Positions 1 to 64,000 of a stretch of DNA of 64,000 nucleotides are shown in pieces. Under the pieces are notes generated by a model that saw only the letters and a program-made list of their open reading frames with translations, had not been told where the DNA came from and did no database searches. Source of the stretch: Gemmatimonadales bacterium (GTDB taxonomy: Bacteria > Gemmatimonadota > Gemmatimonadetes > Gemmatimonadales > GWC2-71-9); assembly GCA_035692845.1 (NCBI GenBank), contig DASSHL010000151.1, forward strand, positions 30,034 through 94,033, in the 5' to 3' direction. Position 1 is the stretch's first letter; each line of letters starts with the position of its first letter. Both the position numbers and the translations under genes were made by a program.

Positions 1-2
1 AC

Positions 3-731
3 TACAGCCAGATCGAGCTGCGGATCCTGGCCCACTACACCAAGGACCCGCTGCTCATCGCGGCCTACAACGACGGCCTTGACCTCCACACCATGACCGC
101 CCGCCGGGCATACCACATCCCCGAGGACGAGGAGCCTTCCGGCGAACAACGTGCAAGAGCGAAGAACTGCAACTTCTCGATGGCCTACGGCGCCATGGCC
201 CAGACGCTGGTCGAGCGCTACGGCGTGCCCAACGAGACGGAGGCCCAGGCGCTCATCGACGCCTTCTTCGGCACGTACAAGCGGGTGGACCCCTGGCGCC
301 GCGCCGTCGTGCGCCGCTGCAAGGCAACCCGCATCCGCAAGGCCGAGGCGGCGGCCAAGGGCATCCGCCCCCAGGAGCCATACGTCACGACCATCCTCGG
401 CCGCCGCCGGCACTTGCCCGACATCGACAACCCCTACGACTTCAAGCGCCAGCGCGCCGCCGAGCGCCAGGCCGTGAACACGAAGATCCAGGGGTCGGCC
501 GGCGACATCCTGAAGATCGCCATGGTCGATCTCTACCGCGCCCTGCGTGACACCTCGGCCGTCCTGATGCTGACCGTTCACGACGAGCTGGTGACACAGG
601 TGCCCGAGGACGAGGTCGAGGAGACGGCCAAGATCGTCAAGAGCTGCATGGAGAACGTGAAGCTGCCGGTGCCCCTCCGGGTACCGTTGATCGCCGACGT
701 GAAAATCTGCGACCGCTGGAGCGAGAAATGA
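3..731 (+). CDS. polA: DNA polymerase I (family A), C-terminal portion; 5' end outside window
   Basis: Frame open from base 3: YSQIELRILAH (motif A-like), KNCNFSMAYG, QGSAGDI, TVHDELV (motif C). The ORF track lists only the Met-start part 93..731. Confidence 0.9.
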   Translation, partial: YSQIELRILAHYTKDPLLIAAYNDGLDLHTMTARRAYHIPEDEEPSGEQRARAKNCNFSMAYGAMAQTLVERYGVPNETEAQALIDAFFGTYKRVDPWRRAVVRRCKATRIRKAEAAAKGIRPQEPYVTTILGRRRHLPDIDNPYDFKRQRAAERQAVNTKIQGSAGDILKIAMVDLYRALRDTSAVLMLTVHDELVTQVPEDEVEETAKIVKSCMENVKLPVPLRVPLIADVKICDRWSEK

Positions 732-1147
732 CGGACACCTCTTCGTGGTGGGCCAGGAAGCTTGGCCGGGCGCCGGCAGCTCCTGCAGGCCCTCAGCCTC
801 AGTACCAACCGTCTCACGGCCCTACAGGGCCTCCTGGGGCGGTCATGGCGCCGGCCTGGCCGGCCCAGCAGCCGATGGACGACGGCTCCCCGCCGCCGAC
901 CTGGATCATTGACCCCCAGACGGGCCAGAAGAAGCTCAACACCATGGCCTGGAAGGGCGGCCGGGCGACGAAGACGGAGACGGGTCACTGCCCGAACTGC
1001 GGCAGCTCGAACTTCTTCAGCCGGGCGCAGGGCCACCAGGGGGAGCGCATCGGTGTCGTCAACCAGCACGGCCAGCACTGCGCCCCGGCGCCCCAGTGCG
1101 CCGACTGCTCCTACAACGGCCAGTTCGTGATTTTCGGAGGTGATTGA
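728..1147 (+). CDS. hypothetical protein, Pro-rich N-term, zinc-ribbon-like C-term
   Basis: ATGA overlap with polA stop; CPNCGS...CADCS Cys pairs; high third-position GC. Confidence 0.6.
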   Translation: MTDTSSWWARKLGRAPAAPAGPQPQYQPSHGPTGPPGAVMAPAWPAQQPMDDGSPPPTWIIDPQTGQKKLNTMAWKGGRATKTETGHCPNCGSSNFFSRAQGHQGERIGVVNQHGQHCAPAPQCADCSYNGQFVIFGGD

Positions 1148-1329
1148 TGCCCTGGACTCAGGACGACGTTCCCCACAAGACCAAGAAGGCCAAGACCGCC
1201 AACCAGAAGCGCCAATGGCTGCACGTCGCTAACGGCGCTCTCAAGGACGGTGACAGCGAAGGTGTGGCGATCCGCAAAGCCAACGGCGTGCTGAAGGACC
1301 CCAAGACCCGCGCAGCCAAGAAGAAGTAG
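1144..1329 (+). CDS. small basic protein, possibly ChaB-like
   Basis: MPWTQDDVP...QWLHVANGAL...EGVAIRKANGVLK resembles the ChaB pattern (MPY..dLP...W..fN.A...E..A...AW.AVK); start-stop overlap with upstream gene. Confidence 0.5.
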   Translation: MMPWTQDDVPHKTKKAKTANQKRQWLHVANGALKDGDSEGVAIRKANGVLKDPKTRAAKKK

Positions 1330-1338
1330 GAGGACTCG

Positions 1339-1521
1339 GTGGAGAAGCTGCGGACAATGCCGGCGACGGTGTGGGCGGTCCCGCTCCTGTTTTTCTTATT
1401 CGCTGGTTGCGGGGATAACGGCGACAACGACACGATCTTCACCGGCTTCTCGGGCGTGGTGCTGATCATCATCGCCATCCTCGTCGTTCGTCATTTTGTG
1501 AAGAAGAACCGTGGCGACTGA
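1339..1521 (+). CDS. small membrane / lipoprotein-like protein
   Basis: GTG start; LFAGC lipobox-like motif followed by TM helix GVVLIIIAILVV. Confidence 0.45.
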   Translation: MEKLRTMPATVWAVPLLFFLFAGCGDNGDNDTIFTGFSGVVLIIIAILVVRHFVKKNRGD

Positions 1522-1732
1522 GAAAAAGCCGGCAGCGAAGAAGGCCGCCGCCCAGCCAGCCAAGGAGTACCTCCACGTCGTGATGGCGATGCACCCGTTG
1601 CACCAGAAGCCGGTGCCCGTCGCCACCTACGAGGACGAGGCCGCAGCCTGGCAAGCAGCGGCGACCGGCAATTCCAACCCCAAGACGCAGCACCTCGGGT
1701 ACCACGTCAAGAAGGTGGCGAAGGGTGGATAG
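1511..1732 (+). CDS. hypothetical protein
   Basis: Lys/Ala-rich N-term; overlaps neighbours by a few nt; high GC3. Confidence 0.45.
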   Translation: MATEKKPAAKKAAAQPAKEYLHVVMAMHPLHQKPVPVATYEDEAAAWQAAATGNSNPKTQHLGYHVKKVAKGG

Positions 1733-2777
1733 CCAAATTGCCGCCCTGATTGCCAAGGTCAACAAGAAGCTCGGCGAGGGCACGCTCATCCTCGGCTCGG
1801 AAATGTCGAGCGAGATCCGGCCGCGTTGCACCTCGGGCAGCCTGAGCCTCGACATCGCCCTGGGCGGCGGGTGGCCGCTCAACCAGTGGTGCGAGATCAT
1901 CGGCTACGAGTCGAGCGGGAAGACGGCGCTGGCGCTCAAGACCATCGCCGCCAACCAGGCCCGCGACCCGAAGTGGACGGCGCTGTGGTTTGACGCCGAG
2001 CGGAGCTGGGACCGGGAGTGGGTGCAGACCCTCGGCGTGGACGACAGCCGGGTCATCGTGATGACCGACAACGGGATGGAGACGGTCTACCAGACCTGCA
2101 TCGAATTCCTGTCCACCCGCAAGGTCGACTGCGTGGTGGTCGACTCGCTGCCGGCGCTCGTCCCCGAGCGCGAGGACGACAACGACATCGGCCAGCTCGC
2201 TCCGGGCCTGGGAGCCATTTTGAGCGGGCAGTTCTTCCGCAAGCAGCAGCCGGCCATGAAGCGCTCAATGGTGAAGGCCGAGCGGCCGGTGCTCGGGCTG
2301 ATGATCAACCAGTGGCGGGAGAAGATTGGGGTCATGTACGGCGACCCCCGCACCACGCCGGGCGGGCGGGGCAAGAATTTCTTCTTCGTCGTGCGGCTGG
2401 AGGTCAAGCGCGACGAGTGGATCGAGGATGGCGATTTCCGGGTCGGCCAGACGATCAAGGCCCACTGCATCAAGAACAAGACGGCGCCGCCGCAGCGCAC
2501 GGCGGTGTTCGACTTCTATTTCACCGACGCCGGGGGCTTCAGTGCCGGCGGGTACGACCGGCCGAAGGAGATCGTGGCCGTTGGCCTGATGCACAAGCTC
2601 ATCAGTCGCTCGGGGGCCTACTACGCCTTCGGCGGCGAGAAGTACCAGGGCAAGCAGGCGCTGCTCGACGCCCTGCGGGAACAGCCCGACCTGCTCGGCG
2701 AGCTGGAGGCCGAGATCATGTCGACGCTCTACCCGCGCCAGCGCTCCGGGGTTAGCAAGCGGCGCATGAAGCGATGA
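1725..2777 (+). CDS. recA: RecA-like recombinase
   Basis: GTG start; TSGSLSLDIALGGGWP, Walker A GYESSGKTALAL, VVVDSLPALVP (Walker B-like), RecA-like length of 350 aa. Confidence 0.85.
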   Translation: MDSQIAALIAKVNKKLGEGTLILGSEMSSEIRPRCTSGSLSLDIALGGGWPLNQWCEIIGYESSGKTALALKTIAANQARDPKWTALWFDAERSWDREWVQTLGVDDSRVIVMTDNGMETVYQTCIEFLSTRKVDCVVVDSLPALVPEREDDNDIGQLAPGLGAILSGQFFRKQQPAMKRSMVKAERPVLGLMINQWREKIGVMYGDPRTTPGGRGKNFFFVVRLEVKRDEWIEDGDFRVGQTIKAHCIKNKTAPPQRTAVFDFYFTDAGGFSAGGYDRPKEIVAVGLMHKLISRSGAYYAFGGEKYQGKQALLDALREQPDLLGELEAEIMSTLYPRQRSGVSKRRMKR

Positions 2778-3103
2778 AGAAGAGCGGGTGGCGCCGGCAG
2801 GAGGAACGCACAGCTCGACTGTATGGTGGCCGGCGCCAGCCCGGCTCGGGTGCCCACTGGTCGAGGAAGGGCGATGTTGTTACCCCCGAGCTGCTGATCG
2901 AAAACAAATGGCGGGGGAACAACCAGATCACGTTGAAAGGCGTTGACCTGGCGAAGAACTGCGACGAGGCTACGGCAGAAGGCAAGATTCCAGCGTTCGC
3001 AATCGAGCTGGCTGATCGGCGCTACGTCCTGTTTACCGAAGAAGACGTGCTGGAGCATTTCGTTGATCGATTGGGAGCGCCCAGGGTGGCAGGCCAGGAG
3101 TAA
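2774..3103 (+). CDS. PD-(D/E)XK-type nuclease (Holliday-junction-resolvase-like)
   Basis: GSGAHWSRKGDVV...LIENKW pattern (GSG..KGD...E.K) typical of small restriction-fold resolvases; ATGA overlap with recA-like stop. Confidence 0.5.
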   Translation: MKKSGWRRQEERTARLYGGRRQPGSGAHWSRKGDVVTPELLIENKWRGNNQITLKGVDLAKNCDEATAEGKIPAFAIELADRRYVLFTEEDVLEHFVDRLGAPRVAGQE

Positions 3104-4400
3104 GTGCGGAGGGTCACGCCCCGCGCTCTTCTACCCCGAGAAGGGCGAGGGTGAAGACGCCACAGCGGTGGCCCAGGCGGCCAAGTCGGTGTGCAACGGA
3201 TTGGACGGGCAGCCGGCGTGCCCGGTCAAGCAGGAGTGCCTGGAGTTTGCGCTCCAGCACCATGAGAAATTCGGCGTGTGGGGCGGGAGAACTGAGCGGG
3301 AGCGAAATTCGCTCAAGCGGATGCGGAAGAAGGTGAACGGCGTGGGCCGTGTCGTCCGGCAGGTGAAGAAGTCGCCGCTGCGACAGATCCTCGACACCTC
3401 CAAGACCGAGACACGCATCCTCGGCGCCATTCAGCGCCACATCATGATCCGCCCACCTGATGACCGCCGCCAGGACGTGATCCATCCCTCGGAGATGTGC
3501 AAGTCCGACTGGTGCCCGCGCTCGACCTTCTTCCGGCTCGTCGGGGCGCCGGCCATCGAGGACACTGACGCCAACCCCTTCACCCTGGAGAACGTCTGGG
3601 CCGAGGGCCACGATATTCACGACAAATGGCAGACCTGGCTGTGGGAGATGGGCCTGCTCCGCGGTCATTGGCGCTGCAACGCCTGCAAGACCGAGTGGGA
3701 CGCCACGGCGCCGAAGAGCTGCCCACTGTGCAAGGCCGACGTGAGCTGTCTCGAATACCGGGAGGTGCCGCTGACCGGTGAGAAGTACCTCATCGGCGGC
3801 CACGCCGACGGCGACATTGCTGACGACGATGTCGAGGAGCTGTGCCCGCTGATCGAGATCAAAAGCATCGGTATGGGCACGATCCGCTACGACGCTCCGC
3901 ACCTGCTCTCGAAGTACACCCGCAAGGTCAAGAACGACGATGGCTCCGAGCGCTCGGTGTTCGACATGGAGGCGCTCTGGCGTGACCTGAAGCGCCCCTT
4001 CGCCAGTCACGTCAAGCAGGGCATGCTCTACCTCGCCATCTCGGGCCGGCGGGAGATCATCTTCATCTACGAGAACAAATTCAATCAGCAGGTGAAGGAA
4101 TTCCGGGTCCGGTACCAGGAGACGCTGGTGGCCGACCTGCTCGACGCCTGCCTGGACATCAAGTACGCCCTGAAGAGCAACACGCCGCCGCGTCGGCCGC
4201 ACTGGGCCGCCATCGAGAACACCACTTGTGCCAAGTGCGTCTACAGGGAGAACTGCTGGGACGCCGCATTGGAGAATGATGACGAAGAACCTGGCTCTCG
4301 AAATGGCCGAGAAAGCAGCAACGGCCAAGGCCCAGCTCGAACGCGGCGGGTTGTCATTGCCGGCTCGTCCGGCCTTCGAAATACCAAGGCTTCCGCTTAA
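3063..4400 (+). CDS. WhiB-like domain fused to Cas4/RecB-type PD-(D/E)XK exonuclease with Cys cluster
   Basis: N-term C...VCNGLDGQPACPVKQECLEFAL..FGVWGG.TERER is a WhiB signature. C-term HADGD...IEIKS...KQGMLY nuclease motifs plus N-terminal CKSDWC and C-terminal CAKCVYRENC resemble the Cas4 Fe-S Cys set. Start uncertain: TTG 3063 chosen; the ORF stays open back to TTG 2943. Confidence 0.75.
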   Translation: MIDWERPGWQARSKCGGSRPALFYPEKGEGEDATAVAQAAKSVCNGLDGQPACPVKQECLEFALQHHEKFGVWGGRTERERNSLKRMRKKVNGVGRVVRQVKKSPLRQILDTSKTETRILGAIQRHIMIRPPDDRRQDVIHPSEMCKSDWCPRSTFFRLVGAPAIEDTDANPFTLENVWAEGHDIHDKWQTWLWEMGLLRGHWRCNACKTEWDATAPKSCPLCKADVSCLEYREVPLTGEKYLIGGHADGDIADDDVEELCPLIEIKSIGMGTIRYDAPHLLSKYTRKVKNDDGSERSVFDMEALWRDLKRPFASHVKQGMLYLAISGRREIIFIYENKFNQQVKEFRVRYQETLVADLLDACLDIKYALKSNTPPRRPHWAAIENTTCAKCVYRENCWDAALENDDEEPGSRNGRESSNGQGPARTRRVVIAGSSGLRNTKASA

Positions 4401-4788
4401 GATCACCGATCTCAACGACGACAAGCTCATGGGCCTGTTCGTCGCCCTGACCCGCTGGACCGATCATCTGGCTGGCGCCGTCGCCGAAGCCGAGATCGAT
4501 GAGCGCGCCGCCGAGGCCATCCTCCAGAAGGCCCAGGCGCTCGTCCTGCTGCGGGACTGGGGCGGGGGCCGGGACGAGCGGGTCACAATGGCAAAGGCGC
4601 AGCGGGACATCGATCCCGAGGTCGAGAAGCGCCAAGACCTGTTCGACACGGCCCACGCCAAGCGCAAGATGGTGCAGGTGCTCTACAGCTCGACCGAGCG
4701 CGACGCCGCTGTCGTGAGCCGGGAGTTGACCCGCCGGGTTGGCCGGCGAGAGGACCACGACCGGCGGGTGAGTCGGTGGCAGCCGTAG
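4276..4788 (+). CDS. hypothetical helical protein
   Basis: ATG 4276 preceded by GGAGA; the upstream part of track ORF 4228 overlaps the previous gene. Confidence 0.55.
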   Translation: MMTKNLALEMAEKAATAKAQLERGGLSLPARPAFEIPRLPLKITDLNDDKLMGLFVALTRWTDHLAGAVAEAEIDERAAEAILQKAQALVLLRDWGGGRDERVTMAKAQRDIDPEVEKRQDLFDTAHAKRKMVQVLYSSTERDAAVVSRELTRRVGRREDHDRRVSRWQP

Positions 4789-5276
4789 GCCCGCACCTCT
4801 GCAGCTTCTGCAAGCGGGGCAAGCACCGGGACTGCATCAACGGCATCACGGCCGAGTACCAGTCCTCCTTCACCTGTGTCTGCGCCCGGTGTCACCCCGA
4901 CCCCCAGCTCGACGCCTACCAGGCGGCCGAGAACAAGCGGTTGGGGATGGAGCGCTCCACCATCGCTACGCCGTTCTGGTACCGCCGGGCGCTCTGGGAT
5001 GCGCTCGTTGTCGTGCTGTGCGAGATGACCGAGGTCTGCGGGGACCGGGTCTGGGATCAGCTCGGCACCGACTTCCCCCGCCAGCTCCCCCAGGCGCCGC
5101 GGGCGGCGGCCGTGCTCGGGCCGGTGATGCAGAACGCCTGCCGGGCCGGCCTCATGGTCAAGATCGGCATGACCATCAGCGAGCTGGTGACCCGGCACAT
5201 GCCTGACATCTACCTCTACGAGAGCAAGATCGTCGGCCACGACCCGGTCGACTATCCGTACCGGGGGAAGCGGTGA
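4776..5276 (+). CDS. hypothetical protein, Cys-rich N-terminus
   Basis: GTG start; CSFCKRGKHRDC...CVCARCHP cluster; high GC3. Confidence 0.55.
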   Translation: MAAVGPHLCSFCKRGKHRDCINGITAEYQSSFTCVCARCHPDPQLDAYQAAENKRLGMERSTIATPFWYRRALWDALVVVLCEMTEVCGDRVWDQLGTDFPRQLPQAPRAAAVLGPVMQNACRAGLMVKIGMTISELVTRHMPDIYLYESKIVGHDPVDYPYRGKR

Positions 5277-5626
5277 ACTGCTACATCGAGCACGTACCCA
5301 TCGTCAACGTTGTCAGGGCGTGGCTCTACGACGACACCCCTGAAGGCACCATCTACATGTGGCCCACCAATGACCAGGGGACGTGGCGACAGGAAATTGT
5401 CCCGCATCACCAGCAGCGACCGGATAGCGTGCGCCCGCTGCTTGAATTGACCGGTCAGATGTGGACGACGTTCATCGAGGCCATGCGCGCCGAGGACGGC
5501 GAGGTGCCGGCGGGTCAGCTCCTGTTCAAGACGCTGGAGCGCGAGCAGAACAGGGTCGACGCCCTGATCCACGCTCTGATCAAGCAGACCGAGCCACAGA
5601 TGTTCATCACGTCGGAGGGGACATGA
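5273..5626 (+). CDS. hypothetical protein
   Basis: GTGA overlap with upstream stop; high GC3. Confidence 0.55.
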   Translation: MNCYIEHVPIVNVVRAWLYDDTPEGTIYMWPTNDQGTWRQEIVPHHQQRPDSVRPLLELTGQMWTTFIEAMRAEDGEVPAGQLLFKTLEREQNRVDALIHALIKQTEPQMFITSEGT

Positions 5627-5886
5627 CAGCTACGTGGTCGCAGAGCAAGGTGTACGACGCCTGGCTGGAGTGCGAGGAGGGCGATGTCTGGGTGCGCTAC
5701 AGCGAGATCAAAGCCATTGAGGTCGCTCCGCGGGCCATGCCGAAGAAGGGCCAGGAGGACGACTACATCGTCATCTTCGTGATGGAGCGCATGCGCTACA
5801 TCTACCGGGCGCTGAAGAGCCGGGACGCCGCTCGGGGAGCTGTGACCGACCTGCTGCGGAACCTCTCCAACGACTGGAATAACTGA
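5623..5886 (+). CDS. hypothetical protein
   Basis: ATGA overlap at 5623 (MTATWSQSKVYDAW...); the upstream part of track ORF 5461 is out-of-frame overlap. Confidence 0.55.
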   Translation: MTATWSQSKVYDAWLECEEGDVWVRYSEIKAIEVAPRAMPKKGQEDDYIVIFVMERMRYIYRALKSRDAARGAVTDLLRNLSNDWNN

Positions 5887-6059
5887 TGGGCCGACCGGTG
5901 AAGGGGCCAGGCTGGCACGACCCCGGCCGACCGAAGAAAATCACAGCGCAGTACGACTCGGTGTGTCCAGAATGCGGGGACGACATCGTGGAGGGCGACA
6001 CCATCTACTGGTCCGAGTACCACGACAAATACGTCTGCGAGCCATGCAGGGGGAGCTGA
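5886..6059 (+). CDS. small zinc-ribbon protein (57 aa, below ORF-track cutoff)
   Basis: My translation: MGRPVKGPGWHDPGRPKKITAQYDSVCPECGDDIVEGDTIYWSEYHDKYVCEPCRGS; CPEC...CEPC; TGATG coupling. Confidence 0.45.
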   Translation: MGRPVKGPGWHDPGRPKKITAQYDSVCPECGDDIVEGDTIYWSEYHDKYVCEPCRGS

Positions 6060-6061
6060 AC

Positions 6062-6517
6062 ATGGACGACGATGGATCTATCAACTGGCGCAACGTCATC
6101 GGCCTGATCGTCGGTGTGCTTGTAGGGCTGGCCGTCATCATCGGCATCATTACCGGTGTCTTCATCTTGAAGAAGAACGTCAGCCGAGGCCAAGCGCTGC
6201 AGGACGCCAAGAACCGGGTCAAGATCAGCACCATCGAGATCCGCAACCAGGCCCAGCGGGTCGAGATCGCCAAGCAGCAGGCCGAAATTCGCTTGCAGGA
6301 CGCCATCGGTGTGCGTGAGGCTCAGGACGAGATCGCCAAGACACTGACACCGCTCTACGTGCAGTTCGAGATGGTCGACGCTCTGAAGGCCATTGCTGCA
6401 AGCGGCAAGAACAACTCGGTGGTGTTCGTGCCGGGCGGCGCCAACGGCATCCCACTCGTCTATGACGCCGCCAATGCCACCAAGGTCGGCCTGCCCAACA
6501 CTGAGGGAGGAAAATGA
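6062..6517 (+). CDS. membrane-anchored coiled-coil protein (weak SPFH/band-7-like C-term)
   Basis: ATG 6062; TM helix IGLIVGVLVGLAVIIGIITGVFIL, then AEIRLQDA...LYVQFEMVDALKAIAASGKNNSVVFVP. Confidence 0.5.
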   Translation: MDDDGSINWRNVIGLIVGVLVGLAVIIGIITGVFILKKNVSRGQALQDAKNRVKISTIEIRNQAQRVEIAKQQAEIRLQDAIGVREAQDEIAKTLTPLYVQFEMVDALKAIAASGKNNSVVFVPGGANGIPLVYDAANATKVGLPNTEGGK

Positions 6518-6864
6518 ACCTGAGCGAGTACGCCGAGCAGATCCACAAGACTGCTGTCGACCACGGCTGGTGGGAGAACGGCGATCGCAACATCGGAGAG
6601 GTGATGATGCTCATCGTCACCGAGGTGGCCGAAGCGTTCGAGCACTACCGGCACGGCCAGGACATCACCGAGGTCTTCTACCTGGACGACAAGCGGGAGG
6701 GCGTGAAGGACAAGCCTGACGGCGTGCCGATCGAGCTGGCCGACATCCTCATCCGGGTGCTTGACTTCGCCCACTACAACGGCATCGACATCGAGCGCGC
6801 CATGCAGATCAAGATGGCCTACAACGACAGCCGGCCCTACAAGCACGGCGGGAAGAAATGCTGA
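6514..6864 (+). CDS. mazG: MazG-like nucleoside triphosphate pyrophosphohydrolase
   Basis: LIVTEVAEAFEHYR and PIELADILIRVLDFA (EExxE/D-type helices), about 116 aa, typical phage MazG. Confidence 0.8.
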   Translation: MNLSEYAEQIHKTAVDHGWWENGDRNIGEVMMLIVTEVAEAFEHYRHGQDITEVFYLDDKREGVKDKPDGVPIELADILIRVLDFAHYNGIDIERAMQIKMAYNDSRPYKHGGKKC

Positions 6865-7460
6865 TAGGCGTGAGCGGCGTTGTTCACGCCGGCAAGGACA
6901 CCATCGCCGGCATCCTGTTGCGGGAGCACGGCTTCAAGCAGAAGGCATTCGGCGCCAAGGTGAAGGAATGTGCTCTGGCTATCGACCCCATCGTCGGGTT
7001 TCATTACGTCGCTGGCGAGCTGCATGAGCCGGTGGACAGGGTGGTGCCCTACCGGTTGTCCGAGCTGATCGAGCGCGTCGGCCCGGAGAAGGCCAAGGAG
7101 AATCCCGAGGTGCGCCGGCTCTACCAGCGCGTCGGCACTGAGATGGGTCGCGACATCATCGACCCCGAACTGTGGATCAAGCTCGCCTTCCGGGGATTGC
7201 GCCCGCAGTCGAACATCGTGATCTCTGACGTGCGCCTCCTCAATGAGGCCCAGGCCATCCATAAGCGGGACGGTTACGTCTGGCGTGTCATCCGGCCGGG
7301 GGCTGGCCTGGAGGGTGAACTGGGCGGGCACCGCAGCGAAACGGAGCTGAACGATGACACCGACGGCCTCTACGACGAGATCATCCACAACGACGGCACC
7401 ATCGAGGATCTCGCGAAGAAGGTTACCGACGCGTACCTCCGAGCGGGCGGCCGCGACTAG
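6858..7460 (+). CDS. deoxynucleoside monophosphate kinase
   Basis: P-loop GVSGVVHAGKDT; ISDVRLLNEAQAIHKRDGYVWRVIRPG resembles phage dNMP kinases. Confidence 0.75.
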   Translation: MLIGVSGVVHAGKDTIAGILLREHGFKQKAFGAKVKECALAIDPIVGFHYVAGELHEPVDRVVPYRLSELIERVGPEKAKENPEVRRLYQRVGTEMGRDIIDPELWIKLAFRGLRPQSNIVISDVRLLNEAQAIHKRDGYVWRVIRPGAGLEGELGGHRSETELNDDTDGLYDEIIHNDGTIEDLAKKVTDAYLRAGGRD

Positions 7461-8046
7461 TGGCTGGTACGTCGGCATTGACCAGTCGCTGACGCATTTC
7501 GCCGCTGCGGCAATTCGTGGTCCTGAGGATGACCACGAAGAGATGCTGAACATGAAGCCCAAGACCAGGGGTGTGCGCCGGCTGTGGGACCTGCGCGACG
7601 GGCTGCAGGACTGGCTGGCGAAGCTCATGGTCGAGGCGCCCATCGAGCACATCGTCATGGAGGGCTACGGCTTCTCCTCGCAGAAGGGCGTGGTGCTCGG
7701 CGAGCTGGGCGGCATGGTGAAGCTGGCGCTCCTCGATGAATTCGGCGTCGAGAACCAGCTCGCCTATCCGTCCATCCCCACCTCGCAGCAGCTCAAGATG
7801 TTCTGTGGCCTGCCCGGTAATGCCCAAAAGAACCTGATGCTCAAGGCGGTATTCAAGAAATGGGGGAAGGACTTCGGCGACGACAATGAGGCAGATGCCT
7901 ACGCCCTCGCCAAGGTGGCATGTAGCCTGAAGCTCGGACCACGCTTCGAATATGAAAAGACCGTCCTGGCGAAAATAAAGGTGCATGCTGAATGGGAACC
8001 ACAGAAATTGTCCCCCCGACGGCCGAGGAGCAGATCCTCCGAGTAA
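7354..8046 (+). CDS. RuvC-like Holliday junction resolvase
   Basis: WYVGIDQS (Asp1), HIVMEGYGF (Glu), DDNEADAYALA (Asp). The only canonical in-frame start is ATG 7354, which overlaps the kinase gene by 107 nt; true start unresolved. Confidence 0.65.
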   Translation: MTPTASTTRSSTTTAPSRISRRRLPTRTSERAAATSGWYVGIDQSLTHFAAAAIRGPEDDHEEMLNMKPKTRGVRRLWDLRDGLQDWLAKLMVEAPIEHIVMEGYGFSSQKGVVLGELGGMVKLALLDEFGVENQLAYPSIPTSQQLKMFCGLPGNAQKNLMLKAVFKKWGKDFGDDNEADAYALAKVACSLKLGPRFEYEKTVLAKIKVHAEWEPQKLSPRRPRSRSSE

Positions 8047-8288
8047 CCAGCTCTGCGAATCCCAAAGAGCTGGCCGCCGTCATCAGCCACGCCATTTACG
8101 ACAACCACAAGCCGACGTTGCGGGCCGTCGGTGCCGGGGCGGTCAACCAGGCCATCAAGGCGTGCGTGATCGCTCGGGGCTACGTGGCGACGAGAGGCAT
8201 CGACCTCGTCGTGCGGCCAGGTTTCGCCACCGTCAACGGGGAGACAGGAGAGATCAGCGCCATCACGCTGCTCGTCATTCCGATGTGA
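7992..8288 (+). CDS. SpoVS-like protein
   Basis: ILRVTSSANPKELAAVISHAI...LRAVGAGAVNQAIKACVIARGYVATRGIDLVVRPGF...ISAITLLV aligns by eye with B. subtilis SpoVS (ILKVSAKSSPNSVAGALAGVL..IQAIGAGALNQAVKAVAIARGFVAPSGVDLICIPAF). Confidence 0.75.
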   Translation: MGTTEIVPPTAEEQILRVTSSANPKELAAVISHAIYDNHKPTLRAVGAGAVNQAIKACVIARGYVATRGIDLVVRPGFATVNGETGEISAITLLVIPM

Positions 8289-8295
8289 AAGGCTG

Positions 8296-8604
8296 GTGAC
8301 CATGGCAGCGAGCTTCGACCCCCAGGATGACCGCCAGCACGGCCACGCCATCCGGCGCCGGCAGGGCGGCCGGACGAGCATCTACGGCGGCGCTTTCTAC
8401 CCGGCCTCCTTCTCCATGAACGGCGGCCTGGCCGTGCCCTGCAAGGAGTTCGTGCCGGCCGACGGTGACCCCGGCCACTGCGCCAACTGCGGCGAGTACG
8501 ACGGGGACCACACGGCCAAGGCCGCCGGCCCCTACGCCACCGGCTACCAGGACGAGATCTCGCAGGGTCCCCTCGGCAGCGACAGCGCGACAGGAGCGTA
8601 CTGA
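8296..8604 (+). CDS. hypothetical protein
   Basis: GTG 8296 (or ATG 8302); HCANCGEYDGDH motif; high GC3. Confidence 0.5.
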   Translation: MTMAASFDPQDDRQHGHAIRRRQGGRTSIYGGAFYPASFSMNGGLAVPCKEFVPADGDPGHCANCGEYDGDHTAKAAGPYATGYQDEISQGPLGSDSATGAY

Positions 8605-8972
8605 TGGGCAAGACCTACAAGAGCGGAATCGGCACGGCCCGCGAGCGCAAGTCCCCCTTGGCGCCGACGATGGCCGGCGGGATGCCCCAGGGCGTCGTCG
8701 GTGGTTCTCCGTCGGCCAGCCCCGAGCGCGGCACGCTGCGGAAGAAGGGCAACGCCAAGGGCGGCGAGCCGGGCGGTCCCGGCGTGAAGAAGCAGCGGGT
8801 CCAGAGCTACGAGCGCCACGGCGCCCGGCAGCGGGTCGAGGTCCCCCTGCGCCTGCCCCAGGTGCCTGAGGCCGCCGCCACCCAGGCCAACGGCCGGGTC
8901 ATCAAGAGCTACCCCAAGCTGCAGGACGCCTGGAGCGGCTCGAACTTCTGGGACGCCAGCCGCGGCGGCTGA
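8604..8972 (+). CDS. hypothetical basic Gly-rich protein
   Basis: TGATG coupling at both ends. Confidence 0.5.
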   Translation: MGKTYKSGIGTARERKSPLAPTMAGGMPQGVVGGSPSASPERGTLRKKGNAKGGEPGGPGVKKQRVQSYERHGARQRVEVPLRLPQVPEAAATQANGRVIKSYPKLQDAWSGSNFWDASRGG

Positions 8973-9448
8973 TGCGCCCCCCGGCCAACGCCAACCTGAG
9001 CCGGGGCCAATTCCGCCAGCTCGACACTGACCTACGGGCAGGTGGCTTCACCCATCCCATCGCTGGCTCGGCGCCGACGGCCCCAGGGTTCATTGTCAGC
9101 GACCCTGGCGAGAAGCGCTACGCCATGGGCGTGTCAAGAGCTGCGGACCCCCAGCGTGGGTACTCCCCGAGCCGTTTGCCGCAATTCGTACGAAATGGCC
9201 GGGTAGCTTTCAGCCAGCCGGGAACGTACCTTGGAGGGTGGCTCGAAAGCGACAAGGGAACGGGCAAGACGGAGGCGGTGCTCGACCGCAGCCGGAAGTA
9301 CCCGGACCTGCCGTCGGCCAACCGGGCCATGCGTCGCAATGATCAGGAAGCCGCCTACGACCTCACGCAGAAGAACTACATCTACAACGCCCACCATCCG
9401 AAGAACGTAAGCCGGATCTGGGAGAACCTCGGCCGGCTTGGACAATAA
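8972..9448 (+). CDS. hypothetical protein (N-terminal LSRGQF tag)
   Basis: TGATG coupling; carries the recurrent N-terminal motif described in findings. Confidence 0.5.
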   Translation: MRPPANANLSRGQFRQLDTDLRAGGFTHPIAGSAPTAPGFIVSDPGEKRYAMGVSRAADPQRGYSPSRLPQFVRNGRVAFSQPGTYLGGWLESDKGTGKTEAVLDRSRKYPDLPSANRAMRRNDQEAAYDLTQKNYIYNAHHPKNVSRIWENLGRLGQ

Positions 9449-9462
9449 ATCGGAGCATTGAA

Positions 9463-9657
9463 TTGGACTACGTGGTGAAGAAAATCGAGATGGCTTGCGG
9501 CTGTGGTGAGGAATTACGAGTCCGGCCCCGAGAAAGCCGCACGCTCCTGAAGGTCGGCCAGACGGCTCACTGCCTTCGGCACGGTGACCAGGAGATCACG
9601 CAGGCCGAGGAGATCGCCGGCAACGTGCCGCTCCTGAAGGAACTTCTCGACCAGTGA
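9463..9657 (+). CDS. hypothetical protein
   Basis: TTG start; CGCG...CLRH; moderate support. Confidence 0.4.
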   Translation: MDYVVKKIEMACGCGEELRVRPRESRTLLKVGQTAHCLRHGDQEITQAEEIAGNVPLLKELLDQ

Positions 9658-9923
9658 TGGAGCAGCAGCAAATTCCCCCGCCCTGGGCCGAAGACCTGCG
9701 CTACGCACTGCGTCAGGCCCAGCAGGCGCTGCGGGCACCCAATCTCGCCGACCTCGCCACTGCTGCCATCGAGGCGGCCCGCGCCGCCGGCTGGGACGGC
9801 AGCGCCGAGGAGCTGTGGCGCGTGGCCGGCACGATGAACGAGCTGGACGGGTCGCTCAAGCAGCACCCGCAGCGGGCCTACCTCGACCGCGAGGTCGCTA
9901 GGTACTGGGGAGCCTCGGGGTAG
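9654..9923 (+). CDS. hypothetical protein
   Basis: GTGATG coupling (GTG 9654 or ATG 9657). Confidence 0.5.
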   Translation: MMEQQQIPPPWAEDLRYALRQAQQALRAPNLADLATAAIEAARAAGWDGSAEELWRVAGTMNELDGSLKQHPQRAYLDREVARYWGASG

Positions 9924-9932
9924 CATCGCTGT

Positions 9933-10418
9933 GTGACGCAGAACTGGGCCGAGACTTCTTTCGGCACGCCCTACCCCCAGGGCGGCGGTGGGGATTTGTC
10001 GCCGTGGTGGCGCGACGCACTCGATTTTCAGCGCTCGATGTGGCGCAAGACGCCCGAGGCCGAGTACCCCGACGGCTACCTCGGGACCTTCCGCACCCGG
10101 CGTGATGACCGGCTGCTCGACAGCCTGAAGAACCGGGTCAACCAGCGGAGCTACCAGCGTGGCGTCCACAAGGGCGAGCGCATCGACCGGGCCGACTACT
10201 TCTGGCCGGCGGCCTGGAATCCACAGCTCGGGTTGATGGCCGAGGCGGAAGGTGTTCGCCAGGCCCCGGTAGACGCCATCGCCAACCGGTTGCCCCCTGC
10301 CGGTGCGGCGATGTTCCCGCGTGGCGCTAACAGCCTGGTGACCTTGACCCACACGCCTCGGACCATCGACCCGATCCGCGTGCAGCAGCTTCGTCGGCTG
10401 ATGCCGGACTGGAGGTAG
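9933..10418 (+). CDS. hypothetical protein
   Basis: GTG start; high GC3; the opposite-strand 351-aa ORF has junk composition. Confidence 0.5.
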   Translation: MTQNWAETSFGTPYPQGGGGDLSPWWRDALDFQRSMWRKTPEAEYPDGYLGTFRTRRDDRLLDSLKNRVNQRSYQRGVHKGERIDRADYFWPAAWNPQLGLMAEAEGVRQAPVDAIANRLPPAGAAMFPRGANSLVTLTHTPRTIDPIRVQQLRRLMPDWR

Positions 10419-10421
10419 CGG

Positions 10422-11231
10422 GTGAAGAACGAACGGGGCCTGGCAGCGCTCTATCCGAAGGCCGACCTCCACAACCCGCACCAGTTCGAGCAGGTCGTGC
10501 AGAACATCAGGAACGTCTACAACGCCTCGCCGGAACAGGTACGCCAGGCTGGCCGGCAGTGGTACCCGCGGGTCCATGAGGCTGTCGCCAAGGGCGTGAA
10601 GGGCATGGGCCTCGGCCAGCACGCCCAGCTCGCTGGAGCCGGCCTTGTGGCGGCGCTCAGCCCCGGCATGGACTTCGAGCGCTCAAACATCCAGGCGTTC
10701 CATGAGCTGCGTCACGTCCGGCAGAAGGACTGGGACGTGATCATGAAGCACGGCGCCACCGGCTCGGGCCAGAAGCGCCACCCGGCCGTGTCGCAGGTGC
10801 TCCAGGGCCTGGAGATTGGCAAGGCGCCCGACGTGCAGCTCCTCAAGGCTCACCGGATCCTCCGGGGCGAGCACCCCGAGGACGTGATAATCCGCCAGGG
10901 CAGCCCGAAGACGCACTCGTTCATGCACAACATCAACGACCCGACCTCGAACCGGTTCGTGACCATCGACGGGCGCGCCCACGACATCGGGGTCAACCGG
11001 CTGACGCCGTGGACCTACAGCGGCCGGGGCATCAGCTCGGCGGCGCTGAAGTCCGGCGCCCCCACACGCTACGAGCACTTCCAGGACGCCTACCGGACGG
11101 CGGCGCACCTGGAGGACGAGGGCCTCGGCTTGTCCATGCAGGCCATCACCTGGGAGGGCGGCAAGCACCTGGAGCGGGCCATGAGCGGGACGAGCAAGGG
11201 ACCGCGGCGCCGTGGGCAGCCGTACACCTAG
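10422..11231 (+). CDS. hypothetical protein (conserved-looking phage domain)
   Basis: GTG start; 269 aa; globular composition; no catalytic motif recognised. Confidence 0.55.
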   Translation: MKNERGLAALYPKADLHNPHQFEQVVQNIRNVYNASPEQVRQAGRQWYPRVHEAVAKGVKGMGLGQHAQLAGAGLVAALSPGMDFERSNIQAFHELRHVRQKDWDVIMKHGATGSGQKRHPAVSQVLQGLEIGKAPDVQLLKAHRILRGEHPEDVIIRQGSPKTHSFMHNINDPTSNRFVTIDGRAHDIGVNRLTPWTYSGRGISSAALKSGAPTRYEHFQDAYRTAAHLEDEGLGLSMQAITWEGGKHLERAMSGTSKGPRRRGQPYT

Positions 11232-11482
11232 CGCTTCGGCAGCCGGCGGCGGCTCACGCCCTGGTCGAGCTGGGCCTGGACCTTGGCCTTCATCTCCTCG
11301 GCCGGGTCCGGCATGTCCCGGCCGTGCTCGGCGGCGATCCGCTGGAGGATCCGCCAGACCTCGTCCTTCTGCTTCAGCAGCTCGGGAACGGAGTCGTTGC
11401 TCACGGCCGAATACGCTCGGTAGAAGTACCCGTAGAGCGCTTCGAAATCGTCGTCGGAGAGTGTGACGGCCACGTCTTGCAT
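11228..11482 (-). CDS. hypothetical protein
   Basis: Start taken at MQDVAVTLSDDDFEALYGYFY; very high GC3 in this frame; convergent with 10422..11231, stop codons overlapping. Confidence 0.5.
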   Translation of the reverse strand: MQDVAVTLSDDDFEALYGYFYRAYSAVSNDSVPELLKQKDEVWRILQRIAAEHGRDMPDPAEEMKAKVQAQLDQGVSRRRLPKR

Positions 11483-11499
11483 TTTACAGGAGGAAGAGC

Positions 11500-11796
11500 A
11501 TGCCAGCGCCCGCCGGTCGGCCACCCGAAATGCGCTTCACGAACCGCACCTACGAGGAGCGGATGGTCGACCAGGCCCTGGTGGCCGGCGAGGTCCCTGG
11601 CGAGCAGCTCGCGGCCCTGGCGCCGCCCCTGCCCCAGATCGACCCCTGGAGGCCCCGCTACGGCTACGACCAGCGGGCCATGGGGGTTCGTGACGTTCTG
11701 GCCCTCGATCGCCTCTATCCCGACCGCAGGGACGCCTGGACGGGCGGCCCGCACGACTGGCAGGGGAGTGCCCGGATGACGGAGTTCTGGTTTTGA
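11500..11796 (+). CDS. hypothetical protein
   Basis: ATG preceded by CAGGAGGAAGAG; high GC3. Confidence 0.5.
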   Translation: MPAPAGRPPEMRFTNRTYEERMVDQALVAGEVPGEQLAALAPPLPQIDPWRPRYGYDQRAMGVRDVLALDRLYPDRRDAWTGGPHDWQGSARMTEFWF

Positions 11797-12170
11797 ACGC
11801 GCCGGCGTGTCGATCGTGCGGGGACCCCATCGGCTTCAACCCCAAGGCCCAGGCGACCTGGGAGCGGGTCCATGGGGCCGAGGCCGGCACGGTGCCGGGG
11901 GCCGGCTGGTTCCACCATGCCTGGCCGCACAAGACGGACGAGCAGGGAAACGACATCCCCGGAACCGGCAAATACAGCATGTCGAGGAACGACCCCGATT
12001 TCCACTATGCCGTGCCGCCCCCTGGTGTGAATGGCCCCGGCGTGGCGGCCAGCGCACAGGCATCCCGCGACCAAGCTAAAGAGCACATCAAGAAGCACTT
12101 AAGCCGGCAGTTTGACTTCCTGGCCGCTGAGAAAAGAGGCGGGAGACACATCGATCTCTCGGAGGACTAG
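11793..12170 (+). CDS. hypothetical protein
   Basis: Overlapping start/stop; CRSCGDP motif. Confidence 0.5.
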   Translation: MNAPACRSCGDPIGFNPKAQATWERVHGAEAGTVPGAGWFHHAWPHKTDEQGNDIPGTGKYSMSRNDPDFHYAVPPPGVNGPGVAASAQASRDQAKEHIKKHLSRQFDFLAAEKRGGRHIDLSED

Positions 12171-12266
12171 ATGCCCCCCTACGGCTGGTTCTGGAACATC
12201 ATCGGCCTGCTCGTCGCCCTCGTCGTGATCGTCTTCCTTCTGCGCCTGCTGGGCGCCAACGTCTAG
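12171..12266 (+). CDS. 31-aa single-TM peptide (below track cutoff)
   Basis: My translation: MPPYGWFWNIIGLLVALVVIVFLLRLLGANV; ATG directly after the upstream TAG. Confidence 0.4.
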   Translation: MPPYGWFWNIIGLLVALVVIVFLLRLLGANV

Positions 12267-12275
12267 GAGGCCACC

Positions 12276-12446
12276 GTGCATTGGATCGCCGCCCTGCTGG
12301 CCCTGGCCGCCGTCGTCTGCTTCCTGGTGGAGTGGTACACGGCGGCCCCGCCGCGCCGGCCTCTGCCGCTCGGCCTGGCTCTGCTCACCATCGCCTGGAT
12401 GGTGCAGCTCATCGTCCTGACGGGCAGCCACTTCAAGGTCAACTAG
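12276..12446 (+). CDS. 56-aa two-TM membrane protein (below track cutoff)
   Basis: GTG after AGGAGG; my translation: VHWIAALLALAAVVCFLVEWYTAAPPRRPLPLGLALLTIAWMVQLIVLTGSHFKVN. Confidence 0.4.
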   Translation: MHWIAALLALAAVVCFLVEWYTAAPPRRPLPLGLALLTIAWMVQLIVLTGSHFKVN

Positions 12447-12754
12447 GTCTTCTGGCCCTCGTCCTCGACAGGGTCGTGGCCGCAGACTGCCTCGATGATC
12501 CGCTCCAGCCGCTGATTGGTGGCCTTCTCGAAGCGCTGCTGGTCGTTGTGGAGGAGCGCCACCATCAGGAAGGTGATGATCGTGGTCGCCGTGTTGATGA
12601 CGAGCTGCCAGGTGTCGACCTTCCCCGGCACCTGCTCGGGCATGATCAGGAAGCTCGGCAGCCAGATAATTACGAGCAGGACGCAGGCCGAGAAGAAATA
12701 GGGCGAGGCGGCGGCATTTGCCACCCGGTCGGCAAGACGATCGAAGCGGTTCAT
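12443..12754 (-). CDS. low-affinity iron permease family membrane protein
   Basis: MNRFDRLADRVANAAASPYFF...DTWQLVINTATTIITFLMVALLHNDQQRFEKATNQRLERII matches my memory of the Fet4-like/PF04120 pattern (W.L.iNt.Tti.tFlmv...Q...r). The rest of track ORF 12443..13414 is junk. Confidence 0.65.
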   Translation of the reverse strand: MNRFDRLADRVANAAASPYFFSACVLLVIIWLPSFLIMPEQVPGKVDTWQLVINTATTIITFLMVALLHNDQQRFEKATNQRLERIIEAVCGHDPVEDEGQKT

Positions 12755-12772
12755 GCGTGCAATGATGGCGTC

Positions 12773-12925
12773 ATGGCGACACCAGGGAAGAAGCAGTCCA
12801 TCAGCAAGCTGACCCAGGCCGGCACCCAACCCCGGAAGAGCCTCAAGATGGGCACGACCTGGAAGCAGCTCAACGTCAAGAAGAGCCACAGCAAGGGCCG
12901 GGGCCGGAATACCAGGAGGGGCTAA
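12773..12925 (+). CDS. 50-aa highly basic protein
   Basis: MATPGKKQSISKL...KGRGRNTRRG; divergent from the permease gene; weak support. Confidence 0.3.
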   Translation: MATPGKKQSISKLTQAGTQPRKSLKMGTTWKQLNVKKSHSKGRGRNTRRG

Positions 12926-12928
12926 GTC

Positions 12929-13129
12929 ATGGCCGTGAATTCCGAGCGCTCGATGAACAAGGACATGCGCCAGGGCGCTGTCGACCACACCATCCGCCTG
13001 CGCCAGGGCGAGGACCGCGGCGGCCCGCTCGACCAGGCGAACTACTACAACCACCTCGTCGGCAGTCAGGCGTTCCTGGAGACTGGCGACTTTCTGGTGG
13101 ACGACTACCTGCGCGGCATCGTCCGCTAG
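12929..13129 (+). CDS. hypothetical protein
   Basis: ATG after AGGAGGGG. Confidence 0.45.
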   Translation: MAVNSERSMNKDMRQGAVDHTIRLRQGEDRGGPLDQANYYNHLVGSQAFLETGDFLVDDYLRGIVR

Positions 13130-13150
13130 ACCCCATCGACGGAGAACGAC

Positions 13151-13501
13151 ATGGAGCACAAATTCAGCGATGAGCAGGTGGCAGCCGTCTGCCATGAGGC
13201 GAACCGACAGGTGCAGAGGATGTTCGGCGAGCAGGTGAATTTCCCCTGGGAGAACACCGGCCCCGACCTGAGGAACTCGATCATCGACGGAGTGAGGAAA
13301 ATCCGCTCGGGCGAGGTCACCACCCCCGAGCAGAGCCACAGGAATTGGTGCCAGTACAAGACGGACGAAGGCTGGGTGTACGGCGAGGTCAAGAACTTCG
13401 CCACGAAGGAGCACCCGCAGCTCGTTCCCTACGAGGTGTTGCCGGCCGAGCAGCAGTACAAGGATCGGGTTTTCTGGGCCATCGTGAAGGCGCTCGGCTG
13501 A
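13151..13501 (+). CDS. RyR (ryanodine-receptor repeat) domain protein
   Basis: CHEANRQ...W...SHRNWCQYKTDEGWVYGEVKNFATKEHPQLVPYEVLPAEQQYKDR fits the RyR-domain pattern (W...GW.YG......K.HP.LVPY..L....K..D). Confidence 0.7.
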   Translation: MEHKFSDEQVAAVCHEANRQVQRMFGEQVNFPWENTGPDLRNSIIDGVRKIRSGEVTTPEQSHRNWCQYKTDEGWVYGEVKNFATKEHPQLVPYEVLPAEQQYKDRVFWAIVKALG

Positions 13502-13668
13502 TGCCGCTCGCTGACCACTGCGCCAAGGCGCTGCCTCGCGTCACGCCCGATGTGGATCAGCTCCAGGTGCAGTGCCCGGTCTGCCTGTCGCTGTGGATCT
13601 ACGAGAACAAGCGCTGGTCGCAGTTCTCGCTCGAAGAGCAGAAGCGCCATGGGCTGGTGCCGACGTGA
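13501..13668 (+). CDS. hypothetical protein
   Basis: TGATG coupling; CPVC motif. Confidence 0.45.
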   Translation: MPLADHCAKALPRVTPDVDQLQVQCPVCLSLWIYENKRWSQFSLEEQKRHGLVPT

Positions 13669-14141
13669 GCGAACAGGTACGTCTGCTGGCCTGTCGGGAC
13701 TGCCGGTCGGTCGACATGATGCCGGACTATGCCGGCCCGGTCGAGGGCGATGTCGTGCTCGATGACCTCGTCAACCGCCACCCGAGATTCCCCAACGGCG
13801 AGCCGCATAAGGCGCTGCTGATGCGGGTCGAGGAGAAGTACTGGAACGACGTGTCGGCCCGCAAGCAGATTCTCGCCGAGCTGGGCCTGACCCACGGCCT
13901 CGGCGACGAGTGGTACGCCGACAAATGCACGTACGAGGAAGAAGCGCTGCGGTGCTTCAACAATCACAGCCGGCCGAAGCAGGGCTGCATCGATTGGCAG
14001 GACGACAACAAGCGCATCGGCAATCCGACCAAGATCGGCTGGAAAGCCGGTCCCAAGGTGTACCTCTGCAACTTCTGCCCGGTGCGGAGCTGGGTGGACA
14101 CACAGAAGCGCCACGCAAAGGGCCTCTACAAGGAGCACTGA
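13665..14141 (+). CDS. hypothetical Cys-containing protein
   Basis: GTGA coupling at 13665; CRDC...CNFCPVRSW. Confidence 0.5.
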   Translation: MSEQVRLLACRDCRSVDMMPDYAGPVEGDVVLDDLVNRHPRFPNGEPHKALLMRVEEKYWNDVSARKQILAELGLTHGLGDEWYADKCTYEEEALRCFNNHSRPKQGCIDWQDDNKRIGNPTKIGWKAGPKVYLCNFCPVRSWVDTQKRHAKGLYKEH

Positions 14142-14146
14142 CACGC

Positions 14147-14332
14147 ATGAAGACCTGGGAAATCAAATTGGACTTCGAAGAGAAGATCGAGATCGAAGCG
14201 GACCACATGACGCTGCACGACGACGATGTCTTCGTCTTCGTGAAGGACACCGGGGACGTGCAGCACACTGTGGCGGTGGTCCCTCGTATCCGCGTGGTCT
14301 GGGCGAGGGAGAAGGTTGCGGTTGATGTCTGA
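14147..14332 (+). CDS. hypothetical protein
   Basis: ATG 14147 (MKTWEIKLDFEEK...). Confidence 0.45.
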   Translation: MKTWEIKLDFEEKIEIEADHMTLHDDDVFVFVKDTGDVQHTVAVVPRIRVVWAREKVAVDV

Positions 14333-14756
14333 GCACGAAATTCACCCCGACGACATGGTCGAGCTGACGCAGGACGAGATCGATGAGGCCAAGGCGTACG
14401 CACCGAACCCGCCGGCCGAGAAGGAGCCGATCAAGGCCATCACCGCCTACTTGGTGGTGCAGATGCCGGACGGCTCTTACGTTGCCTTCACTGACGCCAA
14501 CACGCCGCTGGAGCTGGAGCGTGAGGCCACGCTGCACGACATCCACGCCGGGGCCTGTCAGACCCAGCGCGACGTGATGATCATGCACATGACCCAGAAC
14601 GTGGTGCAGAACACCGTGGCCGCCATGATGCAGGCCATGGCCGCTCAGATGCAGGCGGTGCAGGACCAGGCGCTCGTCAAGCAGGTCATGGCCTCGCCGG
14701 CCGGCGGTGTGCCCATCCTCAATCCGAACCGGGCGCAGCGGCGGCACACCCACTGA
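14325..14756 (+). CDS. hypothetical Met/Gln-rich protein
   Basis: ATG 14325 (alternative TTG 14316). Confidence 0.5.
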   Translation: MSEHEIHPDDMVELTQDEIDEAKAYAPNPPAEKEPIKAITAYLVVQMPDGSYVAFTDANTPLELEREATLHDIHAGACQTQRDVMIMHMTQNVVQNTVAAMMQAMAAQMQAVQDQALVKQVMASPAGGVPILNPNRAQRRHTH

Positions 14757-15697
14757 TGGATGTCCGGGGCCGGCTCGGCACGCGCTACGAGGATTTCCTG
14801 CGGCCGGCCCCGGTCGAGATGAAGGGCGCCTCGGGCTACTTCTCCAAGCCCGATGTCGGCCTCGACCCACACCTGTTCGACGGCATGGCGCTCAAGGGGG
14901 CGGTGCGCCAGGAGATCCTGGGTCTGCTCTACGGCTTCTGGAAGGGCCGCTACGCCGTTCCGAGGAGCTGGAGCACCGTCTGGATCGCCGGCAGTGGGGC
15001 GAGCTACCAGTGGGGCGCTGAGCGGGAGGCAACGGGGCCGGGCGACCTCGACATCCTGATCGGCGTGGACTTCCAGAAATTGCGGCAGACCAACCCGCAA
15101 TTCGTGGGATTCTCGGACGACATGACGGCTGCCCAGATGAACAAGGAGATGCACGACCAGCTATGGCCTACCACCGCCGCTCACGATTTTGGCGGGCGAA
15201 GCTACGAGGTCACCTTCTACATCAACCCGCAGTCCCAGGACATCCGCGACATCAGCCCGTACGCCGCCTACAACGTCAGCCATGGGAGCTGGACCGTTCC
15301 GCCCATCGAGCTGCCCGGCGACTGGGGGCCTGAGAAGCTGCCGACCGACTGGTGGGAGAAGTTCCACCGCGACACCGAGTACGGCCGCCAGCTCATCGAC
15401 CAGTACAACGCCCAGGCCGAGGAAGTCGGCCAGCATGACCCCGGCTCGCCCCACTGGTACAACGCCACCAAGGCCCTGAGCCGCACCACCCAGCAGGCGC
15501 TGGCGCTCTTCGATGAGATCCACCTCGGACGCAAGGCGGCGTTCCTTGGCGGCGGCAAGGGCTTCCTGGCCTTCGAGAACGCCCGCTGGCAGGTGGGGAA
15601 GGGATCGGGCCTCATCGACGCTCTACGGGCCATCAAGGGGGCGCACGACGAAGCCTCGCGGGCCAGCCGGCGTGCAATGTACGGCGGGGCGCTGTGA
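14756..15697 (+). CDS. Pol-beta-superfamily nucleotidyltransferase-like protein
   Basis: IAGSGASYQWGAEREATGPGDLDILIGVD fits hG[GS]x9-13DxD of minimal NTases; TGATG coupling. Confidence 0.5.
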   Translation: MDVRGRLGTRYEDFLRPAPVEMKGASGYFSKPDVGLDPHLFDGMALKGAVRQEILGLLYGFWKGRYAVPRSWSTVWIAGSGASYQWGAEREATGPGDLDILIGVDFQKLRQTNPQFVGFSDDMTAAQMNKEMHDQLWPTTAAHDFGGRSYEVTFYINPQSQDIRDISPYAAYNVSHGSWTVPPIELPGDWGPEKLPTDWWEKFHRDTEYGRQLIDQYNAQAEEVGQHDPGSPHWYNATKALSRTTQQALALFDEIHLGRKAAFLGGGKGFLAFENARWQVGKGSGLIDALRAIKGAHDEASRASRRAMYGGAL

Positions 15698-15891
15698 ACC
15701 GGGCGCTCAGCCGGCACCAGTTCAAGGTCCAGTGGGCCAAGAACAAGGACACGCTCAAGGAGGGCGAGCTGGCCGCCGGCCACAGCTACCTCACCGTGCT
15801 GGCCCGCGACCCCGACGAAGGCAAGCTCATCGCCGAGCAGATGGTGGCCGCCCGCGGTCATGAGCCGACGAAAGCAGACTGGATCCCATGA
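15694..15891 (+). CDS. hypothetical protein (N-terminal LSRHQF tag)
   Basis: GTGA coupling. Confidence 0.5.
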   Translation: MNRALSRHQFKVQWAKNKDTLKEGELAAGHSYLTVLARDPDEGKLIAEQMVAARGHEPTKADWIP

Positions 15892-16331
15892 GCCGACGCG
15901 ACGAATTCGATTTCGGTCAGGCCGAGAAGGAGATGCGGGGCGCCGAGGGCCGGGCCATGGGCGCCCACCTGTGGGAGGGCATGGAGAACATCTTCGGCCC
16001 GGTGAGGATGCAGGCGCAGCAGCAGGCCGTCTCGCACCTGGAGAAGCAATTCCCCGGCCAGCGCATCCACGCTGACGACGATGACCCTGACCCGCACGTC
16101 AAGGCCAGCCACGGTCCCTGGGAGGGGCGCTACCACGCCGGCCCGTACATCGAGGTCCGGCACAAGGCGACCCAGGAGCCGGTGGACGTGATCCACGTCG
16201 GCGAGAACCGCAGCTTCAGCCACGACGACATGAAGTCAGCGCTGAAGGAATTCCACGATGACCATGGCCCCGAATACATCCAGGCGTACGGCCTCGACAA
16301 GAAGCGGCGCAAGGAGGTCGATCTTCGATGA
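15888..16331 (+). CDS. hypothetical protein (N-terminal SRRDEF tag)
   Basis: ATGA coupling. Confidence 0.5.
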   Translation: MSRRDEFDFGQAEKEMRGAEGRAMGAHLWEGMENIFGPVRMQAQQQAVSHLEKQFPGQRIHADDDDPDPHVKASHGPWEGRYHAGPYIEVRHKATQEPVDVIHVGENRSFSHDDMKSALKEFHDDHGPEYIQAYGLDKKRRKEVDLR

Positions 16332-16552
16332 GCCGGCGTCGGGAATTCGAGAGTGGGCGTGAGGTCGATCTCACCAAGGTCACCGAGGATGATGAGGCGA
16401 CAGCCTGGCTGCGGGGGCACCTGGAAACACACCACGGCCTGGCGCCCTCAGCTTTCCACCCCAGCGTCGATATTCGAGCATTCCACGCTCATCACCACGG
16501 CGCAGACCCGGAGATGCAGCACCGGCATGATGGCGATCCGTTGTACGGATGA
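16328..16552 (+). CDS. hypothetical His-rich protein (N-terminal SRRREF tag)
   Basis: ATGA coupling. Confidence 0.5.
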   Translation: MSRRREFESGREVDLTKVTEDDEATAWLRGHLETHHGLAPSAFHPSVDIRAFHAHHHGADPEMQHRHDGDPLYG

Positions 16553-17031
16553 CGGCCGCCTTCTTCGACTTCGAGGAGGTGCTGGCCCGGCAGACGCGTG
16601 AGCCGCTGGCGCTCGGCCTCAAGCTGGTCCGGTTGGTGCGGCCGGCGTTCCGGCTGATCCTTTCCACCGAGGAAACCCAGCCCGAGCTGGTGCAGCATTG
16701 GCTGCTGGAAAATGCGCTGCCGAGGGACACGTTCGCTTACCAGTACCACCTGCTGCCCGACGAACTGGAGCTGAGCGAGGACGAGGTATTCGAGCGGCAT
16801 CTGGATCGTGCTCTCGTCCATATCAACATCGAGATGGTGGTCACGGCCAGTCCCACCAGGGCGGCCATCGCCATGCGGCGCTCGATCACAGCACTGCTCT
16901 TCGCCTCGCCGGCAACGGCGCGCCCTGAATTTCGGCCGGGGCTGCGGCCATGGGATGAAATCTCGGAGGAGGTGAGTCGTCGTCGTATCCTGAGGGCAAA
17001 AGCCACCGTGGGGAATGCCGATGACGACTGA
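16549..17031 (+). CDS. hypothetical protein
   Basis: ATGA coupling; AFFDFEEVL could be a degenerate HAD motif I (weak). Confidence 0.5.
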   Translation: MTAAFFDFEEVLARQTREPLALGLKLVRLVRPAFRLILSTEETQPELVQHWLLENALPRDTFAYQYHLLPDELELSEDEVFERHLDRALVHINIEMVVTASPTRAAIAMRRSITALLFASPATARPEFRPGLRPWDEISEEVSRRRILRAKATVGNADDD

Positions 17032-18418
17032 CACCAAGCCGTTCCAGCTCTATTTCCAGGGCGCCGAGCAGAAGGGCTGGCAGCGTTTGCTGCTGGCCGA
17101 GGGCGTGCGGAACCTGGGCATCAGCTTCACCTACTTCTACCGCAAGGTGAAGCGCTCGAACTGGGAGCTGCCTGATTTCCCTACTGGTACCAGCGTGCTG
17201 CTCGACAGCGGTGCCTTCGGCGCCAACAAGAACCCCGGCCAGATGGACGACAACGGCTGGCGGGAGTACGAGACGGGCTACTGCGAATTCGTGGAGGACA
17301 ACCTCGACGCCATCGACATCGTGGCCGAGTTCGACCTCCAGCAGCTCGGCTACGACCACATCAAGGGCATGCGGGAGACGTTCTGGGACGGCCTTGGCTC
17401 GAAGTTCATGCCGATCTGGCACCCGCACTACGGGATGGACGAGCTGGAGCGCCTGGCCCGACGCTACGACCGCGTCGGCGTACCCGGCAGCGCTCTGGCC
17501 GAGCTGAGCTACCTGGGCGGCCGGATCAACACCCTCAGCCGGCAATGGGACACCCGCTTCCACGGCATCGCCTTGACCCAGCCCGACGTGCTTCGCAACG
17601 TCCACTTCGCCACGGCGGCCAGTACGAGCTGGATCAGCCCGAGCAAATTCGGCGACACCCAGGTCTTCGACGGCCACCGGCTCAAGCGCTACCCCAAGCG
17701 GTACAAGGACCGGGCGCGCCGGCAGCACAAGATGGCCTTCGAGCGGGCCGGCTTCGACGCCGCCAAGATCCTCGCCGATGACCCGGTCGAGGTCACCCGA
17801 TTCACCGTCTGGAGCTGGCGGCGCTTCGAAGAATCGCTCGCGAAGCACAGGGGAGTTACTCCCTCGGTCGACTCGGTGACCGGGGAGATCGCGCCGAGCA
17901 CCACTGGCCCAGTTGGTACCTCCCCCGTTCTGGCGCGCACAGAAGAGGCCGTCCCGCTGCCGGTGCTCAACTTCACGCCGGCCGAGACGTTGACGCTGGC
18001 GCCGGCCGAGACGGTGCGGACGTGCTCGAACTGCTACGTGGCCGCCCAGTGCCCTGCATTTCGCCCTGACGCCTCCTGTGCCTTCAACCTGCCGGTCAGC
18101 CTGCGGACCCGCGAGCAGCTCCTGGGGGCGCTCTACAGCATCGTGGAGATGCAGGTGCAGCGGGTGGCCTTCGGCCGGTACACCGAGGAGCTGGAGGGCG
18201 GCTACAGCGACCCGAACCTCTCCAACGAGGTTGACCGGCTCATGCGCCTGGTCAAGGAGCTGAAGGACATCGAGGACACCCGCGACACCGTCCGGCAGAT
18301 CACCGAGATCAAGGCCGGCGCCGGGGTGCTCTCCCGCATCTTCGGAGAGCGACCCCAGCCCGAGCTGCCGGCCACCAACGGCCACGTCATCGAGGGCGAG
18401 GTCGTGGAGGGGGATTAA
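17015..18418 (+). CDS. TIM-barrel-like protein with DSGAF motif (possible TGT/DpdA-family transglycosylase) plus Cys-cluster/helical C-terminal half
   Basis: VLLDSGAFGA recalls the DSGGFQ catalytic motif of tRNA-guanine transglycosylases and DpdA; alternating strand-like segments (NLGISFTYF, IVAEFD, RVGVPG, RFHGIAL, ATAASTSWISP); C-term CSNCYVAAQCPAFRPDASC. The CDS is secure; the function is tentative. Confidence 0.4.
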   Translation: MPMTTDTKPFQLYFQGAEQKGWQRLLLAEGVRNLGISFTYFYRKVKRSNWELPDFPTGTSVLLDSGAFGANKNPGQMDDNGWREYETGYCEFVEDNLDAIDIVAEFDLQQLGYDHIKGMRETFWDGLGSKFMPIWHPHYGMDELERLARRYDRVGVPGSALAELSYLGGRINTLSRQWDTRFHGIALTQPDVLRNVHFATAASTSWISPSKFGDTQVFDGHRLKRYPKRYKDRARRQHKMAFERAGFDAAKILADDPVEVTRFTVWSWRRFEESLAKHRGVTPSVDSVTGEIAPSTTGPVGTSPVLARTEEAVPLPVLNFTPAETLTLAPAETVRTCSNCYVAAQCPAFRPDASCAFNLPVSLRTREQLLGALYSIVEMQVQRVAFGRYTEELEGGYSDPNLSNEVDRLMRLVKELKDIEDTRDTVRQITEIKAGAGVLSRIFGERPQPELPATNGHVIEGEVVEGD

Positions 18419-18451
18419 CTCCGCGTACGCCCTGTAGAGCTGGATCGAGTA

Positions 18452-19342
18452 TCAGTCGTCTTCGCCCTCGTCCTCGTCAGCCGGCTCGACGCCGAGCACA
18501 CCGATGGGGTACAGGTTGGTCTTCCGCCGGATGTTCCAGATGTCGGCGATCATCTTCGACCCGACCCGGAAGCGGGAACCCGACCCGCCACCGCCCTTGG
18601 AGTTCTCGGCGATCTGGGTGTCGAGGTAGCGCGGCGTCACCTTGGTGCCGAGCTTCTTGCCGAGCTGGGCCGGCGTCGCGACCAGCGGGTAATTCCCGAA
18701 CAGGAACCCGAGCGACCGGATGACGGAGCTGGCTGTCCAGTCTTCGCGCTTGGCGCCGCCGGGCACCCAGGCGTTCATGGTCAGGATCACACTCTCCAGG
18801 GCGTCGGCCCCGTAGTTCTTCACGACGAAGTCGAGGGCGCCGGCCGCCTTGATGTGGCTGCCGACCACCAGATTGTGCTTCCTCAGCACCTTGTCGGCGT
18901 CCACGTACTGGGGGATGCCGGCGGCGATCTTGAGGCCCCACTTGTCGGCCGCCGAGTCGGCCTGGCGAGCGCTCTGGTGGCGCAGGTGGAAGGCCGCCTC
19001 CTGCCTCTTGGTCAGGCCGTAGTGCCGGATGCAGGGCAGGGACTTCACCCCGTTGTCCATGGCCGCCCAGGCGGTGTGAGCGCCGTCGATGATGACCTCG
19101 GTGCCGTCGTCGCGCACCGACAGGTGGACGGGGTCGGCCATGGCGATGTTCCAGGTCTTCGAGATCTTCTGAGCGTGTGCCGCCCGGAACGACCGCTGGA
19201 CCTCGGGGTCGAACCAGACGGTGCCGGCGGCCAGCTTCTTGTGCTTCTCGGCGTCCCACACGACCGCCATGGGGTCGAATTTGCCGTGCTGGGTCTTGTG
19301 GACGGGGATGTCGGGGATGTCCACGGTTGTCGGGTCGATCAT
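18452..19342 (-). CDS. ParB/Srx-fold (ParB N-terminal nuclease-like) domain protein
   Basis: Start ATG 19342 after AAGGAG (MIDPTTVDIP...); VIIDGAHTAWAA = DGxH(R/T) ParB-type motif; acidic tail. Confidence 0.6.
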   Translation of the reverse strand: MIDPTTVDIPDIPVHKTQHGKFDPMAVVWDAEKHKKLAAGTVWFDPEVQRSFRAAHAQKISKTWNIAMADPVHLSVRDDGTEVIIDGAHTAWAAMDNGVKSLPCIRHYGLTKRQEAAFHLRHQSARQADSAADKWGLKIAAGIPQYVDADKVLRKHNLVVGSHIKAAGALDFVVKNYGADALESVILTMNAWVPGGAKREDWTASSVIRSLGFLFGNYPLVATPAQLGKKLGTKVTPRYLDTQIAENSKGGGGSGSRFRVGSKMIADIWNIRRKTNLYPIGVLGVEPADEDEGEDD

Positions 19343-19380
19343 GGGCGTGCTCCTTATGTTGTTCCAATTGATGTCATCAG

Positions 19381-19439
19381 CGACATGCAGATGAAACGAC
19401 ATTCGTAACGACATGTCAAGCGACAAGCAGACGCGACGA
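19381..19439. promoter_or_regulatory. five direct CGACR repeats (four CGACA plus one CGACG) at 12-16 bp spacing upstream of the ParB-like gene
   Basis: cgacat(19381), cgacat(19397), cgacat(19409), cgacaa(19421), cgacga(19434) in the 5' region of minus-strand gene 18452..19342. Confidence 0.3.
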
Positions 19440-19461
19440 GGGGCCACCGTAGCGGCCCCTC
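19438..19461. terminator. hairpin gaggggcc-n8-ggcccctc
   Basis: 8-bp GC stem 29 nt downstream of the minus-strand gene ending at 19490. Confidence 0.45.
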
Positions 19462-19489
19462 ATTTACAAGCTGTGGGCGGGGAAGATGC

Positions 19490-19807
19490 TCAGCGCAGCC
19501 GCATGTTCACCCGCGACCACACGCCCATGCAGTGCCCGCATTCCCTGGTGTCGCCGCCCCGGCCTCCGATGTCGTTGACCTTGAGCCAGAGCTTCAGCAG
19601 CTCCTCGCTGTCACAGGCGGCCTTGGGGTAGTTCGTGGTGTGGTTGCCTCGGTGGGCATGAAGGATCGGGCACCCTCGGCGGTGCATCATCGGGTACCAA
19701 GGATCACGGTGCCGCGTCCAGTTCACGATGTAGCCGCTGAAGGGATGGGCGTCGAGCCAGCGGCGGTAGCCGACCTCGTCACCATCGAATATTTCGACAT
19801 TGATCAT
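19490..19807 (-). CDS. hypothetical protein
   Basis: Start at MINVEIFDGDEVGYRRWLDAHP...; CPILHAH...CGHC; the rest of track ORF 19490..20206 is junk. Confidence 0.45.
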   Translation of the reverse strand: MINVEIFDGDEVGYRRWLDAHPFSGYIVNWTRHRDPWYPMMHRRGCPILHAHRGNHTTNYPKAACDSEELLKLWLKVNDIGGRGGDTRECGHCMGVWSRVNMRLR

Positions 19808-19879
19808 GCTCACCAGAATGAGGCGGCTGCGTCTCAAACGCAAGATGTAGCCGGCTCCGACTTCAGGTAGGCTCGGACC

Positions 19880-20188
19880 ATGGACGAGGAGATGGAGTAC
19901 GCCCCAGGCGAGGGCTACGAGCCGAAGCCACCCAAGGCCCCTGAGCTGCCGGCGCCGTCGCCGATCGAGGTCGTGCCGATCGCCATCCACCAGAGGCCGA
20001 ATTTCCCCGATCCTGATGACAGGGTGGGGGCGCGCTGCCACGCTCCAGGGCCGAAGGTCATGGTCGAGGGCAAGCGGATCGAACTGCCGTGTGTCCGGCG
20101 TCGCGGTCATGTCGAGCGTGGTGACATCAACCACCGGGCCATGCAAGGCGAGAAGCCCGAGCACCGCGTCTTTTACGAGTGGCACTGA
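19880..20188 (+). CDS. hypothetical protein
   Basis: Divergent from 19807; acidic/Pro-rich N-term. Confidence 0.45.
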   Translation: MDEEMEYAPGEGYEPKPPKAPELPAPSPIEVVPIAIHQRPNFPDPDDRVGARCHAPGPKVMVEGKRIELPCVRRRGHVERGDINHRAMQGEKPEHRVFYEWH

Positions 20189-20189
20189 T

Positions 20190-20384
20190 TTGCCAGCCGA
20201 TGCCACACCGCCGGGCTACGAGGCAATTACGGCCGAGCTGGTGGCGTGCTCGACGTGCGGGGCGGCCGTCTGGTTCGCCCACATGGTCACTCACACTCGC
20301 TGGCACGAAGGCCGCTGGCTGGAGCCGTATGGGAAAGGCATACAGACTGCTGAACATGCGGCTGATACTGAAAATGGTCCCTGA
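20190..20384 (+). CDS. hypothetical small protein
   Basis: TTG start directly after the upstream TGA; ...VACSTCGAAVWFAHMVTHTRWH; weak. Confidence 0.3.
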   Translation: MPADATPPGYEAITAELVACSTCGAAVWFAHMVTHTRWHEGRWLEPYGKGIQTAEHAADTENGP

Positions 20385-20466
20385 CCAGCATCTATACGGC
20401 AACTATCAGCGCATGTCTCACAGTCTGTACCCCTTTCCCACATGGAAGTGACACGAAGGAATACCG

Positions 20467-21246
20467 ATGGCGACACCGTTATCGAGAACTCATCAGGTGC
20501 AAAAACCAGGCCCCCATGGCAGCGAGGATGACGGCGAACAGCAGGCCCACGATGAACCCGAGCGCCGCATCTATTTCCCAGCCGCCTTCACCGACACCAT
20601 CATCCGCTTCATCGGCAATTCGGGGCTGCTCCCCGCTCGGGGTGTCATCCTCGATCCCTTCGCCGGCATCGGCCGTGTCCACCAGCTCGCCTCCGTCTCT
20701 CTACGCACCGTCGGGGTGGAGATTGAACCAGAGTGGGCGGCGGTGCATGCGAACACCGTGGTGGGCAACGCTCTGAACCTGCCATTTGAGCCTGAGAGCT
20801 TTGATGGCTGTGTCACCAGTCCGGTCTACGGAAATCGCATGAGCGACAGCCACAAGGCCAAGGACACCTCGATCCGGCGAAGCTACACCCACGACCTGCG
20901 GCGCACGACGGGTGATTCCGAGCGGCAGCTCCATCCTGACAACGCCGGCACGCTCTATGCCTGGCAGAAGGAGTACTGGCGCTTCCACGTCAGGGCCTGG
21001 GCTGAGGTGAAGCGGGTGCTCAAGCACGATGCGCCGTTCCTGCTCAACGTCAGCGATTTCATCCGCACCACCCAGAGCCATGGCCGCAAGCGTCTGCCGG
21101 TGGTGCGGACGCACCTGCGGGTCTGCACCGAGCTGGGCTTCAAGCTTCACAAGGCGTATCCGATCGAGACACCGAGGATGCGCTACGGCCAGAACAGCGA
21201 GAACCGCACGTCCTACGAGTACGTGCTTCACATGACTAAGGGGTGA
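20467..21246 (+). CDS. DNA methyltransferase (amino-MTase, N6A/N4C type)
   Basis: [12 protein letters not shown] (motif I FxGxG) and VTSPVYGN (motif IV (S/D/N)PP(Y/F)-like). N-terminal roughly 30 codons have low GC3, so the start could be later (GTG 20497). Confidence 0.7.
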
Positions 21247-21665
21247 TCCTCATGTGCATAGAAGCTCCTCCGGTCACGACGGCCAGCGTCGAGTTCTTTT
21301 CCAGGGTCAAGCAACTGCCGGGCGGCGGGTGCTGGGAATGGCAGGGGAAATGCTCGAACGGCTACGGCCAGTTCAAGGGTGAGTACGCCCACCGTTGGGC
21401 CTACCGCTACTTCGTTGATCCCGATCTCGAAGACGATCTCTGTGTGCTGCACGCCTGCGACAATCGGCCATGCGTGAACCCTGATCATTTGTTCAAGGGC
21501 ACCAGGGCCGTGAACAACCAGGACGCTGCGGAGAAGCGAACCCATTGCCGCGAGGGCCACGAATTCACGCCCGAGAACACGTACATCGACAAGCGGGGCG
21601 GGCGCAACTGCAAGCGCTGTCACGCTGACCGACGCATGGAGTACTACCGCCGCACCGGGAGGTGA
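21243..21665 (+). CDS. HNH endonuclease
   Basis: GCWEWQG..SNGYGQF...AHRWAY...[16 protein letters not shown]...N..D; typical phage HNH_3-type. Confidence 0.8.
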
Positions 21666-22081
21666 TCACCATTTGCATGATCGATTACGCCGAGGACTCC
21701 TACCAGCACACCCGCTACAAGACGATCAGCAAATCCCGCAAGGCGCACCACTGCGGGGAGTGCCGGCGGGTGATCGAGCGGGGCGAGAGCTACGAGGATT
21801 TCTGGGGCGTCTACGACGGGAGCTGGTACAACGCCAAGACCTGCAGCCACTGCGTCGCTGCGCGTGAATGGCTGCAGAAGGAATGCCGCGGCTGGCTGTG
21901 GGAGATGGTCTGCGACGATCTCAAGGAGCACTTCGAGGAGATGCCCGACCTTCACCTCGGCCGGCTCATCGTGAGCGTCCGTCGAGGATGGAAACGCTTT
22001 GATGGCAACGGACTGATGGCACCGATCCAAGGGGACCCGGCAACATGGGAAGCAAAGCGTCAACCAGCGCTCATGCGCTGA
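21662..22081 (+). CDS. hypothetical Cys-containing protein
   Basis: GTGA coupling; HHCGECRR...CSHC. Confidence 0.5.
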
Positions 22082-22359
22082 ACCGGCCACCGCTGCAGCG
22101 TTGCGCCTGCGGCACCGAATGGTTCGTCGTCCACAACTGCCCGCTCAACAAGGGCGCCGCCATAGCGGTGCGACCGAGCAAGCCTGAATTTCTCGGCGTC
22201 GCCCGACTGCAGCAGCGCGTGCGTGAGCTGGAGCAGGAGAACGCCGAGCTGAGGTCCACGGTCGAGGATCTCATGCTGGAGCTGACCGAGACGCGTATCG
22301 CCCTGGAGAACAAGACGAACCAGTACGAGCTGGTGCTGCGACGGGCGGCCGGCGAATGA
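22045..22359 (+). CDS. hypothetical coiled-coil protein
   Basis: RVRELEQENAELRSTVEDLMLELTETRIALENK; 37-nt overlap upstream, start uncertain. Confidence 0.45.
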   Translation: MGSKASTSAHALNRPPLQRCACGTEWFVVHNCPLNKGAAIAVRPSKPEFLGVARLQQRVRELEQENAELRSTVEDLMLELTETRIALENKTNQYELVLRRAAGE

Positions 22360-22823
22360 GCACGCCCCAGGACGTGGTGTCGGAATGGAACCACAAGCAC
22401 AGCCTCGAAGCGACGCGCCCTGACTGGGACGCCTACTTCCTGCTCATCGCCCAGGCCGTCGCCTACCGTGCCGACTGCCGGCGAGCGAAATTCGGTGCCG
22501 TGATCGTTGACCAGGAGCAGCGCATCGTCAGCACCGGTTACAACGGCGCACCACGCAAGAGCGGGAGCTGCCTGGCTGGAGAGTGCCCGCGGGGCCTGCT
22601 GAGCCGTGAGGAGCAGCCCAGCCATGCTGACGGGGTGCTCGGCGCCCAGGACTTCTCGAACTGCATCTCGCTCCACGCCGAGATGAACGCCATCGCCTAC
22701 GCCGGGTACACGCCGGGCGGCACGATCTACATCGCCAGCCTCGACCGCGACCACTGCGTGCCCTGTGACATGTGCGGGAAGCTCATCAAGGCTGCCGGCA
22801 TCGAGCGGGTGGTGTGCCAGTGA
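22356..22823 (+). CDS. deoxycytidylate (dCMP) deaminase
   Basis: GAVIVD...STGYNG, LHAEMNAI (HAE zinc motif), PCDMCGKLI (PCxxC). Confidence 0.85.
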   Translation: MSTPQDVVSEWNHKHSLEATRPDWDAYFLLIAQAVAYRADCRRAKFGAVIVDQEQRIVSTGYNGAPRKSGSCLAGECPRGLLSREEQPSHADGVLGAQDFSNCISLHAEMNAIAYAGYTPGGTIYIASLDRDHCVPCDMCGKLIKAAGIERVVCQ

Positions 22824-23020
22824 AGGATCGGCATGAGGTGACGGTGACGTTCGTGACCGGACCTACGGATCCGCTGGTTGATTTCGAAGCCATCCTCGAC
22901 AAGGCGTGCGAAGCTATCGGCCCGTCGGTGCGCTGGTTTGCCACCAGGGAGGCCGTGTACGAGAAGGGAAAGCGCGTCGTGGAGATGGGCTACAAGAAGC
23001 CGGCCTGGGTGGCGCAATGA
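22820..23020 (+). CDS. hypothetical protein
   Basis: GTGA coupling at 22820. Confidence 0.45.
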   Translation: MKDRHEVTVTFVTGPTDPLVDFEAILDKACEAIGPSVRWFATREAVYEKGKRVVEMGYKKPAWVAQ

Positions 23021-23238
23021 GTGGTGACGAGAGCGATCGGCATGACGCTCGCGACAGCCAGATCAGCCTGCGCTGCTTGCTGTCGGAATGGCGCGTCGGT
23101 CGGCGGGTGAGCAGGAACATCTACGCCATGATCTCGGCCGTCGCCACCGACGACGACATTCTCATCGGCCAGATGGACACCGGCCAGCTCGCTCGGGAGG
23201 CTGTCTTCCGCCACAACGACGCCCTGAAGAAGCGATGA
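23017..23238 (+). CDS. hypothetical protein
   Basis: ATGA coupling at 23017. Confidence 0.45.
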   Translation: MSGDESDRHDARDSQISLRCLLSEWRVGRRVSRNIYAMISAVATDDDILIGQMDTGQLAREAVFRHNDALKKR

Positions 23239-23576
23239 AATCGAAGCCTATCTTGGCGCTCGACTTCGATGGCACGCTCCACGCCTACACCGGCTGGAAC
23301 GACGGGGTGATGAACGGCCCGGTGCCCGGCGCTTTGATGTTCGTGGAGCGGGCCATGAAGTACTTCACCGTCGTGGTAGTGAGCAGCCGCTGCAACGATG
23401 CTGGCGGAAGCGGCGATATCGCCTGCTGGCTGGAGAAGTATGGCTTCCCGCCTCTGAAGGTCAGCGCTGATCGCCCACCGGCCTTCGTATCTCTGGATGA
23501 TCGGGCGCTGACTTTCAACGGGACCTGGCCCTCAGTGGAGGAGCTGCGGAAATTCATGCCGTGGTGGAAGCGGTGA
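23235..23576 (+). CDS. HAD-superfamily phosphatase (nucleotidase-like)
   Basis: ILALDFDGTLH (DxDGT motif I), VVVVSSR (motif II), FVSLDDRA (motif IV-like). Confidence 0.6.
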   Translation: MKSKPILALDFDGTLHAYTGWNDGVMNGPVPGALMFVERAMKYFTVVVVSSRCNDAGGSGDIACWLEKYGFPPLKVSADRPPAFVSLDDRALTFNGTWPSVEELRKFMPWWKR

Positions 23577-23657
23577 ACCGCTGCACCGGCATCGTCTACA
23601 TCGGCATGGGGATGCGGGAGCGCTGCGCTCTACGGGCGCGACACAAGGGGGACTGCG

Positions 23658-23858
23658 ATGTCAACGGACCAGCGCGAGCAGGAGATGCTGGAGCTGATGC
23701 GGGAATGCTCGATGACCCTGCGCCGCTGCGAGACGCAGCTCAACGAGATCTGGGCCGAGTGGACGAGGACGCACGGCTTGAAGGGAATTCCGGGCAAGGA
23801 GAAGCCGTCCTATAACCCGCCGGCTCAGAGTGTGGTGCGGCGCGTTGTGAAGCGGTGA
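23658..23858 (+). CDS. hypothetical protein
   Basis: ATG 23658; helical; better GC3 than the overlapping 23561 frame. Confidence 0.45.
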   Translation: MSTDQREQEMLELMRECSMTLRRCETQLNEIWAEWTRTHGLKGIPGKEKPSYNPPAQSVVRRVVKR

Positions 23859-24154
23859 ACCTGACGCCGGCTGAAGAACCAGGAGGCATGACCTGGGATG
23901 AGGTGAAGGGCTTCCTCGACCACATCCGCACGACCTGTATGGACGAGCGCCAGATGTGGAAGGAGCGGGCCAGGAAGGCCGAGCGCCTCTACGAATTCGC
24001 CGCCTGGCTGGAGTTCGGCGCCAAGCAGGGCTGGTGCTCAGAGCCGTTCTGCACGACCCACGGCCTGCAGCCTCAGACGCCTGAGGAAGAGGCCGCCTGG
24101 GACGAGGGCGATGACCCCTGCGCGCACGCTGTTAGGCTCTGGCCGCAGCAGTAG
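23855..24154 (+). CDS. hypothetical protein
   Basis: GTGA coupling. Confidence 0.45.
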   Translation: MNLTPAEEPGGMTWDEVKGFLDHIRTTCMDERQMWKERARKAERLYEFAAWLEFGAKQGWCSEPFCTTHGLQPQTPEEEAAWDEGDDPCAHAVRLWPQQ

Positions 24155-24155
24155 T

Positions 24156-24560
24156 TCACCGGCTGTCCATGGCCCAGCCGTGCCGGCGTGAGGGAGCCCG
24201 TACGCCGGCCTTGCTCCCCACCTTGTAGCGCATGGTGTAGCCGCCGCTGCTCGCTCGCTTGATGACGTGCGTGGGCTGGGCGCCCTCGTCGGGATGGCCG
24301 GCGCTCATGGGGTAGAGGTGCATGTCGCCGGGGTAGGGACGCTCGCCCACCGTCCTGGTCACGCCCTGGGTATCGCGGGCCAGGATCGGTCCGAAGCTCT
24401 GTTCGTGGACGTGGTGGGCGTCGGCCAGGGAGGCGAAGGTGGAGACGGCCCCCCAATTACCGCCTTCGCCCTGCACCCGCCCATAGACGGGCTGGGCCTT
24501 GGCGTGCCCACCCAGCCAGCCCTGCCTATTCGGGAATTGGTCCGGGGATAGGTTGGTCAT
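24156..24560 (-). CDS. hypothetical protein (N-terminal LSPDQF tag)
   Basis: Last gene of a four-gene minus-strand operon. Confidence 0.5.
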   Translation of the reverse strand: MTNLSPDQFPNRQGWLGGHAKAQPVYGRVQGEGGNWGAVSTFASLADAHHVHEQSFGPILARDTQGVTRTVGERPYPGDMHLYPMSAGHPDEGAQPTHVIKRASSGGYTMRYKVGSKAGVRAPSRRHGWAMDSR

Positions 24561-24598
24561 GGGGCCAGCCTTTCGCCGCAGCTCTCGTACTCGATCAC

Positions 24599-24886
24599 TC
24601 AGTACAGCCCCTCAAGCCATTGGTTGGCCTTGGCCTTGCGGGCGTTGTACCCGCTGCGCTCTTTCCAGTCCTCGTAGCTGCTGTCCTTCTCGCCGCCGAG
24701 GATGGAGTCGACGTGCCCCCAGGTGGTGTCGGACACCGACTTGTAGCCGAGCTTCTTGGCGACCACGGCCCGGTCGGTGCCATGGATCCCCGAGCGCAGC
24801 GCATGGGCCAGAGCGGCGGCCTTCTCAGCTCGGGCCTTGGCTTGGAAAGGGTTGCCGCCACCAGCGAATTCCGATGTGCGTCCCAT
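24599..24886 (-). CDS. hypothetical protein (N-terminal RTSEF tag)
   Basis: Start at MGRTSEFAGGGNPFQ; the upstream part of track ORF is junk. Confidence 0.45.
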   Translation of the reverse strand: MGRTSEFAGGGNPFQAKARAEKAAALAHALRSGIHGTDRAVVAKKLGYKSVSDTTWGHVDSILGGEKDSSYEDWKERSGYNARKAKANQWLEGLY

Positions 24887-24908
24887 CACACTCCCTGGGC
24901 TGATTTGG

Positions 24909-25292
24909 TCATGGTCTGTTTCTGGCCCAGGCGGCGCCCTCGGGACTGAGCGCCTGCGGTCCTGAGTGCTGGAGGCCCGGAGCGATATCCCGAGCGTGCT
25001 CCAGCATGGCCGTCGCAATTCCCTTGCGCCGTTGGGGCTTCGACACCACCACCTTGAAGATGGCGGGCTTGGTGGGATCGGGCGAGCCTTGAACGTGTCG
25101 CCCTCCTTCACCAGCCGGGCCGAACCAGTTCATGCGCCCGACACCGCGGCCCGAAGCGGTGTGGACGGCCTCAAGCCCCCTGACGTACTTCGGGTCCCCA
25201 CCGGTCACGACGTTGCCGTACATGTCGACGGGGCGGCTGGTGTATTTGCCGCCAGGGCCAAATTGCCGGGGCGAGAGCGCTTCGTGACTCAT
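24909..25292 (-). CDS. GNAT-like acetyltransferase (short) with N-terminal LSPRQF tag
   Basis: Start at MSHEALSPRQF; VVVSKPQRRKGIATAMLEHAR resembles GNAT motif A (Q/R-x-x-G-x-A/G). Confidence 0.45.
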   Translation of the reverse strand: MSHEALSPRQFGPGGKYTSRPVDMYGNVVTGGDPKYVRGLEAVHTASGRGVGRMNWFGPAGEGGRHVQGSPDPTKPAIFKVVVSKPQRRKGIATAMLEHARDIAPGLQHSGPQALSPEGAAWARNRP

Positions 25293-25561
25293 TCGCTGAT
25301 CCGCACGCGCAGCGTCTTCTTGCCTAGCTCGGCGGCGGCCATGGCCCGGTGATGGCCGTCGAGCACGAAGTACTGGCCGTTGCGCTCGGCTACGACGGGC
25401 GGGGCGAACCCATCGCTCCACGTCGACTTCATGCGGTCGATCTTGGCCCGGTCCATGACCGCTTCGTGCTGGGACAGCTTCACCTGTGAGAGAGGAATTC
25501 GCCGAGCTGGGAATGGCGAATCGGCAGCAGCGAATTGCTTGGGGGAGAAGGGCACGCTCAC
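25289..25561 (-). CDS. small ParB/Srx-fold domain protein with N-terminal FSPKQF tag
   Basis: PPVVAERNGQYFVLDGHHRAMAAAELG = ParB N-terminal DGHHR box; ATGA coupling to the GNAT gene. Confidence 0.6.
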   Translation of the reverse strand: MSVPFSPKQFAAADSPFPARRIPLSQVKLSQHEAVMDRAKIDRMKSTWSDGFAPPVVAERNGQYFVLDGHHRAMAAAELGKKTLRVRISE

Positions 25562-25623
25562 ATGCTCAGTCTACGTCGGCGCTGGGTAGATACTGGTCCC
25601 ACCCCAACCTCCAGGAGGAGAGC

Positions 25624-25902
25624 ATGAGCAACCCCAACCAGCCGGCGCCGGACCCTGCCCAGACCACCACCCAGGGCGGCGGCATGAGCCAGGGCGGCCC
25701 GAGCGCACAGACCGTCAGCTCGGCGGGCGGCGACGTGAAGCAGATGCGCGTCGATGACCTGATCAACCTGGCGAACCAGCAGAACCTCGACGTGTCAGCC
25801 CTCAATGACCTGCTGAGCAAGATCCAGGTCAGCCCCGAGGTGAACGTCGCCGGCCAGGCCCAGGGCCAGCAGGGCGGCGGGGAGCGGGCGCAGGGTCAGT
25901 AA
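25624..25902 (+). CDS. hypothetical Gln/Gly-rich protein
   Basis: ATG 25624 after GGAGGAG; divergent from the 25561 operon. Confidence 0.45.
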   Translation: MSNPNQPAPDPAQTTTQGGGMSQGGPSAQTVSSAGGDVKQMRVDDLINLANQQNLDVSALNDLLSKIQVSPEVNVAGQAQGQQGGGERAQGQ

Positions 25903-25910
25903 TTCATCGG

Positions 25911-25951
25911 CGGGTGCATGGACGAGCGGAGAAATCCACGCCATGCACCCG
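25911..25951. repeat. 11-bp perfect inverted repeat (cgggtgcatgg / ccatgcacccg) with 19-nt spacer
   Basis: Lies between convergent genes; may be a bidirectional terminator or a protein-binding site. Confidence 0.4.
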
Positions 25952-26006
25952 CACACACAGGTCGGCGCATGGAGATCACGCCCATGGCCGCACCGCACGC
26001 AGGAAT

Positions 26007-26117
26007 TCACAGCCGCTCCAAGGCCCGCATGGCCCTGAGCCAATGACGACCGGTCTTCCAGGTGTGGTGCCAGCTCCGCGGTCGCTTCTTGCCCTTGTGG
26101 TGCTGGCGCCGGCTCAT
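26007..26117 (-). CDS. 36-aa very basic peptide
   Basis: MSRRQHHKGKKRPRSWHHTWKTGRHWLRAMRALERL; ATGA coupling to the upstream TM peptide. Confidence 0.3.
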   Translation of the reverse strand: MSRRQHHKGKKRPRSWHHTWKTGRHWLRAMRALERL

Positions 26118-26236
26118 CGGCGATCCCAGCGTCGCTGCACCCGCCGCTCGATCTTGATGCTCAGGTATTCGAGGGCGTAGATCAGGGCCAGCGTGGTGAT
26201 GATGAATAGCCCGGCCAGGACGTTCCCCCAGGTCAT
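26114..26236 (-). CDS. 40-aa single-TM peptide
   Basis: MTWGNVLAGLFIITTLALIYALEYL...; ATGA coupling to the nuclease gene. Confidence 0.35.
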   Translation of the reverse strand: MTWGNVLAGLFIITTLALIYALEYLSIKIERRVQRRWDRR

Positions 26237-26571
26237 TGCTCGATGGTACGTGATCCTCCCGAATAGGGAACGGCATGCCCGGCCTCGACCATGGCCTCGT
26301 TGATATTCACCCCGTCGACCCACAGGGTGCCGAGGTAGCGCCCGTACTTCTCCCTGGTGTCCTTGTGCGTGGTGACCATGTCGATGCCGCCGGCCAATTG
26401 GTCCGTCAACCAGTCCTTGGCGGCCAGCCCCTCGGCCGTGGACAGCTCGGGGGCGTTGATTCCGTAGAGCCGGAACGTATCGGCCCGGCGGATATCGAAC
26501 CCCAGGTCCACATCGAGGTGCAGAGTGTCGCCGTCGACTATGCGAATTACGTCAGCCCGGTACTGGTACAT
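26233..26571 (-). CDS. thermonuclease (staphylococcal nuclease-like)
   Basis: Start ATG 26571 after GGAGG; VIRIVDGDT...FRLYGINAPE...KYGRYLGTLWVDGVNINEAMVEAGHA is the SNase pattern. Confidence 0.75.
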   Translation of the reverse strand: MYQYRADVIRIVDGDTLHLDVDLGFDIRRADTFRLYGINAPELSTAEGLAAKDWLTDQLAGGIDMVTTHKDTREKYGRYLGTLWVDGVNINEAMVEAGHAVPYSGGSRTIEQ

Positions 26572-26588
26572 TGCAGCCTCCAATTGGT

Positions 26589-26596
26589 GGAATTCC
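26589..26596. promoter_or_regulatory. GGAATTCC palindrome 18 bp upstream of the nuclease start (candidate operator)
   Basis: The same 8-mer recurs at 27178-27185 at the other edge of the 660-bp intergenic region. Confidence 0.3.
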
Positions 26597-27177
26597 CGGC
26601 GCCTGTAAATACCCCTCCAAGAAGAACTCATCCTCCCATACAGCCAATAGACCCAGCAGCCCAGCTCGCATAGAGGCGAAAGGACCAACTCAGCAGGCCC
26701 GAATATCCCGCCTTTCCCAGGTCCCTCGGCCAGCTCCGCTGGCGGTGGCGCCGGCCAGTGTGCAGCTCGTTCACCCGAATTGCAGCGTTGCTCCTCCCAC
26801 TCGAGGCCAATGCTGCAGCTTATAGCCTCTGACCTGCACCTTTACCCCTTCATCGCTGCAATTCCAACGCCGCATGCAGCGATTAAAAGCCCTGGTCAGA
26901 GCGCTGAATTCGCACCGAGTAGTGAAGCATTTCAGGGCTGGCCCACTCACCCCCCACCCTTAAGTCGCACCCGCCCAACCGGGTGGGCCTGGACTCGCGG
27001 ATGGATTTTTGCTGAATAGCTCAGCGCAGTGGAGACGAATACGTTGTATGACAGTGGTCCGAGGATAGAATCAGGTCGAATAAACGGGGGCGAGCCGAAT
27101 TCGTGGGAGGGGGAAGGCGCCCGGAATTTCGCCCTCTGCAGGGGCAGTGGTCCGAAGAAATGGGAGAGTCATCAGGG

Positions 27178-27195
27178 GGAATTCCCGTCGAATTC
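27178..27195. promoter_or_regulatory. GGAATTCC-n4-GAATTCC tandem palindromes upstream of the RHH gene (candidate operator)
   Basis: ggaattcccgtcgaattcc, about 35-50 bp upstream of ATG 27230. Confidence 0.3.
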
Positions 27196-27229
27196 CTATT
27201 AACGAGCGACACCGGGAGGGGTCCTATAA

Positions 27230-27424
27230 ATGAAGCTGGCCGAGCCGCAGGGGAAAATCAAGCGGGAGGCGGTGACGTACCGGCTGCCGAGCTGGCTGCT
27301 GGCTCGGGTCCGGGCCGAAGCGGAAAAGACCGACGCCTCGGTGACCAGGGTGGTGGAGAACGCCCTGAGGGAATATCTTGCTCGGCGGTGCCCGGAGTGC
27401 GGGCAGTCGATACCGGGGGACTGA
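27230..27424 (+). CDS. ribbon-helix-helix (CopG/Arc-like) DNA-binding protein with C-terminal CxxC
   Basis: VTYRLPSWLLARVRAEAEKTDASVTRVVENALREYL is a beta-strand plus two helices RHH pattern; first gene after the large intergenic region. Confidence 0.65.
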   Translation: MKLAEPQGKIKREAVTYRLPSWLLARVRAEAEKTDASVTRVVENALREYLARRCPECGQSIPGD

Positions 27425-27426
27425 AC

Positions 27427-27606
27427 ATGGCCCAGCTCCAGCAATTCAAGTACCACCTCGACCGGGGCGGGACCTCGATCGTCTGCGAGGACTGCGGGGC
27501 GCTGGTGGAATTCACCGACGCCTCGACGGAGGCGCACAGCCTGTTCCACGAAAAGCTGGAGGAGGCCGCTCGGGCCGCCTTCTGGTCGCGGGCCAAGATC
27601 CGGTGA
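27427..27606 (+). CDS. hypothetical protein
   Basis: ATG 27427 (MAQLQQFKYHLDRGG...CEDCG). Confidence 0.45.
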   Translation: MAQLQQFKYHLDRGGTSIVCEDCGALVEFTDASTEAHSLFHEKLEEAARAAFWSRAKIR

Positions 27607-27935
27607 GCAGCTCGGAAATCGACCTCGGGCACGGCGTCTACATGCGGAAGCTGTGCTGGGAGCCGGACCGGGAATTGAATCCCCAGTACGCCCACCTGGA
27701 GGACGAGCCGTGGACGGGAATCGTCGTCGGGCACTTCCACGGCGATAAGCGCTGCGAGGGAGCGGTCCTGTTCGACACGCCGGCCAACCGCCATGGGAAC
27801 GACGGCAGCCGGGCGGTGTGGCAGGTGCAGAGCTGGGACCCGCTCACCCTCAGCCCGTCGATTCTGATGTCGCCCGAGAAGGGTGGCTGTGGGCTGCACG
27901 GCTTCATTCGGGAGGGGCGATGGGTCCCGGCATAA
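27603..27935 (+). CDS. hypothetical protein
   Basis: GTGA coupling at 27603. Confidence 0.5.
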   Translation: MSSSEIDLGHGVYMRKLCWEPDRELNPQYAHLEDEPWTGIVVGHFHGDKRCEGAVLFDTPANRHGNDGSRAVWQVQSWDPLTLSPSILMSPEKGGCGLHGFIREGRWVPA

Positions 27936-27964
27936 CGCTGGGAGTACGCGCTAGCTGGATAAGG

Positions 27965-27995
27965 TGAGGGCACCGGCCGGTAACCGGTGCCCTCA
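27965..27995 (+). terminator. intrinsic-terminator-like hairpin
   Basis: 12-bp perfect stem tgagggcaccgg / ccggtgccctca with 7-nt loop, 30 nt after the stop at 27935. Confidence 0.6.
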
Positions 27996-28027
27996 GCGGG
28001 CCATCTCCGACGAAAGGAAGACCCTCG

Positions 28028-28900
28028 ATGACGACGGTAACGCATCGTCGTAGGACCGAGTCTGTGCTCTCTGAATCGAAGCCGATCTTCAAGGTCATCC
28101 GCTTCACTGTCGAGCCGGCAACCGAATTCCTCGCTACCGCCGACCAGCTCCACCAGCGTCGGATCAAGCCTCTGATCGTGCGGGGATACGCTGACATGAT
28201 GCTCCGGGGCGAATGGACGTTGACGAATGACGCCATCTGCAAGGATGTCCGGGGGCGGCTGATCAACGGACGGCATCGATTGAGTGCGATCGTGCTGGCC
28301 GACGAGGAGATGCCTGGTATCGCCATTGACATGCTGGTCGGTTTGAATTTGCCGCTTGACAGCATGGTGGCGACCGACAAGGGCGCGGCACGTTCTTTCG
28401 GAGATCAATTTATGATCCAGGGCGAGAAGTACGCCCACGCCCTCGCTGCCACCATCAACGTGGAGCTGGGTTTTGAGGCCAACGGTGATTGGCACCCGCC
28501 GGCTGGGGCGCGGGCTACTTTTCCTCGTTTTCAGGAATTCCTTGATGACTACCCGGAGCTTCGGGAGATCATTCCGGCCTGGAGTGGGGCGGCTAAGAAC
28601 GGGCGGTTCCCGGTGCCGGTGGTGGCTTCTCTTTGGCGGCGGATGTCGGAGGTTGCCACTGAGGAAGAGGCTGACGATTTCTGGGCCGGGGTGTTGAATG
28701 GCGTCAACCTTTATGACGGCGATCCGCGGGTGGTGCTGCGGGATCGGGTGGCACAAACAAAGAGGTTCAACCAGTCCATGCCTCGGCGCATAATGATCGG
28801 TCTGACCGTCAAGACATGGAATTACTGGAGGGCCGGTCAGTCGGTCAGCACGAAGAGCCTTATTTTCCGGGCTACCGACACTGTTCGTCCTTTGAGCTGA
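28028..28900 (+). CDS. ParB/Srx-fold domain protein (atypical codon usage)
   Basis: GRLINGRHRLSAIV = DGxHR-type box; third-position GC is visibly lower than in flanking genes. Confidence 0.6.
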   Translation: MTTVTHRRRTESVLSESKPIFKVIRFTVEPATEFLATADQLHQRRIKPLIVRGYADMMLRGEWTLTNDAICKDVRGRLINGRHRLSAIVLADEEMPGIAIDMLVGLNLPLDSMVATDKGAARSFGDQFMIQGEKYAHALAATINVELGFEANGDWHPPAGARATFPRFQEFLDDYPELREIIPAWSGAAKNGRFPVPVVASLWRRMSEVATEEEADDFWAGVLNGVNLYDGDPRVVLRDRVAQTKRFNQSMPRRIMIGLTVKTWNYWRAGQSVSTKSLIFRATDTVRPLS

Positions 28901-28930
28901 GGGGAAGGTCATGGACAAGGGGGACGAGGA

Positions 28931-29347
28931 ATGGAGCGACGCAATTTCCTGAAGGGCCTTGTCGCCCTGCCGTTCGCCGGCAAGATGCTGGCCGGCATGG
29001 ACTGGGCCGCCATGGCCCCGGCCGAGGCCAGTGCCGCCGGCATGGGCGGCTACTCCTGCGTCGTTCCGCCCGGCACGATCCTGCCGTTCGTCGGTGAGGG
29101 GGCGCCTCCGGGCTTCCTGCCCTGCGACGGCCGCCTGGTGACCAAGGCCGCCTACCCGAAGCTCCACAGCGCCATCGGCGACGCCTTCGGTGCCGAGCGG
29201 TGGTTCGGGGTGAAGCGCATGCGGGTGCCGGACCTGCGGGCCAGCGCCCGGCCGGCGGCGGCCATCCGGGCCGACCAGCACGCCATCGAATTCGGTACCC
29301 CACCGATCTACGCCATGCCAGAGTTCCAGTACGTCATCAGGACGTAA
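28931..29347 (+). CDS. Tat-signal-bearing phage tail collar domain protein (MdpB-like)
   Basis: MERRNFLKGLVALPFAG has a twin-arginine motif (RRxFLK). GTILPFVGEGAPPGFLPCDGRLVTKAAYPKLHSAIGDAFG...VPDLR is the tail-collar domain pattern. Confidence 0.7.
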   Translation: MERRNFLKGLVALPFAGKMLAGMDWAAMAPAEASAAGMGGYSCVVPPGTILPFVGEGAPPGFLPCDGRLVTKAAYPKLHSAIGDAFGAERWFGVKRMRVPDLRASARPAAAIRADQHAIEFGTPPIYAMPEFQYVIRT

Positions 29348-29425
29348 CGGACAGACGGGCAGGAATGGGACAAACCGGCGTCGAACCCCTCTGGTGACCG
29401 ACACCTCACCTAGCTAGGGGGAGCC

Positions 29426-29611
29426 ATGCTGCACGAACTGTCCATCACCGACGAGGTAATAGCCCTGCCGTCCATCGCCGACACCGCCCAACTGCGGCGG
29501 CGCCACGGCCGGACCAGCAGCTACCGCAAGAACGTCTGCTTCATCACGCTCAATGGGAGCTGGAACGGCGCCAGCTTCCTGAACTGCTTCAACGGCTTCG
29601 GCGGTTTCTAA
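29426..29611 (+). CDS. 61-aa peptide with acidic N-half and Cys-x16-Cys, Gly/Phe/Asn-rich C-half
   Basis: ATG after GGGGGAG; high GC3 throughout (supports translation); MLHELSITDEVIALPSIADTAQLRRRHGRTSSYRKNVCFITLNGSWNGASFLNCFNGFGGF. Confidence 0.5.
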   Translation: MLHELSITDEVIALPSIADTAQLRRRHGRTSSYRKNVCFITLNGSWNGASFLNCFNGFGGF

Positions 29612-29638
29612 ATTCGGCTGGTGAGCCGGGCAGCGAGC

Positions 29639-29675
29639 AGGTCCCCCAGGGGGTAGCACGTCCTCTGGGGGACCT
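29639..29675 (+). terminator. terminator-like hairpin
   Basis: 11-bp perfect stem aggtcccccag / ctgggggacct with 15-nt loop, 28 nt after the stop at 29611. Confidence 0.5.
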
Positions 29676-29697
29676 TGCCGCGTCCATAATCGGTGGG

Positions 29698-29967
29698 GTG
29701 AACCTGACCAACGTGAACGGGGCCATCAACCTCCAGGCCACGCTGTCGGCCAGTTCGGCGGGGTCGGAGGGAGCGCCGATCGCCCCGCACCACCCCATCA
29801 CCCGTGCCGGCGAGCTGGAGTGGGATTTCGAGGCCGGCGAATTCCGGTGCCCTCACGCCGGCGTGCCGGTCAACGAGCAGCGCACCTCGCACTGCCTCGA
29901 CCACTCGATCGCCTTGCTGCTGATCGAAGAGGCGGTCAAGGCGTTCGGCAGTAGGATCGGCCCATGA
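29698..29967 (+). CDS. hypothetical protein
   Basis: GTG start; high GC3. Confidence 0.5.
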   Translation: MNLTNVNGAINLQATLSASSAGSEGAPIAPHHPITRAGELEWDFEAGEFRCPHAGVPVNEQRTSHCLDHSIALLLIEEAVKAFGSRIGP

Positions 29968-30239
29968 GCTGGAGAGCGCTCGGCCGGCAATGGAACGCCC
30001 AGCGTCTCAATCGCGGCCGGCCGTGGATCCCCGGCACGCCTGAGCGCCCCCAGGGTCGCCTCTTCGGCGCCCAGGAGGGCGGCCAGCTCCCGCTGCACAG
30101 CCCGCAGACCAAGGAAGCCTTGCGGCGCAAGGCGGTCGGTGAGCCGAACCCGGCCCATAATTGGCACGCCCCCTGGTTGCAGTGGGCCTTCCCGCGGCCC
30201 GGCGAGCGGAAGGTCACGCAGCGGAAGCTCGACCTGTGA
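29964..30239 (+). CDS. hypothetical protein (contains PQGRLFG)
   Basis: ATGA coupling; high GC3. Confidence 0.5.
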   Translation: MSWRALGRQWNAQRLNRGRPWIPGTPERPQGRLFGAQEGGQLPLHSPQTKEALRRKAVGEPNPAHNWHAPWLQWAFPRPGERKVTQRKLDL

Positions 30240-31123
30240 CCCGGCGTAAGGAATTCGAGTCGGCTCAGATCGGCCCTGAGGATGCCCGCCGGGCAAGCTT
30301 CGGGTTGGACTATTTCAAAGAGCGCAACCGCGCTCCCCAAGGCCGGCTGTTCGACACCAACGAAGTCCCGCTGGCCGAGCCGCATCAGCAGACCGCTCAG
30401 CAGTTCGCCAACGATCCCCGGTCCTGGTTTCACGGCCGGTTCCAGCACCCGGCGCTCCGAGGGATGCACGTCGACTCAACGGAGATGAGAAGGTCCGGCA
30501 ACGAGGGCGTCCATTTCGGGACCCGCCAGGCTGCCGTCGAGCGATTGACGGCGCAGGGCACACCGCGGGAGGTCCCGCATCCGCACACCGGGGAGGACCG
30601 GGCAACCGCCGTCTCGCGGGTGTTCGCTGTCCGGCACGCCGGCCGAACGGCCAACGAGCCAAAGCGGGCCATCCCTGACCAGTGGAGTGACTGGTACAAG
30701 ATGCCCGAGGATGTCGGCGAGTACTACCGCAACGAGGTGGAAGACATCGGCTCGATCTCGATCCGGGTCCCTGGGATGCACCACGTCGTGAGCCATCGGC
30801 AATTCGTTCAGCAGGCCGTTAAGCAGGGGAAGAACGTCCACCCCATCATCAAGGCCGAAGCCGAGCATCTCCCTGAATACGCGGCCTCTGGCGTCACCCC
30901 CCAGGAAGAAGAGCACGCTGCTCACCAGGCCAGCATCAGGTCGCAGTGGGAGGGCGGCCAGCGGCTGTTCCGACCGAACGACGTGGAGTGGCCGGCGGCG
31001 GGAGAGCATCGCCGGAAGGCGCTGCTGGAAGAGCATCTGCTCGACAAGCAGGCACAGTTCAAGAAGAAGAACCCGGCGCTTTCCAGCGAGCTGGACAAGT
31101 TCGGGAAGCTGTTGGGGGACTGA
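30236..31123 (+). CDS. hypothetical protein (N-terminal TRRKEF tag, PQGRLFD motif)
   Basis: GTGA coupling at 30236; 295 aa. Confidence 0.55.
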   Translation: MTRRKEFESAQIGPEDARRASFGLDYFKERNRAPQGRLFDTNEVPLAEPHQQTAQQFANDPRSWFHGRFQHPALRGMHVDSTEMRRSGNEGVHFGTRQAAVERLTAQGTPREVPHPHTGEDRATAVSRVFAVRHAGRTANEPKRAIPDQWSDWYKMPEDVGEYYRNEVEDIGSISIRVPGMHHVVSHRQFVQQAVKQGKNVHPIIKAEAEHLPEYAASGVTPQEEEHAAHQASIRSQWEGGQRLFRPNDVEWPAAGEHRRKALLEEHLLDKQAQFKKKNPALSSELDKFGKLLGD

Positions 31124-31131
31124 AAGAGCGA

Positions 31132-31157
31132 GGCCCCAGGTATCGCCACCTGGGGCC
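31132..31157 (+). terminator. terminator-like hairpin
   Basis: 10-bp perfect stem ggccccaggt / acctggggcc with 6-nt loop, 9 nt after the stop at 31123. Confidence 0.55.
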
Positions 31158-31266
31158 GGCTCCACAACAAGGAGATGAAACATGTCCGAGCGGACTCTTC
31201 GAGGATAGGGCCTGCAGGGGGCACGCGCAAGACGCTACCCTGGAGGTCTTGTCTATTGGAGGACCG

Positions 31267-31917
31267 GTGGGGAACTTCATCCAGTGGTTGCGCGTCGAGG
31301 TCATGAAGCACTGGAAGTGGCAGGGCCAGCCGCATGAGATGACGATGCGGGCCACGGTCGAGGCCATGCGCCACGGTGCCGAGCGGCGGGTGCGGAGCTG
31401 TCTCGTACAAGCCATGGGCGCTGAAAAGCTCTACCTGCAGGACGCCACGGTCCACGCCGCCATCGACACGATCGCCGCCGTCGCCGTGGCCGGGATGTTC
31501 GGGGAAATTCCGTTGACGGCCGAGGAGAAGAACGCCAAGCTCGGCGCCTTGGAGCAGATGATCGGCACCATGGGCGGCCCGAGCGTGCTCGGGACCTCCT
31601 GGGACCAGGCGATGAAGCCCCAGGCGGCCTCGGTCACCAAGGACGACATCGTCGCCGCTCTGAAGCAGATGCCGAAGCCGCAGTCGTACCAGTACGTCGT
31701 CCACCCGTCGGTCAAGCAGGCCATCTCCGACGAAGGCAAGAAGCCCATGCAGGCCAAGAAGTCGGGCCTGCCGGCGGCTAAGACGGCGAAGAAGGAAGAG
31801 GATCAGGCCCTCGATGATCTGTGGGCCAGGGTGTCGAAGAAATCGGACGAGCTACTCGGGATCAAGCAGTCGGAGAAATACGCTGAGCTGGTCGGACTCG
31901 ACCCGGAGGAGATCTAG
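31267..31917 (+). CDS. hypothetical protein
   Basis: GTG 31267 six nt after GGAGGA; the upstream part of track ORF 30946 overlaps the previous gene and the terminator. Confidence 0.5.
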   Translation: MGNFIQWLRVEVMKHWKWQGQPHEMTMRATVEAMRHGAERRVRSCLVQAMGAEKLYLQDATVHAAIDTIAAVAVAGMFGEIPLTAEEKNAKLGALEQMIGTMGGPSVLGTSWDQAMKPQAASVTKDDIVAALKQMPKPQSYQYVVHPSVKQAISDEGKKPMQAKKSGLPAAKTAKKEEDQALDDLWARVSKKSDELLGIKQSEKYAELVGLDPEEI

Positions 31918-32519
31918 TGGCAGGAGACGTTGTAAAGACCGGAGCTGCGGCGGCCGACATCTGGGCCTCCGTCGCCGAGGAGATGAGACGGTACGAGAAG
32001 CTCATGGCGCGCCAGCAGTTCACCGGCCGCAAGGAATTCCTGGCGCTCTACAAGCAGGATTTCCAGTTCGACTCCAAGCCGAAGTGGAGCGAGTACGAGT
32101 ACAAGAGCATGCCGGGCCAGGGCCAGTGGGTGGCCGGTGATACCGAGGCGCTCGATTTCGAGAAGGCCAAGCCGTTCATCCGCGCCGTCATTGAGCGCAT
32201 GCTCGACCTGCTGTCGTCCGAGGAGAACTGGACGAAGGGTGTCACCCACAAGAAGGGCAAGAACGGCGAGGACCAGTGGTGCCTCATCGGTGCTCAGGCG
32301 CAGGCGCTGGCTGACCTGTCGCTCTCCGAGTACCAGGCTGACCGCACCGTCGAGGAGCAGCGGCGCAAGGTGCTCAAGGCCGTCGAGCTGTTCCTGCTGA
32401 AGTCACTGGAGGAGGAGAAGGGCTTCAAAGCCATGCCCTCCTTCAATGACGCCGACGAGACGGACTTCGAGGACATCCGGCTCTGGCTGAAGACTGCCCT
32501 CGGCGCCGTCGCGGACTGA
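31917..32519 (+). CDS. hypothetical protein
   Basis: GTG start overlapping the upstream stop. Confidence 0.5.
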   Translation: MAGDVVKTGAAAADIWASVAEEMRRYEKLMARQQFTGRKEFLALYKQDFQFDSKPKWSEYEYKSMPGQGQWVAGDTEALDFEKAKPFIRAVIERMLDLLSSEENWTKGVTHKKGKNGEDQWCLIGAQAQALADLSLSEYQADRTVEEQRRKVLKAVELFLLKSLEEEKGFKAMPSFNDADETDFEDIRLWLKTALGAVAD

Positions 32520-32836
32520 TGGTCAGCCGGCGTCGGCTGCCGCCGGCCAACGGCAACGGACACAGCAACGGCGCCTCGGCCGTCATTCCCACGCTGCGGA
32601 AAGGCGACCGGGCGCGCCGGCTGCCCGCCGGGCCGATCGGCATCGTGCTCAAGACGGAGAAGCACCGGGCGCTCATGCACTGGGGGACAACGTCGTTCCC
32701 CGGTGCTCATGGGCTGGTCGAGAACCGCATCGAGGAGTGGGTGCCCAAGATCGAGCTGGAGCGTGTCGCCGAGCGCATCGTGACCGACGAGGAGATCGCC
32801 CAGCGTCAGCAGCGCAGAGCGCTCGGAGCGTCGTGA
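32519..32836 (+). CDS. hypothetical protein
   Basis: TGATG coupling. Confidence 0.5.
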   Translation: MVSRRRLPPANGNGHSNGASAVIPTLRKGDRARRLPAGPIGIVLKTEKHRALMHWGTTSFPGAHGLVENRIEEWVPKIELERVAERIVTDEEIAQRQQRRALGAS

Positions 32837-33078
32837 CGGTCATCCGGCGCATCTACGTGATCGCCGGCACCTGGGGCGAATTCATGGGCTGGTGCCACGA
32901 CAACGACATCTCGCGGAACGACCCCCGAGTTCGTTTCGTCAGCGATTTCTCGAAGCTCTACGGCGTGCCGGACATCGAGGAGTCGAAGGGTGACAAGGTC
33001 GTGCTCTACGGGACGTACAGGGCGCGCTACGACTGGCCCGAGATGGCCGAGGTGCTAGCGACGCGGTGGAGGGACTGA
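32833..33078 (+). CDS. hypothetical protein
   Basis: GTGA coupling. Confidence 0.45.
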   Translation: MTVIRRIYVIAGTWGEFMGWCHDNDISRNDPRVRFVSDFSKLYGVPDIEESKGDKVVLYGTYRARYDWPEMAEVLATRWRD

Positions 33079-33320
33079 TGGCTCCTGACGCAATGCGCTT
33101 TGCCGGCGGGCCGCTTGACGGCCTCGTCTATCCGGCCCCCGAGTGGCCGCCGCCCGAGGAGATCGACTTCAACCTCGTCCTGCTCGCCTGCGCCCACCTG
33201 GGGCGAGAGGTAGCCGAAGAGGGTCACTACAAGCGGGTCAGCTACAGCCCGCTGCCCGACTCGGTGCGGGAGTCGCCGCACCTGTTCCGGGGCGGCCAGT
33301 ACGAGTGGGTGTCGGTATGA
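33078..33320 (+). CDS. hypothetical protein
   Basis: TGATG coupling at 33078. Confidence 0.45.
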   Translation: MAPDAMRFAGGPLDGLVYPAPEWPPPEEIDFNLVLLACAHLGREVAEEGHYKRVSYSPLPDSVRESPHLFRGGQYEWVSV

Positions 33321-33607
33321 ACGACCGGGTGATCCTCCGGGGCCGCACCACCATGCCCTTCGGCGCCCGCAGGCAGTGTGATGTCTGTGGCCTGCTCGAA
33401 GCCGAGCACCCCGAGCCGCTCGGGAACGACTGCTACCGCCGGATCGTGGCCGCCCGCTTCCCTATGAGCGCCCCAGCTCGCTGGGCGGCCCGTAGAAGCC
33501 CGCTGGAGGTCCGCAGGGCTACGGAGTCGGGGACGTTGCTCCAAGGCCACCTGGCGGGCCTCTGGCGGGCGCTGGGGCACGCCCCGGTGGTCTGGGCGGT
33601 GAAGTGA
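33317..33607 (+). CDS. hypothetical protein
   Basis: ATGA coupling at 33317. Confidence 0.45.
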   Translation: MNDRVILRGRTTMPFGARRQCDVCGLLEAEHPEPLGNDCYRRIVAARFPMSAPARWAARRSPLEVRRATESGTLLQGHLAGLWRALGHAPVVWAVK

Positions 33608-33849
33608 TGAGCGGCGTCCTGCAGCGCACCGAGTACCTCGTCTTCTTCGACCGGACCCCGGCCGGTCGCAAGACCCAGATCGTGAACGTCGTGTCGAAGC
33701 TGCACGGCGACGTGCTCGGAGAGATTCGCTGGTACGGCCGGTGGCGCCAGTACGCCTTCTACCCGCGGGCCGACACAATCTGGAACCCGCAGTGCCTGGA
33801 CGAGGTCACCGAGTTCGTGCGGGAACTTATGAGGGCCAGGAGGGCCTGA
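33604..33849 (+). CDS. hypothetical protein
   Basis: GTGATG coupling. Confidence 0.5.
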   Translation: MMSGVLQRTEYLVFFDRTPAGRKTQIVNVVSKLHGDVLGEIRWYGRWRQYAFYPRADTIWNPQCLDEVTEFVRELMRARRA

Positions 33850-34073
33850 TGGAGATGCGGGTGCGGGAAGACGACGAGGGCGAGATCTGGATGCCTCGTA
33901 CTGACGTGGCCGCCGCCATCCGGGCGATCGGCCAGGATTACCTGCAGCACGTCCCGGCCCACGCCTCGGCCGGCGAGTTTCTGGAGGCCCTGCTCGATCG
34001 CCACGCTGATTTCGTGCTCGGGCAGGTGGCGGATTTCTTCGAGAAGGGACCGAGCGGAGATGGAACTGGGTGA
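33846..34073 (+). CDS. hypothetical protein
   Basis: ATGA coupling at 33846. Confidence 0.45.
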   Translation: MMEMRVREDDEGEIWMPRTDVAAAIRAIGQDYLQHVPAHASAGEFLEALLDRHADFVLGQVADFFEKGPSGDGTG

Positions 34074-34224
34074 CCGCTGCGAGATCTGCGGCAAGCCGAG
34101 CCAGCTCGTCTATGCCATGGTGCGGCTGCCGGACGGCCGCTGGGTGCCGGCGCAGGTCCACATCATGTGCGAGAACAACAAGGTGGCGAAGAACCGCTTC
34201 GCTGGCATGACCCGCCAGAATTGA
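34060..34224 (+). CDS. 54-aa zinc-ribbon protein (below track cutoff)
   Basis: My translation: MELGDRCEICGKPSQLVYAMVRLPDGRWVPAQVHIMCENNKVAKNRFAGMTRQN; high GC3. Confidence 0.45.
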   Translation: MELGDRCEICGKPSQLVYAMVRLPDGRWVPAQVHIMCENNKVAKNRFAGMTRQN

Positions 34225-34265
34225 ACCCCTACCCCCACGCGCCCGCGAGGAGAGCAGTGGTCACC

Positions 34266-34682
34266 TTCAATTCCTACGATCTGACCCTGGAGCCGGCGCT
34301 GGAGCGCCTGAGGCAGTGCGCCAGGGGCGAGCGGGCCGTGCTCTGCGAGTACCCGTCGTGGCTTCGGGAAGTCAGCTACAAGCCGAATTTCCGCTTCGAC
34401 ATCATCTGTGAGCAGACGGTCTGGTCTTTCGGTCAGTCCCACGACCACCGTTTCATCTGTGTCGCCGAGTTCGATGACGCCTACCACCAGGATCGGAAGA
34501 CCCACGTCGCCTTCAACTACGGAGTGCGGGGCGAGCTGCCGAAGGAGGCGTTCATCGACTACATCCGGCACTGCTTCTGGATGATCGAGCAGCATGAGCT
34601 GGACGAGTTCCTCCGGGTCGACGGCGTCCCGGTTAGAGATCCGCACGGTGGGGTAACTGACGGTCTGCCCCAGGGCCGGTGA
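34266..34682 (+). CDS. hypothetical protein
   Basis: GTG 34266 after GAGGAGAG. Confidence 0.5.
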   Translation, partial: FNSYDLTLEPALERLRQCARGERAVLCEYPSWLREVSYKPNFRFDIICEQTVWSFGQSHDHRFICVAEFDDAYHQDRKTHVAFNYGVRGELPKEAFIDYIRHCFWMIEQHELDEFLRVDGVPVRDPHGGVTDGLPQGR

Positions 34683-34775
34683 CAGCCACCCTGAGCCGGT
34701 CCCGCTTGGGCAGGGGCGAGCGCCGATGGTGCCGGCGCCCGACCCCCGCCCGCGTCGGAGCCTAAGCTGGGAATC

Positions 34776-35849
34776 GTGCCGACCAAGGGCAGGCGAGCGA
34801 CACGCATGACGCCCGGATTTACCGGGCCATTCAAGGGCCAGCCGCAGCCCGGCACGCTCTTCGACAAGCGGGCGCTCGACCAGCTCCCCGGCAACATGAA
34901 CCTGACCCGGCAGCGGCCGGGGCCGCGGGGGTACTCCCCCGAGCGCCTGGCGGCCGTGCGGGACAACTTCAAGGCTCACGTCGAGGTCAGCACGAACATG
35001 AACGAGGCCGGCCACCTCTACGGGCCGAGCCATTACGACCGCAATGCCGACCCCGGCGGGGACATCGCCAATCGGGCGCGGTCGCGCATGCTCGACACGC
35101 TGGCCCGCAGCACGATCCCGACCAACGAGTACGACGAGAAGGCCGACTATGCCCCGCGGGTCGCGTCCCGGCGTGGAGCACCGAAGCCCGAGAAGTACAC
35201 CAGCGATCCCCTGGTGGGCCTGGAGCACATCCGCACCTACCCGAAGTCGCCGCATGACGCATTAACCGTGGCCGGCGAGTACATGAGCCATGGTGACCAA
35301 GTACGCCCCGGCCAGCCGTCGCTGCGCCCCATGGACATGCCCGACGTGCCCAAGACCCGCAAGGCCACCATCGGCCTGTACCCCACCGCCAGGGACGACT
35401 GGGGGCACGCACTGGGCACGCAGGCTGCGGTCAAGGGCGACGACCCCCGCGCAGAGCAGACGTTCCTCCATGAGCTGGGCCACCACGATTCCTACGTCGA
35501 GGCCAGCGAGTCGAGCCGCTACGAGACGAAGGCCCAGCAGGCCGCGGAGGAAGGGCGCGCCGACCGCTTCGCCGTGCAGCATTTCCGCCAGGACCCCCGG
35601 TCGAAGGAGAAGGGCTACGACCCGCGGGAGAACACCTACATGGCCCGAGGCATGCACGGCTTCAGCGGGCACAGCGCCTACTACGAGAAAGCGCTGCCGG
35701 CCGAGATGCACCCACCGGTCAAGACCAACCCCAACCTTCGCACCGAGCAGTTCGAGCAACCCGAGCTGCCGCCGGCCAAGGGCCGTCACGCCGTGGGCGA
35801 CATCTTCGTGGAGCGTGGCGTGGTGAACCCCCGAGGGTGGACCCGCTGA
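34776..35849 (+). CDS. putative zinc metallopeptidase (HExxH)
   Basis: TFLHELGHHD motif in a 357-aa protein; start GTG 34776 or ATG 34806; N-terminal GTLFDKRALDQLPG motif. Confidence 0.5.
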   Translation: MPTKGRRATRMTPGFTGPFKGQPQPGTLFDKRALDQLPGNMNLTRQRPGPRGYSPERLAAVRDNFKAHVEVSTNMNEAGHLYGPSHYDRNADPGGDIANRARSRMLDTLARSTIPTNEYDEKADYAPRVASRRGAPKPEKYTSDPLVGLEHIRTYPKSPHDALTVAGEYMSHGDQVRPGQPSLRPMDMPDVPKTRKATIGLYPTARDDWGHALGTQAAVKGDDPRAEQTFLHELGHHDSYVEASESSRYETKAQQAAEEGRADRFAVQHFRQDPRSKEKGYDPRENTYMARGMHGFSGHSAYYEKALPAEMHPPVKTNPNLRTEQFEQPELPPAKGRHAVGDIFVERGVVNPRGWTR

Positions 35850-36052
35850 TGCCCCGCAAGGTGACACTCTCCGGTGGCCGGGTCCGCAGCCAGATCGTGA
35901 CCGAGGCCCACCACCGGGCCGGCTACATGCGGATCGGGCCACGCTCGAAGGTCTGGTGCTCCTGCGGCTGGAAAGACGAGCTGCAAGGGACCTATACCGA
36001 GATGCAGGCGGCCTTCGAAACCCATAGGAAAGGCGAGCTGGTAAACTCTTGA
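35849..36052 (+). CDS. hypothetical protein
   Basis: TGATG coupling at 35849. Confidence 0.45.
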   Translation: MPRKVTLSGGRVRSQIVTEAHHRAGYMRIGPRSKVWCSCGWKDELQGTYTEMQAAFETHRKGELVNS

Positions 36053-36089
36053 CAATCCGCCTGGTGGCGGGCTATCGGAGGATCCAGTC

Positions 36090-36581
36090 GTGGCAACCAT
36101 TCGGGAACAGGTCATCGCCAACCTCGGCCGGCGAAAGAACCGGGAAATCCGCGAGGCCGAGGGCTTCGTCACCTCGAAGCTCGCCCACCAGCTCAAGATC
36201 GAGCCGGGCACGCTGGCCTCGACGCTCAGGCGTATGGAGGAGCGGGGCGAGATCCAACGCGAGGTGCAAGGCAAGCGCAGCTACGCCATCCGTCTGTGCG
36301 AGGTCGAGACAGAGGCCCCTGCAGCGGCTCCTGCAGCCCCGGTAACCAACGGACGGTCAACGCTCACCCAAGAGCGCCTGGACGCCGTAGCGGCCGTTCT
36401 GGAGGAGTATCCGGCCCTGGAGGAAGAGAACCGGCAGCTTCACCGGGAGCTGGGCAAGGCCGAGGAGAAGATCGAGGCGTTGGAGCTGCAGATCGCTGCG
36501 CTCAAGCGCCAGGTCGACGCGACCAAGGACACGGCCAAGCTCATCGCCGAAATCCAGGAGCGCCTGCAGAAAATCGGTTGA
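36090..36581 (+). CDS. winged-helix DNA-binding protein with C-terminal coiled coil
   Basis: GTG start; FVTSKLAHQLKIEPGTLASTLRRMEERGEIQRE is a MarR/wHTH-like pattern, then a heptad-rich tail. Confidence 0.55.
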   Translation: MATIREQVIANLGRRKNREIREAEGFVTSKLAHQLKIEPGTLASTLRRMEERGEIQREVQGKRSYAIRLCEVETEAPAAAPAAPVTNGRSTLTQERLDAVAAVLEEYPALEEENRQLHRELGKAEEKIEALELQIAALKRQVDATKDTAKLIAEIQERLQKIG

Positions 36582-36734
36582 CGCTTCTCGGCGGGCGCTG
36601 CAATATCTCCGAGGGCGGAACGAGGAATCGAAGGCGATATGCCTCGCGGCCGGCTCAAAACCGGCAGGGCGCAAGCCCAAAGAGCTGCCCTGCGCCGCAA
36701 GCAGCAGCCGTCCCTGCACCTTGACAATTTTTCA

Positions 36735-36878
36735 TCGGTCCCGAAGCGAAGGAGCGGGTTACTTCTCCTTACAAGAGGGGGACGCGGGTTCGAATCCCGC
36801 CGGCCGCCCGAGAGGGCGCCGTAGCCTAGTGGCCTAAGGCACCAACGTCTCCTGTTCCGACCTTGTTCTCGGGACCGA
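36735..36878 (+). ncRNA. Y-RNA-like module 1 with circularly permuted tRNA-like domain
   Basis: Closing helix tcggtcccg/cgggaccga; box aagcgaa; inner helix ggagcggg/cc(aa)cg(t)ctcc; hairpin cttctc-CTTACAA-gagggg; T-arm 36784-36800 (ttcgaat loop); GAGA-capped helix 36801-36821; D-arm 36824-36840; box ccttgttct. Confidence 0.7.
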
Positions 36879-36885
36879 CAATTCC

Positions 36886-37003
36886 TGACCCTGAAGCGAA
36901 GCATTTGGCTTACTTCTGACTGCTAATCAGACGATGCAGGTTCGACTCCTGCTGCAAAGGCCGGCGCCTAGTCGTACGCCGAGGCGACTGGTTCTCAGGG
37001 TCA
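36886..37003 (+). ncRNA. Y-RNA-like module 2 with anticodon-arm-like and T-arm hairpins
   Basis: Closing helix tgaccctg/cagggtca; box aagcgaag; ggcttacttc; tctga-CTGCTAA-tcaga 36915-36931; T-arm gcagg-ttcgact-cctgc 36936-36952; box ctggttc. Confidence 0.6.
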
Positions 37004-37008
37004 ACTCT

Positions 37009-37073
37009 CCGGGGGTAGTGACTGCGGTAGCTGGAAGTGGCCTGTACTGGTGGCGCAGAGGCCCTACCCCCGG
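37009..37073 (+). ncRNA. long hairpin between modules 2 and 3
   Basis: 10-bp perfect stem ccgggggtag/ctacccccgg enclosing a ctgcg...cgcag sub-helix; lacks the conserved boxes; function unknown. Confidence 0.4.
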
Positions 37074-37082
37074 ATTTTGTAA

Positions 37083-37156
37083 CTGCCAGATGCGAAGGCA
37101 ATGCGGTACTTCTTTCGGTGAAGACAACCCGCGAGGCCATCCCTGTTCTCTGGCAG
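37083..37156 (+). ncRNA. Y-RNA-like module 3 (minimal, single distal hairpin)
   Basis: Closing helix ctgccaga/tctggcag; box tgcgaag; inner helix tgcgg/ccgcg; ta-cttc-tttcggt-gaag hairpin; box cctgttc; followed by ccttttc. Confidence 0.6.
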
Positions 37157-37164
37157 CCTTTTCG

Positions 37165-37284
37165 CCGGCTCGGTGCGAAGGGCGTCGGTTACTTCTTGGT
37201 TCGAATCCAAGGTGATGGGGACGAGAGTCGCCGCACCTGCCCAATTGGCTTGGGCTACCCGACCCCGAACGGTTCCCGAGCCGG
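37165..37284 (+). ncRNA. Y-RNA-like module 4 with circularly permuted tRNA-like domain
   Basis: Closing helix ccggctcgg/ccgagccgg; box tgcgaa; inner helix ggg(C)gtcgg/ccgacccc with a bulged C; T-arm 37195-37211 (ttcgaat); GAGA-capped hairpin 37218-37232; D-arm gccca-attggct-tgggc 37239-37255; followed by tcttttt. Confidence 0.7.
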
Positions 37285-37291
37285 TCTTTTT
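37285..37291 (+). terminator. U-tract following module 4 helix (possible transcript 3' end)
   Basis: tcttttt immediately after the 9-bp closing helix; a 9-bp inverted repeat ttgacggcg/cgccgtcaa (37290-37298 / 37346-37354) follows. Confidence 0.35.
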
Positions 37292-37355
37292 GACGGCGTC
37301 AGGTGAAGAGGTGCGTGCCATAGAACTCGCTCCTTGAAAATTCGGCGCCGTCAAA

Positions 37356-37465
37356 TGGGCCAGAAGCGATGGGGTGCGGTACTTCGGTTAGAGGAGCCGG
37401 GGTTCGAAGCCCCGCTCTGCCGGTTCAAGCCCGGCTACCCGCTCTCCGACCTGTTCTCTGGCCCA
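37356..37465 (+). ncRNA. Y-RNA-like module 5 with non-permuted tRNA cloverleaf mimic
   Basis: Closing helix tgggccaga/tctggccca; box agcgat; inner helix ggggtgcgg/ccgctctcc (one U-U mismatch); TA; D-arm 37382-37396; anticodon-like arm cgggg-TTCGAAG-ccccg 37398-37414; T-arm gccgg-ttcaagc-ccggc 37419-37435; box gacctgttc. Confidence 0.7.
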
Positions 37466-37471
37466 GCTTCA

Positions 37472-37587
37472 CCCGCTCGATGCGACGGACCACGGTTACT
37501 TCGTGCCAGCCCTTCGGGGCACCGCCGGCCGACGAACCGGCAAACCGGGAAACCGGTCCTACCGTGTCCAAGCTGTTCTCGGGCGGG
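37472..37587 (+). ncRNA. Y-RNA-like module 6 (three non-tRNA hairpins)
   Basis: Closing helix cccgctcga/tcgggcggg (one G-U pair); box tgcgac; inner helix ggac(C)acgg/ccgtgtcc with a bulged C; ggttacttc; hairpins gtgcc..ggcac, gccgg..ccggc, ccgg-gaaa-ccgg; box aagctgttc; ends 22 nt before the Ro ATG. Confidence 0.6.
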
Positions 37588-37609
37588 AATTCGTACCCAG
37601 GGAGGAGCC

Positions 37610-39253
37610 ATGACCAAGTTCACCAATCGTCCCACCGCCCGGCCGACCGGCCCGGTTCGGAGCACTGGCATCACCCGGACCCACGAAGGCGCCGTCGGCT
37701 ACAGCCGAGACGCCGAGTCGGAGCTGTTCCTCCTGGCGGCCACCAACATGGTGTCGGAAGGCACCTTCTATGAGAGCGCCACCGCTCGCGACGAGCGCTT
37801 CCAGCGCCTCGTCCATCAGGTGGCGAAGACCAACCCCGAGTGGCTGCTCGGCGCCGAAGACCTGGAGCAGCGCACCGCCGGCAAGGTCGGCTTCATCGAG
37901 TACCTGCGGAACACCCTGCAGATGCGCTCGGCCAGCCTGGTCATGGCCGCCGAGTTCGTGCGCTCGGGCGCCCCCGGCGGCCGGCGTGCCGTCCGGCAGG
38001 CGATCTCCCGCGCCGACGAGCCGGCCGAGATCCTCGGCTACTGGATGAGCCAGTACGGCCGCAAGCTGCCGGCCGCCCTCAAGCGGGGTGTGGCCGACGC
38101 CGTGGTCCGGCTCTACACCGAGCGCAACGCCCTGAAGTGGGACGGCCAGAGCAAGGACATCCGCTTCGCCGACGTGATCGAGTTGGTTCACCCGCGGCCG
38201 CGCATGGTCTGGGGTGGCAAGGGGGCGCCGCCGGCCGGACGCCAGAGCGACCTGTTCAAGTACCTGCTCGACCGCCGGCACCACCCGGACAACGCCGAGA
38301 TCCCTGACAGCCTGGAGCTGATCCACCTGGACCGCCGGCTGCTCGCCATGCCCACCGAGGGCCGGCGCGTGGCGCTCAAGGAGGGCCTGGTGGCCGAGGC
38401 AGGCTGGAGCTGGGAGCGGCTCGCCGGCTGGCTGCCGGGCGGCATGGACTCCGAGGCGTGGATGTCGGTCATCCCGCAGATGGGCTACATGGCCCTGATC
38501 CGCAACCTGCGGAATTTCGATGACGCCGGCATTTACGCCAAGGTCAAGTCCGAGGTCTGCCGTCGGATCGAGGACCCCGAGGAGGTCGCCAAGAGTCGGC
38601 AGTTCCCGTACCGGTTCTGGAGCGCCTACAAGAACGCTCCGAGTCTGGAGTGGGGCGCCTCCCTGGAGCGTGCGCTCGACTACTCCTGCCGGAACATCCC
38701 CGAGCTGAGCGGCCGATCGCTGATCCTGATCGACACCTCGGCGTCGATGAACGACACCGTCTCCGACCGCAGCAAGGCGCGGCGGTTCGAGGTCGGCGCT
38801 CTGTTTGCCGGCGCTCTGGCGAAGCGGGCGGCCAACCCGACCGTGGTCATCTTCGGTGACCAGTCGAAGGAGTTCCCGATCGGCAAGTCGGAGTCGGTCC
38901 TGCGCTACGTAGACCGGGTGGGGGCAAGCATCGGCTCCGTCGGACACGGCACGATGATCTGGCGCTCGGTGCAGGAGCACTTCGCCAACCACGACCGGGT
39001 GGTGATTTTCACCGACGAGCAGAGCATGGACGACGCCGGCCAGCCGATGCGGACCTACTACGGCCGCAGCGACGGGATCGACAGCTCCACGTACAAGGCC
39101 ATCCCGGCCGTCCACGCCTTCAACCTGGCGGGGTACCGGGCCGGCACGGTGCCGCCCGGCAGTGGTCGGTACACCTACGGCGGGTTCACCGACGCCACGT
39201 TCGTGCTCATGGCGGCCCTGGAGGCCGGCAGCGAGGCAGGCTGGCCGTTCTAA
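37610..39253 (+). CDS. rsr: Ro60-like protein (TROVE domain plus C-terminal vWA/MIDAS)
   Basis: ATG 37610 after GGGAGGAG. N-term THEGAVGYSRDAESELFLLAATNMVSEGTFYES is TROVE-like. C-term LILIDTSASMND is a DxSxS MIDAS motif. The extra 92 N-terminal codons in the track ORF overlie the RNA modules. Confidence 0.8.
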   Translation: MTKFTNRPTARPTGPVRSTGITRTHEGAVGYSRDAESELFLLAATNMVSEGTFYESATARDERFQRLVHQVAKTNPEWLLGAEDLEQRTAGKVGFIEYLRNTLQMRSASLVMAAEFVRSGAPGGRRAVRQAISRADEPAEILGYWMSQYGRKLPAALKRGVADAVVRLYTERNALKWDGQSKDIRFADVIELVHPRPRMVWGGKGAPPAGRQSDLFKYLLDRRHHPDNAEIPDSLELIHLDRRLLAMPTEGRRVALKEGLVAEAGWSWERLAGWLPGGMDSEAWMSVIPQMGYMALIRNLRNFDDAGIYAKVKSEVCRRIEDPEEVAKSRQFPYRFWSAYKNAPSLEWGASLERALDYSCRNIPELSGRSLILIDTSASMNDTVSDRSKARRFEVGALFAGALAKRAANPTVVIFGDQSKEFPIGKSESVLRYVDRVGASIGSVGHGTMIWRSVQEHFANHDRVVIFTDEQSMDDAGQPMRTYYGRSDGIDSSTYKAIPAVHAFNLAGYRAGTVPPGSGRYTYGGFTDATFVLMAALEAGSEAGWPF

Positions 39254-39274
39254 GCTCTGGGTGGCGCTTGCTGG

Positions 39275-39308
39275 GAGAGGGGGCCTGTCCCACGACAGGT
39301 CCCCTCTT
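39275..39308 (+). terminator. terminator-like hairpin after Ro gene
   Basis: 15-bp stem gagagggggcctgtc / gacaggtcccctctt (two G-U pairs) with ccac loop, 22 nt after the stop. Confidence 0.6.
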
Positions 39309-39324
39309 CGCGTACCGTGGCCGG

Positions 39325-39618
39325 ATGACCGACCCCGAGGTCACCGCCGCCCTCGACACCGTCCTGGCTGAAATTCGCCCGCACGACCGGGACAAGGCGG
39401 TGCGGGCCACGGTTGCCTGGGCGGCGTACGACCTCGTCCTGACCCACACCCTGGTCAGCGACATGGCCTGGGGATATTGGCTCAGCGACGAAAACCCGCC
39501 GCCTGAGCTGCACCCGCTCCAGGACGAGCTGGCGGCACGTCGCCGGGCAGCTCGGGGCGCCGTTGGCCGGCCGCACGATTTCGATGCACCGAGTCGGTAC
39601 GGCCACCTGCAAGGATGA
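39325..39618 (+). CDS. hypothetical protein
   Basis: ATG 39325 (MTDPEVTAALD...), downstream of the hairpin. Confidence 0.45.
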   Translation: MTDPEVTAALDTVLAEIRPHDRDKAVRATVAWAAYDLVLTHTLVSDMAWGYWLSDENPPPELHPLQDELAARRRAARGAVGRPHDFDAPSRYGHLQG

Positions 39619-40538
39619 GCGGTATGGCGAACGAAGTCTGTGTGAATTGCGGCCAGCCGGCCACCTATCGGACCATGACCCAGGCAGCCAATACCGACTT
39701 CTACTGTGAATTCCACGGCAAGAAGAGCTACCCGAACGGCGGCCTGATGCGCCTCGATGAGGAGCAACCCCCGGCCACCGTGCTGCCGCCGGGCAGTGGT
39801 CAGACCGACACCTCTCTGATCATGCGGGGCGGCGGCGAGGTCGAGGACTCCCGGCTCGGGCGCGTCGTCCAATTCGATGAGCGGTCGCGGTCGTTCCCCA
39901 TGACTGAGCTGATCGCCGAACTGGAGCCGGCCAAGGCGTACAAGCCCCGCAGCCACACCTGGAATTGCGGCGTTCATCTCGACCAGGGCCAGGAGGGGAG
40001 CTGTGTCGGCCACGCCTGGGCGCACGAACTGGTCGCTCCTCCGGTGGTCATCGAGGGGATCGACCACGACTTCGCCCGGTGGATCTACAAGACGGCGCAG
40101 AAGTACGACCAGTGGGCCGGCGAAGCGTACGAGGGCACCAGCACGCTGGCGGGGGCCAAGGTCTGCGCCGGCCGGCCGCCGAAGATGGCCGAGGGCCGCG
40201 GCCTGATCGGCGAGTACCGCTGGATTTTCGGCGACATGGACGAGCTGATCAAGACGCTCGGTTATTTCGGCCCGGTGGTGCTCGGCACGAATTGGTACGC
40301 CGGCATGATGAACACCGACAAGGACGGCTTCGTCCGCAAGACCGGTTCGCTGATGGGCGGCCACTGCATCCTGATCAAGGGCGTGACCCTGACCAAGAAG
40401 GCCGTACGGCTGCACCAGAGCTGGGGCGAGAGCTGGGGCCAGGGCGGCGACGCCTGGCTGTCCTTCGCTGACCTGGAGGCCCTCCTGGGCGAGCAGGGCG
40501 AGCTGTGCGTGCCGGTCCACCGCAAGGAATGGGGATGA
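39615..40538 (+). CDS. papain-like (C1 family) cysteine peptidase with N-terminal zinc ribbon
   Basis: CVNCG...CEFH; DQGQEGSCVGHAWA (Q..GSC catalytic Cys), GGHCILIKG (His), QSWGESWGQGGDAWLS (NSWG..WG..G pattern). Confidence 0.7.
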   Translation: MSGMANEVCVNCGQPATYRTMTQAANTDFYCEFHGKKSYPNGGLMRLDEEQPPATVLPPGSGQTDTSLIMRGGGEVEDSRLGRVVQFDERSRSFPMTELIAELEPAKAYKPRSHTWNCGVHLDQGQEGSCVGHAWAHELVAPPVVIEGIDHDFARWIYKTAQKYDQWAGEAYEGTSTLAGAKVCAGRPPKMAEGRGLIGEYRWIFGDMDELIKTLGYFGPVVLGTNWYAGMMNTDKDGFVRKTGSLMGGHCILIKGVTLTKKAVRLHQSWGESWGQGGDAWLSFADLEALLGEQGELCVPVHRKEWG

Positions 40539-40870
40539 GGCAGAACCGGGCCACGGTCAAAGACGAGGGCCTCGGGGCCGCCTTCAAGGAGGGCCTGAAC
40601 GAGGGCCTGCGGCTCGACGGCTACGTGGTGCTGTTCATGAAGGTCGGCAAGAACGAGCGCCAGCACACCATTCCGGCCTCCGAAGTGCTGGAGCATGTCA
40701 GCAATTTCATCGGGGGGCTGCGGGGCGAGCATTACGAGGAAGGTGTCGTCATTCGAATTTTCGGCGACAGCGACGCAAAATCCGAGCCGGACAAAGCTCA
40801 GGCCCGCGTGGTTGAGCAGACCTCCATCGGGGAATCTGGCATCGAAGATGCTGAGATCGTGGACGGGTAA
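40535..40870 (+). CDS. hypothetical protein
   Basis: ATGA coupling at 40535. Confidence 0.45.
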   Translation: MRQNRATVKDEGLGAAFKEGLNEGLRLDGYVVLFMKVGKNERQHTIPASEVLEHVSNFIGGLRGEHYEEGVVIRIFGDSDAKSEPDKAQARVVEQTSIGESGIEDAEIVDG

Positions 40871-40906
40871 CATCCAGGTCGCTATGGCTATTTCAACGAG
40901 GAGGAA

Positions 40907-41401
40907 TTGATGGCCGCCACCAAGGAAAAGCCGGACCTGTTGGGCGAGACGGTGCCGGCCGATGAGGCCGACAGCCTGCGGGGCTGGACCTCGCAGCAGG
41001 GTCCCGAGCCGCCCAAGAACGCCCGCGAGCTGCCGCAGCAGTTCGTGGAGGAGCAGCTCCCCGACGCCGAGGAGATGGAGAAGACCGGCCTGGTCATCCC
41101 CGAGAACCAGATCGCCGAGAGCGCCGAAGTGCTCGACCCGGCAGATCAGGTGCGGGTCGGGAACGTCGACTACGCCTCGCCGCTCGGCATCACGGCCAAC
41201 CCCGAGGGTGCCCACATCCCCGGCGAGTCGCAGCCGCCGGCCAACATCAAGGCGGCCCCCGAGGGCGGCTCCCAGGCTGAGGGCGAGGGCGACCTCAACG
41301 ACATGACCAAGGCCGAGCTGGTCGACATGGCTCGGGAGCAGGGTGTCGAGGGCTACAGCTCGATGAACAAGGACGAGCTGATCGAGGCGCTGGGAGGCTA
41401 A
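40907..41401 (+). CDS. acidic protein with C-terminal Rho-N/SAP-like helix-extended-helix domain
   Basis: [35 protein letters not shown] matches the Rho termination factor N-terminal motif. Confidence 0.55.
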
Positions 41402-41791
41402 ATGCCGAAGCGTGTCGCCCCGAAGTACTACGACACGCCCCCGCTATTTTTTCCCGAGGGCGCCGATATCTGGGAGTTCGGGGATCCAGAGGTTCGGCGC
41501 CCTCAACCGCGTGACGAAGCCGGCCGGTTCACCTACTCGCCCGGCTCATTGCTGAAGGACCCGAGCGCCACCATCTATCCGCCCCGGCCCCGTACCCTCC
41601 GGGCCTCCTATGACCCCTCAGACAGGACTCTTCGCATCCAGTTCCGAAATGGGAGGGTGTACGGCTACTACGACGTTCCGTCGAATGTCTGGCGGGACCT
41701 GAAGGACGTTGCCAGTACAGGGAGGTTCATCAACCGTCGGCTCGACCCCTTCTTCGACTACCACGAAGAATGGCCGGCCGACCTGGACTAG
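41402..41791 (+). CDS. KTSC domain protein
   Basis: RTLRIQFRNGRVYGYYDVPSNVWRDLKDVASTGRFINRRL is the KTSC pattern. Confidence 0.6.
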   Translation: MPKRVAPKYYDTPPLFFPEGADIWEFGDPEVRRPQPRDEAGRFTYSPGSLLKDPSATIYPPRPRTLRASYDPSDRTLRIQFRNGRVYGYYDVPSNVWRDLKDVASTGRFINRRLDPFFDYHEEWPADLD

Positions 41792-41800
41792 GAGGCGTGC

Positions 41801-41998
41801 ATGGCTGGGGTATGGGACCACCCGGAGATCGATGACTGGCTGGAGAAAGCTGACGAGGTGCTGGAAGCGTGCCCTGGACCCACGACATCGGACCCTTCTA
41901 CTGGCACACCCTCAAGTCCCCCGGACCCCCGCAGCGATGGCGGGGGCCGGCCCGGACAGAAGAAGTCGAAGAGCCATATCGCCAGGGCTGCGGCGTAG
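41801..41998 (+). CDS. hypothetical small protein (C-half low complexity)
   Basis: Good GC3 only up to about 41870, where the frame of the next ORF takes over. Confidence 0.35.
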   Translation: MAGVWDHPEIDDWLEKADEVLEACPGPTTSDPSTGTPSSPPDPRSDGGGRPGQKKSKSHIARAAA

Positions 41999-42267
41999 CA
42001 GTCAGGATCGGGTACCGGCGCATCCTCGTCGTCGGGAAGTGGCGCAACGTCGAGCGCACCGAGGACGACGCCCTCAAGGCGGCTCTGGGGGCGTCGGACC
42101 TCATCGTGGACATCACTGACTTGAAGGACTGGGATGGGCCTCAGGCGGAAGCTGACGACGCTGGAGCAGGAAACGAAGGCAGCCAAGCGGATCGCAGCGT
42201 TGGCGACGCACGAACTGCCGCCGCAGGTGGAGCACTGCCTGTACCTGATTGGGCGCAGCCTGGTTGA
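41869..42267 (+). CDS. hypothetical protein
   Basis: GTG 41869 is the first possible start after an in-frame TGA at 41851; good GC3 from 41869 to about 42135; both ends overlap neighbours by about 130 nt. Confidence 0.4.
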   Translation: MPWTHDIGPFYWHTLKSPGPPQRWRGPARTEEVEEPYRQGCGVAVRIGYRRILVVGKWRNVERTEDDALKAALGASDLIVDITDLKDWDGPQAEADDAGAGNEGSQADRSVGDARTAAAGGALPVPDWAQPG

Positions 42268-42382
42268 CTTCGGGCGCGACGGCGCCCCCGAGCACGTCCT
42301 CGAAGCGCTCAGCGCCGCCGAGGTCAGTGTGGAGATTCTGAAGGAGTTGCGCCGCCGGGTGGAGTCGGAAATTCCTCGCTAG
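42134..42382 (+). CDS. hypothetical helical protein
   Basis: ATG 42134; GC3 switches to this frame here. Confidence 0.45.
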   Translation: MGLRRKLTTLEQETKAAKRIAALATHELPPQVEHCLYLIGRSLVDFGRDGAPEHVLEALSAAEVSVEILKELRRRVESEIPR

Positions 42383-42584
42383 GAAATCCGAGCGGCTCCT
42401 GCGGCGAGAGCAGAACCTTCCGCACTCCGAGCAGCCAGTCCTCGGCCAGACGCACCTTCTTGTCGAGCTGGCGGGCCTCGGCCAACGAAATGTTCTCGGC
42501 GCCCAGTTCCCGCACAGTGCTGTTGAGGATCGTCGCCTGTCGGATGATGTCGTCAACGATCGCCACAAGCGGGTTGTCGGTCAT
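42324..42584 (-). CDS. hypothetical protein
   Basis: Start at MTDNPLVAIVDDIIRQ; last gene of the long minus-strand cassette. Confidence 0.45.
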   Translation of the reverse strand: MTDNPLVAIVDDIIRQATILNSTVRELGAENISLAEARQLDKKVRLAEDWLLGVRKVLLSPQEPLGFPSEEFPTPPGGATPSESPH

Positions 42585-42724
42585 CAGACCTCGCCCTTCT
42601 TCCAGAGGTGCTTCTGCCAAGAGGCCATCGGCCAGTAACGGATCATCTTGCAGCGCTGGCACTCGTCGTCATCGGTGTAGATCACCTTCCAGCGGTGCCC
42701 GAAGATGCGGCAGATCAGGTTCAT
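42584..42724 (-). CDS. 46-aa Cys/His small protein (DUF1660-like)
   Basis: MNLICRIFGHRWKVIYTDDDECQRCKMIRYW. Confidence 0.4.
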   Translation of the reverse strand: MNLICRIFGHRWKVIYTDDDECQRCKMIRYWPMASWQKHLWKKGEV

Positions 42725-42996
42725 CGCTGCGTCTCCCCGTTGTAGGTGAACCCTTCGGGCTGGCTTACCCGCACGGCCATGTAGTTGCACCCCTTCACCC
42801 GGAGGTCAGTGATGTGACCGTCGTCCACCGGACACTCGTCGTGCTTGCCCATGGTCGTGAAGGCGTTCGGGTTCGAAGCGGTGACGCGCTCGCCGCAGGC
42901 TTCGCAGGTCCACTTCTGGTAAACCGTCTCGCCGGCCTGGACATGCACCTCTGCTTCCTTGGCAACGGTGTAGAGGTCGCCGTCGTAGTACGTCAT
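42721..42996 (-). CDS. hypothetical zinc-binding-like protein
   Basis: CEACGERV...HDECPVDDGH...GC. Confidence 0.5.
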   Translation of the reverse strand: MTYYDGDLYTVAKEAEVHVQAGETVYQKWTCEACGERVTASNPNAFTTMGKHDECPVDDGHITDLRVKGCNYMAVRVSQPEGFTYNGETQR

Positions 42997-43244
42997 ATCT
43001 CTCGTCCGGTGTAGCGGCCCTGCTCATCGAACGTTGCTCGGCTGACCGGGTGCGATCCTGATTCGTCGTTGAGAGCGGCGTTGACGGTGGCGCAGACCGG
43101 GCAGTCGTCCTCGCTGGCGGCGATGTGCAGTGCGTCCGACCTGCCCGGATGGCCGTGGGGATCGACCTTGATCCGCCAGAGGGCATCCCTCAACCGGCGC
43201 ACTTCATCGGCGTTGTATCGCTCAGCCACGACGACTCTCCCCAT
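42993..43244 (-). CDS. hypothetical protein
   Basis: Start at MGRVVVAERYNADEV (uncertain); DDCPVC. Confidence 0.4.
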   Translation of the reverse strand: MGRVVVAERYNADEVRRLRDALWRIKVDPHGHPGRSDALHIAASEDDCPVCATVNAALNDESGSHPVSRATFDEQGRYTGREI

Positions 43245-43632
43245 CGACCGGACGGAATACCGGAGCCGGCGTCGGGCCGTCCCAGATCTGCTCAAGGTCG
43301 GCGTAGTCCTTCACCATGACCGACAGCATGCGCTTGACGGCTGTCTTCTGGCCCTGGAGCTTCATCATCACCTCGCAGGGCAGCGCCGTGCCCCAAGTGG
43401 TGTCGAACTTCGTCCGGCCCAGCCCCTCGTCATCAACCTCTGAGAGGTCAGCCTCTTCCATGAGGTGCGGCCGGATGCAGAGGATGTGTTTGCCATTCCA
43501 GTCAAGCTGGCCGATGAGATCGACTGGGATCTGGTACTCGAATTTCCGGTCAACGGCGTGAGCGGCCAGTGTGACGAGCTGGGAGGTATCGACTACGGCG
43601 TTGCCGGCGATCTTGAGCTGAGGTTCATCCAT
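43222..43632 (-). CDS. hypothetical protein
   Basis: Start at MDEPQLKIAGN, preceded by the repeated GGAGAGACACAGC-ATG junction. Confidence 0.5.
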   Translation of the reverse strand: MDEPQLKIAGNAVVDTSQLVTLAAHAVDRKFEYQIPVDLIGQLDWNGKHILCIRPHLMEEADLSEVDDEGLGRTKFDTTWGTALPCEVMMKLQGQKTAVKRMLSVMVKDYADLEQIWDGPTPAPVFRPVDGESRRG

Positions 43633-43984
43633 GCTGTGTCTCTCCATCAGTGAAGAAGTAGGGGAGGCCGCGGTACGGCGGCCGGCGGATCTTCGTCTCG
43701 TCAGCGGCCAGGAGGAAGAGGCCGATTATGCGTCGCTTCCAGCGTTCCTCCGCAGCGTTCGTAGGCGGGTCGATGGCGAAGCTGCGGGCAAAGACATCCT
43801 CGAAGCGTTGGGCCTGCACGGCTTGGTGACAGTCAGGGCACAGCGCCCAGGCGCCATCGTCCTGGTAGTCCCGCTGGCCCGGCTCGCCACGCATCGAAAA
43901 GGGCACGATCTCGTACGTCCACACCATGTCGGGCGGCATTCGCACGTAGCAGATATCGCACTTGATGACCTGCCGCCTAGCCAT
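43625..43984 (-). CDS. hypothetical zinc-ribbon protein ending in TDGETQHG
   Basis: MARRQVIKCDICYV...CPDCH; preceded by the repeated junction. Confidence 0.5.
   Translation of the reverse strand: MARRQVIKCDICYVRMPPDMVWTYEIVPFSMRGEPGQRDYQDDGAWALCPDCHQAVQAQRFEDVFARSFAIDPPTNAAEERWKRRIIGLFLLAADETKIRRPPYRGLPYFFTDGETQHG
43629..43653. repeat. 25-nt gene-junction repeat, copy 1
   Basis: ccatgctgtgtctctccatcAgtga; 24/25 identical to 43981-44005. Confidence 0.8.
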
Positions 43985-44234
43985 GCTGTGTCTCTCCATC
44001 GGTGAGGATCCATTCGAGGCGGCTCTTGGCCCGAATGAGAGCTGCAGCGATGGCATCGGCCTCTGAAGCGCCGTGCGCCATTGCGCCGTCCACGAAGCCC
44101 ATGGCCGAGCCGGCAATTTCGACCAGCAGAGTGTCGGCTTGTTTGGCGGCGTCGCCCCACTTGTAGATGTCCATCACCATCTTCTGTACGGCCGGCGAAG
44201 CCTTTTCGAAGCGTCGAGCGATGTCGGTACCCAT
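43977..44234 (-). CDS. hypothetical protein ending in TDGETQHG
   Basis: Start at MGTDIARRFEKASP; TGATG coupling to the upstream gene. Confidence 0.5.
   Translation of the reverse strand: MGTDIARRFEKASPAVQKMVMDIYKWGDAAKQADTLLVEIAGSAMGFVDGAMAHGASEADAIAAALIRAKSRLEWILTDGETQHG
43981..44005. repeat. 25-nt gene-junction repeat, copy 2
   Basis: ccatgctgtgtctctccatcGgtga; on the minus strand it encodes ...TDGETQHG-stop plus RBS GGAGAG and the next ATG. Confidence 0.8.
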
Positions 44235-45442
44235 CACCGCTCCAAGCTGAAGATCTTGTCCTTGACGACGAGCGGGGCGCCCTCGGGACCCTTCTCGTAC
44301 GGCAGGAGGTACTTCGAGATCAGGTGCTGGTTGCCGCGGGGGCCAACCCAGTAGTTGTGCCAGTGGCCCCGCACCATGAAGCGGATCGTGTACCACGGCT
44401 CCTCGTCCTCGCCGCCGGCTGCCTTCTTCAGGCCCTGGTAGACCTCACGGCGCATGCGGATGATGACGATGTCACCCGTCTCGGGAACGCCGACGCGCTC
44501 GGCCCGGCGCCGCATCTGGCGGGGGGCTTTGTTGGGGTCGCGCACGACCACGTTCTCCTGGTTGAGGATCCGCCAGGTCGCCAGCATCAGCCGGCGAGTC
44601 TGGTCGACAATGCTGTGGACCCCGGTCACGGCCTCCTGGGCGCCCTCGGTCATCTTGGGGACGTGCCGGCCCGTCTCTGAGATCTCCAGCAGCTCGGACT
44701 CGACGGCCAGCCAGGGCGTGTTGTAGGACCACCCGCTGAAGTCGTAGATGGGCAGTGGGCCGTTGGCCCGGCGCACTTCGTCCTCGTCCGTCGTCGGTTC
44801 TTCGTTGCACTGCTGTGCCGTCAGGTTGAGCTGCACGGCGGTGTCGTGCGGAGTGCAGAACAGGAAGTAGCTCACACCCGGTACGGTCTGGCCGTCGCTT
44901 ACGAAGCCAGGCGCCTGTCCAGTCAGGGATCGGACGGGTGCTTCCTTCACCGTTCCCGCCTGCCAGGCGATTGCAGCGATGCGCGTCTCGACTGCCGTGC
45001 TGACCGAGCTGCCGTCGTCAAGGTCGCAGGGCAGTTCGGAGGTAAGCGCCACCGGTCGGTCGAAGACCAGGAAGCCGGTGTCGGCCGGCAGGTCGGTCGG
45101 CTTGAGGCCGGACACCGGCATGTCCTCGGCGGCCATCTTCACCAGCTCGCACATGTCAGGGCTGACGTAGAAGGTCGACGCCGTGCTGACCACCGACTTG
45201 ACCGTGCCGTGCAGAACGGCGCCGAGCTGTCGGCGTGCCTCCTCGTCCTCGATCTGCTTGTAGCCGTACACCCGCATGAAGTGCTGGTAGGACACCAGCG
45301 ATACCGAGCGGTCCATCCACTCCCGCAGGTCGGTCTGGAATTCCAGCGACGTGAGGCTGTTCTCCTTCAGCGTCTTGCGGGCATCGGCCAGGGAATCGAA
45401 GTAGGACATGGGGATGTAGCGCGAGGCGCCGAATCCGCTCAC
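44234..45442 (-). CDS. hypothetical 402-aa protein
   Basis: Globular composition, high GC3; C-terminal ...IVIIRMRREV...WYTIRFMVRGHWHNYWVGPRG...LLPYEKGP looks like a conserved module, but I cannot name it. Confidence 0.6.
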   Translation of the reverse strand: MSGFGASRYIPMSYFDSLADARKTLKENSLTSLEFQTDLREWMDRSVSLVSYQHFMRVYGYKQIEDEEARRQLGAVLHGTVKSVVSTASTFYVSPDMCELVKMAAEDMPVSGLKPTDLPADTGFLVFDRPVALTSELPCDLDDGSSVSTAVETRIAAIAWQAGTVKEAPVRSLTGQAPGFVSDGQTVPGVSYFLFCTPHDTAVQLNLTAQQCNEEPTTDEDEVRRANGPLPIYDFSGWSYNTPWLAVESELLEISETGRHVPKMTEGAQEAVTGVHSIVDQTRRLMLATWRILNQENVVVRDPNKAPRQMRRRAERVGVPETGDIVIIRMRREVYQGLKKAAGGEDEEPWYTIRFMVRGHWHNYWVGPRGNQHLISKYLLPYEKGPEGAPLVVKDKIFSLER

Positions 45443-45675
45443 GGTGTGCTCCTCGATTGCCCGTCGACCGGCTTGGCTTCCTCCATGATCTTGGCTCCCG
45501 TTTCGAGCATGAGGCGCAGGGCTTCTTCGATGGAGATCCTGCGCTGTCGCGCGATAGCCAGCACCATCCGCGTCTGCTCCTTGGACAGTGACCCGTTCAG
45601 CGTCACGGTCTTCTTCTCGCCGTCGACCTCGATCTGCAGGTCGGGCCGGTCGGCAGCCTTACGGCGCTTCGCCAT
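45439..45675 (-). CDS. small RHH-like protein
   Basis: Start at MAKRRKAADRPD; VTLNGSLSKEQTRMVLAIARQRRISIEEALRLMLETG resembles a strand-helix-helix fold. Confidence 0.45.
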   Translation of the reverse strand: MAKRRKAADRPDLQIEVDGEKKTVTLNGSLSKEQTRMVLAIARQRRISIEEALRLMLETGAKIMEEAKPVDGQSRSTP

Positions 45676-47141
45676 CACACAACCTCGCGGAACGACGCCA
45701 GCTCCGACTTGCAGGAGCGCAGCTCGCTGCCCATGCGCTCCAGGGCGTCGATGAATTCGTCCGACCAGTGGTTGCTGGCGAAGTGGTGGCTGAATTCGTG
45801 GATCAGCAGCTTGTCGACCTCCCGCTGCGTCCCGTCGTTGAAGAATCGGTGCGACAGGCGGCTCAGGTTGAAGCGCAGGTGCCGGCTGCCGAAATTCGCC
45901 AGGTGGTTCGACTCGGTGAAGGGGTACCGCTCGATCGTGACGCCGCACTCGTAGCCGAGCAGCTCGCCCGACAGCGACTTCGTGTAGGCCACCACGGCCC
46001 GCATGCCGGGCGTCCACTGGTCCTCGGGGACGGAGATGTCCTCGCCCCCGGCGTGGTACTCGGTGAAGCGCTGGAATTTGGGGATCGCCACCGCCGGCTG
46101 GACGATGTTCGCCTCGCGGAGCTGGCTGACGACGCCCTTGGGGAGGTGGCGGCCCTCGATCACGCTGTAGCCGGCCTCCACGGCCCGCAGGGTGGCCTCT
46201 CGGGCCTGGGGGGTGCTGTTGTCCCGCACGACCACGTTGTCGCCGTAGCGGGCCTTCACGAAGCTCTGGAGGGCCTCAGGCGAGGCGTTGGGCAGAGCGT
46301 CGGCCACCCAGGCGGCGTGGCTGTCCTCGGGCGCCAGGAGGTCGTGGGAGGCGTTGAGCACGATCTCCCGCAGCTCCCGCAGGTAGGTCGGTGGCACGTT
46401 GTCCCGCTCGGTGTTGAGCGGCACCCGCTGCTGCACGTCGATGTGGTACCGGCCGTCGTGCTCGACCACCGGGATGCCCAGCTCGTAGATCATCGGCAGC
46501 TCGGCGCCCTGCGGCTCGACCAGCCGGACGGTGGTCTTTCGGCGGGTCCGGCGGCGCAGGTTGCCGTCAGCGTCAGGGAGGACAGTGTTCAGGGTCGCCT
46601 CGACCTCACGCACGGCCGGCCGCGGCTCGACGGGCGCCCCGTTGACTGTCAGCTCGACGCCCTCGGGGACGAGGACGGAGCGCAGGAGGGCGATGGCTTC
46701 CCGCTGCTCCTCCTGGTTCCAGCGGATGGTGGCCTCGAACCGGGTGCCGGCGGCCGTCTTGGCTCGGGCGTTGAACTGGCGGGTGCCGTCGTTGCGGAAA
46801 ATCACCCGGCCGGTGGTCGAGGTGATGACGGCCTCCCGGCAGAGGGCCAGGACCCGCTTCTCCCCGATGTTCATCCGGCCCCGCTTGGTGGGGTCGTTGC
46901 GCTTCTTCGACTGGGCGAACATCTTGTAGGACTCGGTCAGGTCGGCGAAGCCCTCGGGGCTGTCGTCCTCGACCACCAGCTTGGCGGTGCCGCGCTCGCC
47001 GGCCGTGATGAGGATGGCGACCTTGGTCACGTTCTCGTCCACGGCGTTCTGCCACAGCTCCAGGCCCAGGCGGGCCGGCTCTTCGATCTGTGACGCGAGG
47101 CCAGCGAGGTCGACCTCGATCCACTCGTTCTTCGGGGCCAC
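45675..47141 (-). CDS. GHKL-superfamily ATPase with C-terminal HExxH (metallopeptidase-like) module
   Basis: LELWQNAVDE (N box), VVEDDSPEGF (G1 box), KRGRMNIGEK (G2-like); C-term LLIHEFSHHFASNHW. Confidence 0.65.
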   Translation of the reverse strand: MAPKNEWIEVDLAGLASQIEEPARLGLELWQNAVDENVTKVAILITAGERGTAKLVVEDDSPEGFADLTESYKMFAQSKKRNDPTKRGRMNIGEKRVLALCREAVITSTTGRVIFRNDGTRQFNARAKTAAGTRFEATIRWNQEEQREAIALLRSVLVPEGVELTVNGAPVEPRPAVREVEATLNTVLPDADGNLRRRTRRKTTVRLVEPQGAELPMIYELGIPVVEHDGRYHIDVQQRVPLNTERDNVPPTYLRELREIVLNASHDLLAPEDSHAAWVADALPNASPEALQSFVKARYGDNVVVRDNSTPQAREATLRAVEAGYSVIEGRHLPKGVVSQLREANIVQPAVAIPKFQRFTEYHAGGEDISVPEDQWTPGMRAVVAYTKSLSGELLGYECGVTIERYPFTESNHLANFGSRHLRFNLSRLSHRFFNDGTQREVDKLLIHEFSHHFASNHWSDEFIDALERMGSELRSCKSELASFREVV

Positions 47142-47240
47142 TGACTAGTCCTTTCCGATGATCTGGGCAGAGGGCAGACGCCCTCCGACGCCGCCGACAT
47201 TACGCCCCGCCCTGGGTAATGTCAATATCTAACCGTCAAG

Positions 47241-47252
47241 GTATTGCAATAC
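47241..47252. promoter_or_regulatory. 12-bp perfect palindrome GTATTGCAATAC in divergent intergenic region
   Basis: Lies in the AT-richer spacer between 47141(-) and 47279(+); candidate operator. Confidence 0.3.
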
Positions 47253-47278
47253 TGGCGTCGGACCGTTATCTTGGGACC

Positions 47279-48235
47279 ATGACCTCTGCGAACGACCTCC
47301 CCCGAGACGAGCAGTACGCCCTCGTCTACGCCGGCATCTGCGCCGTGGCCGCCCACTGTGACGGCGCCATCACTGAGGACGGCGTCGGCTTCAACGGCCA
47401 GGACACCGCCTTCGGCCGCCGCATCGCCTCAGTGCCCTTCGAGCACTGGACCGACGACGTGAAGGTCGAGGCGGCTCGGATCGCCAACACCTACCAGGGC
47501 CAGATCCTCGCCTACACCGGCATCGAGATCCAGAAGCTCCCCGTCGTGCGGGAGGCCATGGGCAAGGACACCAACCGCCAGGCCCGCGACGACGCCCGCG
47601 ACTTCGAGCGCCGCAAGGAGCACATCACGGTCAACGGCGGGAACCTCGAATTCCGCTTCGCCTACAACCCGTCCCTGTCGGACGAGCTGAAGCGCCACAC
47701 CATGGGTGCCCGCTGGAACGGCGCCCCCGAGAAGTGCTGGACGGTGCCGGTCGCCAAGCAGCTCCCCGGCTTCGTGGCCTGGGTCACCGACCCCGCCCTG
47801 AAGTTCCGCTTCGGCGCCGAGGTCCAGGCGGTGCTCGACCGCATCGCCACCCAGACGCCCGAGCAGGTGCGGGCAGTGGCCGAGAAGCCCCACGGCTACG
47901 TGCTCAGCGGCGAGCTGGTGCTCAGCTTCCCCTACAACCCGACCCAGAAGGACGCCGTCAAGGCGGCTGGCGCCCGCTGGGAGGGCAGCGACAAGACGTG
48001 GCGGGTGCGACTGAACGACCCCAGGGCCGCCGCCGTCGTGGCCGCCGCTCGCCAGGTCGGCCTGAAGGTCACCACCGAGGTCGACGTGGCCCTGGGCGGG
48101 GCCGCCAAGGCCGAAGCGGTCAAGCTCGACCGGGCGGGCGCCCTGGTGGCCGCCAGCCGGGTCAGCCGGCCGTCGGAGCTGTCCCCCGAGTTCCTGGCCC
48201 TGGTCAACCAGGCCATCTCCAAGAAAGCGAGCTAG
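47279..48235 (+). CDS. hypothetical protein with two internal repeats (F.(F/Y)NP...GARW.G..K.W.V)
   Basis: Start ATG 47279 (uncertain); LEFRFAYNPSLSDELKRHTMGARWNGAPEKCWTVPV and LSFPYNPTQKDAVKAAGARWEGSDKTWRVRL. Confidence 0.55.
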   Translation: MTSANDLPRDEQYALVYAGICAVAAHCDGAITEDGVGFNGQDTAFGRRIASVPFEHWTDDVKVEAARIANTYQGQILAYTGIEIQKLPVVREAMGKDTNRQARDDARDFERRKEHITVNGGNLEFRFAYNPSLSDELKRHTMGARWNGAPEKCWTVPVAKQLPGFVAWVTDPALKFRFGAEVQAVLDRIATQTPEQVRAVAEKPHGYVLSGELVLSFPYNPTQKDAVKAAGARWEGSDKTWRVRLNDPRAAAVVAAARQVGLKVTTEVDVALGGAAKAEAVKLDRAGALVAASRVSRPSELSPEFLALVNQAISKKAS

Positions 48236-48237
48236 CA

Positions 48238-48432
48238 GTGGAAATCGAAGTCACCGAGCTGGTGGCCGACGGCGGCAGCGTCGTCGTCTTCGCCGGCCTC
48301 GACAGCGACGGCGCCAGGGTCACCTTCGCCGTCGACCACCGGCCGGCCCAGGAGCTGGTCAACGCCATGCTCAACGACGAAGAGGTCATCGCTTTCGTGG
48401 AGCCGTGGCAGATCATGGGGGGAGTGCTGTGA
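48238..48432 (+). CDS. hypothetical protein
   Basis: GTG 48238. Confidence 0.45.
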   Translation: MEIEVTELVADGGSVVVFAGLDSDGARVTFAVDHRPAQELVNAMLNDEEVIAFVEPWQIMGGVL

Positions 48433-48626
48433 CCGTCGACATCGAGCAGTTCCGGCGCCGGGTGACCAAGCTCACGACTGGTCGGCAGGTCGCTGACTAC
48501 CGCTACGAGCTGGACTGCGGGCACGTCCAGGAGGGCGATACCGGCATGACCCACGCTCAGGCCCAGCGGCGTAAGACGCTCATTTGCCAGCAGTGCCGAC
48601 AGGCGGCCTGGGAGGCGTCCCGATGA
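48429..48626 (+). CDS. hypothetical protein
   Basis: GTGA coupling. Confidence 0.45.
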   Translation: MTVDIEQFRRRVTKLTTGRQVADYRYELDCGHVQEGDTGMTHAQAQRRKTLICQQCRQAAWEASR

Positions 48627-48904
48627 CCGGCCAGGAGCTTCTAGAAGCCCTCCAGCCGGCCATTGATCGCAACGAGAACGTCCGGGTCCGGGTCAACCAG
48701 TGGCTGGCCCGCGGCGACGGCGTAGCCGTCTACGAGAACGTGGAGCTGGGCCACCCGGACGCCGGCCACCGGCAGTACGTGAGCTACGGCAGCCCCGAGG
48801 CCCAGATCCCTGACGCCTTCCCTCCCAGCCGGATGCCCGACATCGGCGGCTCGATCAACTGGCGCTACGCCCTGGTGGGCGCCTACCGCGGCGAGGCCCT
48901 GTGA
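48623..48904 (+). CDS. hypothetical protein
   Basis: ATGA coupling. Confidence 0.45.
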   Translation: MTGQELLEALQPAIDRNENVRVRVNQWLARGDGVAVYENVELGHPDAGHRQYVSYGSPEAQIPDAFPPSRMPDIGGSINWRYALVGAYRGEAL

Positions 48905-49095
48905 TGGCGATGTCCAAGAAGGACTTCGAGCTGGTGGCCGACGTGATGCGCGAGGGCCACTGCCAGGACGGCAGCGGCGAGGACGCCTACGTACAGACGG
49001 CGCTGATGCTGATTCACGCATTGGCCGGCGCCTTCGAGGCGAGATACCCGAACTTCGACAAGGAGAAGTTCCTGACAGTGGCGGGAGCCAAATGA
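48901..49095 (+). CDS. hypothetical protein
   Basis: GTGATG coupling. Confidence 0.45.
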   Translation: MMAMSKKDFELVADVMREGHCQDGSGEDAYVQTALMLIHALAGAFEARYPNFDKEKFLTVAGAK

Positions 49096-49787
49096 TCGCC
49101 TTCCCCGAGAGCCAGCAGTGCCAGCTCGACCCGCGGTGCGAGTACGCCGCCGGCCACACCTGCGAATGCACGCCGGTCGAGATCGGTAAGTACGTCCTGA
49201 AGAAGCGAACGGACTACTACGCCTACGCCTACAAGCACCGGCTCGACACCATCGTCGCCAAGGTCAAGGCCGACTGGTTCGACGCCCTGGTGAGTGAGGG
49301 CACCTCGCCGCTGCTCCTCGTCGGCTGGGTGTCGGAGAAGGTCAATTCCCGCAGCTACGCCCCGGCTACGGCCGGCACATGGCACCGTGACCGGGACTGC
49401 AAGAGGAACCGGGCCATGGGCCGGCTGCTACCCCGCCTGTACATGGACACCGGTCGAGGCAGTAGCAGTCTCACGCCGTGCGCCGGCTGCGGTCAGCTCG
49501 CCGACGAGCAGAAGGTCGCGGCGCAGCGTGATTACCGGCGGCTGCGGGAATTGACCAATGCCGCCACCGAGGGCCTCTGCCTCGGCCAGTACGGCGGCTG
49601 CGGCCGCGACGTTGTGCCTGGCAAGACGATGTGCGCCGAGCACGCCCAGCGCGTCAGCGCCCAGTGCTACGAGGGCGATCACGCCAGTTGCCCGGTGGTC
49701 CTTGCCACCCACACCCGCCAGCTCGACGGCGGGACCTACACCACCGACTGCCAGTGCCAGCGGTGCGTCCACAAGAAGAAGGTCTGA
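49092..49787 (+). CDS. hypothetical Cys-rich protein
   Basis: ATGA coupling; multiple Cys pairs (CAGCG, CQCQRC). Confidence 0.5.
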   Translation: MIAFPESQQCQLDPRCEYAAGHTCECTPVEIGKYVLKKRTDYYAYAYKHRLDTIVAKVKADWFDALVSEGTSPLLLVGWVSEKVNSRSYAPATAGTWHRDRDCKRNRAMGRLLPRLYMDTGRGSSSLTPCAGCGQLADEQKVAAQRDYRRLRELTNAATEGLCLGQYGGCGRDVVPGKTMCAEHAQRVSAQCYEGDHASCPVVLATHTRQLDGGTYTTDCQCQRCVHKKKV

Positions 49788-49876
49788 CCCGAAATGTCCC
49801 GCTTCGTCCTCGAGATTTTGCAAGAGGTAGCCCGTCAGGTGTTGCATCTTTCTGGGCGTGAGCGCACTATCTGATC

Positions 49877-51316
49877 ATGACCTCGACGCAAACTCTCGAC
49901 TTCAACGGCCACCTCCCCGAGGGCGTCTCTCTCTACGACTTCCAGCAGGTCGGCGTGGCCTACGCCCTGGTGACCGGGCGCTGCATCGTCGGCGACGAGA
50001 TGGGCCTCGGAAAGACGATCCAGGCCCTGACCGTCCTCGCCATCAAGAAGGCGTTCCCGGCCGTGGTGGTCTGCCCGGCCAGCCTCAAGGGGAACTGGGC
50101 GCGGGAGATCCGCCGGGCGCTCCCCGGCCGCTCGGTCTACATCGCCGCCGGCCGCAACGTGCTCCGCAAGGAGGCCATGGAGGCCCAGCGGGCCGACATC
50201 ACCATCGTGAACTACGACATCCTCGCCGCCTGGCAGCGGGCGCTTGGCACGCCGGCCGCCCTGATCCTGGACGAGAGCCACTACTGCAAAAACGAGAAGG
50301 CCGACCGCACCAAGGCCGCCCTCATGCTCGCCGCTCGGGTCCCCGCCGACGGCGTGGTGCTCGCCCTCACCGGCACGCCCCTCCTGAACCGGCCCAAGGA
50401 GCTGGTGGCCCAGCTCCAGATTCTCGGCCAGCTCGGCAACGTGGTCGGCCCGACCAAGACCGACAGCGACCGTGCCCGCACCGGGAAGTTCCTCTACCGC
50501 TACTGCGGCCCGGAGACGAACGAGTGGGGCACGACCTTCAACGGCGCCACCAACACCGAGGAGCTGAACACCCGGCTCCGCGCCGCTGGCTACATCCGCC
50601 GCCTGCGGGCCGAGGCCCTCGGCTCCAACGACACGATCCGCATCCCCGCCTACCTGAGCTTGAACGGCGCCCTCGACACCTACCGCAAGGCCGAGGCCGA
50701 CTTCATCGGCTTCCTTAAGGAGACAGAGGGTGTCGCCGCCGCCAACAAGGCCCGCCAGGCCGAGGCCATCGCCCGCCTCACCAAGCTGCGCCTCCTGGTC
50801 GGCCTCGCCAAGGTCCCGGCCATGATCGAGTGGATCGAGAACTGGATGGAGAACAACGAGGGCAAGGCCATCGTGGTCTTCGCCTGGCACAGGGAAGTCC
50901 AGCGGGCGCTGGTCGACCACTTCGCCTGCCCGGCCATCCTGGGCGGCCAGTCGGTCGACGCCACCGAGACGGCCAAGGCCGACTTCATGGCCGGGAAGAA
51001 CCGGATCATCGTCTGCTCGATCCAGGCGGCCAAGGAGGGCCACACCCTCACCGCCGCCTCCGACGTGTACTTCGCCGAGCAGCCCTGGAACCCCGGCACC
51101 CAGCAGCAGGCCGAGGACCGGGTCAACCGGATCGGCCAGGAGGCCAAGCAGTGCTTCGCATACAGCGCTCTGGCCGAGGGGACGGTGGACGAGATGGTCT
51201 ACCAGCTCATCGAGTCCAAGCGGGAGGTCTTCAAGGCGGTCGCCGACGGCACCGCCCTCGAAGCCAGCGACGAGAGCATCACCACCGCCGTGATCGACTA
51301 CCTAAAGGGGAAGTGA
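49877..51316 (+). CDS. SNF2-family helicase
   Basis: DFQQVGVAY...GDEMGLGKTIQAL (motif I), LILDESHYCKN (DExH), LTGTPLLNRP, C-term QQQAEDRVNRIGQ (motif VI). Confidence 0.85.
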   Translation: MTSTQTLDFNGHLPEGVSLYDFQQVGVAYALVTGRCIVGDEMGLGKTIQALTVLAIKKAFPAVVVCPASLKGNWAREIRRALPGRSVYIAAGRNVLRKEAMEAQRADITIVNYDILAAWQRALGTPAALILDESHYCKNEKADRTKAALMLAARVPADGVVLALTGTPLLNRPKELVAQLQILGQLGNVVGPTKTDSDRARTGKFLYRYCGPETNEWGTTFNGATNTEELNTRLRAAGYIRRLRAEALGSNDTIRIPAYLSLNGALDTYRKAEADFIGFLKETEGVAAANKARQAEAIARLTKLRLLVGLAKVPAMIEWIENWMENNEGKAIVVFAWHREVQRALVDHFACPAILGGQSVDATETAKADFMAGKNRIIVCSIQAAKEGHTLTAASDVYFAEQPWNPGTQQQAEDRVNRIGQEAKQCFAYSALAEGTVDEMVYQLIESKREVFKAVADGTALEASDESITTAVIDYLKGK

Positions 51317-51477
51317 TGGACATCGACATCCTCTACTGCGAGCTGAACCGGGTCACCCGGCAGCTCCGCGACCTGGAGGCCCGGCTTGGTCGTGTTGAGC
51401 GCACGGCCGAAGAGGCCAAGGACGAGTGCTACCGGCTGGAGAGCCGGGTCCGCGAGCTGGAGTACGCAGCCCGATGA
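51316..51477 (+). CDS. small coiled-coil protein
   Basis: TGATG coupling. Confidence 0.4.
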   Translation: MDIDILYCELNRVTRQLRDLEARLGRVERTAEEAKDECYRLESRVRELEYAAR

Positions 51478-51653
51478 GCACCCTCCAGAAGGCCCTGGAC
51501 GAGGCCGTGCTGGTCTACCGGACCGAACCCACCGAGGAGAACCGCCTGGCGCTCCTGAAGGCCATGGAGCGCTACCACGATGACTTCCTGCGCCGTGAGC
51601 GCGAGGAAGCCCTTGCCCGAGGTGTCGAGATCTACATCAAGAAGGAGAAGTGA
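51474..51653 (+). CDS. hypothetical protein
   Basis: ATGA coupling. Confidence 0.4.
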   Translation: MSTLQKALDEAVLVYRTEPTEENRLALLKAMERYHDDFLRREREEALARGVEIYIKKEK

Positions 51654-51946
51654 TGGCCCGCCTCCAGCCCAGCACCCCCGGCTTCGAGCCGAAGAAGCGG
51701 CCGGCGCCGAAGGGCGGCAAGTCGCCGGCCCCCAAGGCCAAGGTCATCAAGGCCCCGAAGGAAGTTGTCACCCCCCGGCCGATCATCCGGCTGACCGCCG
51801 GCCCGTACCGGGACGACGGCGTGAAGTGGAACCACCCGGCCTGGACGGTCATCACCCGTCAGGGCGACATCGTTCAGTACCACCGCTTCAAGAACGAGGA
51901 CGAGGCCAAGGAATTCGCTTCGTCGTTGTCAACCCCCAACCCGTAA
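51650..51946 (+). CDS. hypothetical basic protein
   Basis: GTGATG coupling; Lys/Pro-rich N-half. Confidence 0.45.
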   Translation: MMARLQPSTPGFEPKKRPAPKGGKSPAPKAKVIKAPKEVVTPRPIIRLTAGPYRDDGVKWNHPAWTVITRQGDIVQYHRFKNEDEAKEFASSLSTPNP

Positions 51947-51964
51947 CCCCTGTACATTGAGGAG

Positions 51965-52246
51965 ATGCCTTCCATGACCGCTACCCCCACCTGGGCCGAC
52001 GACAAAATGATCGGCCGTGTTCGCCAGGGCGCCGACCTAGAGCTGCACATCAAGGAGACGAAGGTCGATGGCCTGAAGTTCATCAACATCCGCGACTACG
52101 TGCCCTCCACGAAGGAGTACGGCCAGGGCACGCTGATCCGGCTGGAGCACCTGCCGTCGATCCTCGAATTCCTCAACGAACGAGCCGAGTACCACTTCGG
52201 CCGCGGAGGCCCGGTCAAGGGACAACAGTCCCTGCCTGGGGTGTGA
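51965..52246 (+). CDS. PC4/YdbC-like single-stranded DNA-binding protein (tentative)
   Basis: LELHIKETKVDGLKFINIRDYVPSTKEYGQGTLIRLEHLPSILEFL resembles the PC4 fold pattern. Confidence 0.45.
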   Translation: MPSMTATPTWADDKMIGRVRQGADLELHIKETKVDGLKFINIRDYVPSTKEYGQGTLIRLEHLPSILEFLNERAEYHFGRGGPVKGQQSLPGV

Positions 52247-52527
52247 TGAAGGTCGCCGACGATCTGATTTCCGACGCCGCCGGCCAGACCCTCATCCCGA
52301 TCCACTGTCGCGGCTGCGGCCAGCAGATCGGGTGGGGGACCGGCGCTCCGGGCGTCCGCATGTTCTGCTCCCCCCGCTGCGCTGCCATGGGTCCGATCCC
52401 CGATAACTGCGAGCGGAATCACCTGATCCGCCACACCGTGGCCGCCGGCTGGACGACGGCCAAGACCGCTGAGCATTTCGGCATCAGCCGCCAGCGGGTC
52501 AACCAGATGCTCTACGGCAAGGGGTAA
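52243..52527 (+). CDS. helix-turn-helix DNA-binding protein
   Basis: C-terminal WTTAKTAEHFGISRQRVNQMLYG HTH; N-terminal CRGCG...CSPRC. Confidence 0.5.
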   Translation: MMKVADDLISDAAGQTLIPIHCRGCGQQIGWGTGAPGVRMFCSPRCAAMGPIPDNCERNHLIRHTVAAGWTTAKTAEHFGISRQRVNQMLYGKG

Positions 52528-52537
52528 ATTCAGGGCC

Positions 52538-52765
52538 ATGGCTGATCCCGTTCATTGCAAATGCGGTCAGCTCTTGTCGGCCAACGGCATGTCCTGGGGT
52601 CCGCGTCAGGGCTACCGGGTCAGCCGGCGAGCCATCGATGGGACGCCCATCGTCGGAACGATAAGCCGCCCGGACACGCGGGGTGCCAAACCCATGTGCC
52701 GAGCTTGTGCGGAAGTAGCGGTCATCAACCGTCGGTCAACGCAAGAAGCCAAACGGAGAGCCTGA
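52538..52765 (+). CDS. hypothetical zinc-ribbon-like protein
   Basis: CKCG...CRAC. Confidence 0.45.
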   Translation: MADPVHCKCGQLLSANGMSWGPRQGYRVSRRAIDGTPIVGTISRPDTRGAKPMCRACAEVAVINRRSTQEAKRRA

Positions 52766-53100
52766 TGGACGACATCTTCAACGACCGCCGGGTCAAGCCG
52801 GCCGTGCATCCTGACCACACCATGGTGGGTGACCCCCACTACGTCGATCCCCGGACCGTGACCTGGGTCGAGCGGGAACCGGCGTCCGGCTTCCGGGGAG
52901 CTAAATCCCCCCGCTGGCGCGTCCAGCACCTCCAGGCCAACGAATTCGGCGGATCCATGCAGCGCTCGACGCTGCCCATGCGAAGCCGGCGGGCTGCCAC
53001 CAGTGCCTTCGAGATGATCAAGCAGGGGCACGATGTCGGCGCCTTCGATCGTCGGGGCAACCTCCTCGATGTCGATGTCCGCGAGCGGCAGCGGCGGTGA
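52765..53100 (+). CDS. hypothetical protein
   Basis: TGATG coupling at 52765. Confidence 0.45.
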   Translation: MDDIFNDRRVKPAVHPDHTMVGDPHYVDPRTVTWVEREPASGFRGAKSPRWRVQHLQANEFGGSMQRSTLPMRSRRAATSAFEMIKQGHDVGAFDRRGNLLDVDVRERQRR

Positions 53101-53606
53101 GTGACCGGCAAAGCCGGGTCGACCACTTCAACGCCGGGGCGGCCGGGCGTGACGACGAGACGGGCTACGAGCGCGACCAGCGTGCGCCTGCTCGGGCGCT
53201 CTACGGCTCGAAGGACATGGAGCGGCTCTTCCCCGGCCAGATCCCCCGAGCTGGCGCTCCCTGGCCCAGCGCCGGCCGGCGGAAGAACGAGCCGAAGTTC
53301 GACCAGGCGGCGGTGACGGCCGAGCTGGAGCGCTCCCCCCGGACGGTGGACATCGACCCCCGCATCCTGAGCGCCGGCCAGCCGCACGTCACGCGGGCCG
53401 GCGTCGAGCACTACATGAGCGGGAAGTACGAGCAGACGGGCGAGACGTTCGCCGACCAGCACAACGTCGGCAACCAGTTCCCGTTCGTGGTGACCAAGCC
53501 CCGGCCGACCGGTGGCCATGAGCATCTGATCATCTCCGGGCACCACCGGGCGACCGCCGCCCTCCTCCAGGGCCGGAAGCTGACGACGAGATGGGTTGAG
53601 CAATGA
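53097..53606 (+). CDS. ParB/Srx-fold domain protein with N-terminal SRVDHFNAGA tag
   Basis: EHLIISGHHRATAALLQG = DGHHR-type box. Confidence 0.6.
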   Translation: MSDRQSRVDHFNAGAAGRDDETGYERDQRAPARALYGSKDMERLFPGQIPRAGAPWPSAGRRKNEPKFDQAAVTAELERSPRTVDIDPRILSAGQPHVTRAGVEHYMSGKYEQTGETFADQHNVGNQFPFVVTKPRPTGGHEHLIISGHHRATAALLQGRKLTTRWVEQ

Positions 53607-53860
53607 CCACGCCCGAACCGATCGCCATCACGACCACGCTTTATCTGGGGCCTCCAGAGGCCGCCTACGGCCGCGAGCGCATGGTTCCGGTCCTGACGGC
53701 CTCCGAGGCCGCCACAGCCATCCAGAGCGGCCTACAGGCCCTCCTGCCCGAAGGCGCTTGGCATCTGGCGGCAGCCGTGCTGCGCGGCTTCGGCGCCGAT
53801 GAGGAGCACATCGGGTTCCGGCTGGCGATGGCCGGCGGCCCGCAGAAGATCAGGAGCTAG
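53603..53860 (+). CDS. hypothetical protein
   Basis: ATGA coupling. Confidence 0.45.
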   Translation: MTTPEPIAITTTLYLGPPEAAYGRERMVPVLTASEAATAIQSGLQALLPEGAWHLAAAVLRGFGADEEHIGFRLAMAGGPQKIRS

Positions 53861-54207
53861 GGCTTCGGGTCACAGTGGTAGGGCACGGCGATGATGCAGG
53901 CCGGGTTCGGCTCGGCCGCCTGGGCCGACGGCTCCTGCCCCTGGTCCCCGTCCTGGCCGTCCTTGTCCTTCGAGTCACCGAAGTTGCACGTCGAGCCGGG
54001 CAGGCAGAAGTACAGCGTCGTCGGTGAGTCCTTCAGGTCAGGGCTGAACGCCTTGTGGTTGTCGTCCCGGCCAGAGTGGCGGGACTGGTCGTTGCAGTTC
54101 CCCTCCCGGTTGCAGTCGCCGTCGCGGTAGCCGCGGGCGTAGGCCGGCGCCGCCGGTCCGAGCAGGAGAGCTGCGACCGCAAGAGTCCCCAGGATGCGCC
54201 TTGTCAT
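53857..54207 (-). CDS. secreted Cys-rich protein
   Basis: Signal peptide MTRRILGTLAVAALLLGPAAPAYA; eight Cys. Confidence 0.5.
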   Translation of the reverse strand: MTRRILGTLAVAALLLGPAAPAYARGYRDGDCNREGNCNDQSRHSGRDDNHKAFSPDLKDSPTTLYFCLPGSTCNFGDSKDKDGQDGDQGQEPSAQAAEPNPACIIAVPYHCDPKP

Positions 54208-54249
54208 TTGTCCATCCCCCAGTTGCCTCGAATTAGAGGCTCCTGTGTA

Positions 54250-54660
54250 TCAGATGCCGCCGAGGTTCTCAACGTCGCCGAGGAGGCTGCCGGCCGTCCC
54301 AGCCACTGCGCCCACGACCTTGCCGGTGGTTGACACGACATCTCCCACCACCTGCGTGGCGCCCTCGACCGCAGGCTCCGCGACGGTGTCCACCGTACCG
54401 ACGACTTTTCCCATTGTGCCTCCGGGTGTCGTGGTCACCAGGCCGGGCGTCGGCAGGATGGCGGGGATGAAGCCCTTCGTCTCGCCGTAGTTGTGCAGGA
54501 AGACCACGATCACGCCCCAGACGGCCAGCACCAAGCTGGCGATGGTCGGGGACAGGCCGTGCGCCAGCACGTCCACCAGGACGGTCAGCGAGCCGGCGGC
54601 GGCCATCTGCAGAATCGTGCGCCCGGCCTTGCGGAGGCCGCGGTCGAGAGCTGGCTTCAT
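54250..54660 (-). CDS. holin-like membrane protein
   Basis: Two TM helices (TILQMAAAGSLTVLVDVL; IASLVLAVWGVIVVFL) plus a Gly/Val-rich tail, in the lysis cassette. Confidence 0.5.
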   Translation of the reverse strand: MKPALDRGLRKAGRTILQMAAAGSLTVLVDVLAHGLSPTIASLVLAVWGVIVVFLHNYGETKGFIPAILPTPGLVTTTPGGTMGKVVGTVDTVAEPAVEGATQVVGDVVSTTGKVVGAVAGTAGSLLGDVENLGGI

Positions 54661-55184
54661 CGGGGACCTCCTTTGGCCGAATATCCGGGGGCGTAGCTGC
54701 CCTGCTGGAGGCTGATGTTCCCGGCCCGGATGAATTCGTCGCAGAGCTGCTTGAGTACTTGCGCCTGGTCATGGGTCAGCGGGATCACGTCGGGCTGGTT
54801 GATCTCGATGTGGAGGGCGTCAGCTTCCTTATCGTGGGCGAACTGGTTGGTGTGCCGGTGGTCATCGAGGTCGGCCAGCAGGCATCCGACACCGGCTCGA
54901 ACCGTCTCGTTGCTACGGAGGACGGCTCGGCGGTCGCCGGCCCGGACGGCGAACAAGACACCGATGAGGACGAGCACAGCAATGAGCAGGCCGCTGTTGA
55001 CCATGTCATGGGTGGGCCGGGCAGTTCTAGCTCGACCGCCCTCGGCCACCTTTTCGGCGGCCCGCTCTACCGCCCGGTCGATCAGATCGCTCGGTGGCAA
55101 CGGAGCAACCGGCACCGTTACTACTTCCGGCGCTGTCGGGGCAGAGGCCGGCTCTTCGTGCTGGCCTGGGTCCAACGGTTCCAT
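54657..55184 (-). CDS. single-TM membrane protein (lysis cassette)
   Basis: TM LLIAVLVLIGVLFAV; ATGA coupling. Confidence 0.5.
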   Translation of the reverse strand: MEPLDPGQHEEPASAPTAPEVVTVPVAPLPPSDLIDRAVERAAEKVAEGGRARTARPTHDMVNSGLLIAVLVLIGVLFAVRAGDRRAVLRSNETVRAGVGCLLADLDDHRHTNQFAHDKEADALHIEINQPDVIPLTHDQAQVLKQLCDEFIRAGNISLQQGSYAPGYSAKGGPR

Positions 55185-55510
55185 CAGTGCCTCCCCCCAG
55201 TTACCTGGAGCACCTGGGTGATGAACGAGATCAACAGCGTAAGGAATGCAGCGATGACCATGAAGGTCAGCTTGGAGTTGGACGATTCCAGCTTGGCGAC
55301 CCGAGCCTCCTGGGCCTGAAGGGCGGCAGCGTGAGCGATCTCCCGAGCTTCCTGCACCTTCTCCGAGGCGACGATGCGGTCGACGCAGTGAGCCTCGACG
55401 GCGCGGAGCTGATCTACGGTCGCTGTCCGCTCATCCATCCGGTCCTCGACACGCTGGAGCCGGCGGGCGATCTCGGTAATTGAAGGTCCGTTGGTGTAGC
55501 TGTCGGGCAT
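55184..55510 (-). CDS. coiled-coil protein with C-terminal TM anchor (lysis cassette)
   Basis: LTFMVIAAFLTLLISFITQVL at the C-terminus. Confidence 0.5.
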   Translation of the reverse strand: MPDSYTNGPSITEIARRLQRVEDRMDERTATVDQLRAVEAHCVDRIVASEKVQEAREIAHAAALQAQEARVAKLESSNSKLTFMVIAAFLTLLISFITQVLQVTGGRH

Positions 55511-55525
55511 TGCACCCGACAGTAC

Positions 55526-56029
55526 TTACTTCCCAGGGCCGGTGGCAGCCAATCCCTTCATCACGCAGTCGTTGAGCTGAGTCTCGGTGCGATCGGCGGG
55601 GTGAATCAAGAAGGCACAGTTTAGGTACGTGATGAAAAATGCCTGGCCGTTGCTTTCGCCGCAGCGCTGCTTCTTTTCTTCCGGCGTCAGGGAATTCGGT
55701 CGCAGGCAGTCCCGCACGTAATTCGCCACCTCGGCGGCGTCCTTGGCGATGGTCTGCGTCTTGGCTCCCTGATCGTGGTTCGCCAGCGACTGCAGCCAGA
55801 TGCCGCCCAGCCCGATGACGGCGGCGATGAGCACGGTGATGAGGATCTGGTTCAGTCGGCGGAATTTCCGCTGGTTGACCTCCTGCTCCTGAGCCACGAT
55901 CCCCGAGAGGCGTTCCTCGGAGAGGTTCGTCTCGACGGCGTGAGCCATCGTCTCCAGCCCGGCAGCTACGGCTAATAGTTCGGTTCGTAGATCAGGCCCC
56001 TGCCGGCGGTCCGGCCCCTGGTACACCAC
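55526..56029 (-). CDS. single-TM membrane protein (lysis cassette)
   Basis: TM ILITVLIAAVIGLGGIWL; Cys-containing ectodomain. Confidence 0.5.
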   Translation of the reverse strand: MVYQGPDRRQGPDLRTELLAVAAGLETMAHAVETNLSEERLSGIVAQEQEVNQRKFRRLNQILITVLIAAVIGLGGIWLQSLANHDQGAKTQTIAKDAAEVANYVRDCLRPNSLTPEEKKQRCGESNGQAFFITYLNCAFLIHPADRTETQLNDCVMKGLAATGPGK

Positions 56030-56279
56030 CGTCGCCCTCCTCTGGTATCTGCTCCACGAGGTTCTCTAAGTCCTCGACATCACCGTAGATGTCATCGAGT
56101 GCCGCCTTAAGACGACGAGCCGCCGCCTGGGCCTGAGCTTTGACCGACGCCACCTCCAGGGCCGTAACCAAAGTCGCGTCCACCAGCGGGACCGCGTGCT
56201 CCTGAGCCGCCTCGGTAGTAGCTGGCTTCCTCCGCTTCCGTAGCCCCACCGCGCCGTTCCCTCCGCTCGTACTGCTCAA
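55992..56279 (-). CDS. hypothetical protein
   Basis: TTG start; higher GC3 than the overlapping frame of 56107..56622. Confidence 0.4.
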   Translation of the reverse strand: MSSTSGGNGAVGLRKRRKPATTEAAQEHAVPLVDATLVTALEVASVKAQAQAAARRLKAALDDIYGDVEDLENLVEQIPEEGDGGVPGAGPPAGA

Positions 56280-56622
56280 TGATCCACTCCATCTTTTTCA
56301 GTACGTCTTCGACATGGGCCAGGGCCGGGGCAAGTTTTTTCTCGTAGTCGCCCAGCACCGGGAGGATCTCGTTGTGGTAGACGGCCAGGAGCGTGTCGAT
56401 GAGCGCCTGCCGGCGGGCCAGCTCGGCCTCGTTGCGGCCCCGCTCGGCTTCGAGGAGGTTGGTGACGCGGGCGATCTCGTCGTCCTTCTGCTGGCGCTCG
56501 TACTCGACTGCCTTTCCCGAGTGCATCTGGCCGAGGATGATCGTGACCACCCAGACGCCGGCCACTCCCGCCCCGCCGATGAGGGCGCCGAAGGGGTCGG
56601 GACCGACGCCAGCGAGGATCAT
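56107..56622 (-). CDS. TM plus coiled-coil protein (lysis cassette); 3' end doubtful
   Basis: ATGA coupling to the endolysin stop; MILAGVGPDPFGALIGGAGVAGVWVVTIILG; GC3 collapses after about 56270, where the next frame takes over. Confidence 0.45.
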   Translation of the reverse strand: MILAGVGPDPFGALIGGAGVAGVWVVTIILGQMHSGKAVEYERQQKDDEIARVTNLLEAERGRNEAELARRQALIDTLLAVYHNEILPVLGDYEKKLAPALAHVEDVLKKMEWIIEQYERRERRGGATEAEEASYYRGGSGARGPAGGRDFGYGPGGGVGQSSGPGGGSSS

Positions 56623-57569
56623 CCCTGCCAGGTCACTGTTTCCAAGAAGGGGGCGTCCCCGAAGTTGAACAGCCCGCCGTCCTGGGCGATGAGCCAGTAG
56701 CCGTTGGCCGAGAAGGTCTTCATCCCCACCACCGGCTTGTTGAGGGTCTTGCCGCCCATCGAACCAAGGTCGCCGCGGGCGTTGCCGAAGGCGAACACGC
56801 CGCCGTCGGCAGCGCACAGCCAGTAGCCACCACCGTCGGGCGTCACGTCTCCCCCGACGACGGGGGCATTCAATTGGATGCCGCCCAGAGCGCCGTAATT
56901 CGGGGCCTTGAACGAGAACACGCCGCCGTCGGCGCCGATCTCGGCGTAGCCACCGTTCCAGCTCGGGTGGGACATCATGCCGACGACGGGAGCGTTGACC
57001 ACCAGACGAACCTCCTGCGGTGCCGGCGCTCCTACGGAGCGCACCATGTCGATGTACTGGCCCATGGGGAAATTCGGGCCGGGGTCCCAGTGCGTGCTCT
57101 TCTTCCACGCCTTGGACACCTCAGCGTGGGTGGTGATCCCTCGCTTGCCGGCGAGAAGATCGGCCGCCGGCACGAAGTTGATCGGGATCTGATAGGCGTC
57201 GCAGAGCTTGCGGCTCAGCCGAGCTGAGATCTGCAGCTCTGCAGCGCTGTAGGCATCCGCCCACTGATCGGCGCGCTGGTTGGCGTAGCCGGCGTGCTCG
57301 ATGCCAAGGCCATTGCTGTTGGCGCCGGGCGCATGCCAGGCCACGTCCTTGTCGAGCACGTCCTGGACGATCGAGTTGTTGTCGACGCAGTAGTGCGTGC
57401 TGGCCTGGGTCGTGGTCGTGGCGAACATGCGAGCGATGCGCTCGGCCATGTCGTCCGTCTCGGGGGCTTCCATGTCGTGAATAACGATTAAATCGATTTT
57501 CCGACCTTTGCTTCCAGTGTTGGTGAACCACCGGGCCTTTACAAAGGGAATCACCAAATCGTCAGCCAA
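56619..57569 (-). CDS. endolysin: N-acetylmuramoyl-L-alanine amidase (amidase_2/PGRP type) plus three DGGVFxFG wall-binding repeats
   Basis: IVIHDMEAP, STHYCVD, AWHAPGANSNGLGIEHAG, THAEVS...HWDPG; C-term LNAPVVG...GGYW..A.DGG(V/L)F.FG three times; TTG start. Confidence 0.8.
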   Translation of the reverse strand: MADDLVIPFVKARWFTNTGSKGRKIDLIVIHDMEAPETDDMAERIARMFATTTTQASTHYCVDNNSIVQDVLDKDVAWHAPGANSNGLGIEHAGYANQRADQWADAYSAAELQISARLSRKLCDAYQIPINFVPAADLLAGKRGITTHAEVSKAWKKSTHWDPGPNFPMGQYIDMVRSVGAPAPQEVRLVVNAPVVGMMSHPSWNGGYAEIGADGGVFSFKAPNYGALGGIQLNAPVVGGDVTPDGGGYWLCAADGGVFAFGNARGDLGSMGGKTLNKPVVGMKTFSANGYWLIAQDGGLFNFGDAPFLETVTWQG

Positions 57570-57613
57570 TGTCGTGCTCCTTTGTCCGATAGGGCAAGGG
57601 TACTCTGGCGCCT

Positions 57614-59170
57614 ATGAGCGTCGTTGACGAGCAAAACCTTGAGGATTTAGAGCCGGAACCCGAACCGCTCGACGTAAATACGCAGGCATTTATCGAGCGG
57701 CTGATCGACGGAATTATCGAATTCATGCACCTGATGGTGGGGCACGAACTGCATCCCTACCAGATCTCGCCGGCCCGCCGGATGATCGAGTCCGTCCTCT
57801 TGAACGACGGCGAGGAATTGACCATCCTCATGTCTCGGCAGTCGGGGAAGTCCGAGACGGTAGCGGACGTGGTCGCCGCCCTACTGGTGCTCCTTCCCCG
57901 GCTGGCCGAGCAGTTCCCCGAATTCGAGAACCTCAAGAAATTCCGGCGTGGGTTCTGGGTCGGCATCTTTGCCCCGACCGACGAGCAGGCCGACACGATC
58001 TTCTCTCGTACCGTCAGCCGGCTCACCTCTGACCACGCCATGGACCTGCTGCTCGACCCTGAGCTGAACGAGTACCCCGAGGGCAAGGGCAAGCTCGTCA
58101 AGCTGAAGAAGAGCGGCTCGTTCTGCCGCATGCAGACCGCTCACCCCCGAGCGAAAATCGAGTCGAAGTCCTACCACCTGCTGATCGTGGACGAGGCCCA
58201 GCACGCCGACGAGCACGTCGTGCGGAAATCCATCCACCCCATGGGCGCTTACTACAACGCCTCGCTGGTGAAGCTCGGCACGCCAGACGTGAAGAAGGGC
58301 GACTTCTACAAGGCCATCCAGCTCAACAAGCGCCGGCAGACCAAGCGAGGCGCCAAGCAGAACCACTTCGAATACGACTGGAAGGCGTGCGCCCGGTACA
58401 ACCCCAACTACCGGAAGTACGTCACGAAGGAATTGCAGCGCCTCGGTGAGGACAGCGACGAATTCCGCCTGAGCTACGCCCTGGAGTGGCTGCTCGAACG
58501 AGGCATGTTCGTCACGCAGTCGATCATGGAAGAGCTGACGGACCCGAAGATGGACCTCGTCAAGAGCTGGTTCAAGTCGCCGGTCCTGGTGGGCATCGAC
58601 CCCGCCCGGAAGATCGACTCCACCGTCGTCACGGTGGTGTGGGTCGACTGGGACCGGCCCGATGAATTCGGCTACTACGACCACCGAATTCTGAATTGGC
58701 TGGAGCTGCACGGCGACGACTGGGAGAGTCAGTACTGGAAGATCTGCGATTTCCTCCAGTACTACGACGTGCTCGGCGTCGGCGTCGATTCGCAGGGCGT
58801 GGGCGACGCTGTGGCCGAGAGGCTGAAGCGCCTGCTCCCCCGCGCAGAGGTCCACGCCCTGCGATCGAACCGCCCGGACCAGTCAGAGCGCTGGAAGCAC
58901 CTGATGGAGCTGGTGCAGCGCCGGATGGTGGCCTGGCCCGGCAGCTCGCGGGCGAAGCGCACGAAGGTCTGGCAGCGCTACATGCAGCAGATGATGGACC
59001 TGGAGAAGCACTACGAGGGGCCGCACCTGCTGGCCCGCGCCCCCGACGAAGCCGAGGCCCATGACGACTACCCCGATAGCCTGGCCTTGGCGTGCGTGCT
59101 CACCAAGGAGATGACCATGCCCACCGTCGAGGTCAGCACAGCTCCCTTCTACGAAGAGAGGCGGCGGTAG
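57614..59170 (+). CDS. terL: terminase large subunit
   Basis: ILMSRQSGKSET (Walker A-like), HLLIVDEAQH (Walker B), C-terminal nuclease-like VGVDSQGVGDAV...DDYPDSLA; 518 aa. Confidence 0.8.
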   Translation: MSVVDEQNLEDLEPEPEPLDVNTQAFIERLIDGIIEFMHLMVGHELHPYQISPARRMIESVLLNDGEELTILMSRQSGKSETVADVVAALLVLLPRLAEQFPEFENLKKFRRGFWVGIFAPTDEQADTIFSRTVSRLTSDHAMDLLLDPELNEYPEGKGKLVKLKKSGSFCRMQTAHPRAKIESKSYHLLIVDEAQHADEHVVRKSIHPMGAYYNASLVKLGTPDVKKGDFYKAIQLNKRRQTKRGAKQNHFEYDWKACARYNPNYRKYVTKELQRLGEDSDEFRLSYALEWLLERGMFVTQSIMEELTDPKMDLVKSWFKSPVLVGIDPARKIDSTVVTVVWVDWDRPDEFGYYDHRILNWLELHGDDWESQYWKICDFLQYYDVLGVGVDSQGVGDAVAERLKRLLPRAEVHALRSNRPDQSERWKHLMELVQRRMVAWPGSSRAKRTKVWQRYMQQMMDLEKHYEGPHLLARAPDEAEAHDDYPDSLALACVLTKEMTMPTVEVSTAPFYEERRR

Positions 59171-59724
59171 TGGGCCGGCAGGAGCACTTCAACGCTGGGG
59201 CCTACGGCGACTTCGAGCCGACCGAGGACATCAACCTCTCGGACAAGGTCAGCGACCACCCCTTTTACGGCCAGAGTGGGCCGTTTCATGAGCCTGACCA
59301 GCCGACAAGTCCCACCTGCCTGCAGTGCGGCCGCGGCCGGAACGAGCACAAGAGCATCCACCTCCCGCCGACCAGGGAGGGCTACGCCGCCATGCAGCAG
59401 ATGGTCGAGGGGGCCAAGACCCAGCGCCGGCAGGGCAAGGAGAAGGAGGCGCTGGAGAGCGACCAGGAGGGCATGGCGAAGGGCAGCCCCTACGGGACCA
59501 AGCCGCACTTCGTCCGAGGCCGTGGCTACATCGAGAAGGGGCCGAGCAGCAACAAGGAGCTGCGCCAGCATCTGGTCGATGACCACGACCTCTGGGAAGA
59601 GGACGCCGCCGACATCGAGCACCCCGCCCGATCCCACGCCCGCTGGCACGCCCAGAATGAATTCGGCGGCGAGACGCACGATCACACCTTCGTCCATCCC
59701 CATGACCCGCATGCCCGGCCGTGA
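59170..59724 (+). CDS. hypothetical His-rich protein with N-terminal GRQEHFNAGA tag
   Basis: GTG overlapping the terminase stop; CLQCGRGRNEH. Confidence 0.5.
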   Translation: MGRQEHFNAGAYGDFEPTEDINLSDKVSDHPFYGQSGPFHEPDQPTSPTCLQCGRGRNEHKSIHLPPTREGYAAMQQMVEGAKTQRRQGKEKEALESDQEGMAKGSPYGTKPHFVRGRGYIEKGPSSNKELRQHLVDDHDLWEEDAADIEHPARSHARWHAQNEFGGETHDHTFVHPHDPHARP

Positions 59725-60491
59725 ACCCGAACGTCAACGCCGCCCAGTTCTTCCACGGCACGACGGCCAACATCCCGGTCGGTTCGGCTGTCCGGCCGCC
59801 TGGCTCTCCTGAGCAGTCGAACTTCGAGCAGCTCTACGAGGAGAAGGGCCAGGAGTGGCGGTCGCAGCACGTCTTCTCGACGCCGACCGAGGACACGGCC
59901 TGGATGTGGGCCTCGATCGCCGGCAACCGCCAGCTCCACCGGCCTGATGTCCAGTCGCGGCCGCGGGTCTACGAGGTCAAGCCGACAGGCAAGCCGGACG
60001 AGGCCGTGCCGCCGGAGATCCACCAGACCGAGAACGAGATCATCTCCCAGCGGGCGCTGTCGAAGCGGGAGGTCTGGACGCCACCGCCGTCGGCCGCCCG
60101 GCACGTCAGCTCGAACTGGACGCCCGTCGGCAAGGCTGGTCGCGTCGTCGGTATGCAGGGCACCCTGCCGCCGCAGGACTGGCGGGGGAGCTATGCCGAC
60201 CCGGCCGACTCCCCCGAGCGCGCCCAGTTCAAGGAGCGCTCCCGCCCGACCGAGCCGCCGCTGGGTGCTCGTCTGCCGCCCGAGCGCACCCGGATGGCAG
60301 GACAGCGCCGGCTGCTGCCGGCGGCCAGCCGGAAGACGCAGGAGGATCGTCTGGAGCCGATCCTGACCCGCACGCAGGAGTTCCGCCGGAAGTACGAGCT
60401 GAGCGAGCGCACGCAGAACCCGGAGTACATCGAGCAGCACCGCCGCAACGTCCGGTCACGCCGGGCCTTCCGAAAGCCGGGAGAGCTGTAA
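59721..60491 (+). CDS. Arr-like (rifampin-ADP-ribosyltransferase family) ART domain protein with basic C-terminal extension
   Basis: AAQFFHGTTANIPVGSAV...HVFSTPTEDTAWMWASIA...RVYEVKPTGKPDEA parallels M. smegmatis Arr (GPFYHGTKANLAIGDLL...IYFSALMEPAVWGAELA...YIYIVEPTGPFEDDP), from memory. Confidence 0.6.
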   Translation: MNPNVNAAQFFHGTTANIPVGSAVRPPGSPEQSNFEQLYEEKGQEWRSQHVFSTPTEDTAWMWASIAGNRQLHRPDVQSRPRVYEVKPTGKPDEAVPPEIHQTENEIISQRALSKREVWTPPPSAARHVSSNWTPVGKAGRVVGMQGTLPPQDWRGSYADPADSPERAQFKERSRPTEPPLGARLPPERTRMAGQRRLLPAASRKTQEDRLEPILTRTQEFRRKYELSERTQNPEYIEQHRRNVRSRRAFRKPGEL

Positions 60492-61246
60492 TGGACGCCG
60501 GGCGAGCTGACCACTTCGCTCTGGGCCAGGTCGAGAGTCACGACCAGCAGGAGCTGCCCTTCCCCGAGCAGCGGCCCCAGGGCGTCGGCTTCCTGCGTGA
60601 GGGGGCGCGGGCCTACGCCGAGAGCCGGGGCATGACCTACAGCTCCGAGGGCCTCGACCAGATGCAGGCCGACCCGACCTTCCAGCACCGGGTGGCCGAC
60701 TTCTACGAGCGCTCCCAGGGCGCCGAGCACGACCACCGGGTGAAGTCGGCCTACAGCGCTCTGGCCGCCGAGGTCAACCACCAGTACGACTACCTGACGC
60801 GGCCGACCGAGCACGGCGGCATGGGCGTCAACGTCAGCTTCGAGCCAGAGCTGGAGGGCACCAGCATCTACCCGACCCATGAGCATCTGGTCGCCGACAT
60901 CATGCAGAACCGCCAGCTCCGGGTGAACAAGACCGGCTCCAGCGATCTCGACCAGGCAGTGGGCCATCCGTTCCTGGACCCAGACACCAACGACAAATTC
61001 CGAGCGGTGCATGACGCCTTCGGTCACGCTGCCATCGGACGGTCATTCAGCCGTCACGGCGAGGAAGCGGCGTACCATTCCCACGCCCAGATGTTCAGTC
61101 CTGCCGCCCGGCCAGCGCTGGCCGCCGAGACACGTCTTCAGAACTCAACGTTGAATTACGGAAGGACGCCAGGCGTATTTCCCGAGCAGAAGCCGTTAAT
61201 TGCGCCGGCCTGGGCACTACGCAGTCGCATCCCCCGCTCTGGGTAG
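60491..61246 (+). CDS. hypothetical protein with N-terminal GRADHF tag
   Basis: TAATG coupling; conserved-looking RAVHDAFGHAAIG...HGEEAAYHSHAQMF. Confidence 0.5.
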   Translation: MDAGRADHFALGQVESHDQQELPFPEQRPQGVGFLREGARAYAESRGMTYSSEGLDQMQADPTFQHRVADFYERSQGAEHDHRVKSAYSALAAEVNHQYDYLTRPTEHGGMGVNVSFEPELEGTSIYPTHEHLVADIMQNRQLRVNKTGSSDLDQAVGHPFLDPDTNDKFRAVHDAFGHAAIGRSFSRHGEEAAYHSHAQMFSPAARPALAAETRLQNSTLNYGRTPGVFPEQKPLIAPAWALRSRIPRSG

Positions 61247-61278
61247 TATCGGGCGCGGACCAATAGGAGGTATTCCAA

Positions 61279-61680
61279 ATGCCGATCGCCCCGACTCCGG
61301 GTTACCCCGAGAAGCCTACGTACCAGTACGAGCGCAAGATGGGGCCGAACGTGCCCGGCGGCCGTGGCCCGCTGCGCTTCGAGGAAGGTGTCGCTACCGA
61401 CACCGACGTGCCGAACGATTTCCAGCGTGGCATCGGTGACGGGTACATCCCGGCGCCCGGCCGGCCGAACCACAACAACCGTGAGGTGCAGTTCAAGTAC
61501 GCCGAAGAGACGATGGCCGAGCGTGCCCACGTCGGTTCGGCGGCCTGGGTCGAGGCTCCGACCTTCCTGCAGGAATTCGCCCACGGTTCCTTCGCCGACT
61601 ACGCCACCATCGAGTACGAGGAAGTCATCCGCTCGGGCGCCCGCACCATGCGCGTGTCGCCGTCGGTGGTTGACGACTGA
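61279..61680 (+). CDS. hypothetical protein
   Basis: ATG after AGGAGG. Confidence 0.5.
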   Translation: MPIAPTPGYPEKPTYQYERKMGPNVPGGRGPLRFEEGVATDTDVPNDFQRGIGDGYIPAPGRPNHNNREVQFKYAEETMAERAHVGSAAWVEAPTFLQEFAHGSFADYATIEYEEVIRSGARTMRVSPSVVDD

Positions 61681-61685
61681 TCGAG

Positions 61686-61931
61686 ATGGCAAAGCCGAAG
61701 GGCGTGCCTGGGCCGGACTGCGTCTACTGCGGCCGGATGATCGGCATCAACCAGGCGGCCAAGGCCGTCCGGGGCGCCGGCACGTTTGTCGGCTGGCGCC
61801 ATCCCCAGTGCTGGAAGCCGACCAACCTCCAGCACTGGGCGACGAAGTACGCCGAGGCCGAGGAATTCGTGCGCGTGCTGCGCTCGGGGGATAGGAGCAG
61901 CCTTCACCCAGCTCTTCGCTGGGGTCGGTAA
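61686..61931 (+). CDS. hypothetical zinc-ribbon-like protein
   Basis: CVYCG...HPQC. Confidence 0.45.
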   Translation: MAKPKGVPGPDCVYCGRMIGINQAAKAVRGAGTFVGWRHPQCWKPTNLQHWATKYAEAEEFVRVLRSGDRSSLHPALRWGR

Positions 61932-61938
61932 TTAACCG

Positions 61939-63684
61939 ATGGCGATCGATTTTCATAGCGCATCATTCAGAGCCGCCCAGAGTGACCTGACGGTCGCCAT
62001 CTCCCCTCTCGGCCTGGTCGAGCTGGCCGACGAGGAATTCGAGGTCCACGGCCCGAGGCTGAACCGCTACGCCCACAACTGGGCCTGGTACCTCGGCCAT
62101 CACTGGGGCTACCGGCGCGAGGCCGGCGAGCCGCAGCTCACCTTCAACTACTGCCGGGCGCTCTCGGACTTCACGACGAACTTCACCTTCGGCCAGGGCG
62201 TGACGTTCCGCACGCCGGACGAGACGGAGGGGATCATCCCCGCTCGTCTGCGGCGCGTCTGGGAGGTGGACAACGACAAGCAGGCGCTGCTGTGGGAGGT
62301 CGGCCAGCTCGGATCGGTGAGCGGCGATGTCTTCGTGAAAGTGGCCTACGAGGACCCCTGGGCCGACCCCATCGGCCGGCCGCACCCCGGCCGGGTCCGC
62401 ATCATCCCGCTGAACCCGGCGCACTGCTTCCCTGAGTTCCACCCGCACGACCGGTCGCGCATGATCCGGTTCAAGCTGAAGTACCGCTTCTGGGGGACCA
62501 GCGCCGAAGGCACACGGCAGGTGTTCACGTACACCGAGCTGATCACCGAGAGCTTCATCGAGGAGTACGTCAACGACGAGATCATCGACCAGCGGGAGAA
62601 CCCGCTCGGCACGATCCCGATCGTCCACATCCCCAACCTGCCGGTGTCCGGCTCGCCGTGGGGCCTCTCCGACCTCTCCGACATCACCACGCTGAACCGG
62701 GAGTACAACGAGAAGGCCACCGACATCTCCGACATCATCAATTACCACGCCGCTCCGGTGACGGTAATTACGGGGGCCAAGGCCAGCCAGCTCGAAAAGG
62801 GGCCGCGCAAGGTCTGGGGTGGCCTGCCCAAGGACGCCAACGTCTTCAACCTGGAGCTGGGCGCCAACCTGGCCGCCCCGCTCGAATACCTCCACATGCT
62901 GAAGACGACGATGCACGAAATGACGGGTGTCCCCGAGTCGGCGCTCGGCCAGATCATCCCGATCAGCAACACCTCGGGCGTGGCGCTCGCCATTCAGTAC
63001 CAGCCCATGATGCAGCGCTACCAGCTCAAGAAGATCCAGTACGGCAGGGGCTTCGCCAAGGTCAACGAGCTGATCATGCTCACGTTGGCGCTCAAGGAAC
63101 CCGAAGCGCTGATGTGGAACCCGGAAGAGGACGAGGAGCTGAAGGAGGGCCAGTACCCCGTCCTCGACCCGCAGGACCCGATCACCTACCAGACGATGAC
63201 GCACTGGCCGTCGCCGATGCCCATCGACCAGCTCGTCGCCCTCAACGAGATCCAGCTCAAGATGGGCCTCGGCCTGGAGTCCAAGCGGGGCGCCCTGCGC
63301 GACCTCGGCTTCGATTTCCCCGATGAGAAGATGGCCGAGATTTTCCAGGAGCTGATCGATGACGCCGTGGAGCAGGGCGCTCTCGAAATGCTGAAGACGC
63401 AGATCGCGGCGCTCGTCATGCAGTCGACCGGCATGATGCCGGGCAGCATGGCGCCGGGCGAGGAAGAGGGCGGGCCGGGAATCAACTCGGCCGGCGGCGC
63501 CGATGTAACGTCTGCCGGCCAGCCAGGGCCGGCCTCGGAACCTGGCGGCGGCGTGACGGGCCTCCCCTTCGGCGGGCTGCCGGGCGGGATGGATGCACAG
63601 AAGCTCCTGACGGAGCTGGTAACGAAGGCGTACGGCACCAAGCTGGCGCAGCGACGGTCGCCTGAGAACGACACAGGCGACTAA
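61939..63684 (+). CDS. portal protein
   Basis: 581 aa, position downstream of terminase, acidic/Gly-rich C-terminal tail, portal-like composition; assigned by synteny and size, not by a sharp motif. Confidence 0.65.
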   Translation: MAIDFHSASFRAAQSDLTVAISPLGLVELADEEFEVHGPRLNRYAHNWAWYLGHHWGYRREAGEPQLTFNYCRALSDFTTNFTFGQGVTFRTPDETEGIIPARLRRVWEVDNDKQALLWEVGQLGSVSGDVFVKVAYEDPWADPIGRPHPGRVRIIPLNPAHCFPEFHPHDRSRMIRFKLKYRFWGTSAEGTRQVFTYTELITESFIEEYVNDEIIDQRENPLGTIPIVHIPNLPVSGSPWGLSDLSDITTLNREYNEKATDISDIINYHAAPVTVITGAKASQLEKGPRKVWGGLPKDANVFNLELGANLAAPLEYLHMLKTTMHEMTGVPESALGQIIPISNTSGVALAIQYQPMMQRYQLKKIQYGRGFAKVNELIMLTLALKEPEALMWNPEEDEELKEGQYPVLDPQDPITYQTMTHWPSPMPIDQLVALNEIQLKMGLGLESKRGALRDLGFDFPDEKMAEIFQELIDDAVEQGALEMLKTQIAALVMQSTGMMPGSMAPGEEEGGPGINSAGGADVTSAGQPGPASEPGGGVTGLPFGGLPGGMDAQKLLTELVTKAYGTKLAQRRSPENDTGD

Positions 63685-63717
63685 TCGGAGAACACACCCG
63701 TTCCACAAGGAGAGACA

Positions 63718-64000
63718 GTGGCGAAAACCCCGGAAGACCTGCAGGGAAATCAGACTGACCCGCCGGCCGGCGACACGCTGGTCATCGAGGGCGGCATCGA
63801 AAAGCCGGACCCGCCGAAGGCGCCTGAGGGCGATCAGGGCCATACCCAGCAGGGCAGTGGCCGGACCTTCACCACCGACGACATTGAGAAGGCCCGCCGT
63901 GAGGAGAAGGACAAGCTCTACGGCGAGATCGGCAACCTCAAGGAGGAGCTGAAGGCCATCAAGGCCGAGCGCGAGAAGGCCAACAAGCTGGCCGAGGAAG
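63718..64000 (+). CDS. capsid scaffolding protein (3' end outside window)
   Basis: GTG after AAGGAGAG; charged coiled-coil (EKDKLYGEIGNLKEELKAIKAEREKANKLAEE) immediately after portal. Confidence 0.55.
   Translation, partial: MAKTPEDLQGNQTDPPAGDTLVIEGGIEKPDPPKAPEGDQGHTQQGSGRTFTTDDIEKARREEKDKLYGEIGNLKEELKAIKAEREKANKLAEE

What the first reader, a model, noticed from the sequence alone, without database searches (positions are those of the whole stretch)
36582..39253. Six tandem Y-RNA-like structured RNA modules directly upstream of a phage Ro60 (TROVE-vWA) gene
The 1.03 kb between the wHTH gene (stop 36581) and the Ro60-like gene (ATG 37610) has no credible ORF.

It holds six consecutive units: 36735-36878, 36886-37003, 37083-37156, 37165-37284, 37356-37465 and 37472-37587. 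All are built on one plan:
- (i) An 8-9 bp closing helix whose sequence differs in every unit but stays complementary: tcggtcccg/cgggaccga; tgaccctg/cagggtca; ctgccaga/tctggcag; ccggctcgg/ccgagccgg; tgggccaga/tctggccca; cccgctcga/tcgggcggg.
- (ii) A conserved asymmetric internal loop, with 5' side RGCGAWG and 3' side CYTGTTC.
- (iii) A second covarying helix that carries a mid-helix bulge or mismatch, clearest in units 4-6: ggg(C)gtcgg/ccgacccc, ggac(C)acgg/ccgtgtcc, gggg(T)gcgg/ccgc(T)ctcc.
- (iv) A near-invariant GG(T)TACTTC junction (unit 2 has GGCTTACTTC).
- (v) A unit-specific distal domain.

A terminal Ro-binding stem with a bulged helix plus a variable effector domain is the defining Y RNA architecture. 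Bacterial Rsr genes are known to sit next to Y RNA genes with tRNA-like domains (YrlA).

The unusual points:
- six back-to-back modules with heterogeneous distal domains;
- location on a phage genome;
- the last module ending 22 nt before the Ro start;
- U-tracts after modules 3 and 4, which suggest several transcripts or processing from a polycistronic precursor.

The six-fold internal covariation is direct evidence for RNA structure without needing homologues.
Basis: partly seen in the sequence, partly recalled or inferred. Interest (0 to 1): 0.8.

Follow-up and report, generated by a model that had tools for sequence, protein, structure and literature searches.

The report
Six Y RNA genes before phage Ro60
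The gap upstream of a phage Ro60 gene holds six real, structured Y-RNA-like genes; this is a large example of a known arrangement (Ro60 with neighbouring Y RNAs, some mimicking tRNA), not a new kind of system.

Summary
Window 36735-37587 (+) holds six back-to-back modules built on one plan: an 8-10 bp closing helix, a 5' loop NGCGAWG, a second helix that usually has a bulge, GG(U)UACUUC, a variable distal domain, and a 3' loop ending in GUUC.

A covariance model built only from 48 modules of other loci finds exactly these six units in the 64 kb (E 8e-19 to 1e-6) and nothing else below E 0.05. Both helices covary.

The downstream gene is a Ro60 protein (TROVE + vWA). The contig is a tailed phage, probably of an actinobacterium.

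The same module lies on the Ro60 strand upstream of Ro60 in most of about 250 related loci (443 hits against 7 on the opposite strand). These include GenBank actinophages and actinobacterial chromosomes. Arrays of 2-4 are usual, and 6-8 occur in several other viral contigs.

Unit 1 has the YrlA layout (variable arm, T arm, acceptor-like stem, D arm). The other units are YrlB-like or partial tRNA mimics.

Y RNAs next to Ro60 in phages were described in 2014, and a phage Ro60 was shown to bind two upstream Y-like RNAs in 2025. This is therefore a new member of a known kind, of moderate interest. Rfam's YrlA model misses the whole clade.

The parts
36090..36581 (+). Upstream winged-helix (MarR-like) gene with a coiled-coil tail. 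Context only; a same-sized gene sits at this position in relative L008.
   Evidence: Pfam MarR 7.5e-05, below the curated cut-off. The L008 gene table shows a 160-aa gene before the array.
36720..36728 (+). CTTGACAAT motif 7 nt before unit 1. A related CTTGAAAAT lies at 37333 before unit 5, and CTTGACAAT at 36048 before the winged-helix gene. It may be a promoter or a processing signal; the role is unresolved.
   Evidence: Three matches in the window, all on the + strand, against 0.48 expected. The same motif precedes the unit-1 orthologues in L007 and L008 and the last module in L005.
36735..36878 (+). Unit 1, YrlA-type Y RNA. Closing helix, AGCGAAG loop, second helix GGAGCGGG/CCUGUUCC, GGUUACUUC, variable arm, T arm (36784-36800), acceptor-like stem-loop, D arm.
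   Evidence: Independent model R1: 91.6 bits, E 8e-19. Rfam YrlA partial match at 36777-36843, 24.4 bits. With orthologues in L007 and L008, 10 of 47 pairs change on both sides.
36886..37003 (+). Unit 2, a partial tRNA mimic. It has a 5-bp stem with the 7-nt loop CUGCUAA (36915-36931), a T arm and a D-like hairpin, but no acceptor-like stem-loop.
   Evidence: R1: 53.2 bits, E 4e-10. Rfam tRNA 26.7 bits, below the cut-off of 29. In the L008 orthologue the arm and its loop are identical, while the T stem and second helix carry compensatory changes.
37008..37074 (+). Long hairpin followed by ATTTTG, between units 2 and 3. It may terminate transcription of the first pair of units. It is absent from relatives L007 and L008.
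   Evidence: Fold -35 kcal/mol, z -2.0. Inverted repeat I1. Comparison with relatives.
37083..37156 (+). Unit 3, a short YrlB-like Y RNA. The distal part is a small hairpin with a pyrimidine-rich loop.
   Evidence: R1: 39.3 bits, E 6e-07. Orthologues of 77-78 nt in L006, L007 and L008 have covarying arms.
37164..37285 (+). Unit 4. A T-arm-like hairpin (UUGGUUCGAAUCCAAG) directly follows UACUUC, then two more hairpins. The closing helix is followed by UCUUUUU.
   Evidence: R1: 45.9 bits, E 2e-08. The orthologue L007 348-473 has changed arms. The same subtype occurs in Streptosporangiales chromosomes.
37289..37355 (+). Conserved hairpin between units 4 and 5, containing CCTTGAAAATTC. Function unknown. 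Relatives carry a tRNA gene in the array just before the module(s) nearest Ro60: L006, L007 and L008 have it in place of this hairpin, and L005 has it immediately upstream of its own copy of the hairpin.
   Evidence: Fold z -4.3. The core is nearly identical in L005, whose outer stem is completely different yet still complementary. No other copy was found.
37356..37465 (+). Unit 5, with two T-arm-like hairpins. ARAGORN reads its orthologue in L008 as a tRNA.
   Evidence: R1: 50.9 bits, E 1.5e-09. With L006, L007 and L008, 6 of 29 pairs change on both sides. ARAGORN calls tRNA-Arg(tcg) inside L008 3675-3784.
37472..37587 (+). Unit 6, with three distal hairpins and no T loop. It ends 22 nt before the Ro60 start codon.
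   Evidence: R1: 37.9 bits, E 1.3e-06. A similar last module, L005 257-380, has covarying arms.
37610..39253 (+). Ro60 (TROVE + vWA) gene, 547 aa, preceded by GGGAGGAG at 37600-37607.
   Evidence: Pfam hits. Homologues cover the full length. Related to the solved phage phiLo Ro60, 9KOP/9L5Y, E 4e-31.

Best explanation
The 1 kb upstream of the phage Ro60 gene encodes six small non-coding Y RNAs of the bacterial YrlA/YrlB type.

**Architecture (shown here).**
- In each RNA the 5' and 3' ends pair to form the closing helix.
- An internal loop carrying NGCGAAG on the 5' strand and GUUC on the 3' strand, together with a second, usually bulged, helix, forms a module shared by all six.
- This module is conserved across Ro60 loci of Actinobacteria and their phages.
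- The distal domains differ. Unit 1 is a circularly permuted tRNA mimic (variable arm, T arm, acceptor-like stem, D arm). Units 2, 4 and 5 are partial tRNA mimics. Units 3 and 6 are plain hairpin sets.

**Function (inferred from published work on other Ro60/Y RNA pairs).**
- The shared module is the docking site for the outer surface of the phage Ro60 ring.
- The distal domain of each RNA recruits or blocks a different partner. One candidate partner is host polynucleotide phosphorylase, forming a Ro60/Y RNA/PNPase machine that degrades structured RNA. tRNA-handling enzymes are another.

**Expression (inferred).** The array is read in the Ro60 direction as one or a few precursors and cut into 74-144 nt RNAs. 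Units lie in three tight pairs, with spacers of 6-7 nt. The pairs are separated by hairpins or U-tracts, so three transcription or processing units are plausible, the last continuing into the Ro60 mRNA.
For: **Structure.**
- A covariance model built from 48 modules of other loci, excluding the window and its four close relatives, hits all six units full length at E 8e-19 to 1.3e-06. The next hit is E 0.05, on the other strand.
- Closing helix: 48/48 cells paired, 6 of 8 pairs changed on both sides, 0/500 shuffles reach the score.
- Second helix: in 140 modules, cognate strands pair at a mean of -12.5 kcal/mol against -7.5 for non-cognate strands, p 1e-53. This helix was not used to select the modules.
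- Orthologous units in relatives keep their pairs through double changes.

**Link to Ro60.**
- 443 modules lie on the Ro60 strand and 7 on the opposite strand in 248 loci. The last module ends a median of 53 nt before the Ro60 start.
- All 72 model hits in 16 loci are on the Ro60 strand.
- Of 42 full modules found in viral contigs by a sequence pattern alone, at least 30 have Ro60 in the fetched stretch.

**Y RNA identity.**
- Unit 1 aligns to Rfam YrlA positions 24-84, covering the T arm, acceptor-like stem and D arm.
- Chromosomal loci of Streptosporangium, Planotetraspora and Actinomadura carry the same module with T, acceptor-like and D arms just upstream of Ro60. Chen et al. 2014 described YrlA in such organisms. 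They also reported the CGAA motif, YUAY, several Y RNAs per locus cut from one precursor, and 22 phages with such RNAs (PMC4201824).
- The Ro60 of Thermus phage phiLo binds two upstream CGAA-bearing Y-like RNAs and host PNPase (PMC12135203). The window's Ro60 is related to that protein.
Against: - There is no expression, processing or binding data for this phage. Everything about function is by analogy.
- No unit reaches the Rfam YrlA gathering score (24.4 against 69 bits), and no Rfam family passes threshold anywhere in the window.
- The published motif GNCGAAN0-1G is matched only from its third position. The first G is A or U here, and units 5 and 6 have CGAU and CGAC.
- No sigma-70-like promoter was found, so transcript boundaries are unknown.
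- Units 3 and 6 have no tRNA-like feature.
Confidence: 0.85

Rival explanations
1. The array is not cut into six separate RNAs. It acts as one long structured leader or scaffold of the Ro60 transcript. It would carry six Ro60 docking sites that load several Ro60 rings, or would let Ro60 repress its own translation through the module that ends 22 nt before the start codon.
For: - The last module ends close to the Ro60 start in most loci: median 53 nt, and 23-24 nt in the close relatives whose upstream region is held.
- Spacers between paired units are only 6-7 nt.
- No promoter-like site lies between the units.
- Phage phiLo Ro60 forms higher-order complexes with its Y-like RNAs (PMC12135203).
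Against: - In M. smegmatis and D. radiodurans, Y RNAs made from a common precursor are processed to separate small RNAs (PMC4201824).
- U-tracts and a terminator-like hairpin interrupt the array.
- In some loci the modules lie 1-2 kb from Ro60, or downstream of it, as in phage Atuin. That does not fit a leader.
Confidence: 0.12
2. The units are decayed or unusual tRNA genes, or tRNA decoys, that work independently of Ro60. They would be left over from the tRNA arrays that surround Ro60 in related phages.
For: - Ro60 sits inside tRNA arrays in phages BRock, GiJojo and Atuin and in L009.
- Relatives L005-L008 have a true tRNA inside the array.
- Unit 2 scores 26.7 bits with the Rfam tRNA model.
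- ARAGORN calls tRNAs inside modules of VanLee, GiJojo and L008.
Against: - ARAGORN finds no tRNA in the window, and no unit reaches the tRNA threshold.
- The conserved, covarying closing helix, CGAA loop, second helix and UACUUC are not tRNA features, yet they are the parts shared by all units and by 400+ modules.
- Units 3 and 6 have no tRNA-like arm.
- The modules follow Ro60, not tRNA arrays: L045, L066 and L141 have 6-7 modules and no tRNA.
Confidence: 0.03
3. The pattern is not a functional RNA. It would be chance hairpins in G+C-rich DNA, a set of terminators or repeat elements, or a missed protein-coding stretch.
For: Mechanical ORFs of 54-105 aa overlap the region, and the Ro60 frame is open from 37334. 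G+C-rich sequence folds readily.
Against: - Shuffles give 0.2 modules per 64 kb against 6 observed.
- The independent model gives E down to 8e-19.
- Both helices covary.
- Only short motifs are repeated, so these are not repeat elements.
- No ORF in 36582-37333 passes the third-position G+C filter (at least 0.7) that the window's other selected ORFs meet.
Confidence: 0.01

Closest known systems
Bacterial YrlA / YrlB Y RNAs (Chen et al. 2014, RNA 20:1715, PMC4201824; Rfam RF02553)
   Same: - Encoded next to Ro60 on the same strand.
- Terminal stem formed by the 5' and 3' ends.
- CGAA-containing motif on the 5' strand, with YUAY after the stem.
- One RNA per locus has T arm, acceptor-like stem-loop and D arm in permuted order (unit 1).
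- A companion short hairpin RNA with a pyrimidine-rich loop (unit 3).
- In M. smegmatis, several RNAs upstream of rsr are processed from one precursor.
- Also reported in 22 phages.
   Different: - Six modules here, against the two characterised per species.
- Both strands of the docking module are conserved in this clade: the 3' loop is G(A/U)UC and the second helix covaries. The paper states that only the 5' strand is recognisable in the Salmonella and M. smegmatis RNAs.
- The first G of GNCGAA is not kept.
- The Rfam model scores only 24 bits.
Yrl1 and Yrl2 of Thermus phage phiLo (NAR 2025, PMC12135203; PDB 9KOP, 9L5Y)
   Same: - A phage-encoded Ro60 with Y-like RNAs directly upstream.
- The RNAs were recognised by CGAA motifs in a stem-bulge-stem fold.
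- Binding to the phage Ro60 and to host PNPase was shown in vitro.
- The window's Ro60 is a sequence relative (E 4e-31).
   Different: - Two RNAs there, six here.
- Only about 27% protein identity in the tblastn match.
- The passages I read of that paper do not describe tRNA-like domains.
Deinococcus radiodurans Yrn1/Yrn2 and neighbouring small RNAs
   Same: - Several small RNAs lie upstream of rsr.
- Yrn2, tRNA-Asp and Yrn1 are made as one precursor. This parallels the true tRNA embedded in the arrays of relatives L005-L008.
- The T arm is followed by an anticodon-like arm in non-permuted order, as in some units here.
   Different: The Deinococcus docking helix resembles the animal one (GGUCCGA type). 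The modules here carry the YrlA-type CGAA loop.
Animal Y RNAs (Rfam Y_RNA)
   Same: Modular plan: a terminal Ro60-binding stem with a bulged helix plus a variable effector loop, and two to four paralogues per species.
   Different: No sequence or model match was found: no Y_RNA hit even at E 10. Animal Y RNAs have no tRNA-like domain and are made by RNA polymerase III.

Membership tests
YrlA-type bacterial Y RNA (Chen et al. 2014) | Encoded within about 4 kb of a Ro60 (TROVE) gene, on the same strand | tested here: met
   All six units lie 23-875 nt upstream of the TROVE gene on the + strand.
YrlA-type bacterial Y RNA (Chen et al. 2014) | Long stem formed by pairing of the 5' and 3' ends | tested here: met
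   8-10 bp perfect helices in all six units. 48/48 cells pair and 6 of 8 pairs covary.
YrlA-type bacterial Y RNA (Chen et al. 2014) | GNCGAAN0-1G motif near the 5' end | tested here: inconclusive
   Units 1-4 have (A/U)GCGAAG, so CGAA(N0)G is kept but the first G is A or U. Units 5 and 6 have CGAUG and CGACG. Family-wide consensus is UGCGNAG.
YrlA-type bacterial Y RNA (Chen et al. 2014) | Conserved YUAY following the stem, at the start of the variable arm | tested here: met
   UUAC in units 1, 2, 4 and 6; GUAC in units 3 and 5. UACUUC is invariant.
YrlA-type bacterial Y RNA (Chen et al. 2014) | tRNA-like domain: T arm, acceptor-like stem-loop, D arm, in that order | tested here: met
   Met for unit 1 only, which aligns to Rfam YrlA positions 24-84; the arms are kept in L007 and L008. 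Units 2, 4 and 5 have a T arm only. Units 3 and 6 have none, so they are YrlB-like at best.
YrlA-type bacterial Y RNA (Chen et al. 2014) | Score at or above the Rfam RF02553 gathering threshold (69 bits) | tested here: not met
   Best score is 24.4 bits, for unit 1. None of 30 related loci reaches it either, including Streptosporangium chromosomes. The model appears too narrow for this clade.
YrlA-type bacterial Y RNA (Chen et al. 2014) | Stable small RNA bound by the Ro60 protein in vivo | not testable with these tools
   Needs RNA-seq or Northern blots and co-immunoprecipitation or gel-shift assays.
Actinobacterial/phage Ro60-linked module defined here (model R1) | Full-length match to a covariance model built from modules of other Ro60 loci | tested here: met
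   All six units match model positions 1-127 at 37.9-91.6 bits, E 1.3e-06 to 8e-19. No other hit in the window is below E 0.05.
tRNA | Cloverleaf recognised by ARAGORN, or by the Rfam tRNA model at 29 bits or more | tested here: not met
   ARAGORN finds 0 genes in the window. The best Rfam tRNA score is 26.7 bits, for unit 2, which lacks a D arm.
Animal/Deinococcus-type Y RNA | Conserved bulged helix with GGUCCGA on the 5' strand; match to the Rfam Y_RNA model | tested here: not met
   No Y_RNA hit even at E 10 in 36500-37700. The 5' strand carries GCGAAG instead.

The most novel reading that the evidence does not exclude
The phage carries a deliberately diversified set of six adaptors for one Ro60 ring. 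This would be the high end of an unrecognised expansion: arrays of 5-8 were seen only in viral or metagenomic contigs, and of at most 4 in the chromosomes sampled.

Each tRNA-like or hairpin distal domain would tether Ro60 to a different host factor, or would act as a decoy for host enzymes or defence nucleases that recognise tRNA. One unit keeps an anticodon-loop-like CUGCUAA arm unchanged between phages.

If so, Ro60/Y RNA would be a multiplexed host-takeover or counter-defence device rather than a single RNA-decay cofactor.
Probability: 0.15. Interest if true: 0.7.

Novelty: new member of a known kind. Interest (0 to 1): 0.4.

Why it matters
Y RNAs are still poorly understood, and bacterial and phage examples are the most tractable ones.

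- **A clean test case.** This locus offers six paralogous Y RNAs with one shared docking module and six different distal domains, next to their Ro60. That is a natural experiment for asking what the distal domain does.
- **A gap in the reference model.** The survey shows a well-defined two-stranded docking module (UGCGNAG ... GGNUACUUC ... G(A/U)UC) in hundreds of Ro60 loci of Actinobacteria and their phages. Rfam's YrlA model does not detect it.
- **Annotation errors.** Some of these RNAs are annotated as tRNA genes in GenBank phage records.

None of this changes the known picture of Ro60 with adjacent Y RNAs. It extends it.

Tried and rejected
- **Rfam.** At gathering thresholds on the whole window there were no hits. 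At E up to 10 on the region there were only sub-threshold YrlA and tRNA matches; weak hits to the lysine riboswitch, mascRNA, tmRNA and plastid motifs were judged chance. Rfam on 30 related loci gave no YrlA hit, so it cannot decide membership.
- **Known phages.** A nucleotide search of 25 kb against GenBank phages found no match. The only DNA-level hit to the region was the Ro60 gene of Gordonia phage VanLee.
- **First scanner too strict.** It required UUC before the 3' arm and missed the many modules with GAUC or GACC. I relaxed it after seeing this.
- **Alignment of trimmed cores.** RNAalifold recovered only the closing helix, because bulges shift the second helix. I replaced it with a cognate against non-cognate duplex test.
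- **Promoters.** The sigma-70 scan found none. I tried reading YTTGAMAAT as a -35 or a -10 element. Neither gives a start site compatible with the closing helix in all relatives, so it is left unexplained.
- **Conserved hairpin 37289-37355.** Exact-core searches found it only in L005's contig.
- **Literature.** The 2020 Annual Review on bacterial Ro60 is not held, and no supplements of Chen et al. 2014 are held. I could not compare directly with their alignments.
- **Rejected readings.** Repeat elements, coding sequence and tRNA genes.

Full report
**What is in the sequence.** Window 36582-37609 lies between a small winged-helix gene (stop at 36581) and a 547-aa gene starting at ATG 37610. It holds six consecutive units on the + strand: 36735-36878, 36886-37003, 37083-37156, 37164-37285, 37356-37465 and 37472-37587.

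Each unit has, in order:
- an 8-10 bp perfect closing helix;
- a 5' loop (A/U)GCGA(A/U/C)G;
- a second helix of 8-9 bp, with a bulge or mismatch in five of the six units;
- GG(U)UACUUC;
- a distal domain of its own;
- the return strand of the second helix;
- a 3' loop ending in GUUC;
- the return strand of the closing helix.

Only these short core motifs and a T-loop motif are repeated. The distal domains are otherwise unique. The units sit in three tight pairs with spacers of 7, 7 and 6 nt. The pairs are separated by a 79-nt stretch holding a long hairpin plus AUUUUG, and by a 70-nt stretch that starts with a U-tract and holds a very stable hairpin.

**Is it more than chance?** Yes, by four tests.
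1. The motif pair GCGAWG-N5-14-GGTTACTTC is expected 0.00 times in shuffles of the window.
2. A scanner for the whole plan finds the six units on the + strand and one weak hit on the - strand in 64 kb. Dinucleotide shuffles give 0.2.
3. I built a covariance model (R1) from 48 modules taken only from other loci, leaving out the window and its four close relatives. It matches all six units over the full model at 37.9-91.6 bits (E 1.3e-06 to 8e-19). The next hit is E 0.05, on the other strand.
4. On the model-based alignment of the six units, all 48 cells of the closing helix pair. Six of 8 pairs change on both sides. No shuffle of 500 and no slid register comes near.

**Surroundings.**
- The downstream protein is Ro60: Pfam TROVE 4.6e-14 plus a sub-threshold match to the Ro60 vWA domain. 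It is related to the solved Ro60 of Thermus phage phiLo (E 4e-31) and to Xenopus Ro60.
- The ATG at 37610 is the real start. It follows GGGAGGAG, and homologues of 510-548 aa cover the whole protein. The open frame running back to 37334 is therefore not coding.
- My GC3-filtered ORF selection (third-position G+C of at least 0.7) picked no ORF in the gap.
- The window is a tailed phage: large terminase, portal, UvsX-like recombinase, helicase, and a WhiB-like domain that points to an actinobacterial host.
- The identical Ro60 protein is deposited from a 109.7 kb contig binned as Gemmatimonadales, which is probably a binning label rather than the host.
- The window has no tRNA gene.

**Relatives.** I collected about 250 loci encoding Ro60 relatives. 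They comprise GenBank phages, the closest metagenomic relatives, and metagenome, IMG/VR and GTDB genome contigs.

The same module is upstream of Ro60 in most of them:
- 443 scanner hits lie on the Ro60 strand and 7 on the opposite strand.
- All 72 hits of model R1 in 16 loci are on the Ro60 strand.
- Among 186 distinct loci with at least 1.5 kb of upstream sequence, the strict scanner counts 0, 1, 2, 3, 4, 5, 6 and 8 modules in 40, 48, 49, 22, 19, 2, 5 and 1 loci respectively.
- The last module ends a median of 53 nt before the start codon.
- With R1, L147 has 8 modules, L045 has 7, and L066, L125, L133, L141 and L009 have 6.
- By the strict scanner, chromosomal loci in the GTDB set had at most 4, and counts of 5 or more were seen only in viral or metagenomic contigs. 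This is a lower-bound count from a strict scanner, so it is a lead, not a result.
- Going the other way, a sequence-only pattern scan of viral contigs gave 42 full modules. At least 30 have Ro60 in the fetched stretch, and several of the rest are truncated stretches of contigs known to carry Ro60.

**Structure support from relatives.** The second helix was not used to pick modules. In 140 diverse modules, the 5' strand pairs with its own 3' strand at a mean of -12.5 kcal/mol, against -7.5 for strands from other modules (p 1e-53).

The closest relatives, with Ro60 60-73% identical, carry recognisable orthologues of units 1-6 with compensatory changes:
- unit 1: 10 of 47 pairs changed on both sides;
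- unit 5: 6 of 29;
- unit 2: 3 of 30, while its 5-bp arm with loop CUGCUAA is unchanged.

**What the units are.**
- Unit 1 has the YrlA layout. After UACUUC come a variable arm, a T arm (GCGGGUUCGAAUCCCGC), an 8-bp acceptor-like stem-loop and a D arm (GUAGCCUAGUGGCCUAAGGCAC). It aligns to positions 24-84 of Rfam YrlA (24.4 bits, E 0.014).
- Chromosomal loci of Streptosporangium, Planotetraspora and Actinomadura show the same module with the same arms, ending about 49 nt before Ro60 and preceded by 2-3 further modules.
- Unit 3 is a short hairpin with a pyrimidine-rich loop, as described for YrlB-type RNAs.
- Unit 4 belongs to a recurrent subtype in which a T arm directly follows UACUUC.
- Units 2 and 5 are partial tRNA mimics. 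Unit 2 scores 26.7 bits with the tRNA model. ARAGORN reads the L008 orthologue of unit 5 as a tRNA.
- Unit 6 has three plain hairpins.
- Family-wide, of 366 distinct modules, 92 have T plus D motifs, 137 have T only and 134 have neither.

**Comparison with what is known.**
- Chen et al. 2014 (PMC4201824) reported YrlA-like RNAs next to Ro60 in 254 bacterial species and 22 phages. They described a GNCGAAN0-1G motif near the 5' end, YUAY at the start of the variable arm, and T, acceptor-like and D stem-loops.
- They also found at least two Y RNAs in each species studied. In M. smegmatis, YrlA and YrlB lie upstream of rsr and are cut from one precursor. In D. radiodurans, a precursor joins Yrn2, a tRNA and Yrn1.
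- A 2025 paper (PMC12135203) showed that the Ro60 of Thermus phage phiLo binds two CGAA-bearing Y-like RNAs encoded just upstream. It also showed that these form a complex with host PNPase.
- The present locus fits this picture on every point that can be tested in sequence, with two exceptions. Rfam's threshold is missed by this whole clade. The first G of the published motif is not kept.
- Two things go beyond the published description, as far as I could read it. Both strands of the docking module are conserved and covary in this clade. Arrays reach 6-8 modules.

**How it most likely works.**
- Shown: six structured, covarying RNA modules with a shared core and different distal domains, tied in position and strand to Ro60.
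- Inferred from the cited work: the shared core docks on the outer face of the Ro60 ring, mainly through the 5' strand with CGAA. The distal domains engage other factors, such as PNPase or tRNA-handling enzymes, or gate access to the Ro60 cavity. The RNAs are cut from one to three precursors, the last continuing into the Ro60 message.
- What the phage gains is unknown. Candidates are redirection of host RNA decay or interference with host defence.

**Rivals.**
- A single unprocessed leader or scaffold, possibly with Ro60 autoregulation through unit 6, is not excluded and could coexist with the main model (about 0.12).
- Decayed tRNA genes or Ro60-independent decoys are unlikely (about 0.03). 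The shared conserved parts are not tRNA features, and the modules follow Ro60 even where no tRNA is present.
- Chance, repeats or coding sequence are excluded by the tests above.

**Verdict.** This is a new and unusually large member of a known kind. Interest is moderate (0.4). It is a good experimental system and shows a gap in Rfam, but it is not a new principle.

Noticed in passing
window 37289-37355; L005 195-255: A stable hairpin (z -4.3) lies between units 4 and 5. Its core, GGTGAAGAGGTGCGTGCCATAGAACTCG(nn)CCTTGAAAATTC, is almost identical in a phage whose Ro60 is only 60% identical. The 7-bp outer stem there is entirely different yet still complementary. No other copy was found in 248 loci or in IMG/VR by exact-core search. 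L006, L007 and L008 have a tRNA gene in its place; L005 has a tRNA immediately upstream of its copy. Function unknown.
   Followed up: partly
window 36048-36056, 36720-36728, 37333-37341 (+): YTTGAMAAT occurs three times in the window against 0.48 expected, all on the + strand. The sites are before the winged-helix gene, 7 nt before unit 1 and 15 nt before unit 5. The same motif precedes the unit-1 orthologues in L007 and L008 and the last module in L005. Reading it as a -35 or a -10 element does not give a consistent start site.
   Followed up: partly
L004 2641-2712 (Gordonia phage VanLee); L002 2769-2843 (Streptomyces phage GiJojo); L008 3694-3765: tRNA genes annotated in GenBank or called by ARAGORN (tRNA-Arg tct, cct, tcg) lie inside Y-RNA-like modules. 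The variable arm, with its 7-nt YU-NNN-AA loop, is read as an anticodon arm. These are probably mis-annotated YrlA-type RNAs.
   Followed up: partly
L001-L003, L009, L169: In several actinophages (BRock, GiJojo, Atuin), in L009 and in a locus from an Acidimicrobiia MAG chromosome (L169), Ro60 and its modules sit inside large tRNA arrays, with up to about 30 tRNAs upstream in L009. Close relatives of the window carry one true tRNA inside the array: tRNA-Glu(ctc) in L006-L008 and tRNA-Thr(tgt) in L005. The window has no tRNA at all.
   Followed up: partly
L066 3680-3856: A match to the Rfam manA RNA motif just above its gathering score (57.4 against 55.2 bits) lies inside a six-module Y-RNA-like array upstream of Ro60.
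   Followed up: no
many loci, e.g. L046, L047, L050, L074, L100, L101, L206, L208, L215, L217: One module subtype has a T arm directly after UACUUC. It keeps almost the same closing helix across distant loci: CCUCCCGG/UCGGGAGG. That is an anti-Shine-Dalgarno-like 5' arm paired to a Shine-Dalgarno-like 3' arm. The window's unit 4 belongs to this subtype but has different arms.
   Followed up: no
window 2943-4400 and 17015-18418: The phage encodes a fusion of a WhiB-like domain with an exonuclease domain. It also encodes a queuine tRNA-ribosyltransferase-like protein, of the kind used by some phages for 7-deazaguanine DNA modification. The WhiB-like domain suggests an actinobacterial host, although the deposited contig is binned as Gemmatimonadales.
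   Followed up: no
L003 4748-5330 (Arthrobacter phage Atuin): In Atuin, four modules lie downstream of Ro60 as well as two upstream. The upstream position is therefore usual but not obligatory.
   Followed up: no

What the first reader, a model, noticed from the sequence alone, without database searches (positions are those of the whole stretch)
36735..37465. Two tRNA-mimic topologies in one array, three units with canonical anticodon-loop geometry (possible tRNA-enzyme decoys)
Units 1 and 4 read in this order:
- T-arm (gcggg-ttcgaat-cccgc 36784-36800; cttgg-ttcgaat-ccaag 37195-37211);
- then a GAGA-capped acceptor-like hairpin (36801-36821; 37218-37232);
- then a D-arm (gcct-agtggccta-aggc 36824-36840; gccca-attggct-tgggc 37239-37255).
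This is the circularly permuted tRNA layout known for YrlA.

Unit 5 is instead a non-permuted cloverleaf:
- TA;
- D-arm cttc-GGTTAGA-ggag;
- arm cgggg-TTCGAAG-ccccg;
- 4-nt variable region;
- T-arm gccgg-TTCAAGC-ccggc, with G53/C61-type closing pairs.
Its acceptor equivalent is a 9-bp helix offset by 3 nt that runs on into the Ro-type stem. There is therefore no free 3' end to charge.

Unit 2 carries tctga-CTGCTAA-tcaga plus a T-arm. Unit 1 carries cttctc-CTTACAA-gagggg. All three 7-nt loops keep U at position 33 and A at position 37, around the triplets CGA, GCU and UAC.

Inference: beyond scaffolding Ro, these could act as baits or competitive inhibitors for enzymes that read the anticodon stem-loop or the tRNA elbow. 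Candidates are host anticodon nucleases used in phage defence, tRNA modification enzymes, and RNase P/Z. I know of no described system of Ro-tethered anticodon-loop mimics.
Basis: inference. Interest (0 to 1): 0.65.

Follow-up and report, generated by a model that had tools for sequence, protein, structure and literature searches.

The report
Phage Y RNAs that mimic tRNAs
A phage carries six small RNA genes in a row just before its Ro60 gene; they are Y RNAs, a known kind of Ro60-binding RNA that imitates transfer RNA, and two of them also copy the anticodon loop, a detail I did not find described in the papers I could read.

Summary
The region is an array of six Y-RNA-like units (U1-U6, 36735-37590) ending 20 nt before a phage Ro60/TROVE gene.

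- U1 is a full YrlA-type unit: anticodon-like arm, 4-nt variable loop, T arm, closed 7-bp acceptor-like stem, UA, D arm. It scores 69 bits on a model built only from other loci.
- U4 has the same layout without the anticodon-like arm.
- U2 keeps the anticodon-like arm and T arm only.
- U5 has the native tRNA arm order.
- U3 and U6 are not tRNA-like.

Across 172 further Ro loci from phages, metagenomes and Actinomycetota, 102 units carry a 5-bp/7-nt hairpin before the T arm. Its loop keeps the anticodon-loop frame (U33 in 99/102, purine 37 in 98/102, A38 in 95/102) while the triplet varies (39 kinds) and the stem covaries. This hairpin is the published 'V' arm of YrlA.

U5's middle loop is not conserved, so two units, not three, have supported anticodon-loop mimicry.

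The decoy idea is untested. The hairpin is not phage-specific, and the published precedent I found is a speculation about the YrlA tRNA-like domain, not this loop. Verdict: a known kind of RNA with a new variant feature.

The parts
36735..36878 (+). U1: complete YrlA-type Y RNA. Ro-binding stem with AGCGAAGG (5') and CUUGUUCUC (3'); GGUUAC; anticodon-like arm 36763-36779 (loop CUUACAA); variable loop 36780-36783; T arm 36784-36800; closed acceptor-like stem 36801-36821 (7 bp plus a bulged C, GAGA cap); UA 36822-23; D arm 36824-36840.
   Evidence: R1, a model built only from other loci, matches 36758-36841 full length at 69 bits, E 3.9e-13. Rfam YrlA partial match of 24.4 bits. Fold z-score -4.36. 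Orthologues in L005 and L006.
36885..37004 (+). U2: Y RNA with an anticodon-like arm 36915-36931 (UCUGA-CUGCUAA-UCAGA), CGAU, T arm 36936-36952, then an irregular hairpin. There is no D arm.
   Evidence: The MFE fold shows both hairpins. Rfam tRNA 26.7 bits. R1 25.8 bits. The arm is identical in L006 while the T stem covaries. The loop CTGCTAA occurs on 9 different stems.
37007..37077 (+). H1: hairpin with a perfect 10-bp closing stem and no CGAA motif. Role unknown.
   Evidence: Fold. No counterpart in L006.
37080..37158 (+). U3: short Y RNA (YrlB-like) with UGCGAAGG, GGUAC-UUC and a small hairpin. No tRNA-like arms.
   Evidence: Fold z-score -2.86. Orthologues in L004, L005 and L006.
37165..37287 (+). 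U4: YrlA-type Y RNA without an anticodon-like arm. GGUUAC-UU, then T arm 37195-37211, closed hairpin 37212-37238 (GAGA cap), UG, and a D-like arm CCCA-AUUGGCU-UGGG 37241-37255. The closing stem is followed by UCUUUUU.
   Evidence: Fold z-score -3.55. R1 15.8-18.4 bits. Orthologue in L005 348-470. D arm found by script. Terminator-like site.
37288..37357 (+). H2: conserved hairpin/spacer carrying GGUGAAGAGGUGCGUGCCAUAGAACUCG..CCUUGAAAAUUC. In L004-L006 a real tRNA-Glu(CUC) sits at this position.
   Evidence: Core conserved in L001 200-260. tRNA-Glu in L004-L006.
37358..37466 (+). U5: Y RNA with the native tRNA arm order. UA, D-loop-like hairpin 37382-37396 (GG in the loop), middle hairpin 37398-37414 (T-loop-like TTCGAAG), CUCU, T arm 37419-37435 (UUCAAGC), UAC, then a helix that runs into the Ro-binding stem.
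   Evidence: Alignment with L004-L006 shows compensatory changes in the lower stem and T stem. ARAGORN calls the L006 orthologue tRNA-Arg(tcg). This type is confined to the closest clade. R1 suggests an alternative homology.
37472..37590 (+). U6: Y RNA with UGCGACGG, GGUUAC-UUC and three short hairpins. No T or D arm.
   Evidence: Fold z-score -2.71. Repeat family D1/D2.
37610..39253 (+). Ro60/Rsr orthologue (547 aa), the presumed protein partner of the six RNAs.
   Evidence: Pfam TROVE 4.6e-14, vWA_Ro60 5e-4. 3249 homologues at E<=1e-30.

Best explanation
The region is a co-oriented array of six Y RNA genes (YrlA/YrlB-like non-coding RNAs) directly upstream of a phage ro60/rsr gene. The phage is actinophage-like.

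Each unit pairs its ends into a stem. That stem carries the Ro60-recognition motif ((A/U)GCGA(A/U/C)GG on the 5' strand, C(U)GUUCUC on the 3' strand) and the conserved GG(U)UAC-UUC junction. The interior of each unit is a different effector module:
- U1 is a whole tRNA that is circularly permuted. The Ro-binding stem is attached between positions 26 and 27. An anticodon-like arm, a 4-nt variable loop, a T arm, a closed 7-bp acceptor stem, U8-A9 and a D arm follow in that order.
- U4 is the same without the anticodon-like arm.
- U2 keeps the anticodon-like arm and T arm only.
- U5 presents a D-loop/T-loop elbow in native order.
- U3 and U6 are plain hairpin modules.

By analogy with characterised Ro60-Y RNA particles, the RNAs bind the phage Ro60 through the stem. 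They use the tRNA-like modules to recruit, or be handled by, host proteins that recognise tRNA shape (PNPase, RNase P, CCA-adding enzyme, TruB/Dus-type enzymes).

Shown here: the anatomy, its conservation and covariation, and its linkage to Ro60.
Inferred: transcription, Ro60 binding and tethering.

The anticodon-like loop evolves under tRNA-like constraints, so something probably reads it as an anticodon loop. What reads it is unknown.
For: - Ro60 gene 20 nt downstream on the same strand. Phage hallmark genes in the window.
- Six units share 5' and 3' motifs and closed stems.
- Syntenic orthologous units lie upstream of Ro in L004-L012, with compensatory changes.
- Model R1 was built from 55 units of other phage and bacterial loci. 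Its 7-bp acceptor-like stem is 96.3% paired with double changes in all 7 pairs, and no shuffle in 500 reached the observed score. R1 matches U1 at 69 bits.
- RNAalifold independently predicts the T, acceptor-like and D helices.
- Anticodon-like hairpin: 102 of 130 candidates form a 5-bp/7-nt hairpin. Counts are C/U32 in 92, U33 in 99, purine 37 in 98, A38 in 95, and a pyrimidine before the T arm in 92 of 102. There are 39 different triplets. The inner stem pairs each show 4 pair types. Position 37 tracks position 36: U36-A37 52/52, G36-G37 17/17.
- 83 of the 102 continue into an acceptor-like hairpin plus a D arm.
- Literature: YrlA architecture, the V stem-loop, the YUAY motif, phage YrlAs, and RNase P/CCA processing of M. 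smegmatis YrlA. YrlA crystal structure. A phage Ro60 binds two upstream Yrl RNAs and host PNPase.
Against: - No expression, processing or Ro60-binding data exist for this phage.
- Rfam's YrlA model scores U1 at only 24.4 bits against a cut-off of 69. That model also misses all 20 cellular actinobacterial loci tested.
- RNAalifold does not predict the anticodon-like helix in the consensus. The helix is weak: two G-U pairs, one C-G pair and two variable pairs. In U1 the MFE fold prefers another register.
- In the solved S. Typhimurium YrlA the Ro-proximal stem takes the anticodon-stem position. The hairpin may therefore sit in space as a variable arm, not as an anticodon arm.
- Counts over loci are not phylogenetically independent.
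Confidence: 0.75

Rival explanations
1. One reading: the Ro-tethered anticodon-loop and elbow mimics are baits or competitive inhibitors for host enzymes that read tRNA. Candidates are anticodon nucleases used in defence, modification enzymes, and RNase P/Z. This would protect phage translation.
For: - The canonical anticodon-loop frame is conserved while the triplet varies among lineages (39 triplets). This is the pattern expected if the loops track different targets.
- Seven of the eight loci with two or more anticodon-bearing units carrying different loops are viral or metagenomic loci or this window. The window carries UAC and GCU.
- The acceptor end is closed, so the RNAs cannot be charged as they stand.
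- Hughes et al. 2020 raise competitive inhibition of an anticodon nuclease by YrlA as a possibility.
Against: - The same hairpin is found in Y RNAs next to rsr in cellular Actinomycetota (41 of 102 units), so it predates and is independent of phage use.
- No anticodon nuclease, RNA ligase or repair gene was seen next to the array.
- U5's loop is not conserved.
- Nothing here measures binding or cleavage.
Confidence: 0.15
2. Processing model. As in M. smegmatis, RNase P opens the closed 7-bp acceptor stem of U1-type units and CCA is added. This gives a two-piece, Ro60-bound molecule that has all four tRNA arms and a free CCA end. It could be aminoacylated or could enter tRNA pathways.
For: - M. 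smegmatis YrlA is cut by RNase P at the tRNA 5'-end position and gains CCA in vivo, attributed to its 7-bp acceptor stem.
- The acceptor-like stem is exactly 7 bp across the family. The modal hairpin is 18 nt, meaning 7 bp plus a tetraloop.
- U1 has 7 pairs plus a bulged C.
- With the anticodon-like arm, the cleaved product would be a complete tRNA look-alike.
Against: - U1's stem has a bulge and an extra closing pair.
- No CCA is encoded.
- U2, U4 and U5 lack a regular 7-bp stem.
- Aminoacylation has not been shown for any Y RNA.
Confidence: 0.12
3. The hairpin before the T arm is only a structural variable arm. This is the published 'V' reading. Its loop frame is kept because U-turn loops are stable, with no anticodon-related partner.
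For: - Chen et al. 2014 place it as the V arm.
- In the S. Typhimurium crystal structure the Ro-proximal stem occupies the anticodon-stem position.
- RNAalifold does not call the helix.
- About a fifth of candidate units have other hairpin sizes.
Against: - The 5-bp stem, 7-nt loop and 4-5-nt linker ending in a pyrimidine reproduce positions 27-48 of a class I tRNA, not a class II variable arm. This comparison rests on my knowledge of tRNA anatomy.
- The 36/37 coupling mirrors real tRNAs.
- The loops CUGCUAA and CUGUUAA are each kept on 9 different stems.
Confidence: 0.2
4. The units are decaying tRNA genes left over from a phage tRNA array, with no function of their own.
For: - Relatives carry real tRNA genes in the same intergenic region: tRNA-Glu in L004-L006 and 25 tRNAs in L007.
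- Model R1 also hits junctions of tandem tRNAs.
Against: - End-to-end stems, the CGAA motif and GGUUACUUC are conserved in all six units and in more than 100 loci.
- Compensatory changes maintain the helices.
- The units stay linked to Ro60 in both bacteria and phages.
Confidence: 0.03

Closest known systems
YrlA (Y RNA-like A) of bacteria and phages (Chen et al. 2014, PMC4201824; Rfam RF02553; structure PDB 6CU1, Wang et al. 2018)
   Same: - Encoded next to Ro60 on the same strand, with the ends paired into a Ro-binding stem carrying a CGAA motif.
- A YUAY motif, an optional 'V' stem-loop, then T arm, closed acceptor-like hairpin, UA and D arm.
- U1 and U4 have exactly this order.
   Different: - There are six paralogous units in one array.
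- The 'V' stem-loop of U1 and U2 has the dimensions and loop frame of an anticodon arm. In contrast, S. Typhimurium YrlA is described as lacking an anticodon loop.
- The Rfam model does not reach its cut-off.
D. radiodurans Yrn1
   Same: The arm order is that of a normal tRNA (D-like, middle arm, T arm) inside a Ro-binding stem, as in U5. Chen et al. 2014 note that the middle arm takes the anticodon-arm position.
   Different: - No sequence relationship was tested.
- U5 sits in the same array as YrlA-type units.
- U5's middle arm is variable in length and loop among orthologues.
YrlB / Yrn2-type Y RNAs
   Same: They are short Ro-bound hairpin RNAs encoded beside YrlA and cut from one precursor. 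U3 and U6 look like this.
   Different: U6 has three internal hairpins. No homology to the named YrlB RNAs was tested.
[quoted passage not shown]
   Same: It has a 7-bp acceptor-like stem, and the family here keeps 7 bp.
   Different: Processing is untested here. U1's stem has a bulged C.
Thermus phage phiLo Ro60 with Yrl1 and Yrl2 (PMC12135203)
   Same: A phage Ro60 with several Y-like RNAs just upstream. It binds them and also host PNPase.
   Different: - There are two RNAs, not six.
- No tRNA-like modules are described there.
- Its Ro60 is only about 27% identical to the window's.
Circularly permuted tRNA genes of algae and archaea
   Same: The acceptor stem starts as a closed loop and the RNA ends lie on the anticodon side.
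   Different: Those are spliced and ligated into working tRNAs. No such pathway is known in bacteria. Here the ends form a Ro-binding stem.
Phage-encoded tRNAs that bypass anticodon nucleases
   Same: The functional idea is similar: phage RNAs with anticodon loops that deal with tRNA-targeting defence.
   Different: Those are chargeable tRNAs that replace cleaved host tRNAs. The units here have no free acceptor end and are not detected as tRNAs.

Membership tests
YrlA-type Y RNA (as defined by Chen et al. 2014) | Encoded within 4 kb of a Ro60/TROVE gene, on the same strand. | tested here: met
   The array ends at 37590. The Ro60 ORF starts at 37610 on the + strand.
YrlA-type Y RNA (as defined by Chen et al. 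2014) | 5' and 3' ends pair, and there is a GNCGAA(N)G-like motif near the 5' end. | tested here: met
   All six units close end to end. The motif is (A/U)GCGAAGG in U1-U4, GCGAUGG in U5 and GCGACGG in U6. The CGAA core is exact in four units and one base off in two.
YrlA-type Y RNA (as defined by Chen et al. 2014) | T arm, then a closed acceptor-like hairpin, then UA plus a D arm, with tRNA-like conserved bases. | tested here: met
   Met for U1 (R1 69 bits full length) and more weakly for U4 (15.8-18.4 bits; D arm CCCA/UGGG). Not met for U2, U3, U5 and U6.
YrlA-type Y RNA (as defined by Chen et al. 2014) | Conserved YUAY at the start of the V region. | tested here: met
   UUAC in U1, U2, U4 and U6; GUAC in U3 and U5.
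YrlA-type Y RNA (as defined by Chen et al. 2014) | Bound by Ro60/Rsr; carries pseudouridine 55 and dihydrouridine. | not testable with these tools
   Needs immunoprecipitation and modification mapping.
Rfam RF02553 (YrlA) | Score at or above the gathering cut-off of 69 bits. | tested here: not met
   24.4 bits for U1, model positions 24-84 only. The model also finds nothing in 20 cellular actinobacterial Ro loci, so the cut-off is uninformative for this clade.
tRNA | Recognised by tRNA detectors. | tested here: not met
   ARAGORN finds 0 genes. Rfam tRNA gives 26.7 bits for U2 and 16.1 bits for U1 against a cut-off of 29.
tRNA | A 7-bp acceptor stem formed by free 5' and 3' ends. | tested here: not met
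   The acceptor-like stem is a closed hairpin in U1 and U4. In U2 and U5 the ends run into the Ro-binding stem.
Yrn1-type (native arm order) Y RNA | D-like element, middle arm, then T arm inside the Ro-binding stem. | tested here: inconclusive
   - The order is present in U5 and its L004-L006 orthologues, and the T stem covaries.
- The D-like stem is not kept in one register.
- R1 offers another homology.
- No comparison with the Yrn1 sequence was made.
Circularly permuted tRNA gene | Processed by splicing and ligation into a mature tRNA. | not testable with these tools
   No splicing motif was examined. No bacterial pathway is known.

The most novel reading that the evidence does not exclude
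Y RNAs of Actinomycetota and their phages are complete, permuted tRNAs. Their anticodon loops are read by anticodon-loop-specific proteins. In phages, arrays of units with different anticodons act as a Ro60-tethered panel of decoys or sensors for tRNA-cleaving defence nucleases. Ro60 and its nuclease partners would then be brought to, or kept away from, damaged tRNA.
Probability: 0.15. Interest if true: 0.8.

Novelty: new variant of a known kind. Interest (0 to 1): 0.5.

Why it matters
What the tRNA-like module of bacterial Y RNAs binds is an open question. The authors of the crystal structure expect an unknown tRNA-binding effector that reads the elbow.

The finding here is that the hairpin before the T arm keeps the universal anticodon-loop frame, and even the 36/37 coupling, in about 100 loci. 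This widens the candidate partners to enzymes that read anticodon loops: t6A and m1G37 enzymes, and anticodon nucleases. It also gives concrete, cheap experiments.

Two other consequences follow:
- It adds support for the proposal that YrlA arose from tandem tRNAs.
- It shows that some 'tRNA' annotations beside Ro genes in public phage genomes are probably Y RNA modules.

Tried and rejected
- Near and distant DNA search of the array against 50,697 phage records gave one 75-nt chance-level hit.
- Rfam at gathering score found nothing in the window or in 20 bacterial loci.
- An exact-pattern scan of genome contigs for the U2 arm found no matches.
- The first MAFFT seed alignment (A2) mixed two hairpin registers, so I dropped it in favour of fixed-length sets.
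- My first D-arm regular expression was faulty and under-counted: 9 of 102. The corrected count is 83 of 102.
- Recent copying of U2's arm from a real tRNA-Ser(GCU) is rejected. The real tRNA-Ser of L007 has a different arm.
- Reading U5's TTCGAAG as an anticodon loop is rejected. The loop is not conserved and is T-loop-like.
- Three papers that may already discuss the V arm or decoys could not be read: Sim & Wolin 2018, Sim et al. 2020, and Burroughs & Aravind 2016. No supplement of Chen et al. 2014 is held.
Full report
**What is in the window.** Between a small HTH/coiled-coil ORF (36090-36581) and a 547-aa ORF with a TROVE domain (37610-39253; Pfam 4.6e-14) lies about 1 kb without a convincing ORF. 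It contains six units with the same frame:
- a 5' strand carrying (A/U)GCGA(A/U/C)GG;
- about 12 nt later, GG(U)UAC-UUC;
- a variable interior;
- a 3' strand carrying C(U)GUUCUC that pairs back to the 5' end.

All six fold as closed stems. Their energies are 2.2-4.4 sd below dinucleotide shuffles. T-loop motifs are heavily concentrated here: 5 of the 9 in the window, against 1.04 expected for the whole 64 kb. The window itself is a tailed-phage genome with actinophage traits: terminase, portal, UvsX-like recombinase and a WhiB-exonuclease fusion. NCBI names the Ro protein as coming from a Gemmatimonadales MAG.

**Checking the observation.**
- ARAGORN calls no tRNA in 64 kb.
- Rfam has no hit at gathering score.
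- Below threshold, U2 scores 26.7 bits on the tRNA model (cut-off 29), through its anticodon-like and T arms.
- U1 scores 24.4 bits on the T/acceptor/D part of YrlA.

**Relatives.** The array has no close DNA relative among 50,697 phage records. The best phage Ro60 there is 42% identical. Closer relatives exist in metagenome assemblies, with Ro 55-73% identical. All have a 0.4-1.9-kb gene-free stretch upstream of Ro.
- L005 and L006 carry recognisable orthologues of U1, U2 (L006 only), U3, U4 (L005 only) and U5, in the same order.
- They also carry a genuine tRNA-Glu(CUC) where the window has a hairpin, H2.
- L007 has 25 real tRNAs in front of its Y units.

I then fetched 80 further viral Ro loci and 80 loci from Actinomycetota genomes.

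**U1, U4 and the YrlA layout.** From 55 units of those other loci (none from the window or its close relatives) I built an alignment. It runs from the UAC motif to the D arm (A5).
- With the structure I specified, 96.2% of cells pair against 73.6% in shuffles, and no shuffle in 500 reached the observed value.
- The acceptor-like stem was not used to select the sequences. It is 7 bp, 96.3% paired, and all 7 pairs show changes on both sides.
- RNAalifold on its own predicts the T, acceptor-like and D helices.
- The covariance model R1 matches window 36758-36841 full length at 69 bits, E 3.9e-13. U2 scores 25.8 bits and U4 15.8-18.4 bits.

U1 is therefore a bona fide member of the architecture that Chen et al. 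2014 described as YrlA: Ro-binding stem with a CGAA motif, YUAY, an optional 'V' stem-loop, T arm, closed acceptor-like hairpin and D arm. They reported it in 254 bacteria and 22 phages. U4 is the version without the V hairpin. That form recurs: 28 units have the T arm 2-3 nt after UAC.

**The anticodon-like hairpin.** I scanned all loci for T arms (at most one mismatch) preceded by the G-N(1-2)-UAC-U(U/C) junction. Nothing was required of the sequence in between.
- Of 261 such T arms, 108 have the junction 21-22 nt upstream.
- Of the 130 at 20-23 nt, 102 form a 5-bp stem (at most one mismatch) with a 7-nt loop, followed by 4-5 nt.

The loop composition is that of an anticodon loop:

| Position | Count out of 102 |
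|---|---|
| 32 | C 81, U 11 |
| 33 | U 99 |
| 37 | A 77, G 21 |
| 38 | A 95 |
| Last linker base | pyrimidine 92 |

- Positions 34-36 take 39 different triplets, led by GUU (21) and GCU (10).
- Position 37 follows position 36 as in real tRNAs: U36-A37 52/52, G36-G37 17/17.
- The outer three stem pairs are nearly fixed (UUC with GRG). The inner two each take four pair types.
- The loops CUGCUAA and CUGUUAA each occur on nine different stems.
- The window's U2 arm is identical to L006's while the adjacent T stem covaries. U1's loop CUUACAA recurs in L005 on a stem with two compensatory changes.
- Of the 102 units, 83 continue into an acceptor-like hairpin (modal 18 nt) plus a D arm.

These RNAs thus contain every arm of a tRNA in canonical dimensions. 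The arms are permuted so that the Ro-binding stem joins between positions 26 and 27.

Of the 102 units, 41 are from cellular Actinomycetota. The feature is therefore not phage-specific. It is the 'V' stem-loop of Chen et al., who read the Ro-proximal stem as the anticodon stem.

The papers I could read describe YrlA as mimicking the D, T and acceptor arms. They describe S. Typhimurium YrlA as lacking an anticodon loop. I found no description of the V loop as an anticodon mimic. Three relevant papers were not available.

Cautions:
- RNAalifold does not call this helix.
- U1's MFE fold prefers a shifted register.
- About a fifth of candidates have other hairpin shapes.
- Counts across related loci are not independent.

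**U5 and the second topology.** U5 reads UA, CUUC-GGUUAGA-GGAG, C, CGGGG-UUCGAAG-CCCCG, CUCU, GCCGG-UUCAAGC-CCGGC, UAC, then a helix that runs into the Ro stem.
- Orthologues in L004-L006 keep the order. They show compensatory changes in the lower stem (A:U to U:A, C:G to U:A) and in the T stem (GCCGG/CCGGC to GGAGG/CCUCC).
- ARAGORN even calls the L006 copy tRNA-Arg(tcg).
- A looser version (UAC-UUC-GGWUAAA, a variable hairpin, a T arm with UUCAARY) is confined to the nearest clade.

The native-order unit is therefore real, and it coexists with permuted units in several arrays.

- The D-like stem is not kept in one register.
- The middle loop is CCUAAAAA, CGACAAC/ACAA or a UUCG tetraloop in orthologues. 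The window's UUCGAAG is therefore not a conserved anticodon mimic, and it looks like a second T-loop.
- R1 aligns it to the T-arm position.

Two orientations of T and D arms among Y RNAs were already noted for YrlA versus D. radiodurans Yrn1. Finding both in one locus is new as far as I could see.

**How it most likely works.** The anatomy, the linkage to Ro60 and the covariation are shown. The rest is inferred from characterised systems:
- Y RNAs bind Ro60 through the stem and tether it to PNPase.
- YrlA is modified by TruB and DusA.
- M. smegmatis YrlA is cut by RNase P and receives CCA.

I therefore read the array as a set of adaptor RNAs for the phage Ro60 with different tRNA-shaped modules.

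The decoy hypothesis is compatible with the conserved loop frame and variable triplets. It is also compatible with phage arrays that carry two different anticodon-like loops. However, it is untested. The hairpin's presence in cellular Y RNAs shows it did not arise as a phage counter-measure. A related speculation for the YrlA tRNA-like domain is already in print. A processing model (RNase P opening of the 7-bp stem) and a purely structural variable-arm reading remain open.

**Verdict.** The proposed function is unproven. The locus belongs to a known kind (Ro60 with YrlA/YrlB-like Y RNAs). Its variant features are the six-unit array, both arm orders in one locus, and an anticodon-arm mimic that comparative data show to be under tRNA-like constraint.

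Noticed in passing
L174 2141-2212 (Gordonia phage VanLee, NC_073474) and L173 2269-2343 (Streptomyces phage GiJojo, PP725410): The annotated tRNA-Arg(tct), which is VanLee's only tRNA in the stretch, and tRNA-Arg(cct) lie just upstream of the Ro gene. They are the anticodon-like arm plus T arm of Y RNA units with a closed acceptor-like stem and a D arm (R1 76.7 and 61.8 bits). They are probably misannotated tRNAs. ARAGORN 'tRNA-Ser(gct)' calls of 68-75 nt in six viral loci have the same context.
   Followed up: partly
102 Y-embedded hairpins across loci L002-L172 and the window: Position 37 is coupled to position 36 more strictly than I expected: U36-A37 52/52, G36-G37 17/17, C36-A37 15/16. 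No G36-A37 or U36-G37 intermediates were seen. More than half of the loops have U36-A37-A38.
   Followed up: partly
L007 250-2700: The permuted-tRNA model R1 hits the junctions between adjacent real tRNA genes at 30-52 bits. This fits the published idea that YrlA arose from tandem tRNAs.
   Followed up: no
window 37288-37357 (H2); also 36718-36734 and 37333-37346: The H2 core GGTGAAGAGGTGCGTGCCATAGAACTCG..CCTTGAAAATTC is conserved in L001 (200-260). A CTTGA(C/A)AAT motif precedes both U1 and U5, and also the U1 orthologues in L005 and L006. This may be a promoter-type element, so the array may be two transcription units.
   Followed up: no
window 37270-37294: U4's closing stem is followed by TCTTTTT, a terminator-like site between U4 and H2.
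   Followed up: no
window 37007-37077 (H1): A 71-nt hairpin with a perfect 10-bp closing stem lies between U2 and U3. It has no CGAA motif and no counterpart in L006. Its function is unknown.
   Followed up: no
L004 180-251, L005 477-548, L006 2796-2867; L007 252-2677: Close relatives carry a genuine tRNA-Glu(CUC), or 25 tRNAs, inside the same Ro-upstream region. The window has no tRNA gene at all in 64 kb.
   Followed up: partly
window 17015-18418, 2943-4400, 57614-59170, 61939-63684: There is a queuine tRNA-ribosyltransferase-like (Tgt/DpdA-type) ORF, a WhiB-exonuclease fusion, a terminase and a portal gene. This is actinophage-like content, although NCBI files the Ro protein under a Gemmatimonadales MAG. 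That is likely a binning error.
   Followed up: partly
L010 5739-6737: A Band_7 domain gene lies about 1.2 kb downstream of the Ro gene. This recalls the Band-7/tRNA-like RNA association cited in the YrlA structure paper.
   Followed up: no
window U4-U6 junctions (e.g. 37188-37191 with 37255-37258; 37380-37382 with 37436-37438; 37496-37499 with 37560-37562): UAC occurs on both strands where the upper stem opens (5' UUAC / 3' CUAC or UAC). This may be a conserved non-canonical junction motif.
   Followed up: no
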